From NCBI RefSeq assembly GCF_000142905.1, contig NW_013657670.1:149498-213125 (forward strand): DNA of 63,628 bases, written 5' to 3'. The stretch is from Thecamonas trahens ATCC 50062. Taxonomy: Eukaryota > Protista > Apusomonadida. The notes below the pieces were generated by a model. That model had not been told where the DNA came from. It ran no database searches and worked only from the letters and a program-made list of their open reading frames with translations. Below, piece by piece: positions 1 to 63,628 of the stretch. The translations under genes and the position numbers were made by a program. Position 1 is the stretch's first letter. Every line of letters begins with the position of its first letter.

Positions 1-2358
1 GTACGCGCCAGGAAACGGTGCAAACGGCACCACATTGTCCGGCAGCCCAAACTTGTTCTCCACAAGCCGCACACCCATGTTCTCATCGGCAACCGCAAGG
101 TCCACGTCGCCGTCGTTGTCAAAGTCCAAGCTCGCAATCTTGGCCCGGCGCGAGGCGATCGCGACCGTGCCGCCTTCCGAATACGTGGCAGGAAACGTCT
201 CGTTGGTGTTCCGGTAGTAGCCGAGCACCTCGGACGACGGTGCCGTCACGACATCCACTCGTCCGTCACTGTCCACGTCGCCCAGCGCAAGTACACCGTT
301 GGTAGACGCCGTCGACGTTACTTCCCGGACCAGGCCACGCAGGGTGCCAGCCAGCGAGACAATGCTCACACCGCCACTGTGGCTGTACACCACATCCAGT
401 GCATCGTCATCGTCCATAAAGCTCAGAGCTAGTCCCCCTAGCTCGTTGACTGGCAAAGCGATGGTGAATCCCGAGTCGAAAACAACTGCATTCGCATTGA
501 TGTTGGTGTAGAGCATGATCCGAGCTCGCGTGACTGTGCCCACGATCACATCGCCGTCGCCGTCGCCGTCGGCATCAGCCACAGCCACGACTGTCGCCCC
601 GTACTCGCCACTTGCAATTACGATCCGGCTTCCAAAGCCACCAGTCCCCGTTCCAAGGTGCACACCGACGCTGCCGTCGCCGCCCACAGCTGTCACCAAG
701 TCGGTGCTGCCGTCGGGGGAAATGCGCCCCTCCCCGAGCGCCGTCACACCGACCATCGCAATGCTGGCGCAACTGAAAAAAGTCCCGTCGCCGCTAGGGT
801 TGCACATCACGTCGATACGCGAGCTTGTGGCCACCACCGCATCAACAAAACTGTCACTATTGGCATGGAGCAGGACCAGCGCTACCACCGGCGACGGTGG
901 CGACGCCAGCGTGCCACCGAGGATTGCGTCAAAAGTCCCATTCCCGAACCCATGGATCCACACCACAGTTCCACTGTCGAGGAGCGCAACAACATCGTCG
1001 GCGCCGTCGCTGTTCACGTCGCTCGCAAGCAGAGTTGTTGCAGGTGATGCCAGAATCTGTTTGCGGCCGTCAAACGCGCTCGATCCAAACCGATTGACGT
1101 ACGTCGCAACGCCGCCGTTGACCGCTGCGACGACATGGCCGCCACTTGCAACAACTGCCGCTTGCGGTGCAGCCATTTCCGCGAACAGAACTCTCCCTGA
1201 AGAAAAGGTCCTTGATCCCGTGCCGAGGGCATAGTACGCGGTAGCGCCGGAAAAGTCCCGTGAGCCAACAACATCAAGCAGCCCATCGTTGTTCACATCC
1301 GCTGTTCGGTAGATATCGGGGAAGCTCCACCAGAACGTGCTCTCGCGGCCGACACTCGTTGTGCCAGTGCCCCAGTAGCCAAGGACAAAGTTGGACATAT
1401 GCCGACCTCCAAGCAGATCGCCGAAGCCGTCGTTGTCAAAGTCACCAGCCACAGACCGGTAAGGCGCTTCCTGGAGCGTACTTGAGACCGCCGTGAGAAA
1501 GCCACCGACACCGTCTCCTGGGTGCACAATGAGCGACGTGCCCGAGATCACCATCAAATCCATATGGGTATCGTTCGTCGCCTCGAGCACAAACATGGCA
1601 TCACGCAAAGTCGGCCCGGATCTTTGCGTAAAGCTACCGCTTCCGTTGTTCGCGAGCACAACAAGGCTGCTCATCCCGCTTGCCCAGATCCACGGCGCCG
1701 GGTTGGCACCGACATACACTACGTGAAGGCTGGATGTTCTACTTGACGTCAGCGTCTCGCCTCCAGTCCGCCGCACCGTCCAGCTCGGGCCCTGCAGCCA
1801 GAACAGGCCATCGGCCGACGAGCCGATCACATCGTTCACGCCATCGGCGTCGACGTCGACAACCTGCACAAGCTTGGCGCCCGGTACTGTCGCCAGCACT
1901 TGCGTCTCCCCGCGCGCCGCGATCCACACCATGACTGCATTGCCAACCACGCCCAAGATGTCTAACCGGCTGCCGCCCATCACCGAGCCCACCGCCACCG
2001 AGTGCACGTTGCGAAGCGCCGAGCCACCACGGACTAGCGTCGTCAGCGACGAGAACTTGCCAAGATCCGGAACGTACTCAACCACGCCGAGCACCGCATA
2101 CTCGGGAAGGGTCTTGAGGGAGGAGGAGACCAGCACAACGTCGGCGTGACCGTCACCGTTGATGTCTTCAGCAACAACCTCGGCCAACTTGTACAATCTG
2201 GCGTCGATGGCCATGACTTCTGTGCCTCTATCCGCCGCGCACGGCGACGCTGCCTCCGCCACCGCCCCGCTTCCGCCACCACCCGCCACCACCACCAGAG
2301 TCACGGCCACGGCCACCAAAGCCACCCACTGCCTCAGGCATGTCAAGGACCTGAGCAT
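1..2358 (-). CDS. Secreted/surface FG-GAP (VCBS) repeat protein, 3'-partial (runs off window start)
   Basis: Absent from the ORF track because no stop lies in the window. Hand translation from ATG 2358 gives MLRSLTCLRQWVALVAVAVTLVVVAGG (signal peptide), then DINGDGHADVV, DVDADGVNDVI, DFDNDGFGDLL, DVNNDGLLDVV, DVNSDGADDVV and, in the same frame near base 1, DFDNDGDVDLA. Confidence 0.9.
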   Translation of the reverse strand, partial: MLRSLTCLRQWVALVAVAVTLVVVAGGGGSGAVAEAASPCAADRGTEVMAIDARLYKLAEVVAEDINGDGHADVVLVSSSLKTLPEYAVLGVVEYVPDLGKFSSLTTLVRGGSALRNVHSVAVGSVMGGSRLDILGVVGNAVMVWIAARGETQVLATVPGAKLVQVVDVDADGVNDVIGSSADGLFWLQGPSWTVRRTGGETLTSSRTSSLHVVYVGANPAPWIWASGMSSLVVLANNGSGSFTQRSGPTLRDAMFVLEATNDTHMDLMVISGTSLIVHPGDGVGGFLTAVSSTLQEAPYRSVAGDFDNDGFGDLLGGRHMSNFVLGYWGTGTTSVGRESTFWWSFPDIYRTADVNNDGLLDVVGSRDFSGATAYYALGTGSRTFSSGRVLFAEMAAPQAAVVASGGHVVAAVNGGVATYVNRFGSSAFDGRKQILASPATTLLASDVNSDGADDVVALLDSGTVVWIHGFGNGTFDAILGGTLASPPSPVVALVLLHANSDSFVDAVVATSSRIDVMCNPSGDGTFFSCASIAMVGVTALGEGRISPDGSTDLVTAVGGDGSVGVHLGTGTGGFGSRIVIASGEYGATVVAVADADGDGDGDVIVGTVTRARIMLYTNINANAVVFDSGFTIALPVNELGGLALSFMDDDDALDVVYSHSGGVSIVSLAGTLRGLVREVTSTASTNGVLALGDVDSDGRVDVVTAPSSEVLGYYRNTNETFPATYSEGGTVAIASRRAKIASLDFDNDGDVDLAVADENMGVRLVENKFGLPDNVVPFAPFPGAY

Positions 2359-2657
2359 GATATTGGATGACGTTGGTAGAGTAGAGTATGGCAGGCTCTC
2401 TCGCTCGTTGGCCAACTCACCACCACGACCACAGGTCGGCCTTGCTCGAGTTGACGTCGTAGGCTGAGAGGATCGACAAGAGTCAACAAAAAGGCGGCAA
2501 AAAAATGTTCGTCCGCAAGGAAAAAAGGGGATCCCTGCAACTCAACCCAACTCACGCACCACACCCACAGCCCAAGTGTCTCGACTCAAGTTCATTCCTC
2601 TCCTTCTCCCCCCTCCCCTCCCTCCGCCGCCCTCCTGAAGGCACGTGCTCGCCCATA

Positions 2658-5600
2658 ATGCCCATTCGCATGCTTGTGGTTCTGGCCGTGGTCGCGGTCG
2701 TGGCGGTTGGCCTCATGCTCGCTCCGGTTGGCGCGTCTTCTTCTTTCGTGACGCCGTCGATCGAGCAATGCAAGTCGCAGCTGCCGTCACCTTCGACGAC
2801 GATTGCGGTCACGTCGTACCCGGCGTTCAAGAACATGGTCCTCACCAATGTGAGTCACGACATGCCGCGAAGCGTTTTTACGACCACTGGTGCTGGACTC
2901 TCGCTGTTTGTTCCGCGCGCGAGCGGCTACGCAGGGATGATGGTCCTGTATCCGGGTACGGTCCGCCTCCCCTCGCAAGGCCATGGCGTGGACATGGACC
3001 GCGACGGGCTGGACGACATTGTGTTCCAGGCTGAAGGTCTTGGCGTTGCGTGGCTTCGCAATCTCGGCAACAACGTGTTTGATGTCACTAATCCCATCGT
3101 CATTACTCCGGGCTGGGCCTCGTCAAATCTGGTCGCCGTTGCCGACCTCGACGCCGACGGCGACGAGGATCTCATTTTCAACGCCTACAACGACTACCGA
3201 TGGATGGCCAACGGCGGTGACGGAAGGTCGTGGACCGAAAACATCATTCCCAGCCCGCCGCTTCTCTTTAGTCAGAAGAACTTGATCGTCGCAGACTTTG
3301 GAGGCAACGCCACACGCGAGATCATTGTGGACAACGGATCTGGTCGTGCCTACCTGCTCTTCGACGACGGCTCGCTAACCTGGTCCGGCCGCAAGCAAAT
3401 TGTCTTCTCGGACATCGAGAAGACAGGCATTGTCGTGGCCGACATGAACGGCGATGGTCAACTTGACCTTGTTGTGCCGCATAGCAACAGAGTGTTCTTC
3501 GCCCGCAATCTGGGCTTGTCATCTTTCTGGCCCTCGTCGAACGTGTACACTAGCGCCGGCTCGAACTATGTGGCTGTCGGCGATGTCGACAATGACGGTG
3601 ACAACGACGTCATTCATGCTGGTCCCTTTAGCAGCCTCGTTCTCTCCCGCAACTCAGGAACCGGCACGTTCTCGAGCTCCTACATCACCGTCAGCAATGC
3701 TCAGTCAGCGTTCCTAGTCGACCTCGATGGCTCTGGCGTACTTGACCTGATCACCGGCTACAGCTTCAACTCTGGCTTTAGGACATATCGTGGCTACGGC
3801 ACCGGCTCGTTTTCCTCTCTCAGTTCGCCGCCTACACTCAACCACAATGTCAAGACGGCCCAGGCCGTAGCTGATGTCGACGGTGACGGGCGACTTGATG
3901 TCATTACCTCGTCGCTCACCGGCACGGTCTGGGCCCGCAACGCTGGCAACTCTGTATTTGAAGGCATTCGCAGGATCACGTCAAGTGGTGCTGACCACGT
4001 GGCTGTGACAGACTTTAGTGCCAGTGGCCGGCCTGACATTGCACTTGCAGTTGGCAAAGAGCTCCGCCTCCACACAAGCAACCCAAGCTCCATCTCTGGC
4101 TTTGATGCCGGTGTCGTCATCGTCACTGCTCCCACGGCGATCACTGCGTTGGCCGTGGCGTACATCGATTCTGGCTCCGCACCCGATGTTGCGTACACCA
4201 CATCCTCCACTCTGTACACGCTGACAGCAACAGGCGCGTCATCATTTGCGGCACCAACATCTGTGGACAACTCGCTCTCGGGTGCGACAGCGGTGGTCAG
4301 CGCCGAATTGACAGGCGATGCTGCGGCAGACCTAGCCGTGGCGACGTCAGGCGATAGAGCCATTGGGCTCTACATCCACGACGGCGTGGCCGGCTTTCGC
4401 GCGCGCGTTGTGCTTGTGGCTGGCGTTGCGCCGTTCTCTTCGCTCCTTGCTGCCGACGTTGACGTTGACGGTGACCTCGACCTGGTGTACTCGGCGAAGA
4501 GTTTCGCTTTCGTTGGCTGGTTGGCCAACGCTGGGTTAGGTGCCTCGTTTGGCGACGCGACGTCCATCACGGAGGCCGCTTTTGGGGTCGTCTCGGTGGC
4601 AGTCGGTGACATTTCCGGCGACAGTGTGCCTGACATGGTCATCGCCGATACAGCCGGCACCACACTCGTCCGTGGGGCAGGCGGCGGAAAGTTTGCCACG
4701 CCGGACACCGTCACTACGGTGACTGCCTACTTTACCGGCATTGCCGATGTGAACAGCGACGGTAAGAAGGACATTGTTGTGCGTCAACAGAACTCGCTTG
4801 TCTGGGTCCGCAACGCGCCGCAACCAGCGCAGTTTTCTGCGCTCGGCTCCGGCATCGTGAGCACGCCGCGCGCGTCGGGCCGCCCTGAGATGGTGGTTTT
4901 TGACGCTAATGCAGATGGGCGTCCCGATGTCGCGGTTGCCCGCCCAGACCAGCTGCAGTGGCAACTGTTCATCAATCGCGGCGACGGTACTGTTAACCGC
5001 GTTGCAGCCGTCGACGCTTTCGGCGCCGCGCTGATTGTTGCCGGAGACTTTGACGGAGACGGCGATCTCGATGTAGCACTGGCAAGTGTTGCGCCTAACG
5101 GCGCACCCTCTCTCGCAGTCTTCACCAACACCGATGGCGCCGGCGGCTTTGCAGCAACCTCGCAGACAGCCGTGGCATCGGCTGCCGAGCTGACTGCCGC
5201 GCCTCGCCAGTTGGCAGTCGCCGACATCGACGGTTCTGGCCACCACGACTTGCTGGCACTCTTTCCAACCTCGGTGACCATTTATTCCATGGCAAGGAAC
5301 GGATCTTTCGCGCCGAGGCATGTCACCTTTGCTCCGCCCGGTCTCCCAGTCGCGATCACCAGCCTCCGCTCACTCTCTGTCATTGACGTCGATGGCGACG
5401 GGGTGCTTGATCTTGGCTTGTTGGCCGACGCTCCGAGGGCCGTGTTCTGGACTGCCGGGCGCGGCGACGGCTCGTTTGCCAGCGGGCAGTTGGTCAACAC
5501 CTCGGTTGCGGGTGCGAACGACCACTACATCGACGATGTGGCGTGGTGCGACTTTAGTGGCGATGGCACGGCAGACGTGGTTGTCACTGGCCGGCGGGCG

Positions 5601-8600
5601 GTGCCACCAATGACCAACATCCTCAGCATGCTGCCGTTCAATGCCGAGACCGGGCGCCACGACATGACACCGTCGCGACAATTTTCTGGTAGTTCAACAC
5701 TCATGGGTCGATGCGGGGATGTCAATGGCGACGGCATGGCCGACCTGGCTGTGCGCCAGAGCGGCATTGATCTCCACATGTCGGCGCCAGGCTCGAGTCT
5801 TTTGACGTCGACGGCCGTCAAACATGTGCTCTCGGGACGAGCTGAGCACATTGTGTTTGAGGACATGGACTCGGATAGCTATATCGACGTCGTCAGTGTC
5901 AGCCCTGGAGTCGTCACCGGTTCGCCATACCTTATCGCGTGGTACGGTCAGCGGGCGCGTTCGGGCATGGCGCAACCAGTCCCGCGCGTTTTGAGCGGTC
6001 GCAACGCGACACGCACCAACTCTGCGCGCACCGCCTGTACTGCGCCCAACTCGTTTGCTTGCCTTCGGGCACGCATGGCGCACCTCTCGCCATGTACAGT
6101 CGACACGCTTGTGCTCGAGGCTGGGACGTATAGCTGCCGGACAGAGTCACATGCGAGCTTGTACTCGTCGGCGCGGCTGACGGGCTCGAGTGTGCTGTTC
6201 AATTGCAGTGGGCCCGATGGCGAGCTTGGCGGTGTGCTCTTTCGGGCGACAACCGATGCCAACATTGGGGGGGGTGCAAGCGGATGGCTTGAGGTGGACG
6301 GAGACATTCGCATTGCTGGCCTCGGCGTTGCGCGGCGCTCGGAGATTGGGGCGCCAGGCCTTCGCGTTGATGCGGCCGGAGCCTACATGAGCCTGCATGG
6401 CGTTACGGTGGAGGCCGCCAAATCGGGCCCTCTCACTGGCTCGGTCCTCCACGATGCTGGCCGCGGCGGAGCTGTGCTCGTTTCTGATGGTGGCAAGCTG
6501 GTTGCAAGCCACGTCGCCTTTCGTGGGTGCTCTGCGAGCGAGCACGGTGGCGCGATTGCAGTCCGAGGACGCGGCTCAGCAGCGACGGTTACAAACGCCG
6601 TCCTGGCGGCCAATACCGCAGGCAGCGAGGGTGGGGCGGTGTCAGTGACGCTCGGAGGCACAGCGACCATGTCTGCAAGCACGGTGTCCGGCAACCGTGC
6701 CGAGGGTGTTGGCGGCGGCGGGGTGTTTGTGAGCGGATTGAGCTCGCTGACGGCAAGCAGCGTGGTGTTGTCAGGCAACCAGGCGTCGGTTGGGATCGGC
6801 GGTGCAATTCTCTCGGTCGAGTGTGCCAAGGTCACGCTCTCGGGTAGCATCGTGTCCGACAACGCTGCGCTGTCTGGCGGTGGCGTCGGGGCGGTGGCGG
6901 TGCTTGAGGATGCCCAGACGGCTGCAGCGGCAGGCTCTGTGTTGGAGATGCCAGCTGTGAGCGTGCCCCTTGAGATCGGCGGCGGAAGCAGCGCTTGCGT
7001 GCAGCTCGACGGAGTTGCACTCATCAACAACGCGGCGTCGTCATACGGTGGTGGGTTGCTGGCGTGTGGCGCATGGGTGAGTGTGACGGAGAGCGCAACG
7101 ACGCAATGGAGCGGAAACACGGCCGGGCGGACGTGGCGTCTGTGGCAACAGCGGCAGACGCATTTCTTTGTGCCTCGCGCCAAGTAGTTGCCCCGTTTGC
7201 GTACGATCGCAGCAATTCGGCGGGCCTTCGTGGATGGCGACGAGCGACGAGATGCTCGCAGGCCCACTGGCAGTAGCAGCCGCGAAGATCGCGGGGCCCC
7301 CGGCGAGTCTGGCGTGGGCATCGGATCCGACCGAGACAATCATGTCGGGAGGCACGTTTTCCGGCGAGGTGAGTGTGCGCGATGTTCTTGGCCAGCTTGT
7401 AGTGTACTCGCATGTGGTGGCACAGCTAACGATGTCCGAATCTACCGGCATGGTTAGCAGCGCGTCGAGCACGGCGCTGCTCTCTACCGTGAGGGTGACG
7501 TTGGAACTGGCCGAGCTGCGGATGACGACGACCGAGCAAGCGCGGATAGAGCTGGAGGCAAGTGTGGGTGTTGTGACGAGCGGTTCAGCTTCGCTTGGTG
7601 TTGCACCGTTGGTGACGAGCGTGACGATCACCGACTGCGACCCTGGGTTTGGCGCCAAGTTCTCCGCGGCGACGCCGACGGTGCCCGAGTGCGTCGAGTG
7701 CGTAGATGGAACGTCTGCCAACACACAGTCGTTTGACTCGTGCGAGCCTACCGAGCCGTGCTCCGGCAATACCGTGCGGATCCCGAATGACAACACCTCT
7801 GCCGTGTATGTGCCACTGTGCGTGTGTGCACGAGGCTTTTGGTCGCCGGCAGGCGAGGCCGACGAGCCGTGCGAGCCGTGTCCTCGCGGCGGGATTTGCG
7901 ACGGCGGGCTCTCGCTTCCAAAATCTGCAGCCGGATTCTTCTCGCAGTCTGTGAGCTCGTTTGTGGAGTGCCCGCGCGACGGCTGCGCCGGGAACGACAA
8001 GTGCAAGACCGGTTATACCGGGTTTGTGTGCGCGACGTGTGCTCCGGGCTACTTTGCCAGCTCGGCCGACCGCTGCGAGGAGTGTCCTCCGGGCTCGGTG
8101 GCGCTGATTGTGATGCTCGGCCTTGTTTTACTGGCGGCGGCCGGCGTAGCTGCCGGGTTTGTGGGCTGGTCTCTAGCGCGCGATGCGCGGCGGCGCGAAG
8201 AGAGGCTGAGCCTCGGCGAACATCTTGCACTGTTTCGCTCTCGGTCAACGCCAGTCTCTGTGCCAATGATTCTGACCGCGTTTCAGATTATAGGCGTGAT
8301 TGCCGAAGCCAAGCTCCACTGGCCAGGACCTGCCCTCCGGGTTCTGCAGATCTTTACGCTCTTCAACATCGACGCGCGGTTTGCAGGCTCTGGCTGCTCG
8401 ATCACCTCGCACTATGGCGGGTACGCTCTCGCTGTGGTTCTCCCAGCCGTGTTCCTGGTGGCTGTTGTCTTGGCACTGGTGTGTCTGCGGTGCACCAACT
8501 TGGCGTGGTTCCGTGGCCTACAGAGCCTCTCGCTCCGGACGCTGGCAAACGGGGCACTGTTTGCGATCGCGCCCCTGCTGTTTGTACCTGCGAGCAAATC

Positions 8601-9636
8601 GGCGCTGGTGCACTTTGATTGCATTCGAATCACGTCAGAGGTGACTGTACTCGATGCCGAGCCTTCAGTGCGGTGCTTCGACTCTGCCTGGTTCCAGATG
8701 TTGCCGTTGGCGGGAGGAGCAAGTTTGGTCTACGTTGTTGGCGTTCCGCTTTACTTTGCGTATGTGCTCCGTTCAGCGGCGGCGTCACTGGCGTCCCAGT
8801 CGAACGAGGCGCTGCTGGCGGCAATGCTTTCGGCAGGCCCGCTTTTCCGCCACTACTGCCTCTCGCGACTGTATTCCGAAGTCGGCTCGCTGCTCCGGCT
8901 GCTCATTGTAGTTGCGGCGTCTCTGTTCCTCTCTGAAAACGTGGTGCTTCTTGCTGGCGCGGTCATTGGCGCGCTCGGCGGATGGACTGCTTACGTGCTC
9001 GCGGCAGCGCCATACTACGTCCGGGCGTACAACGGACTGGCGGTGCGGCTCATGGGCGGAGTGACGGCAATTCTCGTGGTCGGTGTCGGCGGCTTTGCAG
9101 AAGACGCGCAGTCGGGGCCCAAGGCCACGCTTGTCTCGGTCGCTGTCATTCTACTTGTGGCTCTTCTGATTGTCAGCTCGATCCACGGCTTTGTTGTTGA
9201 CCTGCGCGGCATCAGTCGCGAGAAGCGCGGCGGTGCGATTGCCAGTGACAATCGGCGGGATGCGTTTGGCGCGTACCTCCGCGTCGAGCTCGCGGATGTT
9301 GGCGGACCGGTTGACGGCGTTCAGCTGGAGGCCCAAGCGCTCCTGGAGTTATGGCCACGCGACTCGGGAAAAGACATCGAGAGTGACGATGGCGAGACAT
9401 GGATGTCTGCAACGTCGACGAAGTCGGGGACCTCGGAGACGGAGACCGGATCAAGTTCATCATCGGGCTCGGGCTCGGCTTCAGTGTCGGGGACAGGTTC
9501 GGTGTCGGGAACGGGTTCGGGGACCGGCTCGGCTTCGGTGTCGGGCTCGGCTTCGGTGTCGGGGACCGGTTCGGGGACCCCAGCGCCCCTGCTCGAGCTT
9601 CCGGGATCGAGGGAATCGAGCTCGTCAATGTCGTAG
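2658..9636 (+). CDS. Large receptor-like protein: signal peptide, many FG-GAP repeats, GGA(I/V) beta-helix, Cys-rich repeats, multi-pass TM domain, Ser/Gly tail (frame broken at ~7125-7230)
   Basis: ORF 2505-7187 from MPIRMLVVLAVV (ATG 2658) has repeated DxDGDGxxD motifs and N.A...GGA repeats. ORF 7168-9636 has CxxC repeats and many hydrophobic helices. The two join through the third frame (ADVASVATAADAFLCA) with two -1 shifts. Confidence 0.85.
9460..9580 (+). repeat. Coding low-complexity repeat (SGSASV/SGTG)n
   Basis: Recurring tcgggctcggcttcggtg / tcggggaccggt units in the tail of the FG-GAP receptor. Confidence 0.8.
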
Positions 9637-9664
9637 CTGCAGGCGCGGCGCGGGAAGATAAAGC

Positions 9665-11308
9665 CTAGTATCTTTCCTGCAGCTGTTTCCAGCCAGAAAA
9701 CAGCGCGTCGCGCTGGCGGTCTCTGTCAGACTTGATCTTGACCTTAAAGCGAGCATCGACGTTAGTCTCCGAGTCTGCGAGACGGGCCAGAACCCGCTGG
9801 CGCTTGCGAGCGGCGCGCTGCTCGGCAGTCTCCTTTGTCGGCGATGGGTGCGTGGAGGCGGCAGAGACGGCTGATGTTGGTGCGGCGGAGGGCCGCTTGC
9901 GCTTGCGCTTGGCGAGCATGGCGTTGCGGGCAGCAGCAAGGCGGGCTTTCCGCGAGGCCGAAGCCGAGGCAGTGGTCTTGGCCGAGGGAGGGAGGCGCGA
10001 AATGGGCGGGCGGGAAGATGCAGCGGGGGCGGCGCCGCCGGGCGCGGCGCTACCGCCAGGAGCAAAGCGCGGCAGCGTGCGGCCAACAGCAGTCCGCTGC
10101 GCGTTGGCTTTGAGGCGCGACTTGTTGACGGCTTGCATAAATGAGGTGCCGCGACGATACGAGTTGGCAGCACTGGCGTCGCGGGTGACGGCAAAGATCT
10201 TGGTGGCCTTGCCGGCGTTGAGGCCGTTGGAGCGGGCAGGATCGTAGGTCGCTTGCCCCGGCTTGAGAACCATCGACGCGTGGGCCGAGGCTTGCTCGCC
10301 GTTTTCTGGCTCGTCAACCTTGCCCGGCGCTCCGGATGTACCGGGCTTGGAGGTGGACGGCTTGGACGCGCCGTACTTTTGCTCGCCGACGGTGCGGGCG
10401 GTTGCGTCACCGCCGGTGGTATGCGAGCCGACGCTGAACATAAGCTCGTAGTACTCAGCACGAACGTGGGACGGGACCGCGCTCAGCTCGGTGCCAGAGA
10501 GCTGGATGCCGGCACGGCCAGCGGCGATGACGTCTGCAGACAGATCAGAGGCGGCAGGGGAGTCATTGGCTGCAGAGCCTGCGTTGGCAGCGGCCTTGGT
10601 GGTGGCGACCTCAGTGGCACGGGCGCCGGCAGTCAGCGGGGCCTTGCGCGAGGCGGAGACAACGCTCCGCGACGACGGGCGATATTTGCGCCAAAAGGCG
10701 GCCCAGAAGGCGATCTGGTCGTCATCAAAGTTGGCCATGGCGGTGTGGACAAAGTACAGATCGCGCGAGTGGAGCTCGAGTAGAGTCCCGTAGCCCTCAG
10801 TCAACACCTTACGAACATGCGGCTCGGCCTTGGAGCGGTACGTCTTTTTGAGCCAGCCGCGGAGAACAGTGTGATGGAGGCCGAGGCGGACAATGCCGGC
10901 CTCTGTCTCCAGATCGTCGCGAGTGAGGCCAAAGAGAGCCCAGAGCGAGATGGGCTTGGCCATGACGGCGTTAGCAAATGCGCGAACCTCGCCATGGAGC
11001 TCAAGCCAGACCTGCTTCCGTAGCGCGTTTGCCGATGCCTTTGCCGGCCCTGTGCGGCACCTGATGGCGGCCTGATCGGCCTCGCTGAGGCTGGCGAGCC
11101 CATTGACATCGTCGATGCTCACCGGCGGCTGGCCAAAGTCGTAGCAAGCGAGATGCCACAGACCTGCCTCAGCAGCCTCCAGCACGCCTTTAGCCGACAT
11201 ACTCAGCGATCTCTCCCTTTCAATAGTAACGTCTGTCTTGCCCGGCATCAAGCCGCAGGCATTGCACACGGCGGTGGCCTCGGTCGCGGGGTAGCTTGCG
11301 TGGAGCAT
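9665..11308 (-). CDS. Protein with N-terminal PARP-type zinc finger-like motif, degenerate J-domain-like helical region and basic C-terminus
   Basis: AVCNACG...WHLACY...IDDVNGLASLSEADQAAIR resembles zf-PARP (CxxC...HxxC, then G...L...DQ..I). Start set at ATG 11308; the ORF-track extension upstream is low-complexity sequence and gap. Confidence 0.6.
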   Translation of the reverse strand: MLHASYPATEATAVCNACGLMPGKTDVTIERERSLSMSAKGVLEAAEAGLWHLACYDFGQPPVSIDDVNGLASLSEADQAAIRCRTGPAKASANALRKQVWLELHGEVRAFANAVMAKPISLWALFGLTRDDLETEAGIVRLGLHHTVLRGWLKKTYRSKAEPHVRKVLTEGYGTLLELHSRDLYFVHTAMANFDDDQIAFWAAFWRKYRPSSRSVVSASRKAPLTAGARATEVATTKAAANAGSAANDSPAASDLSADVIAAGRAGIQLSGTELSAVPSHVRAEYYELMFSVGSHTTGGDATARTVGEQKYGASKPSTSKPGTSGAPGKVDEPENGEQASAHASMVLKPGQATYDPARSNGLNAGKATKIFAVTRDASAANSYRRGTSFMQAVNKSRLKANAQRTAVGRTLPRFAPGGSAAPGGAAPAASSRPPISRLPPSAKTTASASASRKARLAAARNAMLAKRKRKRPSAAPTSAVSAASTHPSPTKETAEQRAARKRQRVLARLADSETNVDARFKVKIKSDRDRQRDALFSGWKQLQERY

Positions 11309-11435
11309 GGTCAGGGTAGAATCGTTGACAGCGGGGGGGGCGGGGGGGGGGGGGGGGGGGGGGGGAGGGAGGGGAAGGGAGAGGAGGGAGGAGGAGGGAG
11401 GAGGGAGGAGGGAGGAGGGAGGGGAGAAGGGACTG

Positions 11436-11603
11436 NNNNNNNNNNNNNNNNNNNNNNNNNNNNNNNNNNNNNNNNNNNNNNNNNNNNNNNNNNNNNNNNN
11501 NNNNNNNNNNNNNNNNNNNNNNNNNNNNNNNNNNNNNNNNNNNNNNNNNNNNNNNNNNNNNNNNNNNNNNNNNNNNNNNNNNNNNNNNNNNNNNNNNNNN
11601 NNN
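11436..11603. other. Assembly gap (N run) in G-rich island
   Basis: Ns in sequence. Confidence 1.
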
Positions 11604-12059
11604 CGGGAAGGGGAGAGAGGGAGAGAGGGAGAGGGAGAGGGAGAGAGGGGAGGAAGAAGGAGTGGTGTGTTGAGATGTTGGAGTGCTGGGAGTGTGTTGG
11701 GTGTGTTGGCGTGTTGGGTGTGGGGTGTGGGGTGTTGTTGCCAGTGGTGGGGTGGGGTGGTCGAAGGGGTGAGGCATGGAGGGGGAGCAGGGGAGAAGGC
11801 CGATGGGTAGGGGGATAGGGATAGGGATGATGACGGACAGTACATGGGTAGTGGGTAACATGGATTAGAGATGGTAATGAGATTTAAACTCATGAGCCAT
11901 CTCCATCCACATCAACTAACCCCAGGTATCGCCCCAATCCCCCCAATCCCCCCCGTCATCCCCTCTCTGCCACATTCCCCCACCGAATGGAAGCCACACT
12001 CCCACCACCCCCCACCACCCACAGCCACCACCCCCACCCCTCTTGTCACACTTGCCCAA

Positions 12060-12082
12060 CACACACACACCACACACGCACA

Positions 12083-12159
<77 letters not shown>

Positions 12160-12212
12160 GCACCACAAACACTATATACATACATACATACATACATACA
12201 TACATACATACA
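12060..12212 (+). repeat. (CA)n and (TACA)n microsatellites just upstream of kinase ATG
   Basis: Directly visible. Confidence 0.95.
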
Positions 12213-12237
12213 AGCCTCGTCACAGGTACAGGGCGAC

Positions 12238-15200
12238 ATGTCGGACCACCCCCGACTGGTGTGCGAGGTGGAGGAGGGCCCGCCCGAGGCTCGGAGGAAG
12301 CGGGTGGTGACGGTGGAGGCAGGCTTTATGCTCTTTGGTCGCGACAGGGCACGACTCAAGTCACGGGCGGCAAAGGAGCCTGTCCGTCCTGGCTTTGAGG
12401 CCCTTGCTGGAGGTGGATCGAGTTCGGATGTGGCTGGCGGTGGACGTGTTGGAGGAGGCGGTGGTGCATCTAGTGGCGCTCCGCCCACCATCGACGTCCT
12501 CGACTCGCAGACCGTCTCCTCGGTTCATTTTAAGATCTGGTACGAGCCGTCGTTGCGGCAGTTCTTTGTCTGCGATTGCGGCTCGCGGAACGGGACCAAT
12601 CTGGCGCCGCCGGCGGGGCAAGAGGCCATGCGGGACTATCGGTTTCTTGGATCGAACAAGACGGCGTCGGAGCAGGCGCCGCTGGCCATCATGTCGGCCA
12701 TCCGCGCCGCCAACGTCGTCATTCTGGTCACCAACATTGTGGGGACAGAGCCGCCGACCCGCCACGATCTCTCAGATACTTTCAACTACACCGGCGGAGG
12801 AACGATGACCGAGGACGTGTCCAAGCAGGACATGGTGATCCAGGTCCTGCACGGGCCAGGCGAGGGTCAGCATCATGTCATCCAGTACCATGAGAGCTGC
12901 ATCGTCGGCCGCGCCACGCCAGGCACTCAGCCACCGGCGCCGCCGTCAGATCGCCACAAGCGCATCACCATCTACACCGCCTCCAAGTACCTCTCGCGCG
13001 AGCACGCGCTCATCCAGCACTCGTCTGAGCTCGGCTCGCTGCGGCCGGTAGTGGTCAAGGCCACGTCCAAGAACGGCCTTTCGGTCTGCTCGCAGCCGAA
13101 CCTCTCGGCACTGCAGTCGTTCGAGTCGCTGCCGTGGCAGCCTGTCGCCCGCAAGTCTATGGCGCGCCTCTCGTTTGGCGACCTTGTCCGCTGTGGCAAA
13201 GACACTATTCTGCTCATCACCGACCACGCCGGACCGCCGCAGCGGATGGCGCCTCCTGTCTCGCAGGGCTGCTCATCGACGTCGATCACGCTCTCGTGGG
13301 ACGCCGCCATCTCGCCCACCGCCGTCAAGGGCTACATCCTCGCCATGGCACCCGGGCCGCGAGTGACCGACGAGCCGCCAGCCCAGTTTGCGCGGCTGCT
13401 CAACAGGCAAGCCACGTCGCCCGACGACGACGCCTCGCTCGAGTCGGCTTTTGAGCAGGCCTCCAAGCTTGCGCTCTCGTTTGCCAACTCGTACGGCGGC
13501 GGCCAGCTTCACACCACCGTCGCCCCACTCGACCCGAATCGGATCTACTTTTTCCGCCTCCAGGCCCGCAACGCCGGCGGCGAGTCCTCGTGGTCAGCCG
13601 TCGTCGCCTACGCCACCGCCGCCGACGACTCACTCCATACCTCGCCGCCGCTCCCGGCCTACCTCTCACGCGCGCTCGATATTCACAACCGCGCATCGGG
13701 CGTCCCGCTTCATGCCGCCGACGTCGGCGAAGACACCGACGACGACGAGCCTGAGCCTGTGGCACCCGAGCCGTCGGACGCTGTCGTCCAGAGAGTCTCA
13801 GGGACGATTCGCTGGAAGAAGGGCAAACTCGTCGGGCTCGGCGCTCAGGGCAAGGTCTACGTCGGACAAGATCTCGACAACCACACGGTCATGGCGGTTA
13901 AGGAGCTCGTGTGCATGGACGACAAGGTCCATGAGTCGCGCCTGGCCGAGATCGAGCGCGAGATCGACATGCTCCGCACGCTCGACCACCCCAACATCGT
14001 CAAGTACATCGGCGTCAACAAGGTTGTGGCCGATGGCTCCATCACCCTCCATCTGTTTCTCGAGTACGTGGCCGGCGGCTCGCTCCAGTCGTTCATCAAA
14101 AAGATGGACAAGAACGGGCTCGACGAAGCTGCCGCTCAGCTGTACACCAAGCAGATCCTCAACGGCCTCGCCTACCTCCATGCCAAGGACATTGTCCATC
14201 GAGACATCAAATCGGCCAACATCCTGCTCGCCATCTTTGGCTCGCACCAGGTCTGCAAAATTGCCGACTTTGGCGCCTCAAAGTCGCTCTCACACCTGGC
14301 CGAGTTTGCGTCGGTTGTTGGCACGCCCAACTTTATGGCGCCCGAGGTCATCCGCCAGCGCGGTGGCTCGCACAAGTCCGACATCTGGTCTGTCGGCTGC
14401 ACCGTCATCGAGATGCTCACCGGCTCGCCGCCATGGTCCGAGTTTGAGCCGCAAGCCGCCATGTTCCACATCGGCACCACAAAGACCGGGCCCAAGCTCC
14501 CAGACAACATCTCGCCGGCATGCGTCGCGTTCTTTGCCCGCTGCTTTGCCTTTGAGCCCGAGGACCGCGCCTCGGCCGCCGAACTGGAGCAGCACGTGTG
14601 GATCGCGCCGCCACGGACGGCCCAGACTCCGGATGCTGCTTCCGCCGCCGCAGCCGGCTCGTCGGCCCTCTCGCCCGACCGCAGGTACACCCCACTCATG
14701 GCCGACGCCGCCGCCGCCGCTGCTGCTGTTGTCTCGCCCACAGCTGCCGACGGCGCCGACGGCGCCACCGCTCCACTCGGGCCGGACACTGCGTCGTCGC
14801 CGTCAGCAGCGTCGGCAGGCACCGGGCCCGCTAATGGTGCCGGCGACACCGATACTGAGACCTCCACCTCGGGTCCGCTGGCCGGGCCGTCGGGCCGGGG
14901 CGGGCAGGCCACCGGTTCGCGCCGGCAGCGGCTGGTCATCGACACCGCGGCTGGGAGGGGGAGCCTCGCGCCGGCGCCCAGCTCGCCGTCGTTCAAGAAC
15001 CGCAAGCATCGCATCTCGTGGAGCAACCTCATGTTCCACAACGAGCCCATCGGGAAGGGTGGGTTCGGAACGGTGACTCGCGCCGAGTACCTCGGCGTCG
15101 ACGTGGCGGTCAAGTTCCTGACCAAGATCGAGAACATCGACCAGTTCATGTCCGAGGCCGCGCTCCTCGCCGAGCTCCGCCACCCGAACTGTGTACTGTA

Positions 15201-16103
15201 CATGGGCGTGTGCGCCAAGGAGGACGAAGACCGCTATGGCATTGTCATGGAGTACCTCGACGGCGGCGACCTCCACGCTGCCATTCACTCGTCGCGCTCG
15301 CCGCCGCTCAACCTCTCCGCGCGAGTCAACATCCTTGCCGACGTCGCCTCAGGCCTTGTCTACCTGCACGCCATGGGTGTCGCCCATCGCGACATCAAGC
15401 TCCGCAACATCCTGCTCGATCGCTCGTGCGGCGCCAAGCTCGCTGACTTTGGCCTCTCGACCCCGCAGCAGCACAAGACTGGCGCCACCCTCCGGTACGC
15501 CGCGCCCGAGGTGCTCTCCGGCGAGCGCGTTGCCGATGCCGTCGCAGACGTCTACTCGTTCGGCCTCGTCATGTACGAGGTCCTCACCGGCACCAAGCCG
15601 TTTGCCTTTCTCTCTGAAGCACGCGATCGCTACCATGACCTCACCCTCCCGCCCGGTGAGCTCGACGCGTGGGAGGCTATCGACCCGCTGCCGGAGCTCA
15701 TGCGTGCGTGCTGGTCTTTCAACCGTGCCCACCGTCCCTCGATGAAGGAGCTCTTTACTGCAATCAAGTCGGTTCGCGACTCGCTTTCTGCTGACGCGGT
15801 GGCATCGGGCCCGCGCGCCGGCTCGGCCCTCGCCCATCCCACCCACACGCCTGCAGCCACATCCGGCACCGCGCCCCCGCCCGCCCACCCATGCGCTCAT
15901 GGCTCACCATGTTTGACGACGTCGCCGAGCCGCTCTCGGACGTCTCGTCCTCGACATCGCCCATCGCCCTCGCTCCCCGACCGCCCCTCGCGGCACCCAA
16001 CGCTGACAACGCTGACAACAACGACGACGACGACGACGACGCCACGCGCTCAGTCATCATCACCTCGCCGCCGTCTACGGGACCATCAGCCGCACGGCCT
16101 TAG
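12238..16103 (+). CDS. FHA-FHA-FN3 + STE11/MEKK-like kinase + TKL-type kinase (dual kinase); C-terminus probably via -1 shift near 15880 (as-read stop 16233)
   Basis: FHA motifs FGR..VSSVH..GSRNGT and VGR..LSREH..SKNG; FN3 ITLSWDA..YFFRLQARNAGGES. Kinase 1: GLGAQGKVY/MAVK/HRDIKSAN/DFG/GTPNFMAPE. Kinase 2: GKGGFG/VAVK/HRDIKLRN/DFG/YAAPE. Confidence 0.9.
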
Positions 16104-16315
16104 TTCAACAACAGCCGATGTGGTGGTGGATGGCGGTGGACGGTGGTGGAGGAAGTTATTAGCTGGGCTTCCGGGGAGCACCAAAACTTTGACGATTCTC
16201 TGCTACCCTCTCGTCTCGCCGCAAATTGACTAGAGTCGTTGGGTCACGTACGTAGAGCCAGATAGCGCTGTGCTGAGGAGAGAGTACAATGACACATGCC
16301 ATTCCAATCCATATT

Positions 16316-16691
16316 CCGCCTTCCCTGCACCCAACCCCTGTCATCCTCCAGGCCTCCACTCTGGGGTCACTCCCTGCGCCCCAGCGCACCGTCCGGAAGG
16401 TGCTCAGTTGAGTCGAGTCGGACTGGCCTCGATTCGGCTCGCGGTCGGCTGTTCCTTTCTTGGCAGGTTTCGCGGCTACAGATGGCCGGTCTCCTAGCTG
16501 TGTTGGACAGATATGGGCAGGCAAAGCCGATATTCCCCCCGCGCATTGCTGCAACTACCCCCCTACCCGCTTTATGGGAGCAAGAGGCACCGGAATCGGC
16601 CATCCTTGCCTCAAACAGGGTCCCCTGCAGACCGGGCGGCCCATCCGGACATCAGCCGATTCGGATCAAATAGCTCGTGGCAGGGAAGCGG
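16316..16691 (+). ncRNA. Candidate structured non-coding RNA, family unknown
   Basis: End-to-end helix 16320-16328/16680-16688, plus helices 16410-16420/16430-16440, 16443-16451/16653-16661 and 16481-16490/16595-16604. Wobbles are G-U on +. No credible ORF. Confidence 0.5.
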
Positions 16692-16897
16692 GTCACCCGG
16701 CCGGGGGGGGGGAGGGAAGAGGCTGGTTTTTAGGGAGGGGGGAATGATGTGTGTGGTGTTTTTTTTTCCCCGTCGCCTTCATCCTCTTCCGCCAACAGTC
16801 TCAAAGGAGAACACTATTCCCCACATACTCATGATAGCCATGTATATAGAGTATGGCTGCAGATCGCGTATTGCAGCCGAATCACAACAACGGAGGA

Positions 16898-18165
16898 ATG
16901 GCGAATGTAGAGATGGTGAGCGCGCAAGCGTCGATGCCGCCGTCGCCGTCGGCGCTGGTGGATGCGACGCTGCTGTGGGGAGACGGACTGGACATGAGTG
17001 TTCCGACGTCGCCACTGGCAGGTGGGCTGGACGGGGGAGCGAGCGTGCTTGACGCGCTGGTAACACCGTCGCGGAAGCGGAAGCGGATGCCACTGACGGC
17101 GCCCGGCTCGGCGCCCGCGGCGCCGATGGTGCAAGACGTTGCGCCGAGCTCGTTTCTTGACGATCTCGGCGGCCTGTTTGGCTCGCTTGACGCGGTGCCG
17201 GAGCTTGCGCTAGCGTCGACCATGGCGCTGGCGTCGAGCGTGTATGACCAGCTCGATGGCGACCTGGGCCTGGGCCTCGGCGACGGGAGCAGCGGAGGCG
17301 GGATGGTGGAGCCGGGCGTGCTCGGCGGAGCTCCGTCGTCGCTCCTTGGTCTTGCGCCGCCGTCCGAGTCGCCGCTCCCGTCGATGCATCCATCACCGTC
17401 GGTCTCGCCGGCGGCACCAATTCCGCCGCCGTACACGGTTCTGCCGTCCGAGTCGTATCTGCCCCGGCCGCCGCGACTGGCGCTTGCGGCTGCGACGGCC
17501 GATTCAGACGACTACAGCGACGATGACAGCGATGATCGGGACTTTGAGTCGTATGACGACGAGTCTAGCTACGGCGACGAGTATGGGTCGTCGGCCCGGT
17601 CGCGCCATGGCGGCGGACGTCGTCTCGCAGGCAAGGGCAAGAGCAAGGGCAAGAGCAAGAGCAAGGCAGGCAAGTCCAAGTCACGGAGCAAGGCCAAGGC
17701 TCCCAAGTCCAAGCGGCGGCTGAGCGATCTGGGCGAGCTGACGGCGCCGATTGTGGGCTTGCCGGTGCGGCCGGCAGGGAGCGTGGTGGGGCAGGCCGCG
17801 CCTGCGGCGGACCCGAACAAGACATCTATTTATGGATACATCAACGGGGCGCTGGACGCGGCGCGCGAGGCGCCGGCGGCCAAAAAGGCCAAGACTACCA
17901 ACGGCGTGGCGGTGCCAGCGAGCCGCGGGCGAACGGTCTTTTCTTCGGTCCTGCAGCACGCGCTGAGTGCTGTGGAGAGCAAGGTGGCGGCGACGGCGGC
18001 GGTGGTCTCGGTCGCGCTCCCGCCGGCCCCAATGGACACGGGCGGGAGATCGAGATGCTCGGGCACAGGCTGGTCGACGGGGTGGCCTTTGTGCGCATCC
18101 ATTACATCGGACTCCCTTCGTCGTACGACGAGTGGGTCCCGTCATCTTCGCTCGTCCACCACTGA
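16898..18165 (+). CDS. Low-complexity acidic/basic protein with C-terminal Tudor-knot/chromo-barrel domain (-1 frame break at ~18040-18046)
   Basis: The -1 frame from 18046 reads EIEMLGHRLVDGVAFVRIHYIGLPSSYDEWVPSSSLVHH* (TGA 18163-18165). HYxG...YDEWV is the chromo-barrel signature. Confidence 0.75.
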
Positions 18166-18176
18166 GCACAGAGTGA

Positions 18177-19995
18177 TTAAAGATCGGCAACTACCTTGAG
18201 GAAGCGCTGGAGGGTGCGGAGCGTTGGCTGCGAGAGGGCGTCGAGCTCGAGGACAAACTCGGGCTTGGCCACGAGGTCGGCAAACTCGGGCTCAAGCTCG
18301 ATGATGATGCCAAGCGCCATGCCAAGTTTGTCAGGCGTGAGATGGCGGAGCTTGTCGGCGAGGCGGCGGCGGGCCTTGAAGGTGAGCGGCTCGATGGCCT
18401 TGGGCGGGCGGCGACGGGCGCCGCCGGCGTCAGAGCCGACAAGCGGGGTAGAGCCGGCCGACCGCGCAGTCGGGTCCTGCGACGCCGACGCCGGAGACGG
18501 CATAAATGCGTGCGCCCGCGAAGCCGAGTGGCGGCCGGACGGCGTAGTCGGCGCAGACGCCGAGACCATAGGAAAGGCCTTCGACGTCGAGCCGGACGAC
18601 GAGACGGAACCGGCCGAGTTGGGCCGCGACGCGAGCGCGTCTGAGCCTGCGCCCTCGAGCTGGTTGAACTGCAGGTACATCTCATCGTAGACCTTGAAAA
18701 GGATGGCAAGCTGTTGGTACTTGGCGGTGAGCTCGGTGTCGAGCTGCTCGTTGAGGGCGGCGTAGAGATCCTCAAAGACGGCAAGGAGGGCAACACCATC
18801 GGTGTAGATGGCCGAGTCTGGCGAGTTAAAGAGGGTGCAGTTGGAGAAGACCAGCCGGACGTCGGCGGCAAACTGGGCCGGGGTGGCGTACGCGCCGCGG
18901 TCGAGGCGCGCCTGAATGGTTCCGAGGTCCATGGGGCACCGCACAATGTCAAAGTACGTGGGAATGTCGAGCGCAATGGCATTGACCGGCTCGCGGAACG
19001 GCTCTGAGCGCGAGTCGGCGAGTAGCGTCTTGAGAACGCGGCGGCAGGCGCGCATGATGGGGTCGCGCCGTGAGGCAACTTTGCGCGTCGAGACCACCTC
19101 GAGCGCGCCCGCCGGCGTCTTGACCGACCGCGAGAGCACCCGTGTCGGCTTGCTCATCTCGCCGACGTGCGGCGCCTGGAGCGAGACCACCTTGCACGTC
19201 GCAAGGTTGCCAGCGGCCGACAGGCTCATCTGCGCTCGCACCGGCGCCTCCAGCCGCGACCGCAGTGGCGGCGGCGCAGAGGTGGCCGCCGGAAACGCGG
19301 CGCGGACAGAGCCTGAGACCGTCGCTTGCTCTGCTGCCATCGACTCGAGCAGCATGGCCAGCGGATCCGCACGCCGCTTGGCCTTGCCACGAGAGCCGCG
19401 TGAGCCCTTTTCGCTCGCCCCAGCCGTGCTCCGGCTCGCTGCGCCCGAGCTTGCTGTGCCAGACCCACCCCCGCTCCCGCCAGCCACCGACGCCTTGCGC
19501 ACGAGCTTGGCCAGCGCCGCCGCCGCTGCTGCCGAAGTCGAGCCTGCCGGTGCCGGGTCGCCCAGCGTCTTTTGCCTCTTCCGCGCCGGCGCCTGTGGGC
19601 TCTCTGCCGCCGCAGTAGCAGTACCACCGCCACCGCCACCGCCACCACCACCACCACCACTGCCGCTGCCGCCGTTCTGTCCGCCGTTCTGTCCGCTGCT
19701 GGCAGTACCACTTCCTCTGCTGCCAACACCTGTTGTTGATCCCTGGCTCGCTCCTCCAGTCTCGCTCCCGACTCCAGTCTCTCGGTCATCCTGCCGCCGT
19801 GAAGGGGAAGGGAGGGGGGGGGTTAGTATGGAGGGNNNNNNNNNNNNNNNNNNNNNNNNNNNNNNNNNNNNNNNNNNNNNNNNNNNNNNNNNNNNNNNNN
19901 NNNNNNNNNNNNNNNNNNNNNNNNNNNNNNNNNNNGGGGGGAGAGGGGGAGGAGGGTAGGAGAGGGCGTACTATCTTTCTCTTGAGTGTGGCCAT
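18177..19995 (-). CDS. Single-bromodomain + ET-domain (BET/GTE-like) protein; exons 19995-19972 and 19790-18177
   Basis: Bromodomain PFREPV..YFDIVRCPMDLGTI..VFSNCTLFN and ET domain LTFKARRRLADKLRHL..ELDALSQPTLRTL. Intron GTACGC(19971)...TACTAAC(19828-19822)...CAG(19791) joins MATLKRKI in frame. Confidence 0.9.
19791..19971 (-). other. Spliceosomal intron with perfect TACTAAC branch point (contains gap 19836-19935)
   Basis: GT..AG ends, TACTAAC plus polypyrimidine tract, phase-0 in-frame join. Confidence 0.8.
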
Positions 19996-20278
19996 GGCGC
20001 TTGCCCCCTCCGCAGCCAAGGGTTGTGCCGGTGGGGAGTGGTGGGGAGTGGGGTTGTGCAGCGGCGAGTGGCAAGTTGGCAGAGGCGAATAGGGGGGGGG
20101 GGATGGTTGGGGGGGGGGGGGGGAGGGGGGCGTGGTGATAATATTTTTGTCACGGCGGAAAAACTGGTAGAACGAACTGGAAGGGTGGAAGGGTGGAAGA
20201 GGAGGTTGGGGGGGGGGGTAGGGGAGGGGGGGGGGCTTGGCCACGGAGGAGTGTTTCGTTTTTACAGATCTTAGAGGA

Positions 20279-21007
20279 CTAGTAGCGGGTGGCAAGCCGG
20301 GCCGAAGCCGAGCGGAGCTGACCGTACACCTTGCCGGGCGGGGTGCCCATGATGAGGGAGCAGACGGCACGGCGGGCGAGCTTGATGTTGGTAAAGGCGC
20401 CGAGGATGTGGATCTTGGAGTCTGCGACGACGATACGGACACGGAGCGCGTTCTCAATGGTGTGTTTTGTCTTGCCCTGGGCACCGCAGATGCGGCCGAT
20501 GGCGCGCGAGCGGTGGTTGCCCTGCAGCCGCTTGACGTCGTCGATCTCGAACGAGTCGACGTACAGGTCGTCGAGGCGGAGGAGAGCCATGGCGTCGTCG
20601 AGGTCAAAGCCCAGGAGAAAGGCCTTAACAAAGTCTGCGGCGCGCTGGAGGGCCGACGAGTCTGTGGTGTACTCGCAGTTCTGGATCTCGATCTTGCGGG
20701 CCTTGACGTTCATCTGGATGGCGAGGCCAAGGACGTTGACGATGGGGTCAACAATGTGCTCCCAGTTCTGCTTGAGCGGCGTGTACCGGTGCGGCGGAAC
20801 CGGGAGCCGGCGGACCTCCTCGACTTCGATCAATGATGTCGGGTCGACCGGCGTGAACTCGGGAAGGTTGCCGGTGCCGACATTCTCGAGCGGCTCGAGC
20901 TCGTCGTCGTCCTCGCCCGCCTCGCCTGCTGCCGCGAGCTCCTCGGCCCCAAACGTTGTCCCCTCCTCGTCCTCCATCTGCATCAGCATCATGTCGTCGT
21001 CCGCCAT
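20279..21007 (-). CDS. PNO1: Pre-rRNA processing KH protein PNO1/Dim2
   Basis: VPPHRYTPLKQNW...LLRLDDLYVDSFEIDDVKRLQGNHRSRAIGRICGAQGKTK...GTPPGKVYGQLR. Confidence 0.95.
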   Translation of the reverse strand: MADDDMMLMQMEDEEGTTFGAEELAAAGEAGEDDDELEPLENVGTGNLPEFTPVDPTSLIEVEEVRRLPVPPHRYTPLKQNWEHIVDPIVNVLGLAIQMNVKARKIEIQNCEYTTDSSALQRAADFVKAFLLGFDLDDAMALLRLDDLYVDSFEIDDVKRLQGNHRSRAIGRICGAQGKTKHTIENALRVRIVVADSKIHILGAFTNIKLARRAVCSLIMGTPPGKVYGQLRSASARLATRY

Positions 21008-21476
21008 GACTCTCTGTCCTTGTCTCGTTGAACCGAGTGGTGTGTCGGTAGAGAACGTCGTCGTGCCTGTGCCTCGGCCCCTATGTCCTGCCGGTCGTCT
21101 CCGGATGGATGGATGGCTCACAAGTTGTGAGGGGGGAGCAATCGACTGCGTTGGTCTGAAATTTGCGAAGGAATGGCTGCGAAGGAATGCCACAACCCGT
21201 CACCCGCTCTGCGGCTGGTTTCTTCTCAAGTGCATGGGCTGGCCGCGGCTCCCTGGTCGGATGCCACCCGCAACTACAGCATCTGGCCTAAGAATCCTCG
21301 CTCAGACCCTGGACCACTCTACTGAGCACAATGGCATTCGATCGCTCTTTGTACAAGCTGCTTCAAGTGGAAGAGGAGGCGACGGGGAAAGGGGAGACGG
21401 AGGGTAGAGCGAATTCACGTGTTCAACAAAACATACTCGACTCTCACTCGGCAGAACTGTAACAAGCGAGACAGAC

Positions 21477-22922
21477 ATGATTCAGCGCTACATGTGTGTG
21501 GTACTGGCAGTGGTGGTGGTGGTGGCTATCGCAGCTGTGCGTAGTGGTGAAGCAAGTGAGCTGGGTGCTGAAGGCGCGGCTCAGTTTGGCCAGGCTGGCG
21601 AGGCTCGCGAGGCTTGGAAGGCCTTTGTGGCCTCGCTCACTGGTGCCGGTGTGGAGGCGACGGTGCTTGAGCCGCTGCCTGGTGTGGTGCCTGGGGACAT
21701 GGGTCTGACGGTGGGCGTGCCAGTGGCGGCTGGCGAGGTGTTGGCCTCGTTCCCAGCCTCGCTCCGGCTTGCCACCCCGTCAGTCGAGGCTATCCGCGCC
21801 GCCGGGGGCGCACCGCCATCGCCGGCTGATGCCTCCATCCATGACATCATGGCCATGGCCATGGCTCGCGGCCTGGACGCCAAGATGGCGCTCGCGCTGG
21901 CGCTTGCTCATGAGACCGTCCGCGACGACTGGGAAGCCTCGCTTCTTGCAGGCTACATCGAGATCTTGCCCGAGACCTTTGACGCTGCTCCGCTCTTCTA
22001 CGGCCGCGAGCTGGTGTCCGAGATGCAGGGCGGCCTGGCGTGGCGAGTTGTTCAGCAGACCAAGGAGGCTGCGTCGCTCAAGAGCATCGTGACTCAGCTC
22101 GAGTCAATGTTCCCGGCCCTCTTCCCGCCGGCCAGCCTCGAGCCGCACGACGTCGAGTGGGCGTACTACCTCGCCCACTCGCGGTCATGGACCACGCCGT
22201 CGGGTGAGCTTGTCCTTGTCCCGCTCATGGACATGCTCCATCGGACTGTCAACGGCTCGGTCGAGGCTTCGGTCTCGAAGTCGGGTCGCATCGTCCTCAC
22301 CGCCACCCGTGATTTGGCCCCCGGTGAGGAGGTCTTCCTCAACGCCGCCCCCGCCTCGGCCGCCGAGCTCTTTGCGCTCCACGGCCCCTCGCTCGGTGGC
22401 CACGCTCTGCCCGACGTCGCCTTTCTTGGCCTCAACTACAACCCGGTAGATGACAATGCCGACAACGTCTTTGCCGCCACCATCGACGCCCTCCTCGCCA
22501 ACGCCAAGTGCTTCACTCCGGACGCAGTCGCCGACCTCTTTTACGTTGGCGACGAGCTCCCGCTCAGCTTTCTCGCTTGCATGCGCCTCGCCCTCCTCAC
22601 CGTCGACGACTACGCCCGCATCTCCGCCCGCGAGGCCGCCACCGGCGAGTCCTGGCCGACCGACGAGCGCTTTTCGGCCGACAACGACCTCGCCGTCTTT
22701 GCCACCATCCGCGCCTCGCTCACCTCGTCGCTCGACGACTACCCGACCACCATTGCCGAAGACAACGCCGCCCTTGCTGAGCTCGACTCAGCCTCTACTG
22801 CCGCCGCCATCATCTCGCTCCGCAAGGCCGAGAAGCAGCTCTTTGTTTCGGCGCTCTCGGCCGTCGACCGCGCCTGGCACGCCATCCTCGCCGACGCCGC
22901 CGATGCCCAGCTCTTGCTCTGA
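21477..22922 (+). CDS. Rubisco-LSMT/SETD3-like SET domain protein with signal peptide, degenerate active site
   Basis: YIEILP..WAYYLAHSR..LVPLMDMLH..ATRDLAPGEEVF..YPTTIAED..RKAEKQL; hydrophobic N-terminus. Confidence 0.8.
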   Translation: MIQRYMCVVLAVVVVVAIAAVRSGEASELGAEGAAQFGQAGEAREAWKAFVASLTGAGVEATVLEPLPGVVPGDMGLTVGVPVAAGEVLASFPASLRLATPSVEAIRAAGGAPPSPADASIHDIMAMAMARGLDAKMALALALAHETVRDDWEASLLAGYIEILPETFDAAPLFYGRELVSEMQGGLAWRVVQQTKEAASLKSIVTQLESMFPALFPPASLEPHDVEWAYYLAHSRSWTTPSGELVLVPLMDMLHRTVNGSVEASVSKSGRIVLTATRDLAPGEEVFLNAAPASAAELFALHGPSLGGHALPDVAFLGLNYNPVDDNADNVFAATIDALLANAKCFTPDAVADLFYVGDELPLSFLACMRLALLTVDDYARISAREAATGESWPTDERFSADNDLAVFATIRASLTSSLDDYPTTIAEDNAALAELDSASTAAAIISLRKAEKQLFVSALSAVDRAWHAILADAADAQLLL

Positions 22923-22946
22923 GTAAATCGACATGTACAGCTGTTA

Positions 22947-24385
22947 TTATGCAGCTTGCTCGTCAGCATCAGCGCTGCCGGGCACCTCGTCCCCAACGTG
23001 GAGCGCCGTCGGAAGCTGCGGCTGAAGCGAGAGCGGCGCAGCCGCCGACGTCAGCTTGCGCAGCTGTGGCACCTTGCCGCCATCGACGAGATGTTCGGCC
23101 GAGATGAGCTCAAATGCATCCGGATCAAGCTCATCGACGTCAAGCGTGCCCGCGGCGGTCTGCTCAGCAATGGCATCGAGAAGTAGGGCCCGGACAACTG
23201 ACGGCGCTGCGTTCTCGTCGTCGAGCGTGGCGAGCTCACGGAGCGAGCGCTCGACTGCAAACAGTCGGTCGCGCTGCTCGCGGTTGACCCGCGCCTCCCG
23301 AAGATAATCGCGCTTGCCAGTTGCCGTCGTCTGGGCCGCCTCCAGCGCTTCCATCTGGCTTGTCCGCCGCGACGTCGCGTCGCCAAACCGCGAGGTCAGC
23401 GACAGCGCCTCCCACTCGTCGTCGGGCGCGTACGCTCGGAGTGCCGCGTTGATCTCGTCGAGTCGTGCCGCGTCTACATCGCTCGGATAGCACGCCATAG
23501 CCATGGCCTCTTCTTCCTCCGAGTCTTGCGCCATCAGCTCGTCAACAAGTGCGCTGTCCTCGGCCGAGCACAGACTAGTCCGCGCAGTCACTCGAGAGAC
23601 GGCGGCGCTCGGCCGGTGGCTGCTGCCTGTGCTTGCCCGGCTCAACGACAGCGCACCTGCATCTCCGCTATTCTCTGCATCCTCCTCTCCTTCGCTCTCT
23701 TGGCTCGCGCCGCTCTCTGCGTTTGCGCGCAGCTCACGCGCCTGCTGGTGCAGCCGCATCAGCCGCATGTCCAGCTTGCGCATGACAGCCATCCCGCGGC
23801 GGATGCGCTCGGCCTGGGTCAGTTCTTCCGACTCGCCGCTGCCAAGATCAAGACCAAGCTCGGCTGCGCCGCTGCCCCACTCCATAAGCTCAGACCAGTC
23901 GGACTTGTGGGTGGCGCCCGAGGCGGCCGAGGAGACCGAGACCGCATCGTCAGCGTCCTCTTCAGCAAGGGAGGGGCTTCTCCGGCCTCGTTGCGATCGG
24001 CACGAGCGGCCGCGTCCATCGCGGCCAGCACGTCTTCGTAGTTGGTCGGCAGCTCGATGAGGGCCGTGTCGTCGTCCTGAGTCTTGGCGAACAGATCCGC
24101 GAGGTACGACTCGAGCTGAGCACGCTTGGACTCTTGCTGAGCAACATACTCTGCGATGTGGACCTGCAGCGCCTCTGCTGCCTTGACTTCGGCTTGTACA
24201 TCCTCCAAGGTTGCTGCCAGCTCGGCCTTGGACTCTTGCACCGCCGTGAGAAAGACGGACGTTCCGAGAGCGTCCACATCAATCGTCGCCAGGTCCACCC
24301 CGTTCGGCACCACCACGGCCTCGACAACGCCTCCTGACACCTCCACGGCATCCACGGCTCCGCCCACATTCTCCACAGCAGACAT
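22947..24385 (-). CDS. Coiled-coil protein, FSIP1-like (-1 frame break at ~23970)
   Basis: ORFs 23819-24586 (from MSAVENV, ATG 24385) and 22947-23885 join with one extra C. IRRGMAVMRKLDMRL, RLDEINAAL and YLREARVNREQRDRL resemble FSIP1 blocks (from memory). Confidence 0.6.
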
Positions 24386-24725
24386 TATTGGAATATATGT
24401 GACGCGCGCGCGTGTGTGTGTGTGTGTGTGTGTGTGCGTGCGTGTTGAGTGTCTGCTCTCTCGCGCCCGGCAGAGTGTGCGCCAGATCCCCCCGGTTGGT
24501 GGTAGCACCGTCGGTTGGCGTTGGCGCCAAGACGGGGGGGGGGGGGGGAGGGGGATCGGCATCAAGCTGCTCGAGTCGATGACCAAGCATGCGTATGTGG
24601 AAATCCAACAGAGGAAAGGGAGGGGGATGATGGCCGTAATACAGTGGCCGTGGCCGTATTACAGTATGTAGTGGTGTCCATGATCTCTCCCCTGATCCCA
24701 GATCCCATTCCCCCCCCCCCCCCCC

Positions 24726-24825
24726 NNNNNNNNNNNNNNNNNNNNNNNNNNNNNNNNNNNNNNNNNNNNNNNNNNNNNNNNNNNNNNNNNNNNNNNNNNN
24801 NNNNNNNNNNNNNNNNNNNNNNNNN
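24726..24825. other. Assembly gap (100 N) in C-rich island
   Basis: Ns in sequence. Confidence 1.
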
Positions 24826-25208
24826 GGGCCGCTTCCCCTGCATCGCCCACGGCCCGCCACCACACCAATATCTCCCCCTCCCCACAACATCAACACACAT
24901 GTGATCAAGCCCACACCGATCCCCACCCCCGAATCCTTCCTCTAGCCCCTACCCTACATGCCGTCATTGTTGTACCGCCCTATCTTGCATGTGGAAGACA
25001 ATCTGTGTGAGTGCGCCTCGTCTTGGATCGATGGCGAATGGCGCCGAGTGGGGCTGACAGCCAGCGGGTCAGGTCGCGGGCCAGTTAGGGGAAGGGGGCG
25101 GGAGGCAGAAGGAGAGGGTGCAGAGAAGGCAAGACTCCTCCACAGCTACCGCAAGAGGGTAGACGAACAAGGCAAGAGTGGCGAGAAAGGGTGGAGCACG
25201 TGACCAGG

Positions 25209-25826
25209 ATGGCAGACAAGAAACGGGATGCGCTCAAGATTATCACCCTGGGCAACTCGTTGGTGGGCAAGTCCAAGCTCATGGAGCGGTACCTCATGGA
25301 TGAGTACAAGCCTCACCAAGACTCGACCTACGCATTGACCTTGCACGAACGCGAGGTGGAGATTGATGGCACTATGGTCTCCATCGACTACTGGGACACG
25401 GCTGGTCAGGAGCGCTTTGACAACATGCATCCCTCGTACTACCACGGCGCCCACTGCTGCATCTTGGTATTCGATGTGACAAACCCGGCGACGTACCTGC
25501 AGCTCTCCCAGTGGTACCAAGAGCTCCGTACATACTGCGCAGACATTCCTTGCCTCTGTGCTGCAAACAAGATCGATGCCGATCCCAAAATGACCAAGAA
25601 GAAGTACACCTTTCCCATCAAGCACGATCTGCCGCTCTACTTTGTCTCGGCCTCGGACGGCACAAACGTCGTCAAGCTGTTCCAGGACGCAGAGCGTGCT
25701 GCCAACGAGTACAAGAACGCTGTGCCCACAGACGTCTACCGGAACGTTCTCGAGCTCCTCAAGGACGATGACGGCTTTGATCTCAACGACGACGACGACG
25801 ATGATGACGATGACGACGACCTCTAA
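25209..25826 (+). CDS. RABL2: Rab-like GTPase RABL2 (IFT-associated)
   Basis: KIITLGNSLVGKSKLMERYL..STYALTL..WDTAGQERF..MHPSYY..ANKID..FVSASDGTNVVKLF; no CaaX. Confidence 0.9.
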   Translation: MADKKRDALKIITLGNSLVGKSKLMERYLMDEYKPHQDSTYALTLHEREVEIDGTMVSIDYWDTAGQERFDNMHPSYYHGAHCCILVFDVTNPATYLQLSQWYQELRTYCADIPCLCAANKIDADPKMTKKKYTFPIKHDLPLYFVSASDGTNVVKLFQDAERAANEYKNAVPTDVYRNVLELLKDDDGFDLNDDDDDDDDDDDL

Positions 25827-26223
25827 CACCGCTCGCCCCATCGCATCCCCCACACTCTCATACCCCTCACACCTACGCTTTCATCCCTGGTCCCTGGTCC
25901 CTGGTCCCTGGCCTTTTTCCGACCGTCACAACCCGGAACCGACTCTCCACCACGCACCTCCTCCGGCCTCATCGCGACAACCGCTGCCTCTCCTGCTACC
26001 ACTACCACGCCGCCATTTCGTCCGCAGCAGCAACGACAACAACATCACCATCATCACCATCGTCACCATCAACTGCACTCCATTCCCCTCCCAGCACCCA
26101 ACTCCGATGCCACGACGCTAGTCCCCCTTGTCCTTCACCCCCCCCCCCCCCCGTTCCCCGTTCGTGCCCGCCTCCCCTCCACACACACACACTTGTCGCC
26201 ACCCTCCGGCACCCCGCGCAACC

Positions 26224-28481
26224 ATGTCCCACAACAAGGAGCACGCGGCAGTCCCGCTCTTCCGCAAGTACTACGAGTCCCAAGGCATTCTCAACGAGGT
26301 GCACCAGACCTGCCCCGCGGCGTCCGAGGTGGCTGGCCGTGAGGCCAATGCCTCGCCCGCTGAGCGGATGGATGCCTTGCTGGAGGTGGCCACCACGCCG
26401 CTCCCGGTCACCTTTCGCATTCGGCGGCAGCAGTCGATGACGCCGACTCTGTCCGCAAGGTGATGAAGGACAAGTTTGTCTCGCTCTTCGAGTCCACCTC
26501 ATCCGATGAGTCGCGCGCTGCTTGGGCCGCGGCACAGGCGGCCGATGATGCCAACCCGCGCTTTGTCGTCTCGCGAACAAACGGTGACAAGTACCGCGTC
26601 ACTCTTGCTCCGGGTGGCCCGCTTGATCCGCCGCATCCGCTCGAGTGGTTTGATGCCTCGGGTGCGGTGTGGAAGGTCCCGTGCTCGCGTCGCGTCCTCT
26701 CCTCGCACACCCTTGTCAAGGACTTCCACGAGTACCTCAAGCTTGGCGAGCCGGCCGGACTCATCACCCGCCAGGAGCTCGTCTCCATGATCCCGGTCGC
26801 TATGGCTCGCCTCAACGCAGACTCGCACGTCCTGGACCTCTGCGCCGCTCCCGGCTCCAAGACCGCGCAAATCCTCGACACCCTCACTGAGGCCGCCGGC
26901 GGCCTGCACAACCACTCGGCGCAGGGCTTTGTCATCGCCAATGAGCTCAACCGCCAACGCTCGCACATGCTCGCCCACCAAGTCCGCCGCCTCTCCTCGC
27001 CGCGTTACATGGTTGTCTCGCACGCCGCCCAGCACCTGCCCACCCTTGTCGTCAATGACGAGCCGTTCCGCTTCGACACCGTCTTTGCTGACGTTCCTTG
27101 CTCCGGCGACGGCACCATGCGCAAGAACAAGGAGATCTTCGCGAGCTGGACGCCCTCCACCGCCGTCTCGCTCAACCCGCTGCAGATCGCCATCGCCCTC
27201 CGTGGCGCAAAGCTGACCAAGCTCGGCGGCGACCTGGTGTACTCGACCTGCTCGCTCAACCCCGTCGAGAACGAGGCCGTCGTTGCACAGATCCTGCTCC
27301 GCACAAACGGCGGTCTCGAGCTCGTCGACTGCTCCGATCGCATCCCGGGCCTCGTCCGCCGCAAAGGCCTCACCACTTGGCGCGTCATGACCAACACCGG
27401 CGAGTGGATCGACTCGGCTGACACATGTCCGCAGCCGTACCAGGGCACCTACAGCGAGCCGTCGTTCTTCCCTCCCACTGACCCCGAGTTTGACGCCTCG
27501 GTCCTCACCCGCTGCATGCGGGTCCTCCCCCACGACCGCGACACCGGCGGCTTCTTTGTTGCCGTCTTCCGCAAGGTTGCCGAGTTTTCGCTCTCCATCC
27601 CCGATGGAACCATCCTGGCCGAGCTCGACGACACGACGTTCACCACTCCCCGTGCCGCCCGTGCCGCCGCCCGCGCCGCCGCCCGTGCTGCTGCTGCCGC
27701 TGCCGCCCCGCCCTCGCCGCCGCCGCCGACGGACGACGCCGCCACCTCGAGCAAGGCAAAGGCAAAGGCAAAGACTAAGTTCTCGTCGCACCCCTCTGAG
27801 CTCACCGGCGACTTTGACCTGCCGTTTGAGCGCCTCGCCTCGGATACCCTCGACACCGCCCGCGCCTACTGGGGCATCAACGACGAAAGCCTCGGTGGCG
27901 CTTTTCTTGCCCGCGGCTCGGGCGCCACCTCGGTCATCACCTGGACGCTCGACACCATGGCCGCCCTTGTCGACGCCTCCAACGCCCGCTCCATCGTCGG
28001 GCAGCCCGAGACCGATACTGTCAAGCTCCATCCCTCGCTTGCGCTCAACATCATCAATCTCGGCATCCCGGCCTTCACCGTGCCGTACAAGCCGGAACAG
28101 CCCGCGCGGCCATGCTTTGACGGCCTCCCCTTCATGGGTCGCTATCTCTCCCGGCATGTTGTCACTATCGAGGCCCACAAGCTCTTTGCCTTTTTCAACA
28201 TGGAGGCCATCACCAAGTCGGTCACTCTCCCCACTGACACTCTCGCCTCTGATCACCCCGAGCTGGTGGAGCTTGTCGACGCCATCAACGCCATGGACAA
28301 CCCATCGTCGTTTGTTGTCCTTGCCACCCGCGCAGACCGCGCCGAGCCCATTCCCGTCCAGGGCTTTTTCACCACCAAGTCGATCACTCTCTACGTCGCC
28401 AAGCAGCGCCGTGCCGCCATTGCCGCCGCACTCTTTGGCATCCCGTACTCGCCCGATCCGGTCGCGCCCAAGTCTAATTGA
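26224..28481 (+). CDS. NSUN2: tRNA m5C methyltransferase NSUN2/TRM4-like (-1 frame break at ~26420)
   Basis: FRKYYESQ..LPVTFRI in the first frame; RQELVSMIP, VLDLCAAPGSKT, DVPCSGDGTMRKN, YSTCSLNPVENEAVV, RVLPHDRDTGGFF in the second. Confidence 0.9.
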
Positions 28482-28519
28482 ACAACACCCACGCGCTCGC
28501 CGCCGCAGACCAATGCACG

Positions 28520-30823
28520 CTACAGTACGTTCTGAGACACCGACGCAGGCGACTCGGTCCCGTACACCCGCGTGTCGAGCGGCCCGTACTTGGCCTCGTC
28601 GTACCCCACCACATGCTGCGGCAGTTCGAGCTGGCTCGGGTGGACGTGCTCAAAGAGCTCGGCGAGCGACTTGCAGTACGCAATGCGGGTAAAGAACTTG
28701 GCGGTGACAAAGGCCTTGGCAAACCACATCACGGTCTTGAGCCAAAAGGTCGGGTGGACGACAACCACAGAGTTGACATTGGCCTTGTACAGCGGCGGCA
28801 GAATCGAGTACAACTTCTTGAGCCATGCCGTGTCCGGCTGGTTCTCCGACTTTGAGTCAGTGTGCAGGTACACGCACGTGTACCGCTTGCTCACCAGCGA
28901 GTCCATCAGCAGCAGTGTGTACAGCAGGATCCGGTCGAGGTGGGGCGGCTGCGTCGAGACCCGTGCGCCCACAAACACCACAATCCGCCGCCCTGCTCGG
29001 TCGTGTCCGCCGAGATACACCACTCGCGCAGCCTCAATGTCTGAGAGATCCATCCCGGCCGCAGTCTTGAGCAGCATCTGATACCGCCGCACAAGCTCGG
29101 CCTCACGACGGTCGGCCTCGGACAGCACCGGCCGCGGCCGTACATCGTCTGGCGACGCCTGCATTCGCGCCAGGTCTGAGATGTCCTGGTCTGCCCCGCC
29201 GCCGCTCTTGCTCTTCCACGCCTCGCTGCCCGCCATGTCCGGCCCCGACGGCCCTGCGCCGGGTGCCGGAAGCAGCGGCTCATACCACAAGATCGGGCCG
29301 GCAACAAGGTCAACGTCCTCATAGCCCGCGTACTCGTACTCGTACTCGTAGCCGTACTCGGCCTCTGCTTCAGACGACGACGGCCCGGCAGAGCTCACCC
29401 TTGAGACTCGCGAGACTTTGTGGTCTCGCGTGTGCGGCCCGCTCCGCAGCCGCCGCACGCCAAACGACGAGCGGATGCGAATGATCCGCTCCTCCAGGAT
29501 GGTCTCGCCATTGATGTCACCGGTGTCCTCCGGCAGCTGCGTCAGCGCGAGCTTGACTTCGCCAAGCGAGCGCGGAAAGTAGAGCGGGAGCACGGCTGCG
29601 TACACCGCATACTCGGCCGGATTGGGCACGCACAGCACAATGGTGTCAATGTCGGTGTGCCACTTTTCCACAAACCGCCGGATGGTCCGGACCGCAACAT
29701 GCGTCCCGATGGCCCGCGGGAACCCGCGCTTCTGCCCATGGACCACGCAGAATCCGATCGACCGCAGCTCGAGCTCCTTGACTCGCTGCAGGCAGTTCCG
29801 GTAGCAGTTGTGCAGCGCGTTCTCAGCTGCGGTCCGGTACTTGGTGTTGAACCGCGGCGCCACTGTGTGCAGCACATACGCGCACGGTAGGTTGCCCGCC
29901 AGCGTCTCGCGGACCTCGCCGGTCCGGATCGGCTCGCGGCTCCGGCACTCGGATACCAGCTCCGGGCCGGCAAGCTTCAGCAGCCGCCCGGCAAGGCCCG
30001 ACGTCTCGGACAGCGTTTCGTTATTGGTTGTCACCATGACATCCACTGCCAGATCGTACACGTTTCCGCACCAGAGTACAATCTTCGAGTTGGCAAACGG
30101 CATGATGGGAAACTTGATGGCCGACTCGCAGCTGCTCTCGTCATCACCTTCGCCACGCGCCCGCGCATGCTCGCGCGCTGCCCGCTCGGCCTCGAATCGT
30201 GCCCGTAGCAAGTCCCGTTGGTGTGCGGTCTCGGCCTTGCGCGCCGCCGCTGCCGCCGCATCGGCCGCAGCCGCAGCCCGCTCGCGAGCCTTTCGCCGTG
30301 CCGCATCGGCCTCTCGCTGCTCTGCCGCCAGAGCCCGTAGCGGATCCAGCGTCTTGCTACCCTTGCGGCTCTCGGACTTTCCCTTGCTCCGGCTGTTCCG
30401 GCCACTTCCGCCGATCTCGCTGTCGCTCGCATTTCCGTCATCTTCCGTCTTTGCCGTACTCACCGGCTTTGCCCCACTCATCGCACTCGCTCCAGCAAGA
30501 GCCTCCGCATTGGCCTCCACCGCAGTCTCTGTCTCGGCACCAGCATCGCCCGTGTCGGCATCGCCCCGGTCCAGGCGAGCAACAACATGGTCGGTGGGCA
30601 TGTCCATAGATGACACCAAAGAAGCCCCAGCAGACTCTGTGTCGTCTGGACGGTAGGAGGAAGGTGGTGGGGGGGTGGGCTTGCCGTCCGTGTCCACGGC
30701 GGCAGCTTCCCACGACACAGTCTCCCACAGCGGGTTGCCGGCGTCGTAGTCGTCGGGGACCACGGCAGGCATGGCGTGCCATGGAACCAGCTCGTCCAAC
30801 CTCCGCACGGTAGACGCCTCCAT
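28520..30823 (-). CDS. GDAP2: Macro domain + CRAL-TRIO protein, GDAP2 homolog
   Basis: NLPCAYVLHTVAPRFNTKYRTAAENALHNCYRN..AVRTIRRF..LPLYFPRS..GE....ERIIRI; C-terminal VVHPTFWLK..QLELPQHV. Confidence 0.9.
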   Translation of the reverse strand: MEASTVRRLDELVPWHAMPAVVPDDYDAGNPLWETVSWEAAAVDTDGKPTPPPPSSYRPDDTESAGASLVSSMDMPTDHVVARLDRGDADTGDAGAETETAVEANAEALAGASAMSGAKPVSTAKTEDDGNASDSEIGGSGRNSRSKGKSESRKGSKTLDPLRALAAEQREADAARRKARERAAAAADAAAAAARKAETAHQRDLLRARFEAERAAREHARARGEGDDESSCESAIKFPIMPFANSKIVLWCGNVYDLAVDVMVTTNNETLSETSGLAGRLLKLAGPELVSECRSREPIRTGEVRETLAGNLPCAYVLHTVAPRFNTKYRTAAENALHNCYRNCLQRVKELELRSIGFCVVHGQKRGFPRAIGTHVAVRTIRRFVEKWHTDIDTIVLCVPNPAEYAVYAAVLPLYFPRSLGEVKLALTQLPEDTGDINGETILEERIIRIRSSFGVRRLRSGPHTRDHKVSRVSRVSSAGPSSSEAEAEYGYEYEYEYAGYEDVDLVAGPILWYEPLLPAPGAGPSGPDMAGSEAWKSKSGGGADQDISDLARMQASPDDVRPRPVLSEADRREAELVRRYQMLLKTAAGMDLSDIEAARVVYLGGHDRAGRRIVVFVGARVSTQPPHLDRILLYTLLLMDSLVSKRYTCVYLHTDSKSENQPDTAWLKKLYSILPPLYKANVNSVVVVHPTFWLKTVMWFAKAFVTAKFFTRIAYCKSLAELFEHVHPSQLELPQHVVGYDEAKYGPLDTRVYGTESPASVSQNVL

Positions 30824-31022
30824 ATGTCGGGTCGGGAAGATCGGGAAGGGCTGAGGGTGGCTGGGTGGGTGAAGTGGTGGGTGACGAGGGTGGGTGGTGC
30901 TCAGGTTGGGCGGTGACGGGCACAACCGCGTGACCTTTCACCTTTTCGCTCGCCTTGTCCCAACACCCCCGAGAGGCGCAGCGAGGGCTGAGCGGCTGGG
31001 GAGCAAGTTGGGTGGATTGACT

Positions 31023-34000
31023 TTATCCAGATGAGTGCTCCATGATCTCAAAGGTCTCGATGGAGGCCTTGAGCGAGGCGACGGTGGGGCGAAGGGTAGG
31101 ATTGGTGGCCCAGCACGAGGTGATGATGTCGGCCACCTCGAGCGGGACCGACGATGGGATGACGACCTCAAAGCCGCGAGCGATGGCAAAGGCCACCTCC
31201 ATGGCATTCATGGTCCGAGGGAAGACCGTCTCTTCGGTAAAGAGCTCAAAGAGGATGGTGCCGAACGAAAAGACGTCCGATGCCTGAGTCCGCTCCTCGC
31301 CACGGAGCACCTCGGGTGACTCGTACATGGCTGTCTGCGACATGGTCATGGTGCCGAGCGACTGCTTGAGCTCGACGAGGCCGTAGTCAGAGAGGACGGC
31401 CGAGAAGCCGATGGAGCCATTGGCGTTCTCGACCGTGGTGAGGAGGATGTTGGTGGGCTTGAGGCCCGAGAACGAATGTCCGCGCTGATGGAGGTAGTGA
31501 AGCCCATCGAGGATGGCCCGCATGATGCAGAGCTTGTCCGCGAGGGACAGGACCGGTTGCCGGTCGCGGCGCTTTCTCCTCTTGCGCTCGGCAAACATAG
31601 CCGACATGGTCGACGGCGGAAAGATCGACGGCGGTCCGTGGGAAAAGAGCGTGTCGGCAACCGATCCGTTCTCCTGAAGCTCGACAACGACCGCAAGGCA
31701 GGGGGTGAGAAGCAGGCGGCGAGGACCGGAAGGAGTGCTTGGTGCCGCAGTTGCCGGAGAAGGCAAATGTCGACAAGGAACATGATGCGGTACTCGATCG
31801 ATGCATGCTGCTGCAACAACTTCTTGATGAGCACAATCCTTCCATTTGCCCACTCGCTCACAAACGACTCAGTGTACGAGCCGACACCGACTCGGGTCGC
31901 CTTGGTCAAAGCCGCGTTCATGGTGTCAAGCGCGATGATCCATGGCGATCCGGCCTCGAGTACTGCTGCCGAATTGGACGTCGGGAACGAGGCCGAGGCG
32001 TGGAGCCGAATCGACGTCGACAGCCCCAACTTTGGCTTGGGGCGAGCAGAGAACGAGCTCTCCGATTCGGACGATGGCAGCGGCGGCCGGTCGTCATCAG
32101 CTGCAGAGACAACCTGCAACGAGGAAGACGACGAGGAGGAAGACGGCTGCGGGGCAACCTTGTTGGCGCGGCGGGAGGGCTTGCGCACCTCGGGCGCAGG
32201 GTCTGCAGACGTCGCTGCCGGGCAAGTCGACGACGCCATTTCAGGAGGCCCACTGTGTGACTGGTTCAGAACCTGTGGTAGCGTCAGAGTCATCGAGTGC
32301 TTGAGCGATGTGCGGTCGAATGCCGAGTGGCGAGGCCGCGCCGACGACCACTGGTTGGACGCGTAGAACGAGTTGAAGTCAAGGGCACGCCCCTTGCGGG
32401 CGATCTGAAACAGCTGGCCGTGTGACGCAATGTACATCGGCGACGACGACAGCTGAAAGTTGGCTTCGAGCAGCGCAGTCTGCGTTTCACGCAGCAGCGG
32501 CTCGGTGACCAGATTCTGGCCCGGCAAGATCATCGACTCGAGCTCGCAAAGTTCGGTGATCGGGGCGCCCGAGTACTGGAGCAGGTACGTTCGCGGGTCG
32601 CGGGCGCTGTTGGTGGAGCCATAGGTAGCTGCGATTGTCACCCGCGGCCCACGGAGCACAACTTCGCCTTCAGGCGACGTCACTGGTGCACCAAATGACT
32701 CGCGAAGCAACGCCCGTGGCCACCTGTGGCTCTCCATCGACCGGAGGAGCCGGTCGATGAACCGCACAAAGTGGGTCGGCTTGGAAAACGTGAGGTATGC
32801 TCGGTCGACTTCCTGCCGCCACACATAGCCGAGCGACTTGGCAGCCGCCTTTTCCACATACTTGTGGAAGACAAGGAGAACCGAGCCGAACTCGCGCGGG
32901 ATGACCTCCATTGCCTCGACGAGATGGCCAACCATGACCGTAGCACACACAACAGTGCCGACCGGCTCGACATCGGTCTTGGGCAGAACTACCGGAACCG
33001 AGTCGCGAATGGCGTCCAGCTCCTCGATGACGGTAGAGAACGCAGGGCGCGCCAACGGCGCTTTGGCCCATGCCCGCTCCATTAGCGGGACTACAACCTG
33101 ACAATCAAGTGGGACTTGGTAGACGTCCGGGCGGAGATCGCCCGAGAGCACGCCGATGGCCACCGCAAACGGGTGCTGGCCGACAAAGAGGTCCGCCCGT
33201 GCAAAGAGTTCCCACAGTGTGATGCCAAACGAGTACATGTCTGAGGCCTCCGTGTAGGACTCGGCGTTCTCGAGCACCTCAGGCGCGGTCCAGTACATCG
33301 AGCCGAGAAGCTCGATCCGTGCATCATCGTCGTCGGACGAGGTGACGCCATCTGAGCGCGAAATGTGCGCCGGCGGTTGCATCACCACAGATTGTTGGCC
33401 GACCGAGATTGAGCTAGCCATTGCTGTCTCGCCGTGGCCCATGGTAGATGTCCAGACCTTTGACCTGGAAGGCTTGGTCTTAGCGGACGCCGACGGCAGC
33501 TTGAACGAGGTCATGCCAAAGTCAGCGACCTTTGCCACCCAGTTTTCATCGACGAGAATGTTGAGCGACTTGAGGTCGCGGTGGAGGAACGAGTGCGAGT
33601 GGAGGAAAGCCAGGCCGCGCGCCATGTCAAGCGCGAGCTTGACCTTGAGCCCGAGTCCGATCTCGCAGTTTTCGTTGTGGATGACATCGTAGAGAGAGCC
33701 ACGCGACATGTACTCGGTGACGAGGACGAGCGGATGGAGGCACGCGCCCATAAAGAGCACAATGTTGGTGTGGCGAAGGTTGAGCATGACCCGGGCCTCG
33801 GCGAGGAACGTCTCGATGAGCTCCTCGTTGAGCTTGCGGGTGTGCATTTCCTTGATGGCCACGGTCGTGCCGCGGTAGCTGGCCTTGTACACGGTGCCAA
33901 ACGAGCCCATGCCGATGGGCTTGAGTCCGTCCAGATCCTCGTATGCCACCAGGAGCTGGTCGTCGCCCTTGAGCATAAACGTCACGGACTTGGTCCGCGA

Positions 34001-35698
34001 TCGATAGTAGACAAAGCCGCCGATGCCAATGCAGCCGACCACAATGGCGGCACCTAGCGTGGCGAGCAAGATGAGGGTCGTGGGCGACGATGCTGCCGGC
34101 AATGGCGACGGCAAAACAACCCTGTACGTCCCCTCAAAAAAAGGCGACTTGGAAAGGCCAGGCCGAATGGCCACTGCCCGAATAATGACAAACGTCGAGG
34201 TGTCGATGCGAATCGGCTCAGAGTACTTGAGCGAACCGTCGAATGGGATCGAGCCATCAAGCGTGTAGTACACATCTGCGCCGTCGGTAAGTGTGCCCAA
34301 TGTGATCTCAAGGGCAGAGGTGAAGGTACCAGGCTCCGGCGAGGCGGTCGGGGTGACAGCAACCGAAAAGTAGGCCTCGATCCGCTTCGCCTCCATCTTG
34401 GCGAGCATGGACTCGGGTGATGGCCGTGACGAGTTGCGGAACCAAGCGTCAAAATCCTCTGACCACTCGGTGCGCACAATCGCCGAGTCGAGGCCTTCCC
34501 ATGAAAGATGCAGCAGGTTCGCTGCTGAGAACATAGTGTCCGCAACCGCTTTGAGAATCGGATCCCCTGGCGTTGTAGTGTTGAGCACAGGTGTTGTGAT
34601 CGGCGCAAGCGCAAAGTAAACGCTCTGTGTCGACGGCAGCATGAGCCACTCGAGAAAGTCGCGCGCGCCAGCAGCGTTGCCAGCATTGGTCGGGATGCAG
34701 TACCGGAGCGAGATTATGCCCTCGGTTTCAGTCCGGGGGACTGCTGCATTCATCGAGGGGAAAGTGGTATGCTTGATGAGCGAGAGGAAGGCAGTGCTGT
34801 TGGTGAGAACGGGTGAGAACTTGTGCACGGCCTCGGTGAAAACAGACAGCGGTGACGTGCCCGTGTAAAAGTCAGCCAACGAGCCGTCGACTTTGATGTA
34901 GCCCGACGAGAGAAAGTGGTAGAGCGAGGCGGTTGTGGCGTTGATGCGAGGGTCGGTAAATGCCACGTCGCCGTTGAGCCACGCCCGGTGGAACTCGTGT
35001 CCGTGCATCCGCCAGTTGATGTAGTCAAACCAGATGAACGGCTCGATAGTAATGATGTTGGCAAGAGTGAGGCACGGGTTCGACGTCGCCATCTTCCACG
35101 CCGCACAGAAAGCTTCCAGTTGCTGCCAGGTCTCGGGTGGATGAGAGAGCCCGGTGGATGCAAGCGCCGGCTGGAGATAGTACAGACCAAAACCGTCCAT
35201 GTTGAACGGTACAAAGTAGAAGTTGCCGTCGCGGCCGCGCGATCGGTCCATCAGCGACTGTGGCATGCGCTGCGCCCACCCGTACTTGCTCCACAGCGAG
35301 GTCAAGTCTGTCAGATGACCTTCGTCTACAAAGTCGAGGAACTCTGGCCCTGTGTAACCATACATCAGGTCAGCACCCGCCAGGGGAGCCGTGACCAAGG
35401 AGCCAAACACATCGGGCTTGGACGCGTCGCGAATCGGCATGCCGAAGCGATAGACCTCGGTTGTGGCATTTGGTCGATTGTTGTACACGCTCACAATGTA
35501 CTTGTCTACGTGCTCCAGCGATGTCGACTTGTCGAAGATGCTTAGATATCGCAGCTGGCTTGGAGGCTGTGGCGGCTTCACAAACGTTCTCGAGCTCACC
35601 CGCCGTCTTCCGCTTGACGATCCCGTCACCGCCACCACCACCCAAGCCAGCGCCACAACCGCTACAAGCCCGGCCCACCCACTTCCCATCCTCATCAT
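31023..35698 (-). CDS. Receptor kinase: signal peptide, solute-binding-protein ectodomain, Fn3-associated domain, TM, TKL kinase, degenerate class III cyclase, pseudokinase (-1 frame break at 31701-31705)
   Basis: LTDLTSLW..DGNFYFVP..LYY..PPETWQQL..ARDFLEWL (SBP); VYYTLDGSIP..YSEPIRI; GMGSFG/HRDLKSLN/DFG/WTAPE. The second kinase fold continues in ORF 31023-31853. Confidence 0.9.
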
Positions 35699-35977
35699 AC
35701 AGGCTCTACGCGTAACCACACAGATAGATGTGGCCAAGTCAACGCCAGGCTGCTGTATGCTTGGGCAGGACAAGGTGGGGAACGTCAAGTGCTTAATCTT
35801 GCCACCACTCTCGAGCGGGTATGTACTGTGCCGAACAATACGATTGCCGCACACATCTGCTCGCCTTGTGACCTGTTTGGCGCAGGGTTTCCCCGAGAAG
35901 ATGTCCCGCACCACCTCCATGAGTCGCACTTCAAACACATGCACGCGCACGCACATGCACATCCGCTAGCTCTTTCA

Positions 35978-36277
35978 CACACACACTCTCTCTCTCTCTC
36001 TCTCTTTCTCTATCTCTCCGTCTCTCTCTTGCTCTTGCTCTCGATCCCTCATTCTAATTATCAGCTTACCACGACATTGGTCACTCCTTCGTTGTTGAAC
36101 CTGAAACGGCGACCTGGCAAACGTGTTTGGTATGGCCTGCAAATCAATGGAGCGTACAACACCAGCAGAGTGCAGCCAACGAGCACACACACTCTCTCTC
36201 TCTCTCTCTCTTTCTCTATCTCTCCGTCTCTCTCTTGCTCTTGCTCTCGATCCCTCATTCTAATTATCAGCTTACCA
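35978..36277. repeat. ~94-bp direct repeat, two copies (about 35978-36071 and 36184-36277)
   Basis: (CA)n(CT)n followed by unique ttctctatctctccgtc...cgatccctcattctaattatcagcttacca, present twice. Confidence 0.95.
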
Positions 36278-36644
36278 TCAATGGAAAGGGCACTACTGCC
36301 TGTCACAGGCTGGCAAACGTGTGACATGGATTGCCAATATGTCAACGAAAGCAGTCGCCGCCGGCACACCGCAAGCAGGTCGACCCAGGGAATCGACATC
36401 CAGAGCGCGGGGGGTTCTTGGCTCGCACGGGCCTTTGTCGACTCGGGCTGATCCAATGATCCCGCCACCTCCACGTCGCGGCTTACAGCGTCCAGATCAT
36501 GGATCTCAATACCTGCCAATCTCATGGTTGGTTACCCATGCCCATGCCTGTCACCGCAGGCGAGCGACGGCAGAGCAACAGGGTGGCGGCGGGGCGACAG
36601 CGACGTCGACGACGGCGACGGTTGTCGTCACTACCTCTCGCGGT

Positions 36645-39600
36645 ATGAGTAACGGAGGCTCGGCTGTGTCCGAGCCAGCGGTAACCATCCGTGGGCGGTG
36701 GGAGGCTAGCACGTGCGGGGGTGTGCCAACTATCCTTCCTTCCACTCAAACCCGCAGTATGTCTTGCGCGCCAAGTCATGCTCGTGGTCGGGGAGCGGTG
36801 GGCAAGGGGATTCCTCGCGCCCGAGGCTGGCCACTGAGGCCGACTCGGGCGATACTGTCGTTGTTGTCACGGTTACGCTCATTGGCAAAGAAGAAGAGAA
36901 GGAGGAGGAGGAGGAGGAGATCAAGGATCCAGAACATGCGCTTGGTCTCACCGTCTTGGCCACCGCAGGCAAGCCACTGGCGGGACCTGTCCTTGCTCGA
37001 CACGCCCTTCCCAACGCAACCGCTCGCTTTGTCCGCGCTGCCGCAGCGGTCTCTATCGAGCTCACCGCAGCAGATATGGATGTCGCTAGCGGAATCGTTA
37101 CTATTGTGCCCTCGTTTTACGTGCCAGGCGTCGTCGGTGGCTTTGAGCTGAGCGCTGAGCTCAGCTCGGGCGCGACAGCCGTTCTCGAGTGGATCGAGCT
37201 CGGCCCGGTCGAGATGGGCCGCGGCGCCTTGGTCCACGCCGCGCCGTCTTCTCTTGCTCACATCCAGCTGGTGACTGGCGAGTGGTCGGCGGCGTTGGCC
37301 GGTGGCTGTCCGGCCTTTGACTCGTGTGCTGCCAACCCGCACTACACCTTGGTTCTGTATCCCCCAAAGCCGCTGTCGGATGAGATCGAGGATGGCACTG
37401 GGTCAACATGTGCAGTCAGCTCGGACTTGGCATCCGACACGAGCTCGGCATCCGACGCGAACTCGGCATCCGACGCGAACTCGGCATCCGACGCAAACTC
37501 GGCATCGGACGCGGGCTCGGCATCGGCCTCGGTGGCCTTTTCCTCTGCAAACGACTCCCGCTCGACGATGACAACATGCACCGCATCCAGTCACAGCTCT
37601 GACTACAGTCCTGGTCCGCCTTCTCCGAACACTCTGGACCACGCGCCCGAACTGGGCAGCTCGTTGCTTGACCGTATCGACGAGCCATTGCCTGATCCTC
37701 CCTCGGCGCGAGTCTGGATTGCGCTCGATATCGAGAGCCAGGCTGACGCCGGTCGGGAGGGTACCGGCTCGCTCGAGAGTGCCAGGGTGGCGCCAATCGG
37801 CTTTGTCACGCTCTTTGGGAGCCCGACTAAGCTCGCGCCGAACGTGTCGGTCGCAGAGCTGGTGCCAAACGGCTCGGCGCTCCAGTTTGAGCTCGTCTCG
37901 CGTGTCGAGACCGATGCTCCGTTCGAGCTGCCGTTTCCTGGCTCAACCGAGGCCATCGAGCTCACCATTGTACCATGCACCTACTACCCTGGCACACGGG
38001 CTAGCTTCACGCTAGCTGTTGCGGCTTCGGCCCCGTTTGCACTCGAGCCTGCAGCGAGTGCGGAAGATGGCGCGCCGTGCGATGACGGCGGCCGTTCATC
38101 AACCTGCCACGCACCACCGCACGAGCCAGTCTTGCCGTCCGACTTTGTGGTCCTTCCGCTCCCGGCCGAGCTGGATGAACCACGCGCGATGGGGCTTGCT
38201 GCATGTGAGGGTGCGCTAGTCCCGTCGTTTGGTCCAGATGCGCTCCTAACGCTCGCCGGCGTGCCCCAGGCAGCGTTTAGTCTGGCATCCGCGGTTGCGG
38301 GCCTCGCCTCGCTCCCTGGCACCCTTGATCCACTGCTGACCTCGTCACTGCTGATGCACGGAGTTGCGCTTGGCGTCTGGATCTGGGCACCAGACTCGGG
38401 ATGGGATGTCTATGCAGTCGACGACAAGTTCCCGATGGACAAGGATGGAAGTTTGGGCGTGCTGGCAACTGCGGCCGGCTCGCCGGCAGCTCTGCCAGAG
38501 CTCTGGCCGGCGGTTCTGCACATGGCACTGGCCCGCCGGCTGGGTACGTTCTCGGCGGTTGCTGCATGCCCCCTCGCTTTTGTGCTCGAAGCGCTAACCG
38601 GCGCGCCGGTGGCCGGCGTAGAGCTCGCCGACTCGCAGCATGTAGTCGACTCACTCGTCTCGCTGGCGGCCAGCACCCCGTCGCTTGTTATCTTGCATCC
38701 CTACGTCGACGCTGAGTTTGGCTACTCTCTCGCGCCCGGCTGTGGCGCAGAGCATGACCTGGTGCCGTTTGCCATTGTGGGCGCCGGGCACGACCGCTCG
38801 TGGCTGCAGCGCAGTGTCCACGAGAGTGGAGCCAGCGACATCGAGACCGTGCGTCTTGTTCCACTTCCGCTCGATGAGAGTGAGCGCGAGGTCCGTGAGC
38901 TGGGAGTAGTCGAGCTGACGCCGGCTGAAGTCTGCCAGTCGTTTGCGGCCGCCACCGTCTGCCTCCGTCTCCCAGCAAGCGAATGGCTCTGCTCTGGCGA
39001 CGTCATGCTCCAGTTTCCCAACACGCGCAACGTGATTGATCTCGGACTCTCGGTTGGCGAGGCGTCCGAGGTTGTGGTCACGACATCGTGTCCGAGTGGC
39101 ACATGTGCTGTCGAGATCGACGCAACGCCCAGCAGCGTTCTCGATGGCCGGCCCAGCCACGGCTTGTCTAGTTGCGTGTGGCACGGCAAGCTCGAGCCTC
39201 GATCGTCACCGCACGACCTGGCACTTGTAACCCTCGGCTCGGCGTTTGCCTCCATCGTCTGTCTGCGGGTTTTTACCAGAGTTGCTGGCAACGGTGGTGC
39301 GAGGCGTGCGGTTGACGTAGTCTCGCCTGCGGGGCGCTCGCTTACCCATGGCGTCTTGCCGGCGTCGGCGCTGCAAGTCCCACTCGCCAACGTCGACACT
39401 GGCGCTGGCAGCGGAGGTGGGAGCGAGTCATCATCGAGCTCGGGCGAGGCGAAGCAGGCGGCAGCGGTGTCGCAGCCTGTGCTGCCGCCGCAGCCTCGGC
39501 TGCAGCGCAAGAGCTCGCGTCGCCGAAGCAAAAAAGGCAAGGGTGAGCGGCGCAAGTTTCCCAAGATTCTGGTCAAGACCGGCCGGCCCGACACATCGCT

Positions 39601-40374
39601 GACGGACATTGTCGAGGAGGTCGCGCCGGGTGGGGGCAGAATGCGGGCCGGCGAAGTAGGGCCCGAGGCAGGACGCGGACGTCGCGGGCACGGTTTCTTC
39701 TCACTCGAAAATGGGCCGAACGCGAGCCGGAGGATCAGCGCCTGGTCCGCGAGTCGCAACAGCAGCTGCTGAAGCTGCGGCGGCCAAAGCGGGCGACGCG
39801 GCTGCGGCCGCTTGGTGCGCCAAGTCCCTCACCAAGCCCCTCGCCGGAACAGCGGCAGGTCCGTGCCGAGCTTCGAGAACGGCGCAGACGCCGGCGGCTC
39901 GCCGCCCAGCACAAGCACATGCAAGCTGTGGCAGCAAGTGAGCCACGGCGGCTGACCCAGAGAGCAGAGCGCGGGATGGGCAGCAGCGGAGGTGGCAAGT
40001 CGCGGAGCACCAAGCCGCAGCGGAGCTGGGCACTGCGTCATGCTGCGCTGGCCATGGTAACGCGCTCGACGCGACCGACCCAGGCCCGGGTCGACGGTGA
40101 TCCGCGATTAGGCTCCGGTGCGCACACCCCGCGCCAAACATTGATGGTCGGCTCGTCGCGGCGGACGTCGGTGGTGAGCTCGGCCCGTCGCGCCGCGAGC
40201 GAGCCGGCCTCGCTGCCATCGCCGGAGCCTCTGCACTGGGGCATTGCGCGCGCGTTTCCGCTTCCCCCGTCATCGTCAGTGGCGCACAACGCCACACCAC
40301 ACGAGCGCCGCAGTAGCAGCGGTGGTGGTGGTGGTGGTGGCTTCTACGATGACTATGAGCCGCTCAAGAATTAG
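36645..40374 (+). CDS. Calpain-like protein: two domain-III (CBSW) units, degenerate CysPc domain, basic tail (-1 breaks at ~36720 and ~39710)
   Basis: GRWEASTCGG|CANYPSFHSNPQY and GEWSAALAGGC..NPHY; IVPSFYVPG and IVPCTYYPG; W..Y.VDDKFP, ELWPAVL, ALTGAP. No QGxLGDCW catalytic motif. Confidence 0.75.
37428..37530 (+). repeat. Coding 18-bp tandem repeat (SASDAN)n
   Basis: tcggcatccgacgcgaac units. Confidence 0.85.
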
Positions 40375-40378
40375 CAGC

Positions 40379-41110
40379 TTATGGAGCTAGAGACGAGGCG
40401 GCGAACCGCAGCAGAGCGGTCTCATCCGAGGTGTCAAAGTCAGTAAAGACAGTAGCAGAGCCGACCGCGTTGGTTGGCTTGACCTTTCCGGTGGCCTCGT
40501 CAAAAACCACCCCCTCAGCCCGCAGAATAGCACGCTTGAGTAGGATCCGGACATCCGAGGCCGAGTCGGAGCCGGCAAAGCCACCGATGCCAAGCGAGGC
40601 GGCAACAACGCGATGGCACGGGACTGGCAGCGGGGCATACGGGTTGCGCTTAAGCGCGCCGCCTACCGCCCGCGGAGCCGAACCCAGTGCTGTCGCAATG
40701 GCCTTGTACGTCGTCACCTGGCCCGGCGGCACCTGAGCGCAGAGCGCAAGAACCTTTGAGCGGAAGGGAGTAACATCCGGCCGCGGGTTCCATCCCTCCG
40801 CCGGACCGCCCAACGCCAGGCGCATCATTTTGACCTTCCGGGCATCGACCGCCACGCCTGGCTCGATCCACTCGTCCTGAAAGCCGCCCATCGCCGGACT
40901 GTTCTTTGATGCCGTGCGAGAACCAGTCGAGCCTGCTCCCGCTGTCGCTGCCAAAGGCTCTGCCCTCATTGAACCAGATGCTACCTTCCGTCCCGAGCGA
41001 GCTGATGGAGTCTTGGTCTTGGCCTTGTGCACGCCTGCACCGTTTGTAGCACGTCTGCGGGATGTCATGCGGGTGCTGGGCACGGGCGGGCCGCGGGAGG
41101 TCTTCACCAT
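40379..41110 (-). CDS. MGMT: O6-alkylguanine-DNA alkyltransferase
   Basis: TPFRSKV..VPPGQVTTY..APRAVGGALKRNP..VPCHRVV..IGGF..L.AEGV; active-site Cys intact. Confidence 0.9.
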   Translation of the reverse strand: MVKTSRGPPVPSTRMTSRRRATNGAGVHKAKTKTPSARSGRKVASGSMRAEPLAATAGAGSTGSRTASKNSPAMGGFQDEWIEPGVAVDARKVKMMRLALGGPAEGWNPRPDVTPFRSKVLALCAQVPPGQVTTYKAIATALGSAPRAVGGALKRNPYAPLPVPCHRVVAASLGIGGFAGSDSASDVRILLKRAILRAEGVVFDEATGKVKPTNAVGSATVFTDFDTSDETALLRFAASSLAP

Positions 41111-41261
41111 GGTCAGATACAGAGTGAGGTGGGTGGAGGGGGTGGAGGGGCAGTCGTGACAATCGAGGCAGCAGGCAACGGAGCCAGACAGGATCATCAC
41201 GGCAGACAGAGAAGCCACGGTATGGCTCGGCAGCCACACGCGATGTGACCGGATGAGCTCG

Positions 41262-41390
41262 CTGCGGATGGTGTGGCGGCGGATAGTATGGCGGCGGATG
41301 GTATGGCGGAGGGTGGTGTGGCGGCGGATGGTATGGCGGCGGATGGTATGGCGGAGGGTGGGCGGCGGAGGGGTGGGCGGCGGAGGCAGC
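41262..41390. repeat. 15-bp minisatellite (GGCGGCGGATGGTAT)n, degenerate
   Basis: Directly visible between the membrane-protein stop and the MGMT start. Confidence 0.85.
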
Positions 41391-41416
41391 CATCGATGGA
41401 TTTAATCGTATCACGA

Positions 41417-42133
41417 TCAGCGACGCTTCTGCTTGGAAGAGACGCGGCGCATGTTGATAGAGGACTTGTTGCGGCGGCGCGAGAAGGACTTGCCCGAGAA
41501 CTCCTCCTTGTACGTCCGCTTGAGCTCGATAATGAACTCTGCGCCAAGGCCCCAGCCGGCCGAGATGACCGAGAGGATGAGGAGACCCGTCTTGAGGAGC
41601 GAGCCCAGCCCGCCAAGGGTAGCAAGCAGGGCGAGGTTGCCGTCTGCAGTGGGATCAAAGGGAACGCCGGGTGCCGAGGCGGTACGATGATCGATCATGG
41701 CATAGATAAAGACGACGACGGAACGTCCGACCAGAAAGTCGACGAGAAGCATGGCGAGCGGAATGAGGTTGGTGAGGAGGAGCGACGGTGACGGGCCGCG
41801 GGTCGGGTGTCCGTAGAGCGGCCACCAGGCCATCGAGACCATCGAGGTGAGAGCCAGGGCTTGGGCGATGTAGTAGGCCGGGAGCCAGGTGTTGTACAGG
41901 CCCACCAGCTCCCGCAGCGATGACGAGGCAATGGGCTCGTACATCTCAGCCAGACTAGCCGCATCCCATGCCCGAAAGTCGAGGCCCAGGCCCGGCAGCC
42001 GCTCCAGTGACGCCATCGGGTGGCTGTAGTACACCACCACGTACAGCAGCGCCGCCGCAAAGACCATGCACGGCAGCGCCACAAATGCCGTGCCCAGCCC
42101 GTAGTCCACCCCTCGAGATACCCGCTGCAGCAT
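41417..42133 (-). CDS. Hypothetical multi-pass membrane protein (about 4 TM, basic C-tail)
   Basis: 238-aa ORF with codon usage like its neighbours and several hydrophobic helices. Confidence 0.7.
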   Translation of the reverse strand: MLQRVSRGVDYGLGTAFVALPCMVFAAALLYVVVYYSHPMASLERLPGLGLDFRAWDAASLAEMYEPIASSSLRELVGLYNTWLPAYYIAQALALTSMVSMAWWPLYGHPTRGPSPSLLLTNLIPLAMLLVDFLVGRSVVVFIYAMIDHRTASAPGVPFDPTADGNLALLATLGGLGSLLKTGLLILSVISAGWGLGAEFIIELKRTYKEEFSGKSFSRRRNKSSINMRRVSSKQKRR

Positions 42134-42621
42134 ACTGGTTATCGGTGCGTTGAGTCTGCCTCTCCCTCCCCTTCACTCGGCCTCTACCTCCTCCCAATCG
42201 CCTCTGCCGCCAAACTCACGTCAGGTTAGGACTCACCGCTGGTCGCACTGCTGGTGGCCAACGTTGACCAGTGCCCCCCTCCCCCCCCCCCAAACGCACT
42301 AGGGTTGGCCATCGTGACGACCAAAGGCCTTGAACAACGGTAAGCACATCGCTATTTATATGTGATGACTATTTGTTGGGAGGTCAATAAGTATATACGC
42401 TATCTAAGCTTGTGATCGGGTGTGAGTTGTAACCCTAGGGTGTGTGGGGGAGCGGTGAGGTGACCCAGTGTCGGTCGCCCATCCACCACCGACGAGGCGG
42501 GAAGAGGGGAGAGGGAGGGGAGGGGGGGAGGATAGACTTGTGGAAGCAGCGGCAAGGGGGTAGGGGAAGGGGGGAAGAAGATACCTGACTCTGAAGCACA
42601 AAAGCTTAAGAGCGGAGCAAG

Positions 42622-43164
42622 ATGGACTACTCTATGCTGGCTATTGTGCCTGTGCTGTATGTGGCCCGTGGCATCGACTTTGAGGAGGGTGACCGGCTGC
42701 TGTGGCTCCGGCTCGCCTTTGGTGGCGTCCAGCTTGTGCTCTTCGCCGTCGCGCTCTACATCAAGACTCTGGTGAACAAGCGGGCGGACGGAAAGAACAT
42801 CAAGGTGGAGAAGACCGGGATGGAGGCGAAGCTGGCCGAGGACAATGAGCCGGAGATCATGACCGAGCGCGAGTACGACCAGCGCGAGTGGGGCAAGTTC
42901 TTCCAGAGCGTGGCCATGCCGGCGGCCATGATCACGGGCATCCACTACTACTGGGGCACCACCGTCCCGCTCTTCATCCAGCTGTTCATGGCTCCCATGC
43001 GCACATACAAGGCCCCGCTAGTCAAGGCGTATCTCCTCGGCGAGTCGCTCCCGCGTCCCTTCCCCACTCCCCCGGGCATGTTTGACTCCCTCAAGCAGCA
43101 GTACGAGGAGGCTGCCGGCCTCCCGGCCAAGAAGAAGGGCAAGAAGTCCAAGAAGTCTCAGTAG
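42622..43164 (+). CDS. PHO88: Pho88/SND3 family ER membrane protein
   Basis: MTEREYD..HYYWG..PLFIQ..PLVKAYLLG..LPRPF, K-rich tail. Confidence 0.85.
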   Translation: MDYSMLAIVPVLYVARGIDFEEGDRLLWLRLAFGGVQLVLFAVALYIKTLVNKRADGKNIKVEKTGMEAKLAEDNEPEIMTEREYDQREWGKFFQSVAMPAAMITGIHYYWGTTVPLFIQLFMAPMRTYKAPLVKAYLLGESLPRPFPTPPGMFDSLKQQYEEAAGLPAKKKGKKSKKSQ

Positions 43165-43511
43165 CAGTCTTCCCCACATCGTTGCCTATCTTAAATGCCC
43201 GAGGGCTTCCCCAAACCCATCGCCTCGTGCACCGACTAAATAGCCATCACCATCGCCGCAATCGCCGCAGTCACCATCGCCCTGCGCCACTCGCACATCA
43301 ATCCTCACTCTATCCAAGACTACCATGCATCACATTATCACCATCGCCATCGCCATCGCCATCGCCATCGCCATCGCCATCGCCCATTGTTCGCCACGGC
43401 CACGAGCAGCAAAGCTCCTGCCGACCTGTCCCAGCCACACACACACACACACACAACACACACACACACACACACACATACGCACATACCACTCCTCCGC
43501 ACTCCTCCACC

Positions 43512-46246
43512 ATGCGACGAAGTGGTGGAGGTGCGACAACGCCTGCTGCCCCTGGTGGTCCTGCTGCCTCGTCTGCCTCTGCTGCCTCCTCGGCTGGCCA
43601 TGCTGGGTCCAGCTCGTCAGGCGCCAGCGTCAAGCTCATCAAGGCTCTCAAGCACGCCATGGAGATCCGTCACTATTCAATGGGGGAGCTGGTGGTTGCC
43701 CGTGGGAGCAATGGGAGCGAGATGTATGTCGTCACTGGTGGGGTTGTCGAGGTCGTCGTCCAGCCTTCATCGCCATCGCCATCGTCGTCGTCATCAGCTT
43801 CACCTCCACGTGCCATTCCGCTCCACGAGGGAGCCCACTTTGGCGAGATCGGGTTGTACGCGCCAGGCACGGTGCGGATGGCCGATGTCGAGGCACGATC
43901 TGAGGCCCGGGTAATGATCCTGCGGCGTGAGGCGCTGGACCGGGTGCTGGTTGACTTTCCCACGCCCGCGATGCCTTTACCGCAAACGTGGCCGCCGCCG
44001 CTGCTGCCGCCGCTTCGGGCCGATCCTCACCGGCTGCTCCGCTGAGCGAAGGCTGGATGCACAAGCTTGCCCAGGCGTGCGTCGGCTATGACCCGCACGT
44101 TCTGGTGGCGGTCCGGCTCGCGCCGCCGTCGCGCGTCCGCGCCACCGCCGACTCGGATAGCCCGCTCGTGACCAAGGCCTCCGGCTCGCGGATCAAGATC
44201 ACCTCGCAGGCGTGGTCGAGCCACGAGGCCAAGGTTAAGGCCAAGGCATTTGATTTTGACCACGTGTTTGATACAACGGATTCGACCCAACGCCTCGATC
44301 GCACGCTGGGATGCCACGTGGTCAACGCCGTGCTCGATGGCTTCCACACCTGCGTGGTGGCGTACGGCCAGACCGGGACTGGCAAGACTTACACCATGCG
44401 CGAGTTTGTCCCGCTTGTCGCCGGCCGCCTCTTTGCAGCTCTCGCAGCCGAGGACGCTGCCCACCCTGACATCCACTTTAGCGTTGAGCTCTCGGCTCTC
44501 GAAGTCTATTGCGAGCAGCTCCGCGATCTGCTGTTTCGGTCGACGCAAGCGCCGCCGGAGCTCAAGCTTCGCGGCGACGCCAAGACCAATGTCCGCGTTG
44601 AAAACCTCAGTCGCAAGCGAGTCAAGTCGCTCGACGAGCTGGCCTTCTTCTTCAAGGCCGGCATGGAGGCGAGGACGGTGACCGCCACCAAGGCGAACGA
44701 GGCTTCGTCTCCGGCCCATACCATCTTTACACTCTACGTCACCCGCCGCCAGGAGCTGCCTGACGGCGAGGTGCTGAGTCTCATGACCAAGCTCACCTTT
44801 ACCGATCTTGCCGGCACCCAGCGCGAGTACGCCAAGCGCAAGGGTCTCGATGCCGTCCGCCATGAGAACGACGGCACGTCTGCTGCTCAGGAGCGCGAGC
44901 GCCGCAAGATCAATCTCGCGCTCCAGACCCTCGGCCTCGTTATTCACTCGCTCGCCACAGGCCGCGAGCCGCCGTACCGCCAGTCGGTCCTCTCTATGCT
45001 CCTCTCGCAGTCGCTCGGCGGCAACTCGAAGACCTTCTTTCTCGCCACCGTCCTGCCCACCAATCTTAAGCTCTCACTCCGGACGCTCAAGGATGCCGAA
45101 TTTGTCATGCGCATCCGCAACAACGCGGTGCGTGGCGTCATGGCCGCCGGTGGCGGCGCCTTTCTCACCGCCCGCGTTCACATCCCGGCTGCACTCCCGC
45201 CGCTCTCCATGGCTGCTGCGTGGTCTCTCATCGCCGACGCCAACCGTTTGCTGGAAGCCATCGGCGAGCCGCTCACCTTTTCGCTCGAGCCGCACGACGA
45301 GGTCTCACTGCGGTATCCATACGCTGTCCGAGCGAGCTGCACACGCGCCCTGCTTCATGCCCACTACGACCCTGACTCTTTTGAGACTGCGCTTCAGACC
45401 CTGCATCTGCTTCACGACGGCGCCGCGCCCACGCTCGACGCCTTTGGCGCCCGTGGCTCGCGCATCTTCCATCCGGCGTTCCCGTTCTATCTTGCACCGG
45501 AACGAACCGAGATCGGGCGCCTTGCCATCGATGTCTCGCACGTCGTCGCCTCGAGCTCGCGCACCTCCAAACTTGTCTCGGGCACCTTTGCGCGGGCCGG
45601 CCTCGCCATCGCCGCCCTGGTCCACATCGACCCGACGTCAGTCCGATCCGGCCACGCCGCCGCGGCCTCGACCAAGCCAGAGCCCCCGGCCCTTGCGCAC
45701 GCACGTATCACCGACGCTGAACTCGCCAGTATCTCTCCCCTCGGCGTCTGCCACGAGCCACTCGCCGACGCACTTCGCGCTGAGGGCACCGCCGACCTTG
45801 AGCCGGGCGCCCATGCTACTCTCCACATCCGTATTCCTGCGCTGGAGCAAGTGCCCGGAAGAGCCACTGCCTCGCTGGTAATCCATGCCACCCTCGGATC
45901 AACTTGCGCAGAGAGCCTGCCGGCCTTGCCTCACTGCTGGCAGTCCGGAGATGCCTTTGATGGCATGATTGCGCTCCCAGTCCGCCTTGATGAGACTTGG
46001 TTCGACGCTACCGCCCGGCGCCCGGCCCCGCACCACATCCTTCACCTTGCCGTTACCGGCACTCGCCCCATCGCCGACCTCATACCTCCCGCATGCACCC
46101 CTCAGACAGAGACATCATCCGTGCCGGCACCCGATCCCGCCTCTGATCGCGCAACCGCGTACACTGCCGTCCTCTCCATTTACGATGCGCTCCGCGGGCC
46201 AGCCGCAGTCTTGGATGCCCGCCAGGGCGCCAACGACCAGTTGTAA
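43512..46246 (+). CDS. cNMP-binding domain fused to a kinesin motor (kinesin-3-like tail motif) with altered switch I/II (-1 break at 43959-43961)
   Basis: CNB: GELVVARG..EMYVVTGGVVEV..GAHFGEIGL..RMADVEA. Motor: VAVRLAP, FDFDHVF, AYGQTGTGKTYTM, PYRQSVL..SLGGNSKT. Confidence 0.85.
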
Positions 46247-46315
46247 CACTGCTGCCTGCCACCTGACGACCAGTCACCTCACCCTGCACCCCAGCCCAAC
46301 CCCCTCCTCTTGGTC

Positions 46316-48268
46316 ATGCTGCGGGCATTTGTTTGTTCCGCCGCCCGCCCTACCTCTGCTGCGTCCTCTCGTCGGTGGCAGACAGCGCTGGCTGCTCGTG
46401 GTGGGTCCGGGGCGGAACGGGCGGCTGCTCGGCTGACTGCCCTCCGTCAGCATAACGTGACCGATGTGCCGATGCTGCCACTGCCAGAGGTAGATGTGAC
46501 GCTGGCCAAGCTGAAGGAGTCAGTGAGAGTCTCTGCTGAGGGCACTGAGGGCGAGGGCGAGCTCAACAGCTTTTACGCGGCGGTGGATCGGTTTGTGGCC
46601 AGCGGTGCTGCAGCAGCGGCTCATGGCGAGATCCGCGATCTGGCGCGCGAGGTGGCGGCTAGGAACGGTGCTGGCTTTCCGGGCTCGTGGATTGAAAAGC
46701 TCTGGCTGGAGGCATACCTTAGTGATGGCAACCCGCTGCCCATCAACATCAACCCGCACTTTGTCCTCGACTCGGCGCCGTCGTCGGTGGCGGCGGCGTC
46801 GGCAGCGGCGACGGCGACCGGCATGCTCGACTGGTGGGCCGGCGTGCTCGCTGAGCCGCAGGCCCCAGGGGCATACATCCCGCTCGAGCGGCGGCCCGAG
46901 CTGATGGGCTCCATTGAGGTCTCAGCCTGGTCCAAGGTTATGGGCTTCGCCCGGCTGCCGCGGACCGAGGCGGCGCAACCCGACACGGCGCACGTGTACG
47001 ATCCGACGACTGACGGTGCCAAGCTCGGTGTTGTTTGCAACGGACACTACTACACGGTCGAACCGGTCATGGCGAGCGACTTTAGTGGTCCGATGCCTGT
47101 CGAGCTACTGGCACGGACGATGGAAGCCATCCAGGACGACGCCCACAGCCGGGCACCCGGCTGGGCGTCTGGCACTGAGGTCGGTGTCTTCACCGCCCTT
47201 CCGCGGCTGGAGTGGGGCATGTGGCGGGCGCGGTTTGCGGCGTCATCGCCCGCGGCGGCGGCCTTTCTTTCCGAGTGGGACTCGAGCCTCTTTGTTGTGG
47301 CCCTTGACAGCGCACCGCTCAGTGGACGGTCGATGATGCACGGCATGCCTGCTGCGGGCACGTTCAACCGCTGGTTCGACAAGATGCTTGTGGCTGCCGA
47401 TCCGAGCGGGCGCGTCGGCTTTAACTTTGAGCACTCGTTTCTCGACGGCATTGTGTGGAAGCACATGATTGACGCTGCGGCGCCCGAGCTGGGCGCACGT
47501 GCGCGCGCCTCGCGCAAACCTGGCGCCGGTCTCCCGTGGCAACGCCACGAGTTTACTCTTCCCCCCGAGCTCGCTGCTGACATGCGCAGGGCGCAAGAGG
47601 CCGCGGCTGCAAGTGCTGATAGCGTGCAGTTGGTAGAGATCGAGGACGAACGCGGCGCAGCGAGCCTTGCCAAGTCACTCGGTCTCTCGCCGGATGCATT
47701 TGTGCAGCTTGCGCTCCAGGCTACTTTTGCGGCCATGGAGCAGGGCATGGGCCGAGCCGGCAGTCTCCGCCCTGGCGTATACGAGGCCGCCACGATGCAG
47801 GGCTTCTGGCGCGGACGGACCGAGACCATCCGCTCACTGACCGAGGCTTCGGTTGCAGCAGTTTGGGGCGAGCCGCTGGCGTACTCGGGCGATGCCCTAC
47901 GTGCTGCCGGCCAAGCCCACACTGCAACGATCAAGGCGGCCATGGAAGGCGATGGCATCGACCGCCACCTGTACATGCTCCAGTCTGTGGCCGGTGACAA
48001 CGGCAACGAGCTCTTTTCCCACCCGCTGCTGACCAACGCCTCGCGCTGGCGAGTGTCGACCTCGAACATCTCCTCGCCTCATCTCGGCTTCATCGGCTTT
48101 GGCGCCGTCGATCCCGACGGCCTCGGCCTCGGCTACAACCAGTGCGCCGACGGCCTCCGCCTCGCCATCTCAGGCTTTAACGCCAGCGACGCTGTCAACG
48201 TCGACATCTTTGCCGGCATCTTTCCCTCTGTTCTCTCAGCCATGATCGACGCTCTCCGCAAGTCTTGA
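46316..48268 (+). CDS. Carnitine O-acyltransferase, CPT2-like, probable mitochondrial presequence
   Basis: PMLPLP, NRWFDK, FEHSFLDG (catalytic His), SPDAFVQLALQ, GRTETIRS, GIDRHL, STS; Arg/Ala/Ser-rich N-terminus. Confidence 0.9.
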   Translation: MLRAFVCSAARPTSAASSRRWQTALAARGGSGAERAAARLTALRQHNVTDVPMLPLPEVDVTLAKLKESVRVSAEGTEGEGELNSFYAAVDRFVASGAAAAAHGEIRDLAREVAARNGAGFPGSWIEKLWLEAYLSDGNPLPININPHFVLDSAPSSVAAASAAATATGMLDWWAGVLAEPQAPGAYIPLERRPELMGSIEVSAWSKVMGFARLPRTEAAQPDTAHVYDPTTDGAKLGVVCNGHYYTVEPVMASDFSGPMPVELLARTMEAIQDDAHSRAPGWASGTEVGVFTALPRLEWGMWRARFAASSPAAAAFLSEWDSSLFVVALDSAPLSGRSMMHGMPAAGTFNRWFDKMLVAADPSGRVGFNFEHSFLDGIVWKHMIDAAAPELGARARASRKPGAGLPWQRHEFTLPPELAADMRRAQEAAAASADSVQLVEIEDERGAASLAKSLGLSPDAFVQLALQATFAAMEQGMGRAGSLRPGVYEAATMQGFWRGRTETIRSLTEASVAAVWGEPLAYSGDALRAAGQAHTATIKAAMEGDGIDRHLYMLQSVAGDNGNELFSHPLLTNASRWRVSTSNISSPHLGFIGFGAVDPDGLGLGYNQCADGLRLAISGFNASDAVNVDIFAGIFPSVLSAMIDALRKS

Positions 48269-48354
48269 CGCGATGATCGTCCCATCGCCCCGCTACCGCC
48301 CAACAACCGAACCGAATGCCCCATTCCTTCCCCATCACCATCCATCCACCCGAC

Positions 48355-48428
48355 CGCACCACACCCGACCACACCCCACCACAGCACACCACACCACACC
48401 ACACCACACCACACCACACCACACCACA
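48355..48428 (+). repeat. (CACCA)n microsatellite just before HGH1 ATG
   Basis: Directly visible. Confidence 0.9.
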
Positions 48429-48435
48429 TCCAACC

Positions 48436-49787
48436 ATGGACTCGAATGCCCTGCTAGAGCTTGTGGACTTTCTCAATGACCCCAAGGCCGAGGTCCGAGC
48501 CATTGCGGCGGACCACCTGGCGCCGTACTGCGACGTGCCCGAGGCGAGGACGGTGCTCCTGGCCAAGCGCAAGGTCCTGCTCGAGCGACTGGGTGCCATG
48601 ATGGGCGATCTGACGCCCATTGCCCACAACGCCATGCGGGCGCTCATCAATCTCTCTGCAGAGACCGGAACCGAAGACAGCGACAAGCCGTCCGGACGCG
48701 TCGGCGAGTCGTGGTCCCGGGCCATGGTCCAGGTCGGCCTCGTCCCGCGCCTCCTCGAGGTTCTGCTTGATCCCGATGCTGTTATCTCTGAGCTCGCCGC
48801 CATGCTCCTCGCCAACTGCACCCGGACAGAGGCTGCTGTTCACGATCTGTTCGACGTGTGGAACACCGACTCGGCCCTGGAGATCGCCATCGTCAAGCTC
48901 GTCCGCGCCTTCCGCCTCAAGCACTTCCACAACCCAACGCTCCGCTCAACTTTCTCGCCTCGGTCTTCTCCAACATCACCCAGACCGTCGATGGCCGCAG
49001 GCTCTTCCTCAAGAAGGACGGCCTTCTCCTTGCCCAGCTCCTGCCCTTCCTCGACGATGAGTCAGTCATCCGCCGCGGCGGCATCCTCGGCACCGTCCGC
49101 AACCTTGTGTACGAGACTGACAAGCATCCCCTGCTGCTCGACCCTACTGGGCCCATCAATCTCCTGCCCAAGCTCCTCAAGCCGCTGATGGACAACCGCG
49201 TGCTCGAGGAGGACGACGTCGTCGGCATGCCGCTCGAAATCCGCCAGCTGCCCTACACACACCAGCGCGAGTCCGATCCCGAGCTCCGTCGCATGATCGT
49301 TGACACCCTGTTTTACCTCTCGCTCGAGGCTGACTCGCGCCAGATCCTCCTCGACTCCAAGGTCTATGTCGTTGTCCGCAACGCCCATGTCGACGAGGAG
49401 GACGAGGACGCCTCGCAGGCCATGTTCAAGCTCATCGACGTTCTCCTTCCCGAAATCGTCAAGGACGACCCGCTGCCGGGCGCGCCCTCGGCCTCGGGTG
49501 CCCTCACCGAGCTCGATCACGACCTTGCCACCGCCGGCCCGGAGACCACCTATGTTGTCGGCGACGACGCCTCCGACGACGACGACGACGACATCCTCCG
49601 CAACATCCAGCCGCTCGGCCTCGAGGCTGAGCCCGAGGCCGATCCCACCACCGCCGCCGACCCCGAGTCCGAGTCCACCGCAGCTGCCGCCACCGATCCC
49701 GCCCTCGCCCCCGACGACGACAGCGAGCTTGACGCCGAAGCCGTCTCCATGCTCGACAACAACGACGACGAGGACGACGTCGAGTAG
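48436..49787 (+). CDS. HGH1: HGH1 (eEF2 chaperone) homolog (-1 break at 48933-48935)
   Basis: ELVDFL..VRAIA..ALINLS..MLLANCTR; LASVFSNITQ..GRRLF..IRRGGILGTVRN..QRESDP..YVVVRNAH. Confidence 0.9.
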
Positions 49788-49857
49788 CCGTCGCCAAGCT
49801 CAGCAAACACATCATCACACCAGACTCTGCCACGCCATCGCTTGCCTGTTTACTGCT

Positions 49858-52800
49858 TTACTTGCCAGCTCCCCACTTGCTCGCCCACTTGTTGCGTCCG
49901 GTCTGTGACTCGTCGGCAGTCACGCCGTTCTGCTTGCCCGACTCACGGTGCTCGGCGCCACCCTTGGCCGAGTCGGCATCGGCGCCGTTCTCGGACTCGC
50001 TTCCGCCGTCACCGCCGCCAGCATCACCGTCGTCTTCGCCGTCGGTGACCTTGCCTCCGGTGGCCGGCGCTTCGCTCTCGGTCACGCCACCAGCCTTGCG
50101 CGGCTGCGCATCCTGCGGGCGCTCCCACGTCGTCTCGCGCGTCACGGTGTGCACAAAGTAGTTGTTGCCGGTCACGTCGTCGAACACCATCCGCCAGTCG
50201 GGAGGGAGGGGGACGCCGTCCTCGTCGACCTTGAGCACCTTTTTCTTGGACCGCCGCCGCGACTTCTTCTTGCTGCCGCTGCTGCCCAGAGTCGCGGCCG
50301 GCACGCCACCGTCGTCTCGGTCGCCAATCGCTGCTGCTTCGTCGGTCAAGCCCGAGACTACCGCTTCGGCCGTCTCGTCGTCTTCCATCACGCCTGAAGC
50401 ACGCTGCGGCATCGCCGCTAGCTGTGCAAGCTCGTGAAGCAGGACCTGTGCCGACGCCACGTCGGCTGACGCGTACCCGATCGCCGCCGCCAGCTCGACG
50501 CCATCCTTAAGCGCCTGTGCGTCGATACGCTTAAGCCCGCGGGTGAGAAGCGCCCGGACCGTCTCCAGTTGCGCCATCAGTTCCGACGCCGCCGCCAGCG
50601 CGGTTGTCAGCGCCGGCGACCGCACGCCCGACAGCCGGATCCGGGTCAGCAGCGAACGCAGCGGCCGCTCAGAGTCGTTGAGCGCGTCGACCATGGCGCC
50701 CTGCAGCGCGCTCACGTATTGCGCCGCAGACCGGCCCTGCGCAAGCTCCGACTTGGCAAACGCCGCTGCAGCTTCTTGTGTCTCGGCTGTGTCGAGCCCG
50801 TGCGAGCCAGCCACACCCAGAATGGCCTCCACATCCGACCATGCTCCGGCGCTCACCGCAGACCGGAGCTCGGCCAGGATACCCACATGCACCACCAGCT
50901 GCGTGTCCCGCGTCTCGGTGAAACCAAACGAGGACGCGGTCTCCACCAATGCATCCAGCTCGGAACCAGCCGGTGACGTCTCCGGCGCCATCGCCTTGAT
51001 AAGCTGCGCCCGCAGCGACTTGTGCTGCGAGAGCACCTTGCCTGCCGAGATGAGGAGCGCGCCCCACGATGACCAGATCGAGACGCCCATGCCCAGCTTG
51101 GCCGCAGCATCCAGCCCGGCCCGCAGGCCTGAGAGCGACCGGTTGAGCATCGCTTCCTCCAGCGACTCCGCCACCGGTGCCATCGTCTGCCGAAGCTCCA
51201 TCCCCGCCGCAATGGCTCCGCCCTCGCTCGTCTCCTGCAGCGCAAGGTAGGCATAGTCCTCGCCGAGGAACGGCTCGATGGCGTCAAAGTCGCGAGCCTC
51301 TACCGCCAGCCGCATCGCCAGTAGCGCAGACGCCCGCTCTTCGAGCACAAGGTCACCCTCGTCACGGAGCTCGAGCGCCTCGTACATGTCCAGCGCGGCA
51401 TAGAGCTCCGCAGACGGGCCAACCCCAGACGCGATCGTAGGTGCCACCTTCATCGCCTCCATCAGCTCGTTTCGCACCGCCTCGTACTTGGCCCGGAAAG
51501 CTACAGCGTCTGCCACGGCGCCGCCCCACGACGACCACGGCGACGAGTCAAGTCCAAGCCGCCGCGCAACCTCCAGACCCTCATCGACGGCCGCCATGTC
51601 TCGCGCGGCGAGCGCGTCGCTCAGGAATACCGCCACCGTCTTCATCTTCTTCCGCAGCTTGAGCATCTCGCGCGCAGAGACAAGCTCGGGGTGCATCTCA
51701 CGGCCCGAGCCAGGTGCCGCGCCGACCTCAAACCCGAGCTCGCGGGCGACAGCGACAACCTTGGCGATCTTGGCAAACTTTCCGCGCGCCAGTGCCTTGC
51801 GCTTGGTCAGCACCAGCTGCGCCGCCTCAACCAGCGCCGCATCGGCCGCCGCCGCAAATCCAAAGGCGCTCGCCTTGCGAAGCGCAGAGTCGAGCTCCGC
51901 GATGTGCACCTGCGTCGTCCGCGCAAGCTCCGTTCCAGCCGCCAGTGTTGCCGCCTCGAGTGCCGCCGCCGAGTCGTCAGCAGCATCGTCGGCCGCCACC
52001 GCCGCTGCGCTCGCGTCCACGCTGCGGTCAGGGTAGAGTGCGGACCTGAGGAGCTTGACAAGGACTTCGTACTTGCGGAGTACGTTGGTTGCTTCTGCCA
52101 CGTCGTCGTGCCACGACGACCACACCGAGTCGCCCATGTTGAGCGCCGCGGCGTCGACCAGCAGCGCGGCGAGCGCCACACCATCGTGCTTCTTCACAGC
52201 CCGGGCCAGCTTACCAGCCAGCCGCGCCATCTCGGCCCGCAAATCCACAATGTCCGCCGCAGCTTCGATCTCCGGTGAGACGAGGTCGTACTTGTACGCC
52301 CGTGACACGGCCTTGGTAACTGCATCAAACTCGGCGTGTGCGAGGCCGACACGGATTTGGAGCGTAAACTTGGCCTCGCCGATGAGCATGAGGTCGCCCT
52401 CCATTGCAAAGCCAAACTCACGCGCGTCGAGCAGCGCGCCCTGCAGGCCCTCGATGTCGCCGTGCGTGCCCGGCCCCAGGTGCGCGAGGAGGCCCGAGGT
52501 AACCTCTCGGTGCCGCGCCACAAGCGCAGCTGCCTCGGGAATGAGATCGTGCCACGACGACCAGAGCGAGTCCTCCATGTCGAGCTCGAGCGCTTTGGCC
52601 AGCGACTCTTCCATCCCGCGCAGATAGCGGTCGGCCATCGACTCGGTGAGATAGTCGGCCACAACAGACATGAGCCGGCGGAGCGAGAGTCCGCGCGCCG
52701 CCGCATCGAGCTCGTGGTGCTTGATGCCTGCCCGCTTGGCGTCGCCTACGATGTCTGCCAACTCCTCAAAGTCCTGGTCGGCAATGGCCTCGCGAGTCTG

Positions 52801-55800
52801 CAACACAAACTGGCCCTTGTCGACAAGCTCGAGGTCTTCTGCCGCCACGAATCCGTACGAGGCCGCAGCCTCGAGCGCCGCTCGCAGCGGGCCGAGTCGC
52901 CGGTCGCCGTAGGGTGAGAGCGCTGCGTTCACCGTCTCTACGATAAACTCGTGCTGCGCCAGCGCGTCACCGGCGTCCTCCATCAGCCCGATCCACGACG
53001 ACCAGAGCGAGGAGGCCATGCCCAGCGCGTCGCCCTGTGCCAGCGCCCCACGGAGCGCCGGAGCGCTCTTTGCCTCCATCGCGCTCCGCAGCGAGCCGGC
53101 CACCTTGTGCATCTTCTTCCGCAGCTCCAAACCCTCAGCGGCTGCCACAACGTCTTGCGAGCTCTCCAGCCCGAGGTCGCGAGCAGCAGCGACGTGCTTG
53201 CCAAGCGCAGTCCAGTCGGCGCCGGCAATGGCGGTCCGCAGCGCAAGCGTGGTTTCCACCTGTGCCAGCAGCTCGCGGCCGGCCGGCGTCTTCACCCGCG
53301 CTCCGCGCAGCTTGGCCAGCGCCGCAGAGAGCGGCGCCGTCGACGCCACGATGGCGTCCAGCGCGTCAGCCGATGCGCCAGCAAGTGGCGACGCTGCAGA
53401 GAGGACTGAGGAAACTGAAGCAAGCAGCTTTTCTTCGGCGGCAATGGCTTTGAGCGCCACGTCCGCTGGCCCGGTGAGCGACGAGACGTCGAGACCGAGC
53501 GAAGCTGCCACTGAGAGGCCCTTGGTGATGCGCTCACGGTCATGGTCGGCCGTGCCGTCGACAATGTCCTTGAGTGCCTGCTTGCGGACGTGAATCGAGG
53601 CCACGTTGGCACGGAGCGTTTCGAGCTCCGGCAGCGCCAGCGCGTACTTGTCGGCTTTGCCGATGACGCTCATGATCTGCTCGTAATGGCTCTCCGGGTC
53701 CTTGTCGACGAGCGCGGCGGCCAGGACCGAGAGCTCAGCCTCATCCTCGAGCTGGACGCAGAGAGCCTCCGCAGTGTCGGTGATGCCGAGCTGGAACCAC
53801 ATGGCGCGGGCGGCGTTGACCGCCGGGCGGAGCTTGGCCAGCTGCCGCGTCGCCATGGCGTCCTTAAGCTGGAGGTACACGCTACGCATGGCGGCGTACA
53901 GCGTTCGCGCGCGGAAGCCGCGGAAGACCCGCTGGATGGAGAGCGCCGCCTTGGTCAGCGCCAGCGACCGCTTGATCTCGAGCACATTGTGGGCGGCGGC
54001 GCGGTAGAGCACCCGAGTCCGCCCGATCTGGATGTCAGGCGACGACGAGAGCGCCGGTGAGGCGGCGGCGATGATCTCGCCGCAGATCTGAGCCGGTGCG
54101 CCGACCCGGTTGAAGCTGTTGAACATGCCGTAGCGCCCGATGAACGCAGCGTGGGCGAGCCGCCACGGATAGCCGGTCTGCCGGATGGCGACGGCTTCAA
54201 AGACTCCAGCGTAGCGGAGCTGCATGAGGCAGTCGTGGCCGTCCCACACCGCAGGCTTCTTCACCGAGTTGGGCTTGATGCACCGCACATAGTGCGGCTC
54301 GGTCGCGTTGAGCTCCTCCATGAGGTCGTTGAGTTGAGTCCGGAACTGGGCGCCGATCGACTTTTTGCGGTTCGACGCCGCAGAGTCGCGCGCAGTGGCA
54401 AAGAGCGACTTGAGAAAATCGGACGTCGAGGCCGTAACCAGCGTCAGCAAGTCATCCTCCAGCCGGTCCTTGTTCTTTTCCACAAACCCAGTCGCGTCGT
54501 ATGCGACTGCGCCGGCGTAGTGGTGGACGGTAAAGCCCGAAGCGACCGAGAGCGCGCGGCCGAACCGCTCCGACTTGCCCTCGTGCTTGGTGAGGAGCTT
54601 GTCGACAAAGCGGGCGTCCGAACCCGACGGCGCGAGCACCTCCTCGTCGAGAACATGCAGGATGCCGGCCGGTTTGCCCTCGATGAGGTCAAGGCACGGC
54701 TGGTTGTCGACAAAAGTAACAGCGGTGTACGAGATGCCCTCAGCAGCATAGAGCTGCTGCTCGAGCTTAAAGGTGTGCTGGTTAAAGTGCTGCTGCAGCT
54801 TCTCGTTGGTGTAGTTGATGCAGAGCTGCTCAAACGAGTTGGTCTCGAAAATCTCAAAGCCGAAGATGTCCAGAATGCCGACCGAGGCCGCGACCGAGGC
54901 GTCGGGCGGCGCGGCAATCGAGGCGTTGACTGAGGTGACCAGCCAGTCAAAGAGCAGCGAGTAGAGCGACTTGGCAAGCGCGTCGCGGTTGTTGGCCGCG
55001 TCGGCCGGTGAGAGCGGGACCAGCACCGTCTCACGCCGCGCCATGCGCAGCGCCCGCACAGTGCATGCTTGCTCGAGCGCGTCCTCGGCGACGCCCAGTA
55101 GACGGGCGGCATGGCCGAGCGGAGCCCGCGAGGCCACCGCAGATGCGCCCTCTGCCGCACCGGGCACAAACTCGAGGTTACCGAGGTGCAGGACGGCGGC
55201 AACGAGCGAGAGCACAGGCTCGACCACGTCGGCCATGCCCATCTCGGAAAACGCGTCCATGACCTCGGCAAAGTTGGCGGCGTCGGACCAGTGCTTGGCG
55301 GCAATGGTCGTCGTCGTCGAGGTGTAGGCAAACGACGACGGCGGGCCGAGGCCAAGCTGCTTCCTGAGCGCCGGCGGCGCAGCAACACACAGCTCGTAGA
55401 AGATGTGGTAGTTGCGCTCGCCGGGCGCCTGCTGCGTCACACGCGACTTTTCGAGCAAGTAGTTGGTGATGTTGGCGCCGACGATGGCCCGCGAGTCGTC
55501 AAAAAACACCTCCATCCACTTGCCAAACCGCGATGAGTTGTAGTTGCGGAGCGTGGCGGCGTTGCCAAACGCCTCCAGCAGCGGGTTGGCCTTGAGCAGC
55601 CGCGACTCGACGCCGTCGACCGACGAGCCGGCCACGTGTGCCAGGTACCGCAGTGCTTGCTTGGTTGCTTCGGTCTTACCGGCGCCAGACTCGCCCGAAA
55701 TAAGAATCGATTGGTTTGGCGGCGAGCCGTTGGTCAGCGCGTCCGACATGGCGGTGTATGCGTTGGCGGCAATGGCAAAAATGTGCGGCGGGAGCGGAGC

Positions 55801-56471
55801 CGACGACGCCGGCGCCGCCGCAGCCGCTCTGTACGACTCCATGACATCGGTCCCGTAGATCTTGAACCACTTGTACGGGTTGACCACGATGAGAATCGAG
55901 CCGATGTTGGTGTAGATCACGTCGCGCTTGAACCGCGACGCGAGGTTGTGGAGAATGATGCCCTCATCAATAACGCCCATCTGCACCAAGTCGTCGTGAT
56001 CAGCCCGCAGTGCCGCCCGCCGCAGCGGATAGCACGGTTGCGCGCCTGACCGCCGCGCCGAGGCCTTGATCCGGACCTGCCTGCCGAGCTCGGTCTCCAC
56101 CAGCTCTGGCGCGTCGATGGAGCCCTCGAGGACTCTTCCCGGCAGAAAGCCATGCTTGGCATCAGCCACCCAAACGTAGTCATCGGTCTCTATTGAGTCC
56201 ATCGCCGAAGCCAGACACGCCGGTTGCTCCGTCTGAGTCACGTCCAGCGCCGCATTGTAGTAGTACGTCAGTCCGTCCTCCGTCGTCAACTGCTCCCATG
56301 CCGACGGCACATCCCACGGTGCCGTAGACGGCAGCTTTCCCAAACTGAACTCCCCCCCCCTCCATGTGTGTGTGAGTGTGTGTGTGTGTGTGCGTGTTTG
56401 CGTAGCATAGTGGTGGTGGTGGTAGCAGGGTAGGTGGTGGTGGTGGGACGGCAAGCGGTGACGTACGACAT
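49858..56471 (-). CDS. Unconventional myosin: N-terminal WW, motor, IQ, long helical-repeat tail, C-terminal WW; exon 1 = 56471-56467, exon 2 from 56344
   Basis: WEQLTTEDGLTYYYN; GESGAGKT; LEAFGNA..NSSRFGK; DIFGFE; IQRVFRG; PPDWRMVFD..YFVHTVTRETTWERP. Intron GTACGT(56466)..TTCAG(56345) gives in-frame MSLGKLP (predicted). Confidence 0.92.
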
Positions 56472-56603
56472 GTGACTGGGGGGGAAGGGGGGGGGGGGGG
56501 GGGGGGGGGAAGGGTGGAGGGTGAAGGGTGAGGGAGGGTGGAGTGCACCCCAGGGTGTGTAGAGGTAGGGTGGAGTGGGGTGAAGAGAAAGGTGGCTGTG
56601 GGC

Positions 56604-56656
56604 GTGACCCGTGGCCCGTGGCCCGTGGCCCGTGGCCCGTGGCCCGTGGCCCGTGG
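56604..56656. repeat. (GTGGCCC)n heptamer repeat in the myosin/RAE1 divergent intergenic region
   Basis: Directly visible. Confidence 0.9.
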
Positions 56657-56870
56657 TCATAGTCGTCGTGGTCGTGGTCGTGGCCGAAGCTGTCGTTGGT
56701 CGTGGTTGGTGAGGCCATCATGCCTCATGGAATTTGGTGACTCACTGGTTGGTTGGCTGGGTGAGTGGCTGGCGGAGCGGGTGACTCGCTGGCTGGCTGG
56801 CTGGCTGCCACTCGGCAGAGTGATCAATGCGACTTGGCGGGAGGGCGGTCATCGAAGGATACGCGCACGC

Positions 56871-56903
56871 GGGGGTAGGGGTAGGGGTAGGGGTAGGGGT
56901 AGG
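56871..56903 (+). repeat. (GGGGTA)5 G-quadruplex-capable repeat upstream of RAE1
   Basis: Directly visible. Confidence 0.9.
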
Positions 56904-56964
56904 TGCAGGGGGGTTCATAAGGCAGAACTTGACTCTTGCAGAGCAAGGGTGGGACTTGTAGAGG

Positions 56965-57969
56965 ATGAACCGGAGCAACCCGAACAATGACTATGAGGTG
57001 GCGTCGCCTCCGTCGGACGGGGTGTCGACGCTGTCGTGGTCGCCGGCGGCGGAGCACCTCGCGGCGGGGGCTTGGGACGGATGTGTGAGGGTGTGGGAGG
57101 TGCTCAACACCGGGGCCACCAACCCGCTTGCCGAGCAGACGCACCAGGCGCCGGTGCTGGCTACGGCGTGGGACGAGCAGGGCGGGCGGCTGTTCTCGGG
57201 CGGGTGCGACAACGCGGTCATGGGCTGGGACCTTGGCGCCAATGAGTTTACCCAAGTCGGGGCCCACGACGGCCCGGTCTCGGACATGTTCTGGTGCGCC
57301 TCGCTCAACACGCTGGTCACCGCCTCGTGGGACGCCACCCTTCGCTTCTGGGACTTCCGCCAGCCGCAGCCGGTCTGCTCGCACAAGATGCCCGAGCGTG
57401 TCCGCTGCATGTCGCACTCGGGCATGCTCTGTGTCGCCGCCTGCGCCCTTGGCACCGACAAGCCCATGGTGCTCTTCGATCTCCGCACCCCGCAGCAGAT
57501 CTACGGCGCCACCCCGTCGCCGCTCAAGTACCAGACTCGCTCGATTGACTGCTTCATCGACGGCTCGGGCTACGCCGCAGGCTCCATCGAGGGCCGCGTC
57601 GCCGTCCGCTACATCGACGGCAACGACGACTCGAACTTTGCCTTCAAGTGCCACCGCAACACCCGAAACAACCACATCTTTGCCGTCAACTCGATCAGCT
57701 TCCACCCGCGCTTCGGCACCCTTGCCACCGCAGGCTCCGACGGCCAATACCTGTTCTGGGACAAGGACTCGCGCCAGCGCCTCAAGGCCTTCAAGCAGGC
57801 CCAGAACTCCATCTCGGCCTCCTCCTTCAACCGCGACGGCTCCATCTACGCCTACGCCGTCTCCTACGACTGGTCCAAGGGTGCTGCCTCCTACAAGCAG
57901 AACGAGGGCTCCTGGATCTACCTCCACCCGACTCCCGACGATGAGATTCGGAGCCGCCCGCGCAAGTAA
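56965..57969 (+). CDS. RAE1: mRNA export factor RAE1/Gle2 (WD40)
   Basis: NPNNDYEVASPPSDGVS..SPLKYQTR..GSIEGRVAV..FAFKCHR..FWDKDSRQRLK..AVSYDWSKG. Confidence 0.92.
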   Translation: MNRSNPNNDYEVASPPSDGVSTLSWSPAAEHLAAGAWDGCVRVWEVLNTGATNPLAEQTHQAPVLATAWDEQGGRLFSGGCDNAVMGWDLGANEFTQVGAHDGPVSDMFWCASLNTLVTASWDATLRFWDFRQPQPVCSHKMPERVRCMSHSGMLCVAACALGTDKPMVLFDLRTPQQIYGATPSPLKYQTRSIDCFIDGSGYAAGSIEGRVAVRYIDGNDDSNFAFKCHRNTRNNHIFAVNSISFHPRFGTLATAGSDGQYLFWDKDSRQRLKAFKQAQNSISASSFNRDGSIYAYAVSYDWSKGAASYKQNEGSWIYLHPTPDDEIRSRPRK

Positions 57970-58008
57970 AAATATGCTCCCTGTGCCTTCAATACGACGT
58001 GCTTTGAG

Positions 58009-61000
58009 CTAGCACTCCATCTCTACATCGCCCACTCCACCGGCCGGCGTCGTCGATGCGCCACGGCACATGAGCCGCTCGCCCACAAACGATGACAGTG
58101 TCTGGCCAGCCTGCCCGCTCTTCCGCCACCAGTACACCACTCCGACCGCAAGGCTTGCAGCGAGCACAATTGCTGCTGGAATCGCGATTGCGGCAGCCAC
58201 TGCTCCGCTCGAGCTCGAGCTCTTGTCAGAGTCCGGCGGCGGCGGCGGCGCGCCCGTGCCCGGTGGTGGCGGCGTGCCGGCCAGAGCCCATCCAATCGAG
58301 AATCCTGTCCGAGCCTCGTCGCCGTTCGAGTGAAAGCGAACAATTGCATCGCCCGGGACTACCATCTGCGACGATGCTGCCAGACTGCCTGAGACCACGA
58401 CGCCGGCTGGCAAGATGGTGACGTAGTCGTGGACCGACTCGGTTGAAAACGCGCTCTTGTCCAAAGAGAGGACCAGGCTCTGCTCCGGAAAGTCAAAGTG
58501 CCACTCGCACTCGAGGTTGTGGGCGTACTCGAGGACACCCGAGTACGGGCCTGGCAGCTCGAGAGCTCCGGCAACGCCAGATGTTGTTGCATTGATCACC
58601 ATCGGCGCCTTGCACGCCGGCGGCGACCGGGTCCCGATTGCCCAACGCGCACTGAAGCCAGGCCGCGCGGTCCTACCGTCGGAGGTAAACTCGATGGACA
58701 TGTTGCTCGAGCTAGACGCGGTGAGATCAAGGTGGACCCCGCTATACTGCTGGCCGTCGATGGTGACAATGTCGTAGCCGGCCTCGGTGCTAAACCGTGA
58801 AAAGTGGAGGGCAATGTCCTTGCCCGGCGCTGAGATCTGCCACGCGCATGCCATGTCGTTGCCGTAAGGAATGCTGCCGTGGTACGGTGCTGGAACGGCG
58901 ATGCTACCCGAACTGCCGTTGGCTGAGCTGATGGTCTCCAGCCCGCTGCAGAGCGTGCGCGGGCCAGGCGGATGCTGCGGCGGCGGCGGCGGCGGCGGCT
59001 TGGACGATGCAGCGACTGCCGTCATGGCAAACACGCTCTTAGCAACGCTGCCATAGTAGAGGCCGGCGTACTGTCGCCCGCGCAGCGCCATGTTCAGATG
59101 CGTGGCGCCTGAGCTTCTGGCGCTCGTTACGGCCGCCGCCGGGATGAGATACGAGTTGTCGTAGTAAAAGTAGTACGAGAGCTCGGCCGTGTGCAGATCA
59201 GGGATGCCAGCAAAGCTAAAGAAGCCTTCGACAAACACAAATGTTTTGGAGAGAGCAAGAACAATGCCCTGTCCGTCGGGAACGCGGGCGAGCGGGAAAC
59301 GCGCGAAGTCCCACTCGCCGGCGTGGAGCGCAAAGTCAAGTGAGTCGATGCCAACCGCGTACTCGCGGACCGAAATACTGCAGTCGGCGCCGGCAGCGTA
59401 CGGCTCGCACGTGCAGCGGCCAGTGGCAGTGCTGCATCTTCCAGAGCCGGAGCACTCGCTGGCAGTGGCGGATGGGCACGAGGCCGGGCACGATCCCAAG
59501 CTAACCACGCCTCCGCCGCTGACCACCAGCGCAAACGGCTGCGGGCCGACAGGCGCGGCGTTGACAAAGACCCGGAGGGAGAACGCGCCCGAGACAACGG
59601 CGCGGATCCGCTCGACGTTGTTGTCCTGATCGTAGGTAACCTGATCACGAGGACCAACGTTGCCGACATACACCGCGTCCGAGGCAGTCAGGGTGAGATC
59701 CAGGTCAGAGACAAGCGTGACGGCTGCCGCCAACGATGCCGGCGGATCGGTCCACACGAGCGTGGCCGAGACTGAAGTCTTGTCCGCGACCGAGAAGCAG
59801 TAGGTGAGCGAGGTGCCGGCCGGCTGCGGGCCGATGTCAACAAAATGAAAATCACCCACCGCGGAGAGGTTGGCAGCACCAAAGCCCTCGCCCCAGCGGC
59901 GGACGAGGGTAGGCGCAGCATCGTACGCCGCCGGCGCCACCGCGCACACGCCCAACGGATCCAGCGGAGATCGGGGCACGGATGCAGTCGAGCCGGGTGT
60001 GGCGCTCGCCGAGTTGAGAAGGTAGGCCTTGACAAGTGCACCTGACGGCGACGGAATGGACGATCGCAAATGCTGGCGCACTAGCGCCGCCAGGCCGGCC
60101 ACTGCCGGGGCAGCCATCGAGGTGCCGGACTCGGGACGGAGCGCGGCGCTCTCGCCACAGAACGGGGTGCTGCCCGGACCATTGGCATGGGCAGAGATAA
60201 CCGGATCGCCGACAGCGACAATGTCAGGCTTGATTCGCAGCTCGCCGCGGACTGGCCCGAGCGACGAGAAGCAAGCCATATCGTCCGGCGACGGCGACGC
60301 CGGCACGCTTCCGTCGTAGTTGGAGAGCGTGACGAGGCTGCCAGTGGCGTTGGCCACATGCAGCGCATGAGTGAGGGTCGCGTTGCCGTCGGCGATGAGG
60401 ACCGGAATGGTAGTCGCCGACCGGGTGTCGGAAACGCCCACAATGTACCACGCTTTCTCGTGGATGACTGCCAGCGCGCCTGCGTCCTGGATGGACTTGG
60501 CGCACGAGTCATGAGGCGCCAGAGACGGGCACGCGTCCCAACAGATGCTGCACGGGCAGAGGAGGAGCACAATCTTGCCATTGACACCTGCTAGCGGCGC
60601 GTCGCAGGCCTCAATGATCACCACTTGGCCGGTGATGCTACCGTCCATGCCAGTGCCGACCATCCGTGCGCCGTACAAGGCCTTGACGAGCACACCTGAG
60701 GCGGCATCCGACGCCATGAGCGCGTAGCGGTACTTGGCGCTCGCGGCGTAGGCATCAGCCGTCGAGGTGAGGGCACCGACGTTGAGCGCATTCTTGGCGG
60801 TACCGGGCGATCGGACAGAGGAATAGCCATCGGAACCGTGATTGCCGGCAGCAAAGATGACGAGCATGTCAGGATTGCTCCATGTAAAGGTGTCGACGTC
60901 GCGGGCGTGGGTATTGTAGCCCGAGTACCCGGTCGAGCCCCACGAGTTGGTGTGGATGCGGGCGCCGGCTCCGTGCGGCATGCTGAAGAAGCGATCCGTG

Positions 61001-62148
61001 AGATCGGCAGGAACATGGAGCGCTTCGGACTCGTCGCCAAAGTCGTACATGATGATGCGCGCACCATAGGCGAGACCTTTGTTGGCGTTGGTGGTGGCGT
61101 TGGCGGAGGCGGAGGCGCTCCAGTCTGCCAGTCCGGCGACGGTGCCGGTGACATGGGTTCCGTGGCCGGCCGGCACATCGGTCTCAAAGGCCAGCTCGGC
61201 CTTGTGCCTAATGTACATGGCGAGCTTGCGATGGGCCGCGAGCGGCGTGTCGTAGGCCAGCGGCGTCGATGGATCGTGGAACATGCAGTTGTTGGTGTCG
61301 ATACCGGTGTCGGCAACGGCCACAATCTCACCCGCGCCGGTGATGCCGGCGTCCCAAAAAGGAAAGGCGGTGCCGGACGGATCGCCAGCCTGCCCGCGTG
61401 AAGCAGCGTGCCGGTTCATGCTCTCATACTCGGAGCGGTGCTCGACAGCGACGACGGTCGAGTCCGAGGCGAGGGCGTCGAGCGCGCACTCAACGCTGGC
61501 GGCGTCCGCACCAGTGATGGTGATGCTGAGCTTTCGCGGCGAGGGCTGATCCACGTCGGCTTCAGCGACGCAGCGGGCAAGGACGGTACGGATGCGGGAA
61601 AGCAGCTCGCTGGATGCCTCATGGGCGACAGTAACGGGTGAGAGGTCGACGATCAGGTCAAGCCGGGCAGACGGTTGGGAAGTGCGGCGGCGGCGGGCGC
61701 GCGGCCTGCGATGACGCGATTGGACATCGCCGACCCAGACGATCTCGTCAAACTGAAGGAGCAAGTCGTCGACAAACTGCGACTCGCAGTGAACATGCAG
61801 AGTCCGTGCCGGGAGATAGCCGACAAGAGCAGGGCGCACAGCGGCGATGAGAGCGTCGGACGGATGAGCAGCGGTGGTGATGAAGAACTGGGCGCGGCGA
61901 GTCTTGTCCACAGCCGACGATGACGACCGCGGAGCAGCGAGCAGCGTGGACATTGACGCGTGATGCAGATGCAGCGCCGCACCGCGGGAGATGTATCCGC
62001 CAGCTCGGCCGTGGATCATATGTCCATCACTCCGGCTAATGTCCGCGGCCTTTGCTTCGACCGGGACACCAAGACCATGCGACTCACCGGAGCATGGAGG
62101 CAGGGCCAAGGCGAGTATGGCGAGAACTACCACGCCTGCAACCATCAT
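58009..62148 (-). CDS. Membrane-anchored subtilisin (S8, Kp43/Tag-like) with PA insert, EGF, two CUB domains and TM
   Basis: VADTGID, GHGTHV, FAAGN, KPDIVA, SGTSMAAP; CSGSGRC..C.C; YGNDMACAWQI..FSTEAGYD; YAHNLECEW. Signal peptide from ATG 62148. Confidence 0.92.
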   Translation of the reverse strand: MMVAGVVVLAILALALPPCSGESHGLGVPVEAKAADISRSDGHMIHGRAGGYISRGAALHLHHASMSTLLAAPRSSSSAVDKTRRAQFFITTAAHPSDALIAAVRPALVGYLPARTLHVHCESQFVDDLLLQFDEIVWVGDVQSRHRRPRARRRRTSQPSARLDLIVDLSPVTVAHEASSELLSRIRTVLARCVAEADVDQPSPRKLSITITGADAASVECALDALASDSTVVAVEHRSEYESMNRHAASRGQAGDPSGTAFPFWDAGITGAGEIVAVADTGIDTNNCMFHDPSTPLAYDTPLAAHRKLAMYIRHKAELAFETDVPAGHGTHVTGTVAGLADWSASASANATTNANKGLAYGARIIMYDFGDESEALHVPADLTDRFFSMPHGAGARIHTNSWGSTGYSGYNTHARDVDTFTWSNPDMLVIFAAGNHGSDGYSSVRSPGTAKNALNVGALTSTADAYAASAKYRYALMASDAASGVLVKALYGARMVGTGMDGSITGQVVIIEACDAPLAGVNGKIVLLLCPCSICWDACPSLAPHDSCAKSIQDAGALAVIHEKAWYIVGVSDTRSATTIPVLIADGNATLTHALHVANATGSLVTLSNYDGSVPASPSPDDMACFSSLGPVRGELRIKPDIVAVGDPVISAHANGPGSTPFCGESAALRPESGTSMAAPAVAGLAALVRQHLRSSIPSPSGALVKAYLLNSASATPGSTASVPRSPLDPLGVCAVAPAAYDAAPTLVRRWGEGFGAANLSAVGDFHFVDIGPQPAGTSLTYCFSVADKTSVSATLVWTDPPASLAAAVTLVSDLDLTLTASDAVYVGNVGPRDQVTYDQDNNVERIRAVVSGAFSLRVFVNAAPVGPQPFALVVSGGGVVSLGSCPASCPSATASECSGSGRCSTATGRCTCEPYAAGADCSISVREYAVGIDSLDFALHAGEWDFARFPLARVPDGQGIVLALSKTFVFVEGFFSFAGIPDLHTAELSYYFYYDNSYLIPAAAVTSARSSGATHLNMALRGRQYAGLYYGSVAKSVFAMTAVAASSKPPPPPPPQHPPGPRTLCSGLETISSANGSSGSIAVPAPYHGSIPYGNDMACAWQISAPGKDIALHFSRFSTEAGYDIVTIDGQQYSGVHLDLTASSSSNMSIEFTSDGRTARPGFSARWAIGTRSPPACKAPMVINATTSGVAGALELPGPYSGVLEYAHNLECEWHFDFPEQSLVLSLDKSAFSTESVHDYVTILPAGVVVSGSLAASSQMVVPGDAIVRFHSNGDEARTGFSIGWALAGTPPPPGTGAPPPPPDSDKSSSSSGAVAAAIAIPAAIVLAASLAVGVVYWWRKSGQAGQTLSSFVGERLMCRGASTTPAGGVGDVEMEC

Positions 62149-62569
62149 CCGACCTTCTGTCGAACGCAGAGTGACAGGGGGTAGAGAGAGGAGTGTACGA
62201 ATGTGTCGACGTGGTCGCCTCTGACCCACCCATGCGGGGGAATGCGGGGGCGGGGGGCCATGCACGTGTGGCTGCGACATTTTTGGCGAGTATTGTCGCG
62301 TCAGGGGCAAGGCACGAGGTCGGGGTGTTAGACAGGTAGACAGATGGTAGTGTGTGAGGGAAAGATGGTGTGCGTGACGGATAAGCTCATTCTCCGGGTA
62401 GAGGGAGGCAAAGGGAAGTGCAATGAGTGTGTGCGGGGAAGGGGGGGAGAGGGAGGGGAGGGGGGAGGGAGGGATGAAGCGAGAGATCACTGTTCGGGAG
62501 GACGAGTTGGGCACCACGACCACATACATCCCCCCACACACACACAGACTCCTCCCTCCGGAATTACCC

Positions 62570-63510
62570 CTCCCGCTCGCAGGCTCGCGGTCGGGAGTCC
62601 CGGTGACAAACAGGGCTGTGGTGTGGATGACATAGTGCACACCCCGGGAGACCCCCTACATGAGGTGTCCTTGGACAGTGCGGGAGTCGTGGACAATGTA
62701 ATTTTTGGGGTCGCGCGACCTTCGGCTTCATCCGCGCTCAGGGCACCGGGTGAAGGGTAGCAACCAGTCACGGGCTCTGCCCGTGGCCGGGGGTGCACCC
62801 GGGGTCTTGAGCAGGCCGAGGAGCTTGACCACCAGGAAGGGGGGCCAGGGGAGGAGCCGGGCCCCTGGGCGCCAGGACGTAGTCCGTCTGGCGCCCTTGC
62901 ACATCCTTCCTCGTGGTCAGAAATGACCCGCCAAACGTCATGCGACCGGAGTCCGCAAGGGGGTGCGGTCTCATTCGAAGGGGGTTGACCGGCGGTAGGT
63001 GCACCTACCGTTTGTCGCCCCCGATGGTTGCGGTCAGGGATCCGTCCCTAAACGGCGCTGCGAGGTGTGGACGGATCAGCGGGGCGAGGGCGCATGCGCC
63101 CTGCTCACGCTGATCCTCCTAACCCCCCGTGGGATGTGTGTCCATCCCGCCGTCGGTCCGCCGACGGCAACCAGTGTCGTCACATGTTGTCGGCATTATC
63201 ATCCATATTGCCAACCTCTCCCTGGTGGACCGCCGGATGCTCGGTGGTCCTGAGCTGCAACCAGGACAGAGGTCGGCCTCTTGGAGGGTGGGATCTGAAG
63301 GAATATCGGCCGTCGGCGCCCCAGTGAGGGATTCCAAGTGACTAGAGTATCCTGCAGTCGATGTTGAGCACCCAACAAGTTGTACGCTGCACCACTTACG
63401 GATGTCCTATGTGGCGGCCGTCTTCTCGCCGTAGTGAGATCAGTGGTTCGCGGTACTTAGGGCCGGCGTACAATCCCACGGCAGGTGGCACCCTGCAGTT
63501 CCTGTAGGTG
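62570..63510 (+). ncRNA. Candidate ~950-nt highly structured RNA (or structured leader), family unknown
   Basis: Near-continuous hairpins with GAAA, GCAA, UCCG (twice) and UUCG loops, long-range helices and G-U wobbles on +; no credible ORF. Confidence 0.65.
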
Positions 63511-63598
63511 CTTCTCTGCTTAACTCCATGCAACAACTCTCCAGCACGTGATCTGGAACACAGGAGCTCTCAACAGCGCTGCTGTGTCTCGTCCATTG

Positions 63599-63628
63599 TC
63601 AACGCCATCTTCAACGCCATCTCCAACG
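63599..63628 (+). repeat. 12-bp tandem repeat (TCAACGCCATCT), truncated by window end
   Basis: Two full copies plus a partial third. Confidence 0.7.

Follow-up and report, generated by a model that had tools for sequence, protein, structure and literature searches.

A dispersed repeat at the window end

The window, a 63,628-bp stretch of the Thecamonas trahens ATCC 50062 genome, carries towards its right end a subtilisin-like gene on the minus strand (58009-62148, delimited from the list of open reading frames and the sequence), a (CA)6 tract at 62535-62546 and, from 62548 to the last position, 63628, the first 1,081 bp of a plus-strand element that we read as a retroposon. The extent of this element is given by its identity to copies on contigs C12, C16, C29 and C4 (C-numbers denote contigs of the organism's own assembly) and by a sharp 5' boundary common to them. 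The subtilisin-like gene lies outside the element and diverges from it, as had been noted earlier, its start codon being 399 bp from the element 5' end. The (CA)6 tract, also pointed out before, sits directly upstream of the element and outside its templated sequence, and represents either a microsatellite target site or the remnant of an earlier tail. A single extra G at the 5' junction (62547) is likewise untemplated by the element, as comparison with the other copies reveals.

The segment originally singled out as a structured non-coding block, 62570-63510, corresponds approximately to positions 24-964 (window-copy numbering) of a 1,495-bp dispersed repeat, whose complete reference copy is the unit at L014:2147-3641. 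Because the window copy carries two deletions, reference-copy positions run up to 10 higher beyond 62665. Complete copies begin with ACTCC and end with ...AAACTGATTCTC(AC)n. Inspection of the sequence downstream of 63628, which the original prediction had pointed to, shows that a 634-N assembly gap starts right after 63628 (C10:213126-213759; L011:1627-2260). About 413 bp of the window copy, including its 3' module and (CA)n tail, are missing in this gap, which the repeat probably caused; the element would thus explain the assembly break at the window end.

Changes private to the window copy comprise nine substitutions, a 9-bp deletion behind 62665 (plus strand, between 62665 and 62666) and a 1-bp deletion behind 62827. 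The extra 9 bp at 62665/62666 are present in all other genomic copies, in both metagenome copies described below and in the contigs spanning this site from three public sequencing runs (X12, X14 and X4). The window copy is a slightly decayed insertion. Near the window end, a 29-nt plus-strand block that contains CACGTG (CCAGCACGTGATCTGG...GGAGCTC, 63541-63569; columns 601-630 of alignment A1) hardly changes from young copies to those of only 75-88% identity, and is a candidate for a functional site in the RNA or DNA of the element.

The family was delineated by searching the organism's own assembly (28.7 Mb, 131 contigs). A first query with 62570-63628 returned 14 places, five of them near-identical; the block, whose copy number the original prediction had raised as a question, is thus not unique. 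In all, the element family gives 24 matches in the genome, amounting to about 20 copies. Five full-length copies (those on C12, C16, C29 and C4, plus the gap-cut window copy) share 98-100% identity; the four complete ones are 98.6-100% identical to the reference copy and 98.8-99.6% to each other, and the window copy is 98% identical to the reference and matches the four at 98.6-99.0% over its 1,082 bp. The last 160 nt of the element are present at 17 places, and in most partial copies the 3' end is retained and the 5' end lost, truncated copies starting at element positions 243, 951, 1281, 1301, 1331, 1339 (three copies) and 1451. The 5' flanks are unrelated between copies, and (CA)n stands at the 3' end of every copy. 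The three copies starting at 1339 form a diverged mini-family of ~157 nt, consisting of the 3' module alone and flanked by differing duplications. Because this 157-nt form has its own duplications, the ~160-nt 3' module appears to be enough for mobility, and the mini-form marks the part of the element that suffices for it.

Two further kinds of copy depart from simple truncation. The composite copy on C53 joins element positions 243-1072, a 34-nt filler and positions 888-1493 within one 13-bp duplication, a structure that would be expected from template switching. In three older copies (C16b, C15b and C11), what precedes element position ~600 is the 3' part of a kinase-like gene. On C16, the old 5'-truncated copy lies downstream of a kinase-like open reading frame (L010:28-1209, plus strand; C16:171360-172541) with a weak Pkinase match, and paralogues of this gene at C2:468643 and C2:357509 are without the element. 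The copies on C15 and C11 consist of the 3' part of the kinase-like gene plus the element, cut at different points. This association of gene 3' part and element on C15 and C11, together with the element-free paralogues, indicates that host sequence was transduced by a read-through transcript, giving chimeric retrocopies. A separate older subfamily with a different 5' ~600 bp was also considered and dropped, since the transduced kinase-like gene fragment explains that difference.

Insertion marks and recent activity

Target-site duplications of 13-14 bp, unrelated in sequence to one another, flank the full copies on C12, C16 and C4, and the full copy on C29 has a shorter, ambiguous duplication plus filler. 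Duplications of 10-13 bp likewise flank the 5'-truncated copies on C53, C8, C17 and C46, and a 13-bp low-complexity duplication candidate accompanies the truncated copy on C54. The tail, (CA)3-10, sits directly before the downstream duplication. At the 5' junctions, zero to two extra G residues stand between the duplication and ACTCC: the C16 copy joins ACTCC directly, and the C29 copy has a short filler ending in G before it. Extra G at L1-type 5' junctions is usually read as cap copying. Duplications, 5' truncation, (CA)n tail, extra G and composite and transduced copies are together the hallmarks of RNA-mediated, target-primed retroposition. The block 62570-63510 very probably belongs to a 1.5-kb retroposon that is non-coding and non-autonomous, and makes up the 5' two-thirds of a single copy. 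One of the identities offered in the original prediction, the structured part of a mobile element reaching beyond the window, was essentially right. The small family is new; its kind, the non-autonomous target-primed retroposon, is well known.

Public metagenome contigs were scanned once with a conserved 27-mer. The element was present in two contigs (98.5-99.8% identity), whose 5' flanks differ from those of all five full-length copies. In one of them, L060, the sequence next to the 3' junction occurs once in the assembly (C14:112114 onward), and the assembly is uninterrupted at C14:112113/4, which is thus an empty site. The 5' flank of L060 is a hAT transposon, and this contig may be a chimera of two insertions; the junction at C14:112113/4, full in L060 and empty in the assembly, nevertheless denotes an insertion absent from this assembly, chimera or not. 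A further novel 5' junction of the element was found in the estuary DNA run X4. An insertion absent here and copies that are 99.5-100% identical show that the family is recently active.

Two minor observations concern the same contigs. In X4, a contig has a diverged family segment resembling the 3' end fused, in inverted orientation, to the element at the internal position 63341; this is a nested or inverted insertion, or else the rearranged copy of a relative. The hAT-type DNA transposon of L060 (306-2846, minus strand) contains an 846-aa frame with weak BED zinc-finger, DUF659 and hAT-dimerisation matches; its copies in the assembly lie at C26:23060, C15:33796, C4:227969, C4:516460 and C9:404545, at least five being 100% identical over 969 bp. 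Shorter derivatives share one of its ends, and this transposon, too, looks recently active.

RNA, coding capacity and folding

Four public runs were mapped to 61000-63628: X4 (a DNA metagenome), X10 and X14 (metatranscriptomes) and X12 (probably RNA). Contigs from X10, X12 and X14, which stem from three studies, cover the element from 62547, 62558 or 62666 onward and leave the spacer 62144-62546 uncovered; X4 DNA contigs cover both the element and the subtilisin-like gene, which contigs from the RNA libraries barely touch. One RNA-library contig ends exactly at 62547, a second (1,062 nt) spans 62558-63609, and a third (1,367 nt) starts at 62666, reaches the window end and continues for ~397 nt, which brings it near the element 3' end. 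The word depth of this third contig is 108, as against ~2 for gene fragments, in a comparison of assembled contigs that give neither strand nor transcript ends nor a clean expression level, and in which any DNA carry-over would favour multi-copy sequence; even so, the fifty-fold depth difference exceeds the copy-number ratio of a ~20-copy element. Where the window copy has private alleles, the RNA-library contigs that reach those positions mostly show the alternative one (A at 63129 appears in X10 only), and those across 62665 (X12 and X14) have the 9 bp that the window copy lacks. Since these contigs carry the alleles of other copies, the RNA seen comes from those copies.

That the plus strand is the RNA strand, as originally proposed, is suggested by the polarity of truncation and tail. 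A T5 run at 62702-62706 on this strand would terminate RNA polymerase III, and a second run, T6, occurs at L014:3277-3282. From these internal runs and the extra G at the 5' junctions we infer Pol II transcription.

The element is non-coding, in agreement with the original description of the block: the longest plus-strand open reading frame within it is 94 aa. Ten open reading frames of 59-190 aa, from both strands, were tested for coding remnants and gave no Pfam match with E < 0.1, and a frame spanning the N gap past the window yielded only a sub-threshold low-complexity match. Nor did the element match a known RNA family, again as had been stated. Rfam searches of the window end and the complete copy gave a best E of 0.13 (gathering scores being 34-88 bits), with no covariance-model match to rRNA, RNase P/MRP, SRP, group I or II introns, self-cleaving ribozymes (hammerhead or other) or telomerase RNA. 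A SINE in the strict sense has a Pol III head derived from tRNA, 7SL or 5S and a length under ~600 bp. This assignment was considered and rejected, as no tRNA, 7SL or 5S head was found (Rfam, E <= 5), the main form is 1,495 bp long and T5 and T6 runs lie within it.

All 12 of the stems and loops listed for the block 62570-63510 were found by script in the plus-strand sequence, together with the cUUCGg loop at 62720-62725. Tetraloop hairpins lie at 62915-62928 (GAAA), 62952-62961 (GCAA), 63036-63049 (UCCG) and 63149-63168 (UCCG), all fully paired, three of them by perfect Watson-Crick stems and the GCAA hairpin by a 3-bp stem with one G-U. Local stems pair 62726-62733 with 62748-62755, 62767-62775 with 62779-62787, 62867-62875 with 62888-62896, 63073-63081 with 63108-63116 and 63227-63235 with 63242-63250, the longer ones having at most one G-U each. 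The long hairpin at ~62981-63022, with 14 Watson-Crick pairs, three G-U pairs and two mismatches, is the only mismatched one among the listed stems. Across these stems, wobbles on the plus strand are indeed G-U (seven G-U, no A-C).

Against dinucleotide shuffles, the 941-nt block folds with z = -6.2 on the plus strand (minimum free energy -473 versus -421 +/- 8.4 kcal/mol) and z = -5.9 on the minus strand, so that the suspected excess of folding is borne out on both. The near-equal extremes imply that the excess comes mainly from symmetric hairpins and perfect palindromes, and the z-score does not name a strand. The possibility, already raised as a caveat, that the stems are chance products of high GC with no biological feature behind them draws on the 58-68% GC of the window, but eight control windows of 941 nt and similar GC, taken elsewhere in the 63 kb, had z-scores of -2.8 to +2.3, which refutes GC as the sole source of the stems, and the sequence is a conserved multi-copy element; we regard this explanation as next to negligible. 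The block is a real folding outlier and not a by-product of its 63% GC. Two perfect palindromes, at 62994-63009 (16 nt) and 63088-63101 (14 nt), are identical in the four young full-length copies aligned, and could form hairpins or RNA-RNA dimer contacts.

A specific architecture is another matter. Both proposed long-range helices (63127-63134/63474-63481 and 63380-63389/63464-63473, plus strand) are present in the window copy, but the first is perfect only through G63129, which is private to this copy: all other copies have A, giving an A.C mismatch. In the second helix, a U-G pair at 63388 in the window copy corresponds to C-G in other copies, and the helix gains a mismatch in the old ones. 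Alignment folding with RNAalifold was carried out on element positions ~420-1090 of 10 copies, both young and 75-88% identical (the latter covering positions ~450-1090), and on the 3' module of 12 copies. The former segment gave 125 pairs, five with a double change, three of these five lying where the transduced gene fragment is misaligned, and an unfavourable covariation term of +4.96 kcal/mol; the 3' module gave 34 pairs, three with double changes, and a covariation term of -0.35 kcal/mol. Nearly all pairs are invariant or altered on one side only. Single changes often keep the pair through G-U, which is weak evidence fitting the plus strand. The block thus does fold better than expected, but covariation in neither segment supports a particular conserved architecture such as the original prediction envisaged.

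Mobilisation and alternative readings

We propose that transcription begins at the element's own 5' end, at ACTCC on the plus strand, and is probably carried out by Pol II, yielding a probably capped RNA that would end in the ~160-nt 3' module followed by the (CA)n tail. A reverse transcriptase acting in trans would recognise and bind the 3' module, prime on a nicked chromosomal target and copy the RNA into DNA, that is, carry out target-primed reverse transcription. Incomplete copying would leave 5'-truncated copies, staggered nicks would produce the 10-14-bp duplications, and read-through or template switching could account for the composite copy and the copies carrying host gene sequence. 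The dense hairpins would belong to the structure of the element's own RNA, possibly serving stability, protein binding or packaging, and not to a cellular function.

The reverse transcriptases detected in the assembly offer no obvious partner. A profile search with RVT_1 returned seven frames, six of Ty3/gypsy type and the telomerase reverse transcriptase (TERT). Of the five Ty3/gypsy-type frames classified, four combine reverse transcriptase, RNase H and integrase and one has reverse transcriptase and RNase H only; a weak reverse transcriptase match on C84 is a 99% copy of part of the C53 element, and the C20 element is nearly identical at the DNA level to that on C25. LINE- or Penelope-type reverse transcriptases were absent among these RVT_1 matches, first-look candidates from a gapped assembly. 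Exo_endo_phos_2 had no match in the whole-assembly profile search, and the 33 Exo_endo_phos matches all fall in frames shorter than 1,000 aa, none coinciding with RVT_1. A pattern search of the assembly with the 3' terminus found the family members and two one-mismatch sites only, no other repeat sharing the terminus. Stringent LINEs of the L2/CR1 kind have an ORF2 protein that recognises a stem-loop at the 3' end, with short tail repeats following it (PMC4176376). A LINE-type partner that is unassembled or was missed is favoured, with a Penelope-like (PLE) partner second; the identity of the enzyme would show whether this genome hides a LINE or PLE, or something less usual.

Several other readings of the block can be weighed against a target-primed retroposon. 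The assembly contains intact Ty3/gypsy elements, the only reverse-transcriptase-bearing elements detected in it, and the block could in principle be a solo LTR or the end of an LTR retrotransposon. Its ends, however, are ACTCC...(CA)n and not TG...CA, its duplications vary between 10 and 14 bp where a fixed 4-6 bp would be expected, its copies are truncated at the 5' end and anchored at the 3' end, it bears no sequence similarity to the Ty3/gypsy loci of the genome, and no terminal repeats occur within 10 kb, so that this origin is scarcely credible. A cellular structured RNA gene that was occasionally retro-copied, with one functional locus and most copies pseudogenes, would suit the apparent abundance of the RNA in RNA libraries and the exceptional foldability. 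Telomerase RNA would be an example; it has a single functional gene, a template of ~1.5 telomere repeats and, bound by TERT, conserved domains with a pseudoknot and a three-way junction. The telomere repeat here is TTAGGG (arrays stand at the starts of C1 and C2), TERT is the sole non-LTR-type reverse transcriptase detected, and CCTAACCC at 63118-63125 on the plus strand is complementary to 1.3 TTAGGG units. Chance alone, however, would produce ~0.3 such 8-mers in the two strands of a 1.5-kb sequence, and we judge it a chance match; it is absent from the lineage that has the transduced gene fragment as its 5' part, copies that were still retro-copied. Moreover, with 13-14-bp duplications around the C12, C16 and C4 copies and a shorter, ambiguous one at C29, none of these looks like a founder locus; the ~157-nt mini-form has its own recurrent 5' end, all copies have a (CA)n tail, and the helices lack covariation, one of them needing a window-private base. 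A retro-copied cellular RNA is accordingly very unlikely. The two foremost identities in the original prediction are not supported: a new family of large functional RNA or ribozyme does not agree with a ~20-copy mobile family showing duplications, 5' truncations and no covariation, whose RNA carries other copies' alleles, and telomerase RNA is unsupported, given the multi-copy mobile family and the lack of a match in Rfam. The block belongs to a selfish repeat; it does not represent a novel type of cellular RNA, and the false lead of a large catalytic or telomerase-type RNA is thereby removed.

Among retroposon readings, the element could instead derive from a Chlamys-type Penelope-like element as a non-autonomous form, dependent on a GIY-YIG endonuclease and a telomerase-like reverse transcriptase and not on a LINE; it would still be copied through RNA, by another class of enzyme. 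All copies end in (CA)n, with (CA)6 also next to the window copy, and Chlamys PLEs of green algae and protists show a (CA)n insertion bias and have non-autonomous relatives that share their 3' ends (PMC8557442). The partial tandem composite on C53 and the inverted 3'-end-like segment joined at 63341 in X4 would also suit such an origin. Against it, the RVT_1 matches include no PLE-type reverse transcriptase, the only two GIY-YIG matches in the assembly lie in short frames (345 and 270 aa), the Rfam search gave no hammerhead or other ribozyme, and the four intact copies are single units with clean duplications and no pseudo-LTR; Chlamys target-site duplications, by comparison, are often indiscernible (PMC8557442). 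We consider a PLE derivative unlikely. A genome that has no LINE or Penelope reverse transcriptase at all, in which the abundant, heavily folded 1.5-kb RNA of a recently active family, with its telomere-template-like CCUAACCC, is copied by TERT or by an unrecognised reverse transcriptase, or has been recruited by the host, seems more doubtful still.

As a target-primed retroposon, the element has counterparts in several known systems. SVA of humans and RIME of trypanosomes are LINE-mobilised, Pol II-transcribed non-coding retroposons. They are likewise kilobase-sized with their own 5' start, and show the same variable 10-15-bp duplications, frequent 5' truncation, extra 5' G and transduction of host flanks. 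In contrast to them, the Thecamonas element has a (CA)n tail in place of poly(A), only ~20 copies and no LINE partner detected in the assembly, and is unrelated to them in sequence. Like stringent LINE/SINE pairs of the L2/CR1 kind (PMC4176376), it has a conserved 3' module (here of ~160 nt, with predicted stem-loops) and a short tandem-repeat tail, but it lacks a tRNA, 7SL or 5S Pol III head, contains internal T5 and T6 runs and has a 1.5-kb main form. Non-autonomous Chlamys PLEs such as MRC1 of Chlamydomonas are (CA)n-associated, non-coding and recently active, with occasional tandem or composite copies (PMC8557442); unlike them, the element has intact copies without pseudo-LTRs and with clear duplications, and no PLE reverse transcriptase or endonuclease gene was found. 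The element is unusual in its length, (CA)n tail, strong foldability and missing partner, and the family is of modest interest as one that is recently active in a compact, repeat-poor protist genome and unusually well folded for its composition.

Some features of the genome noted along the way deserve mention. The TERT gene lies on the same contig as the window, ~48 kb beyond its end (L049:4167-7694, minus strand; C10:261166-264693), and encodes a frame of 1,176 aa with TEN, RBD, RT and C-terminal domains. The Ty3/gypsy loci, at L044:3929-7993 (C33), L045:1614-4988 (C25), L046 (C20) and L047:2885-7486 plus L048 (C53), represent at least three families with long open gag-pol frames (reverse transcriptase, RNase H, integrase and zinc knuckle), some of them near contig ends. 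One Ty3/gypsy element is adjoined by an array of at least 13 tandem units, each of ~135 bp (L047:1-1944, C53:29000-30943; L048:779-1031).
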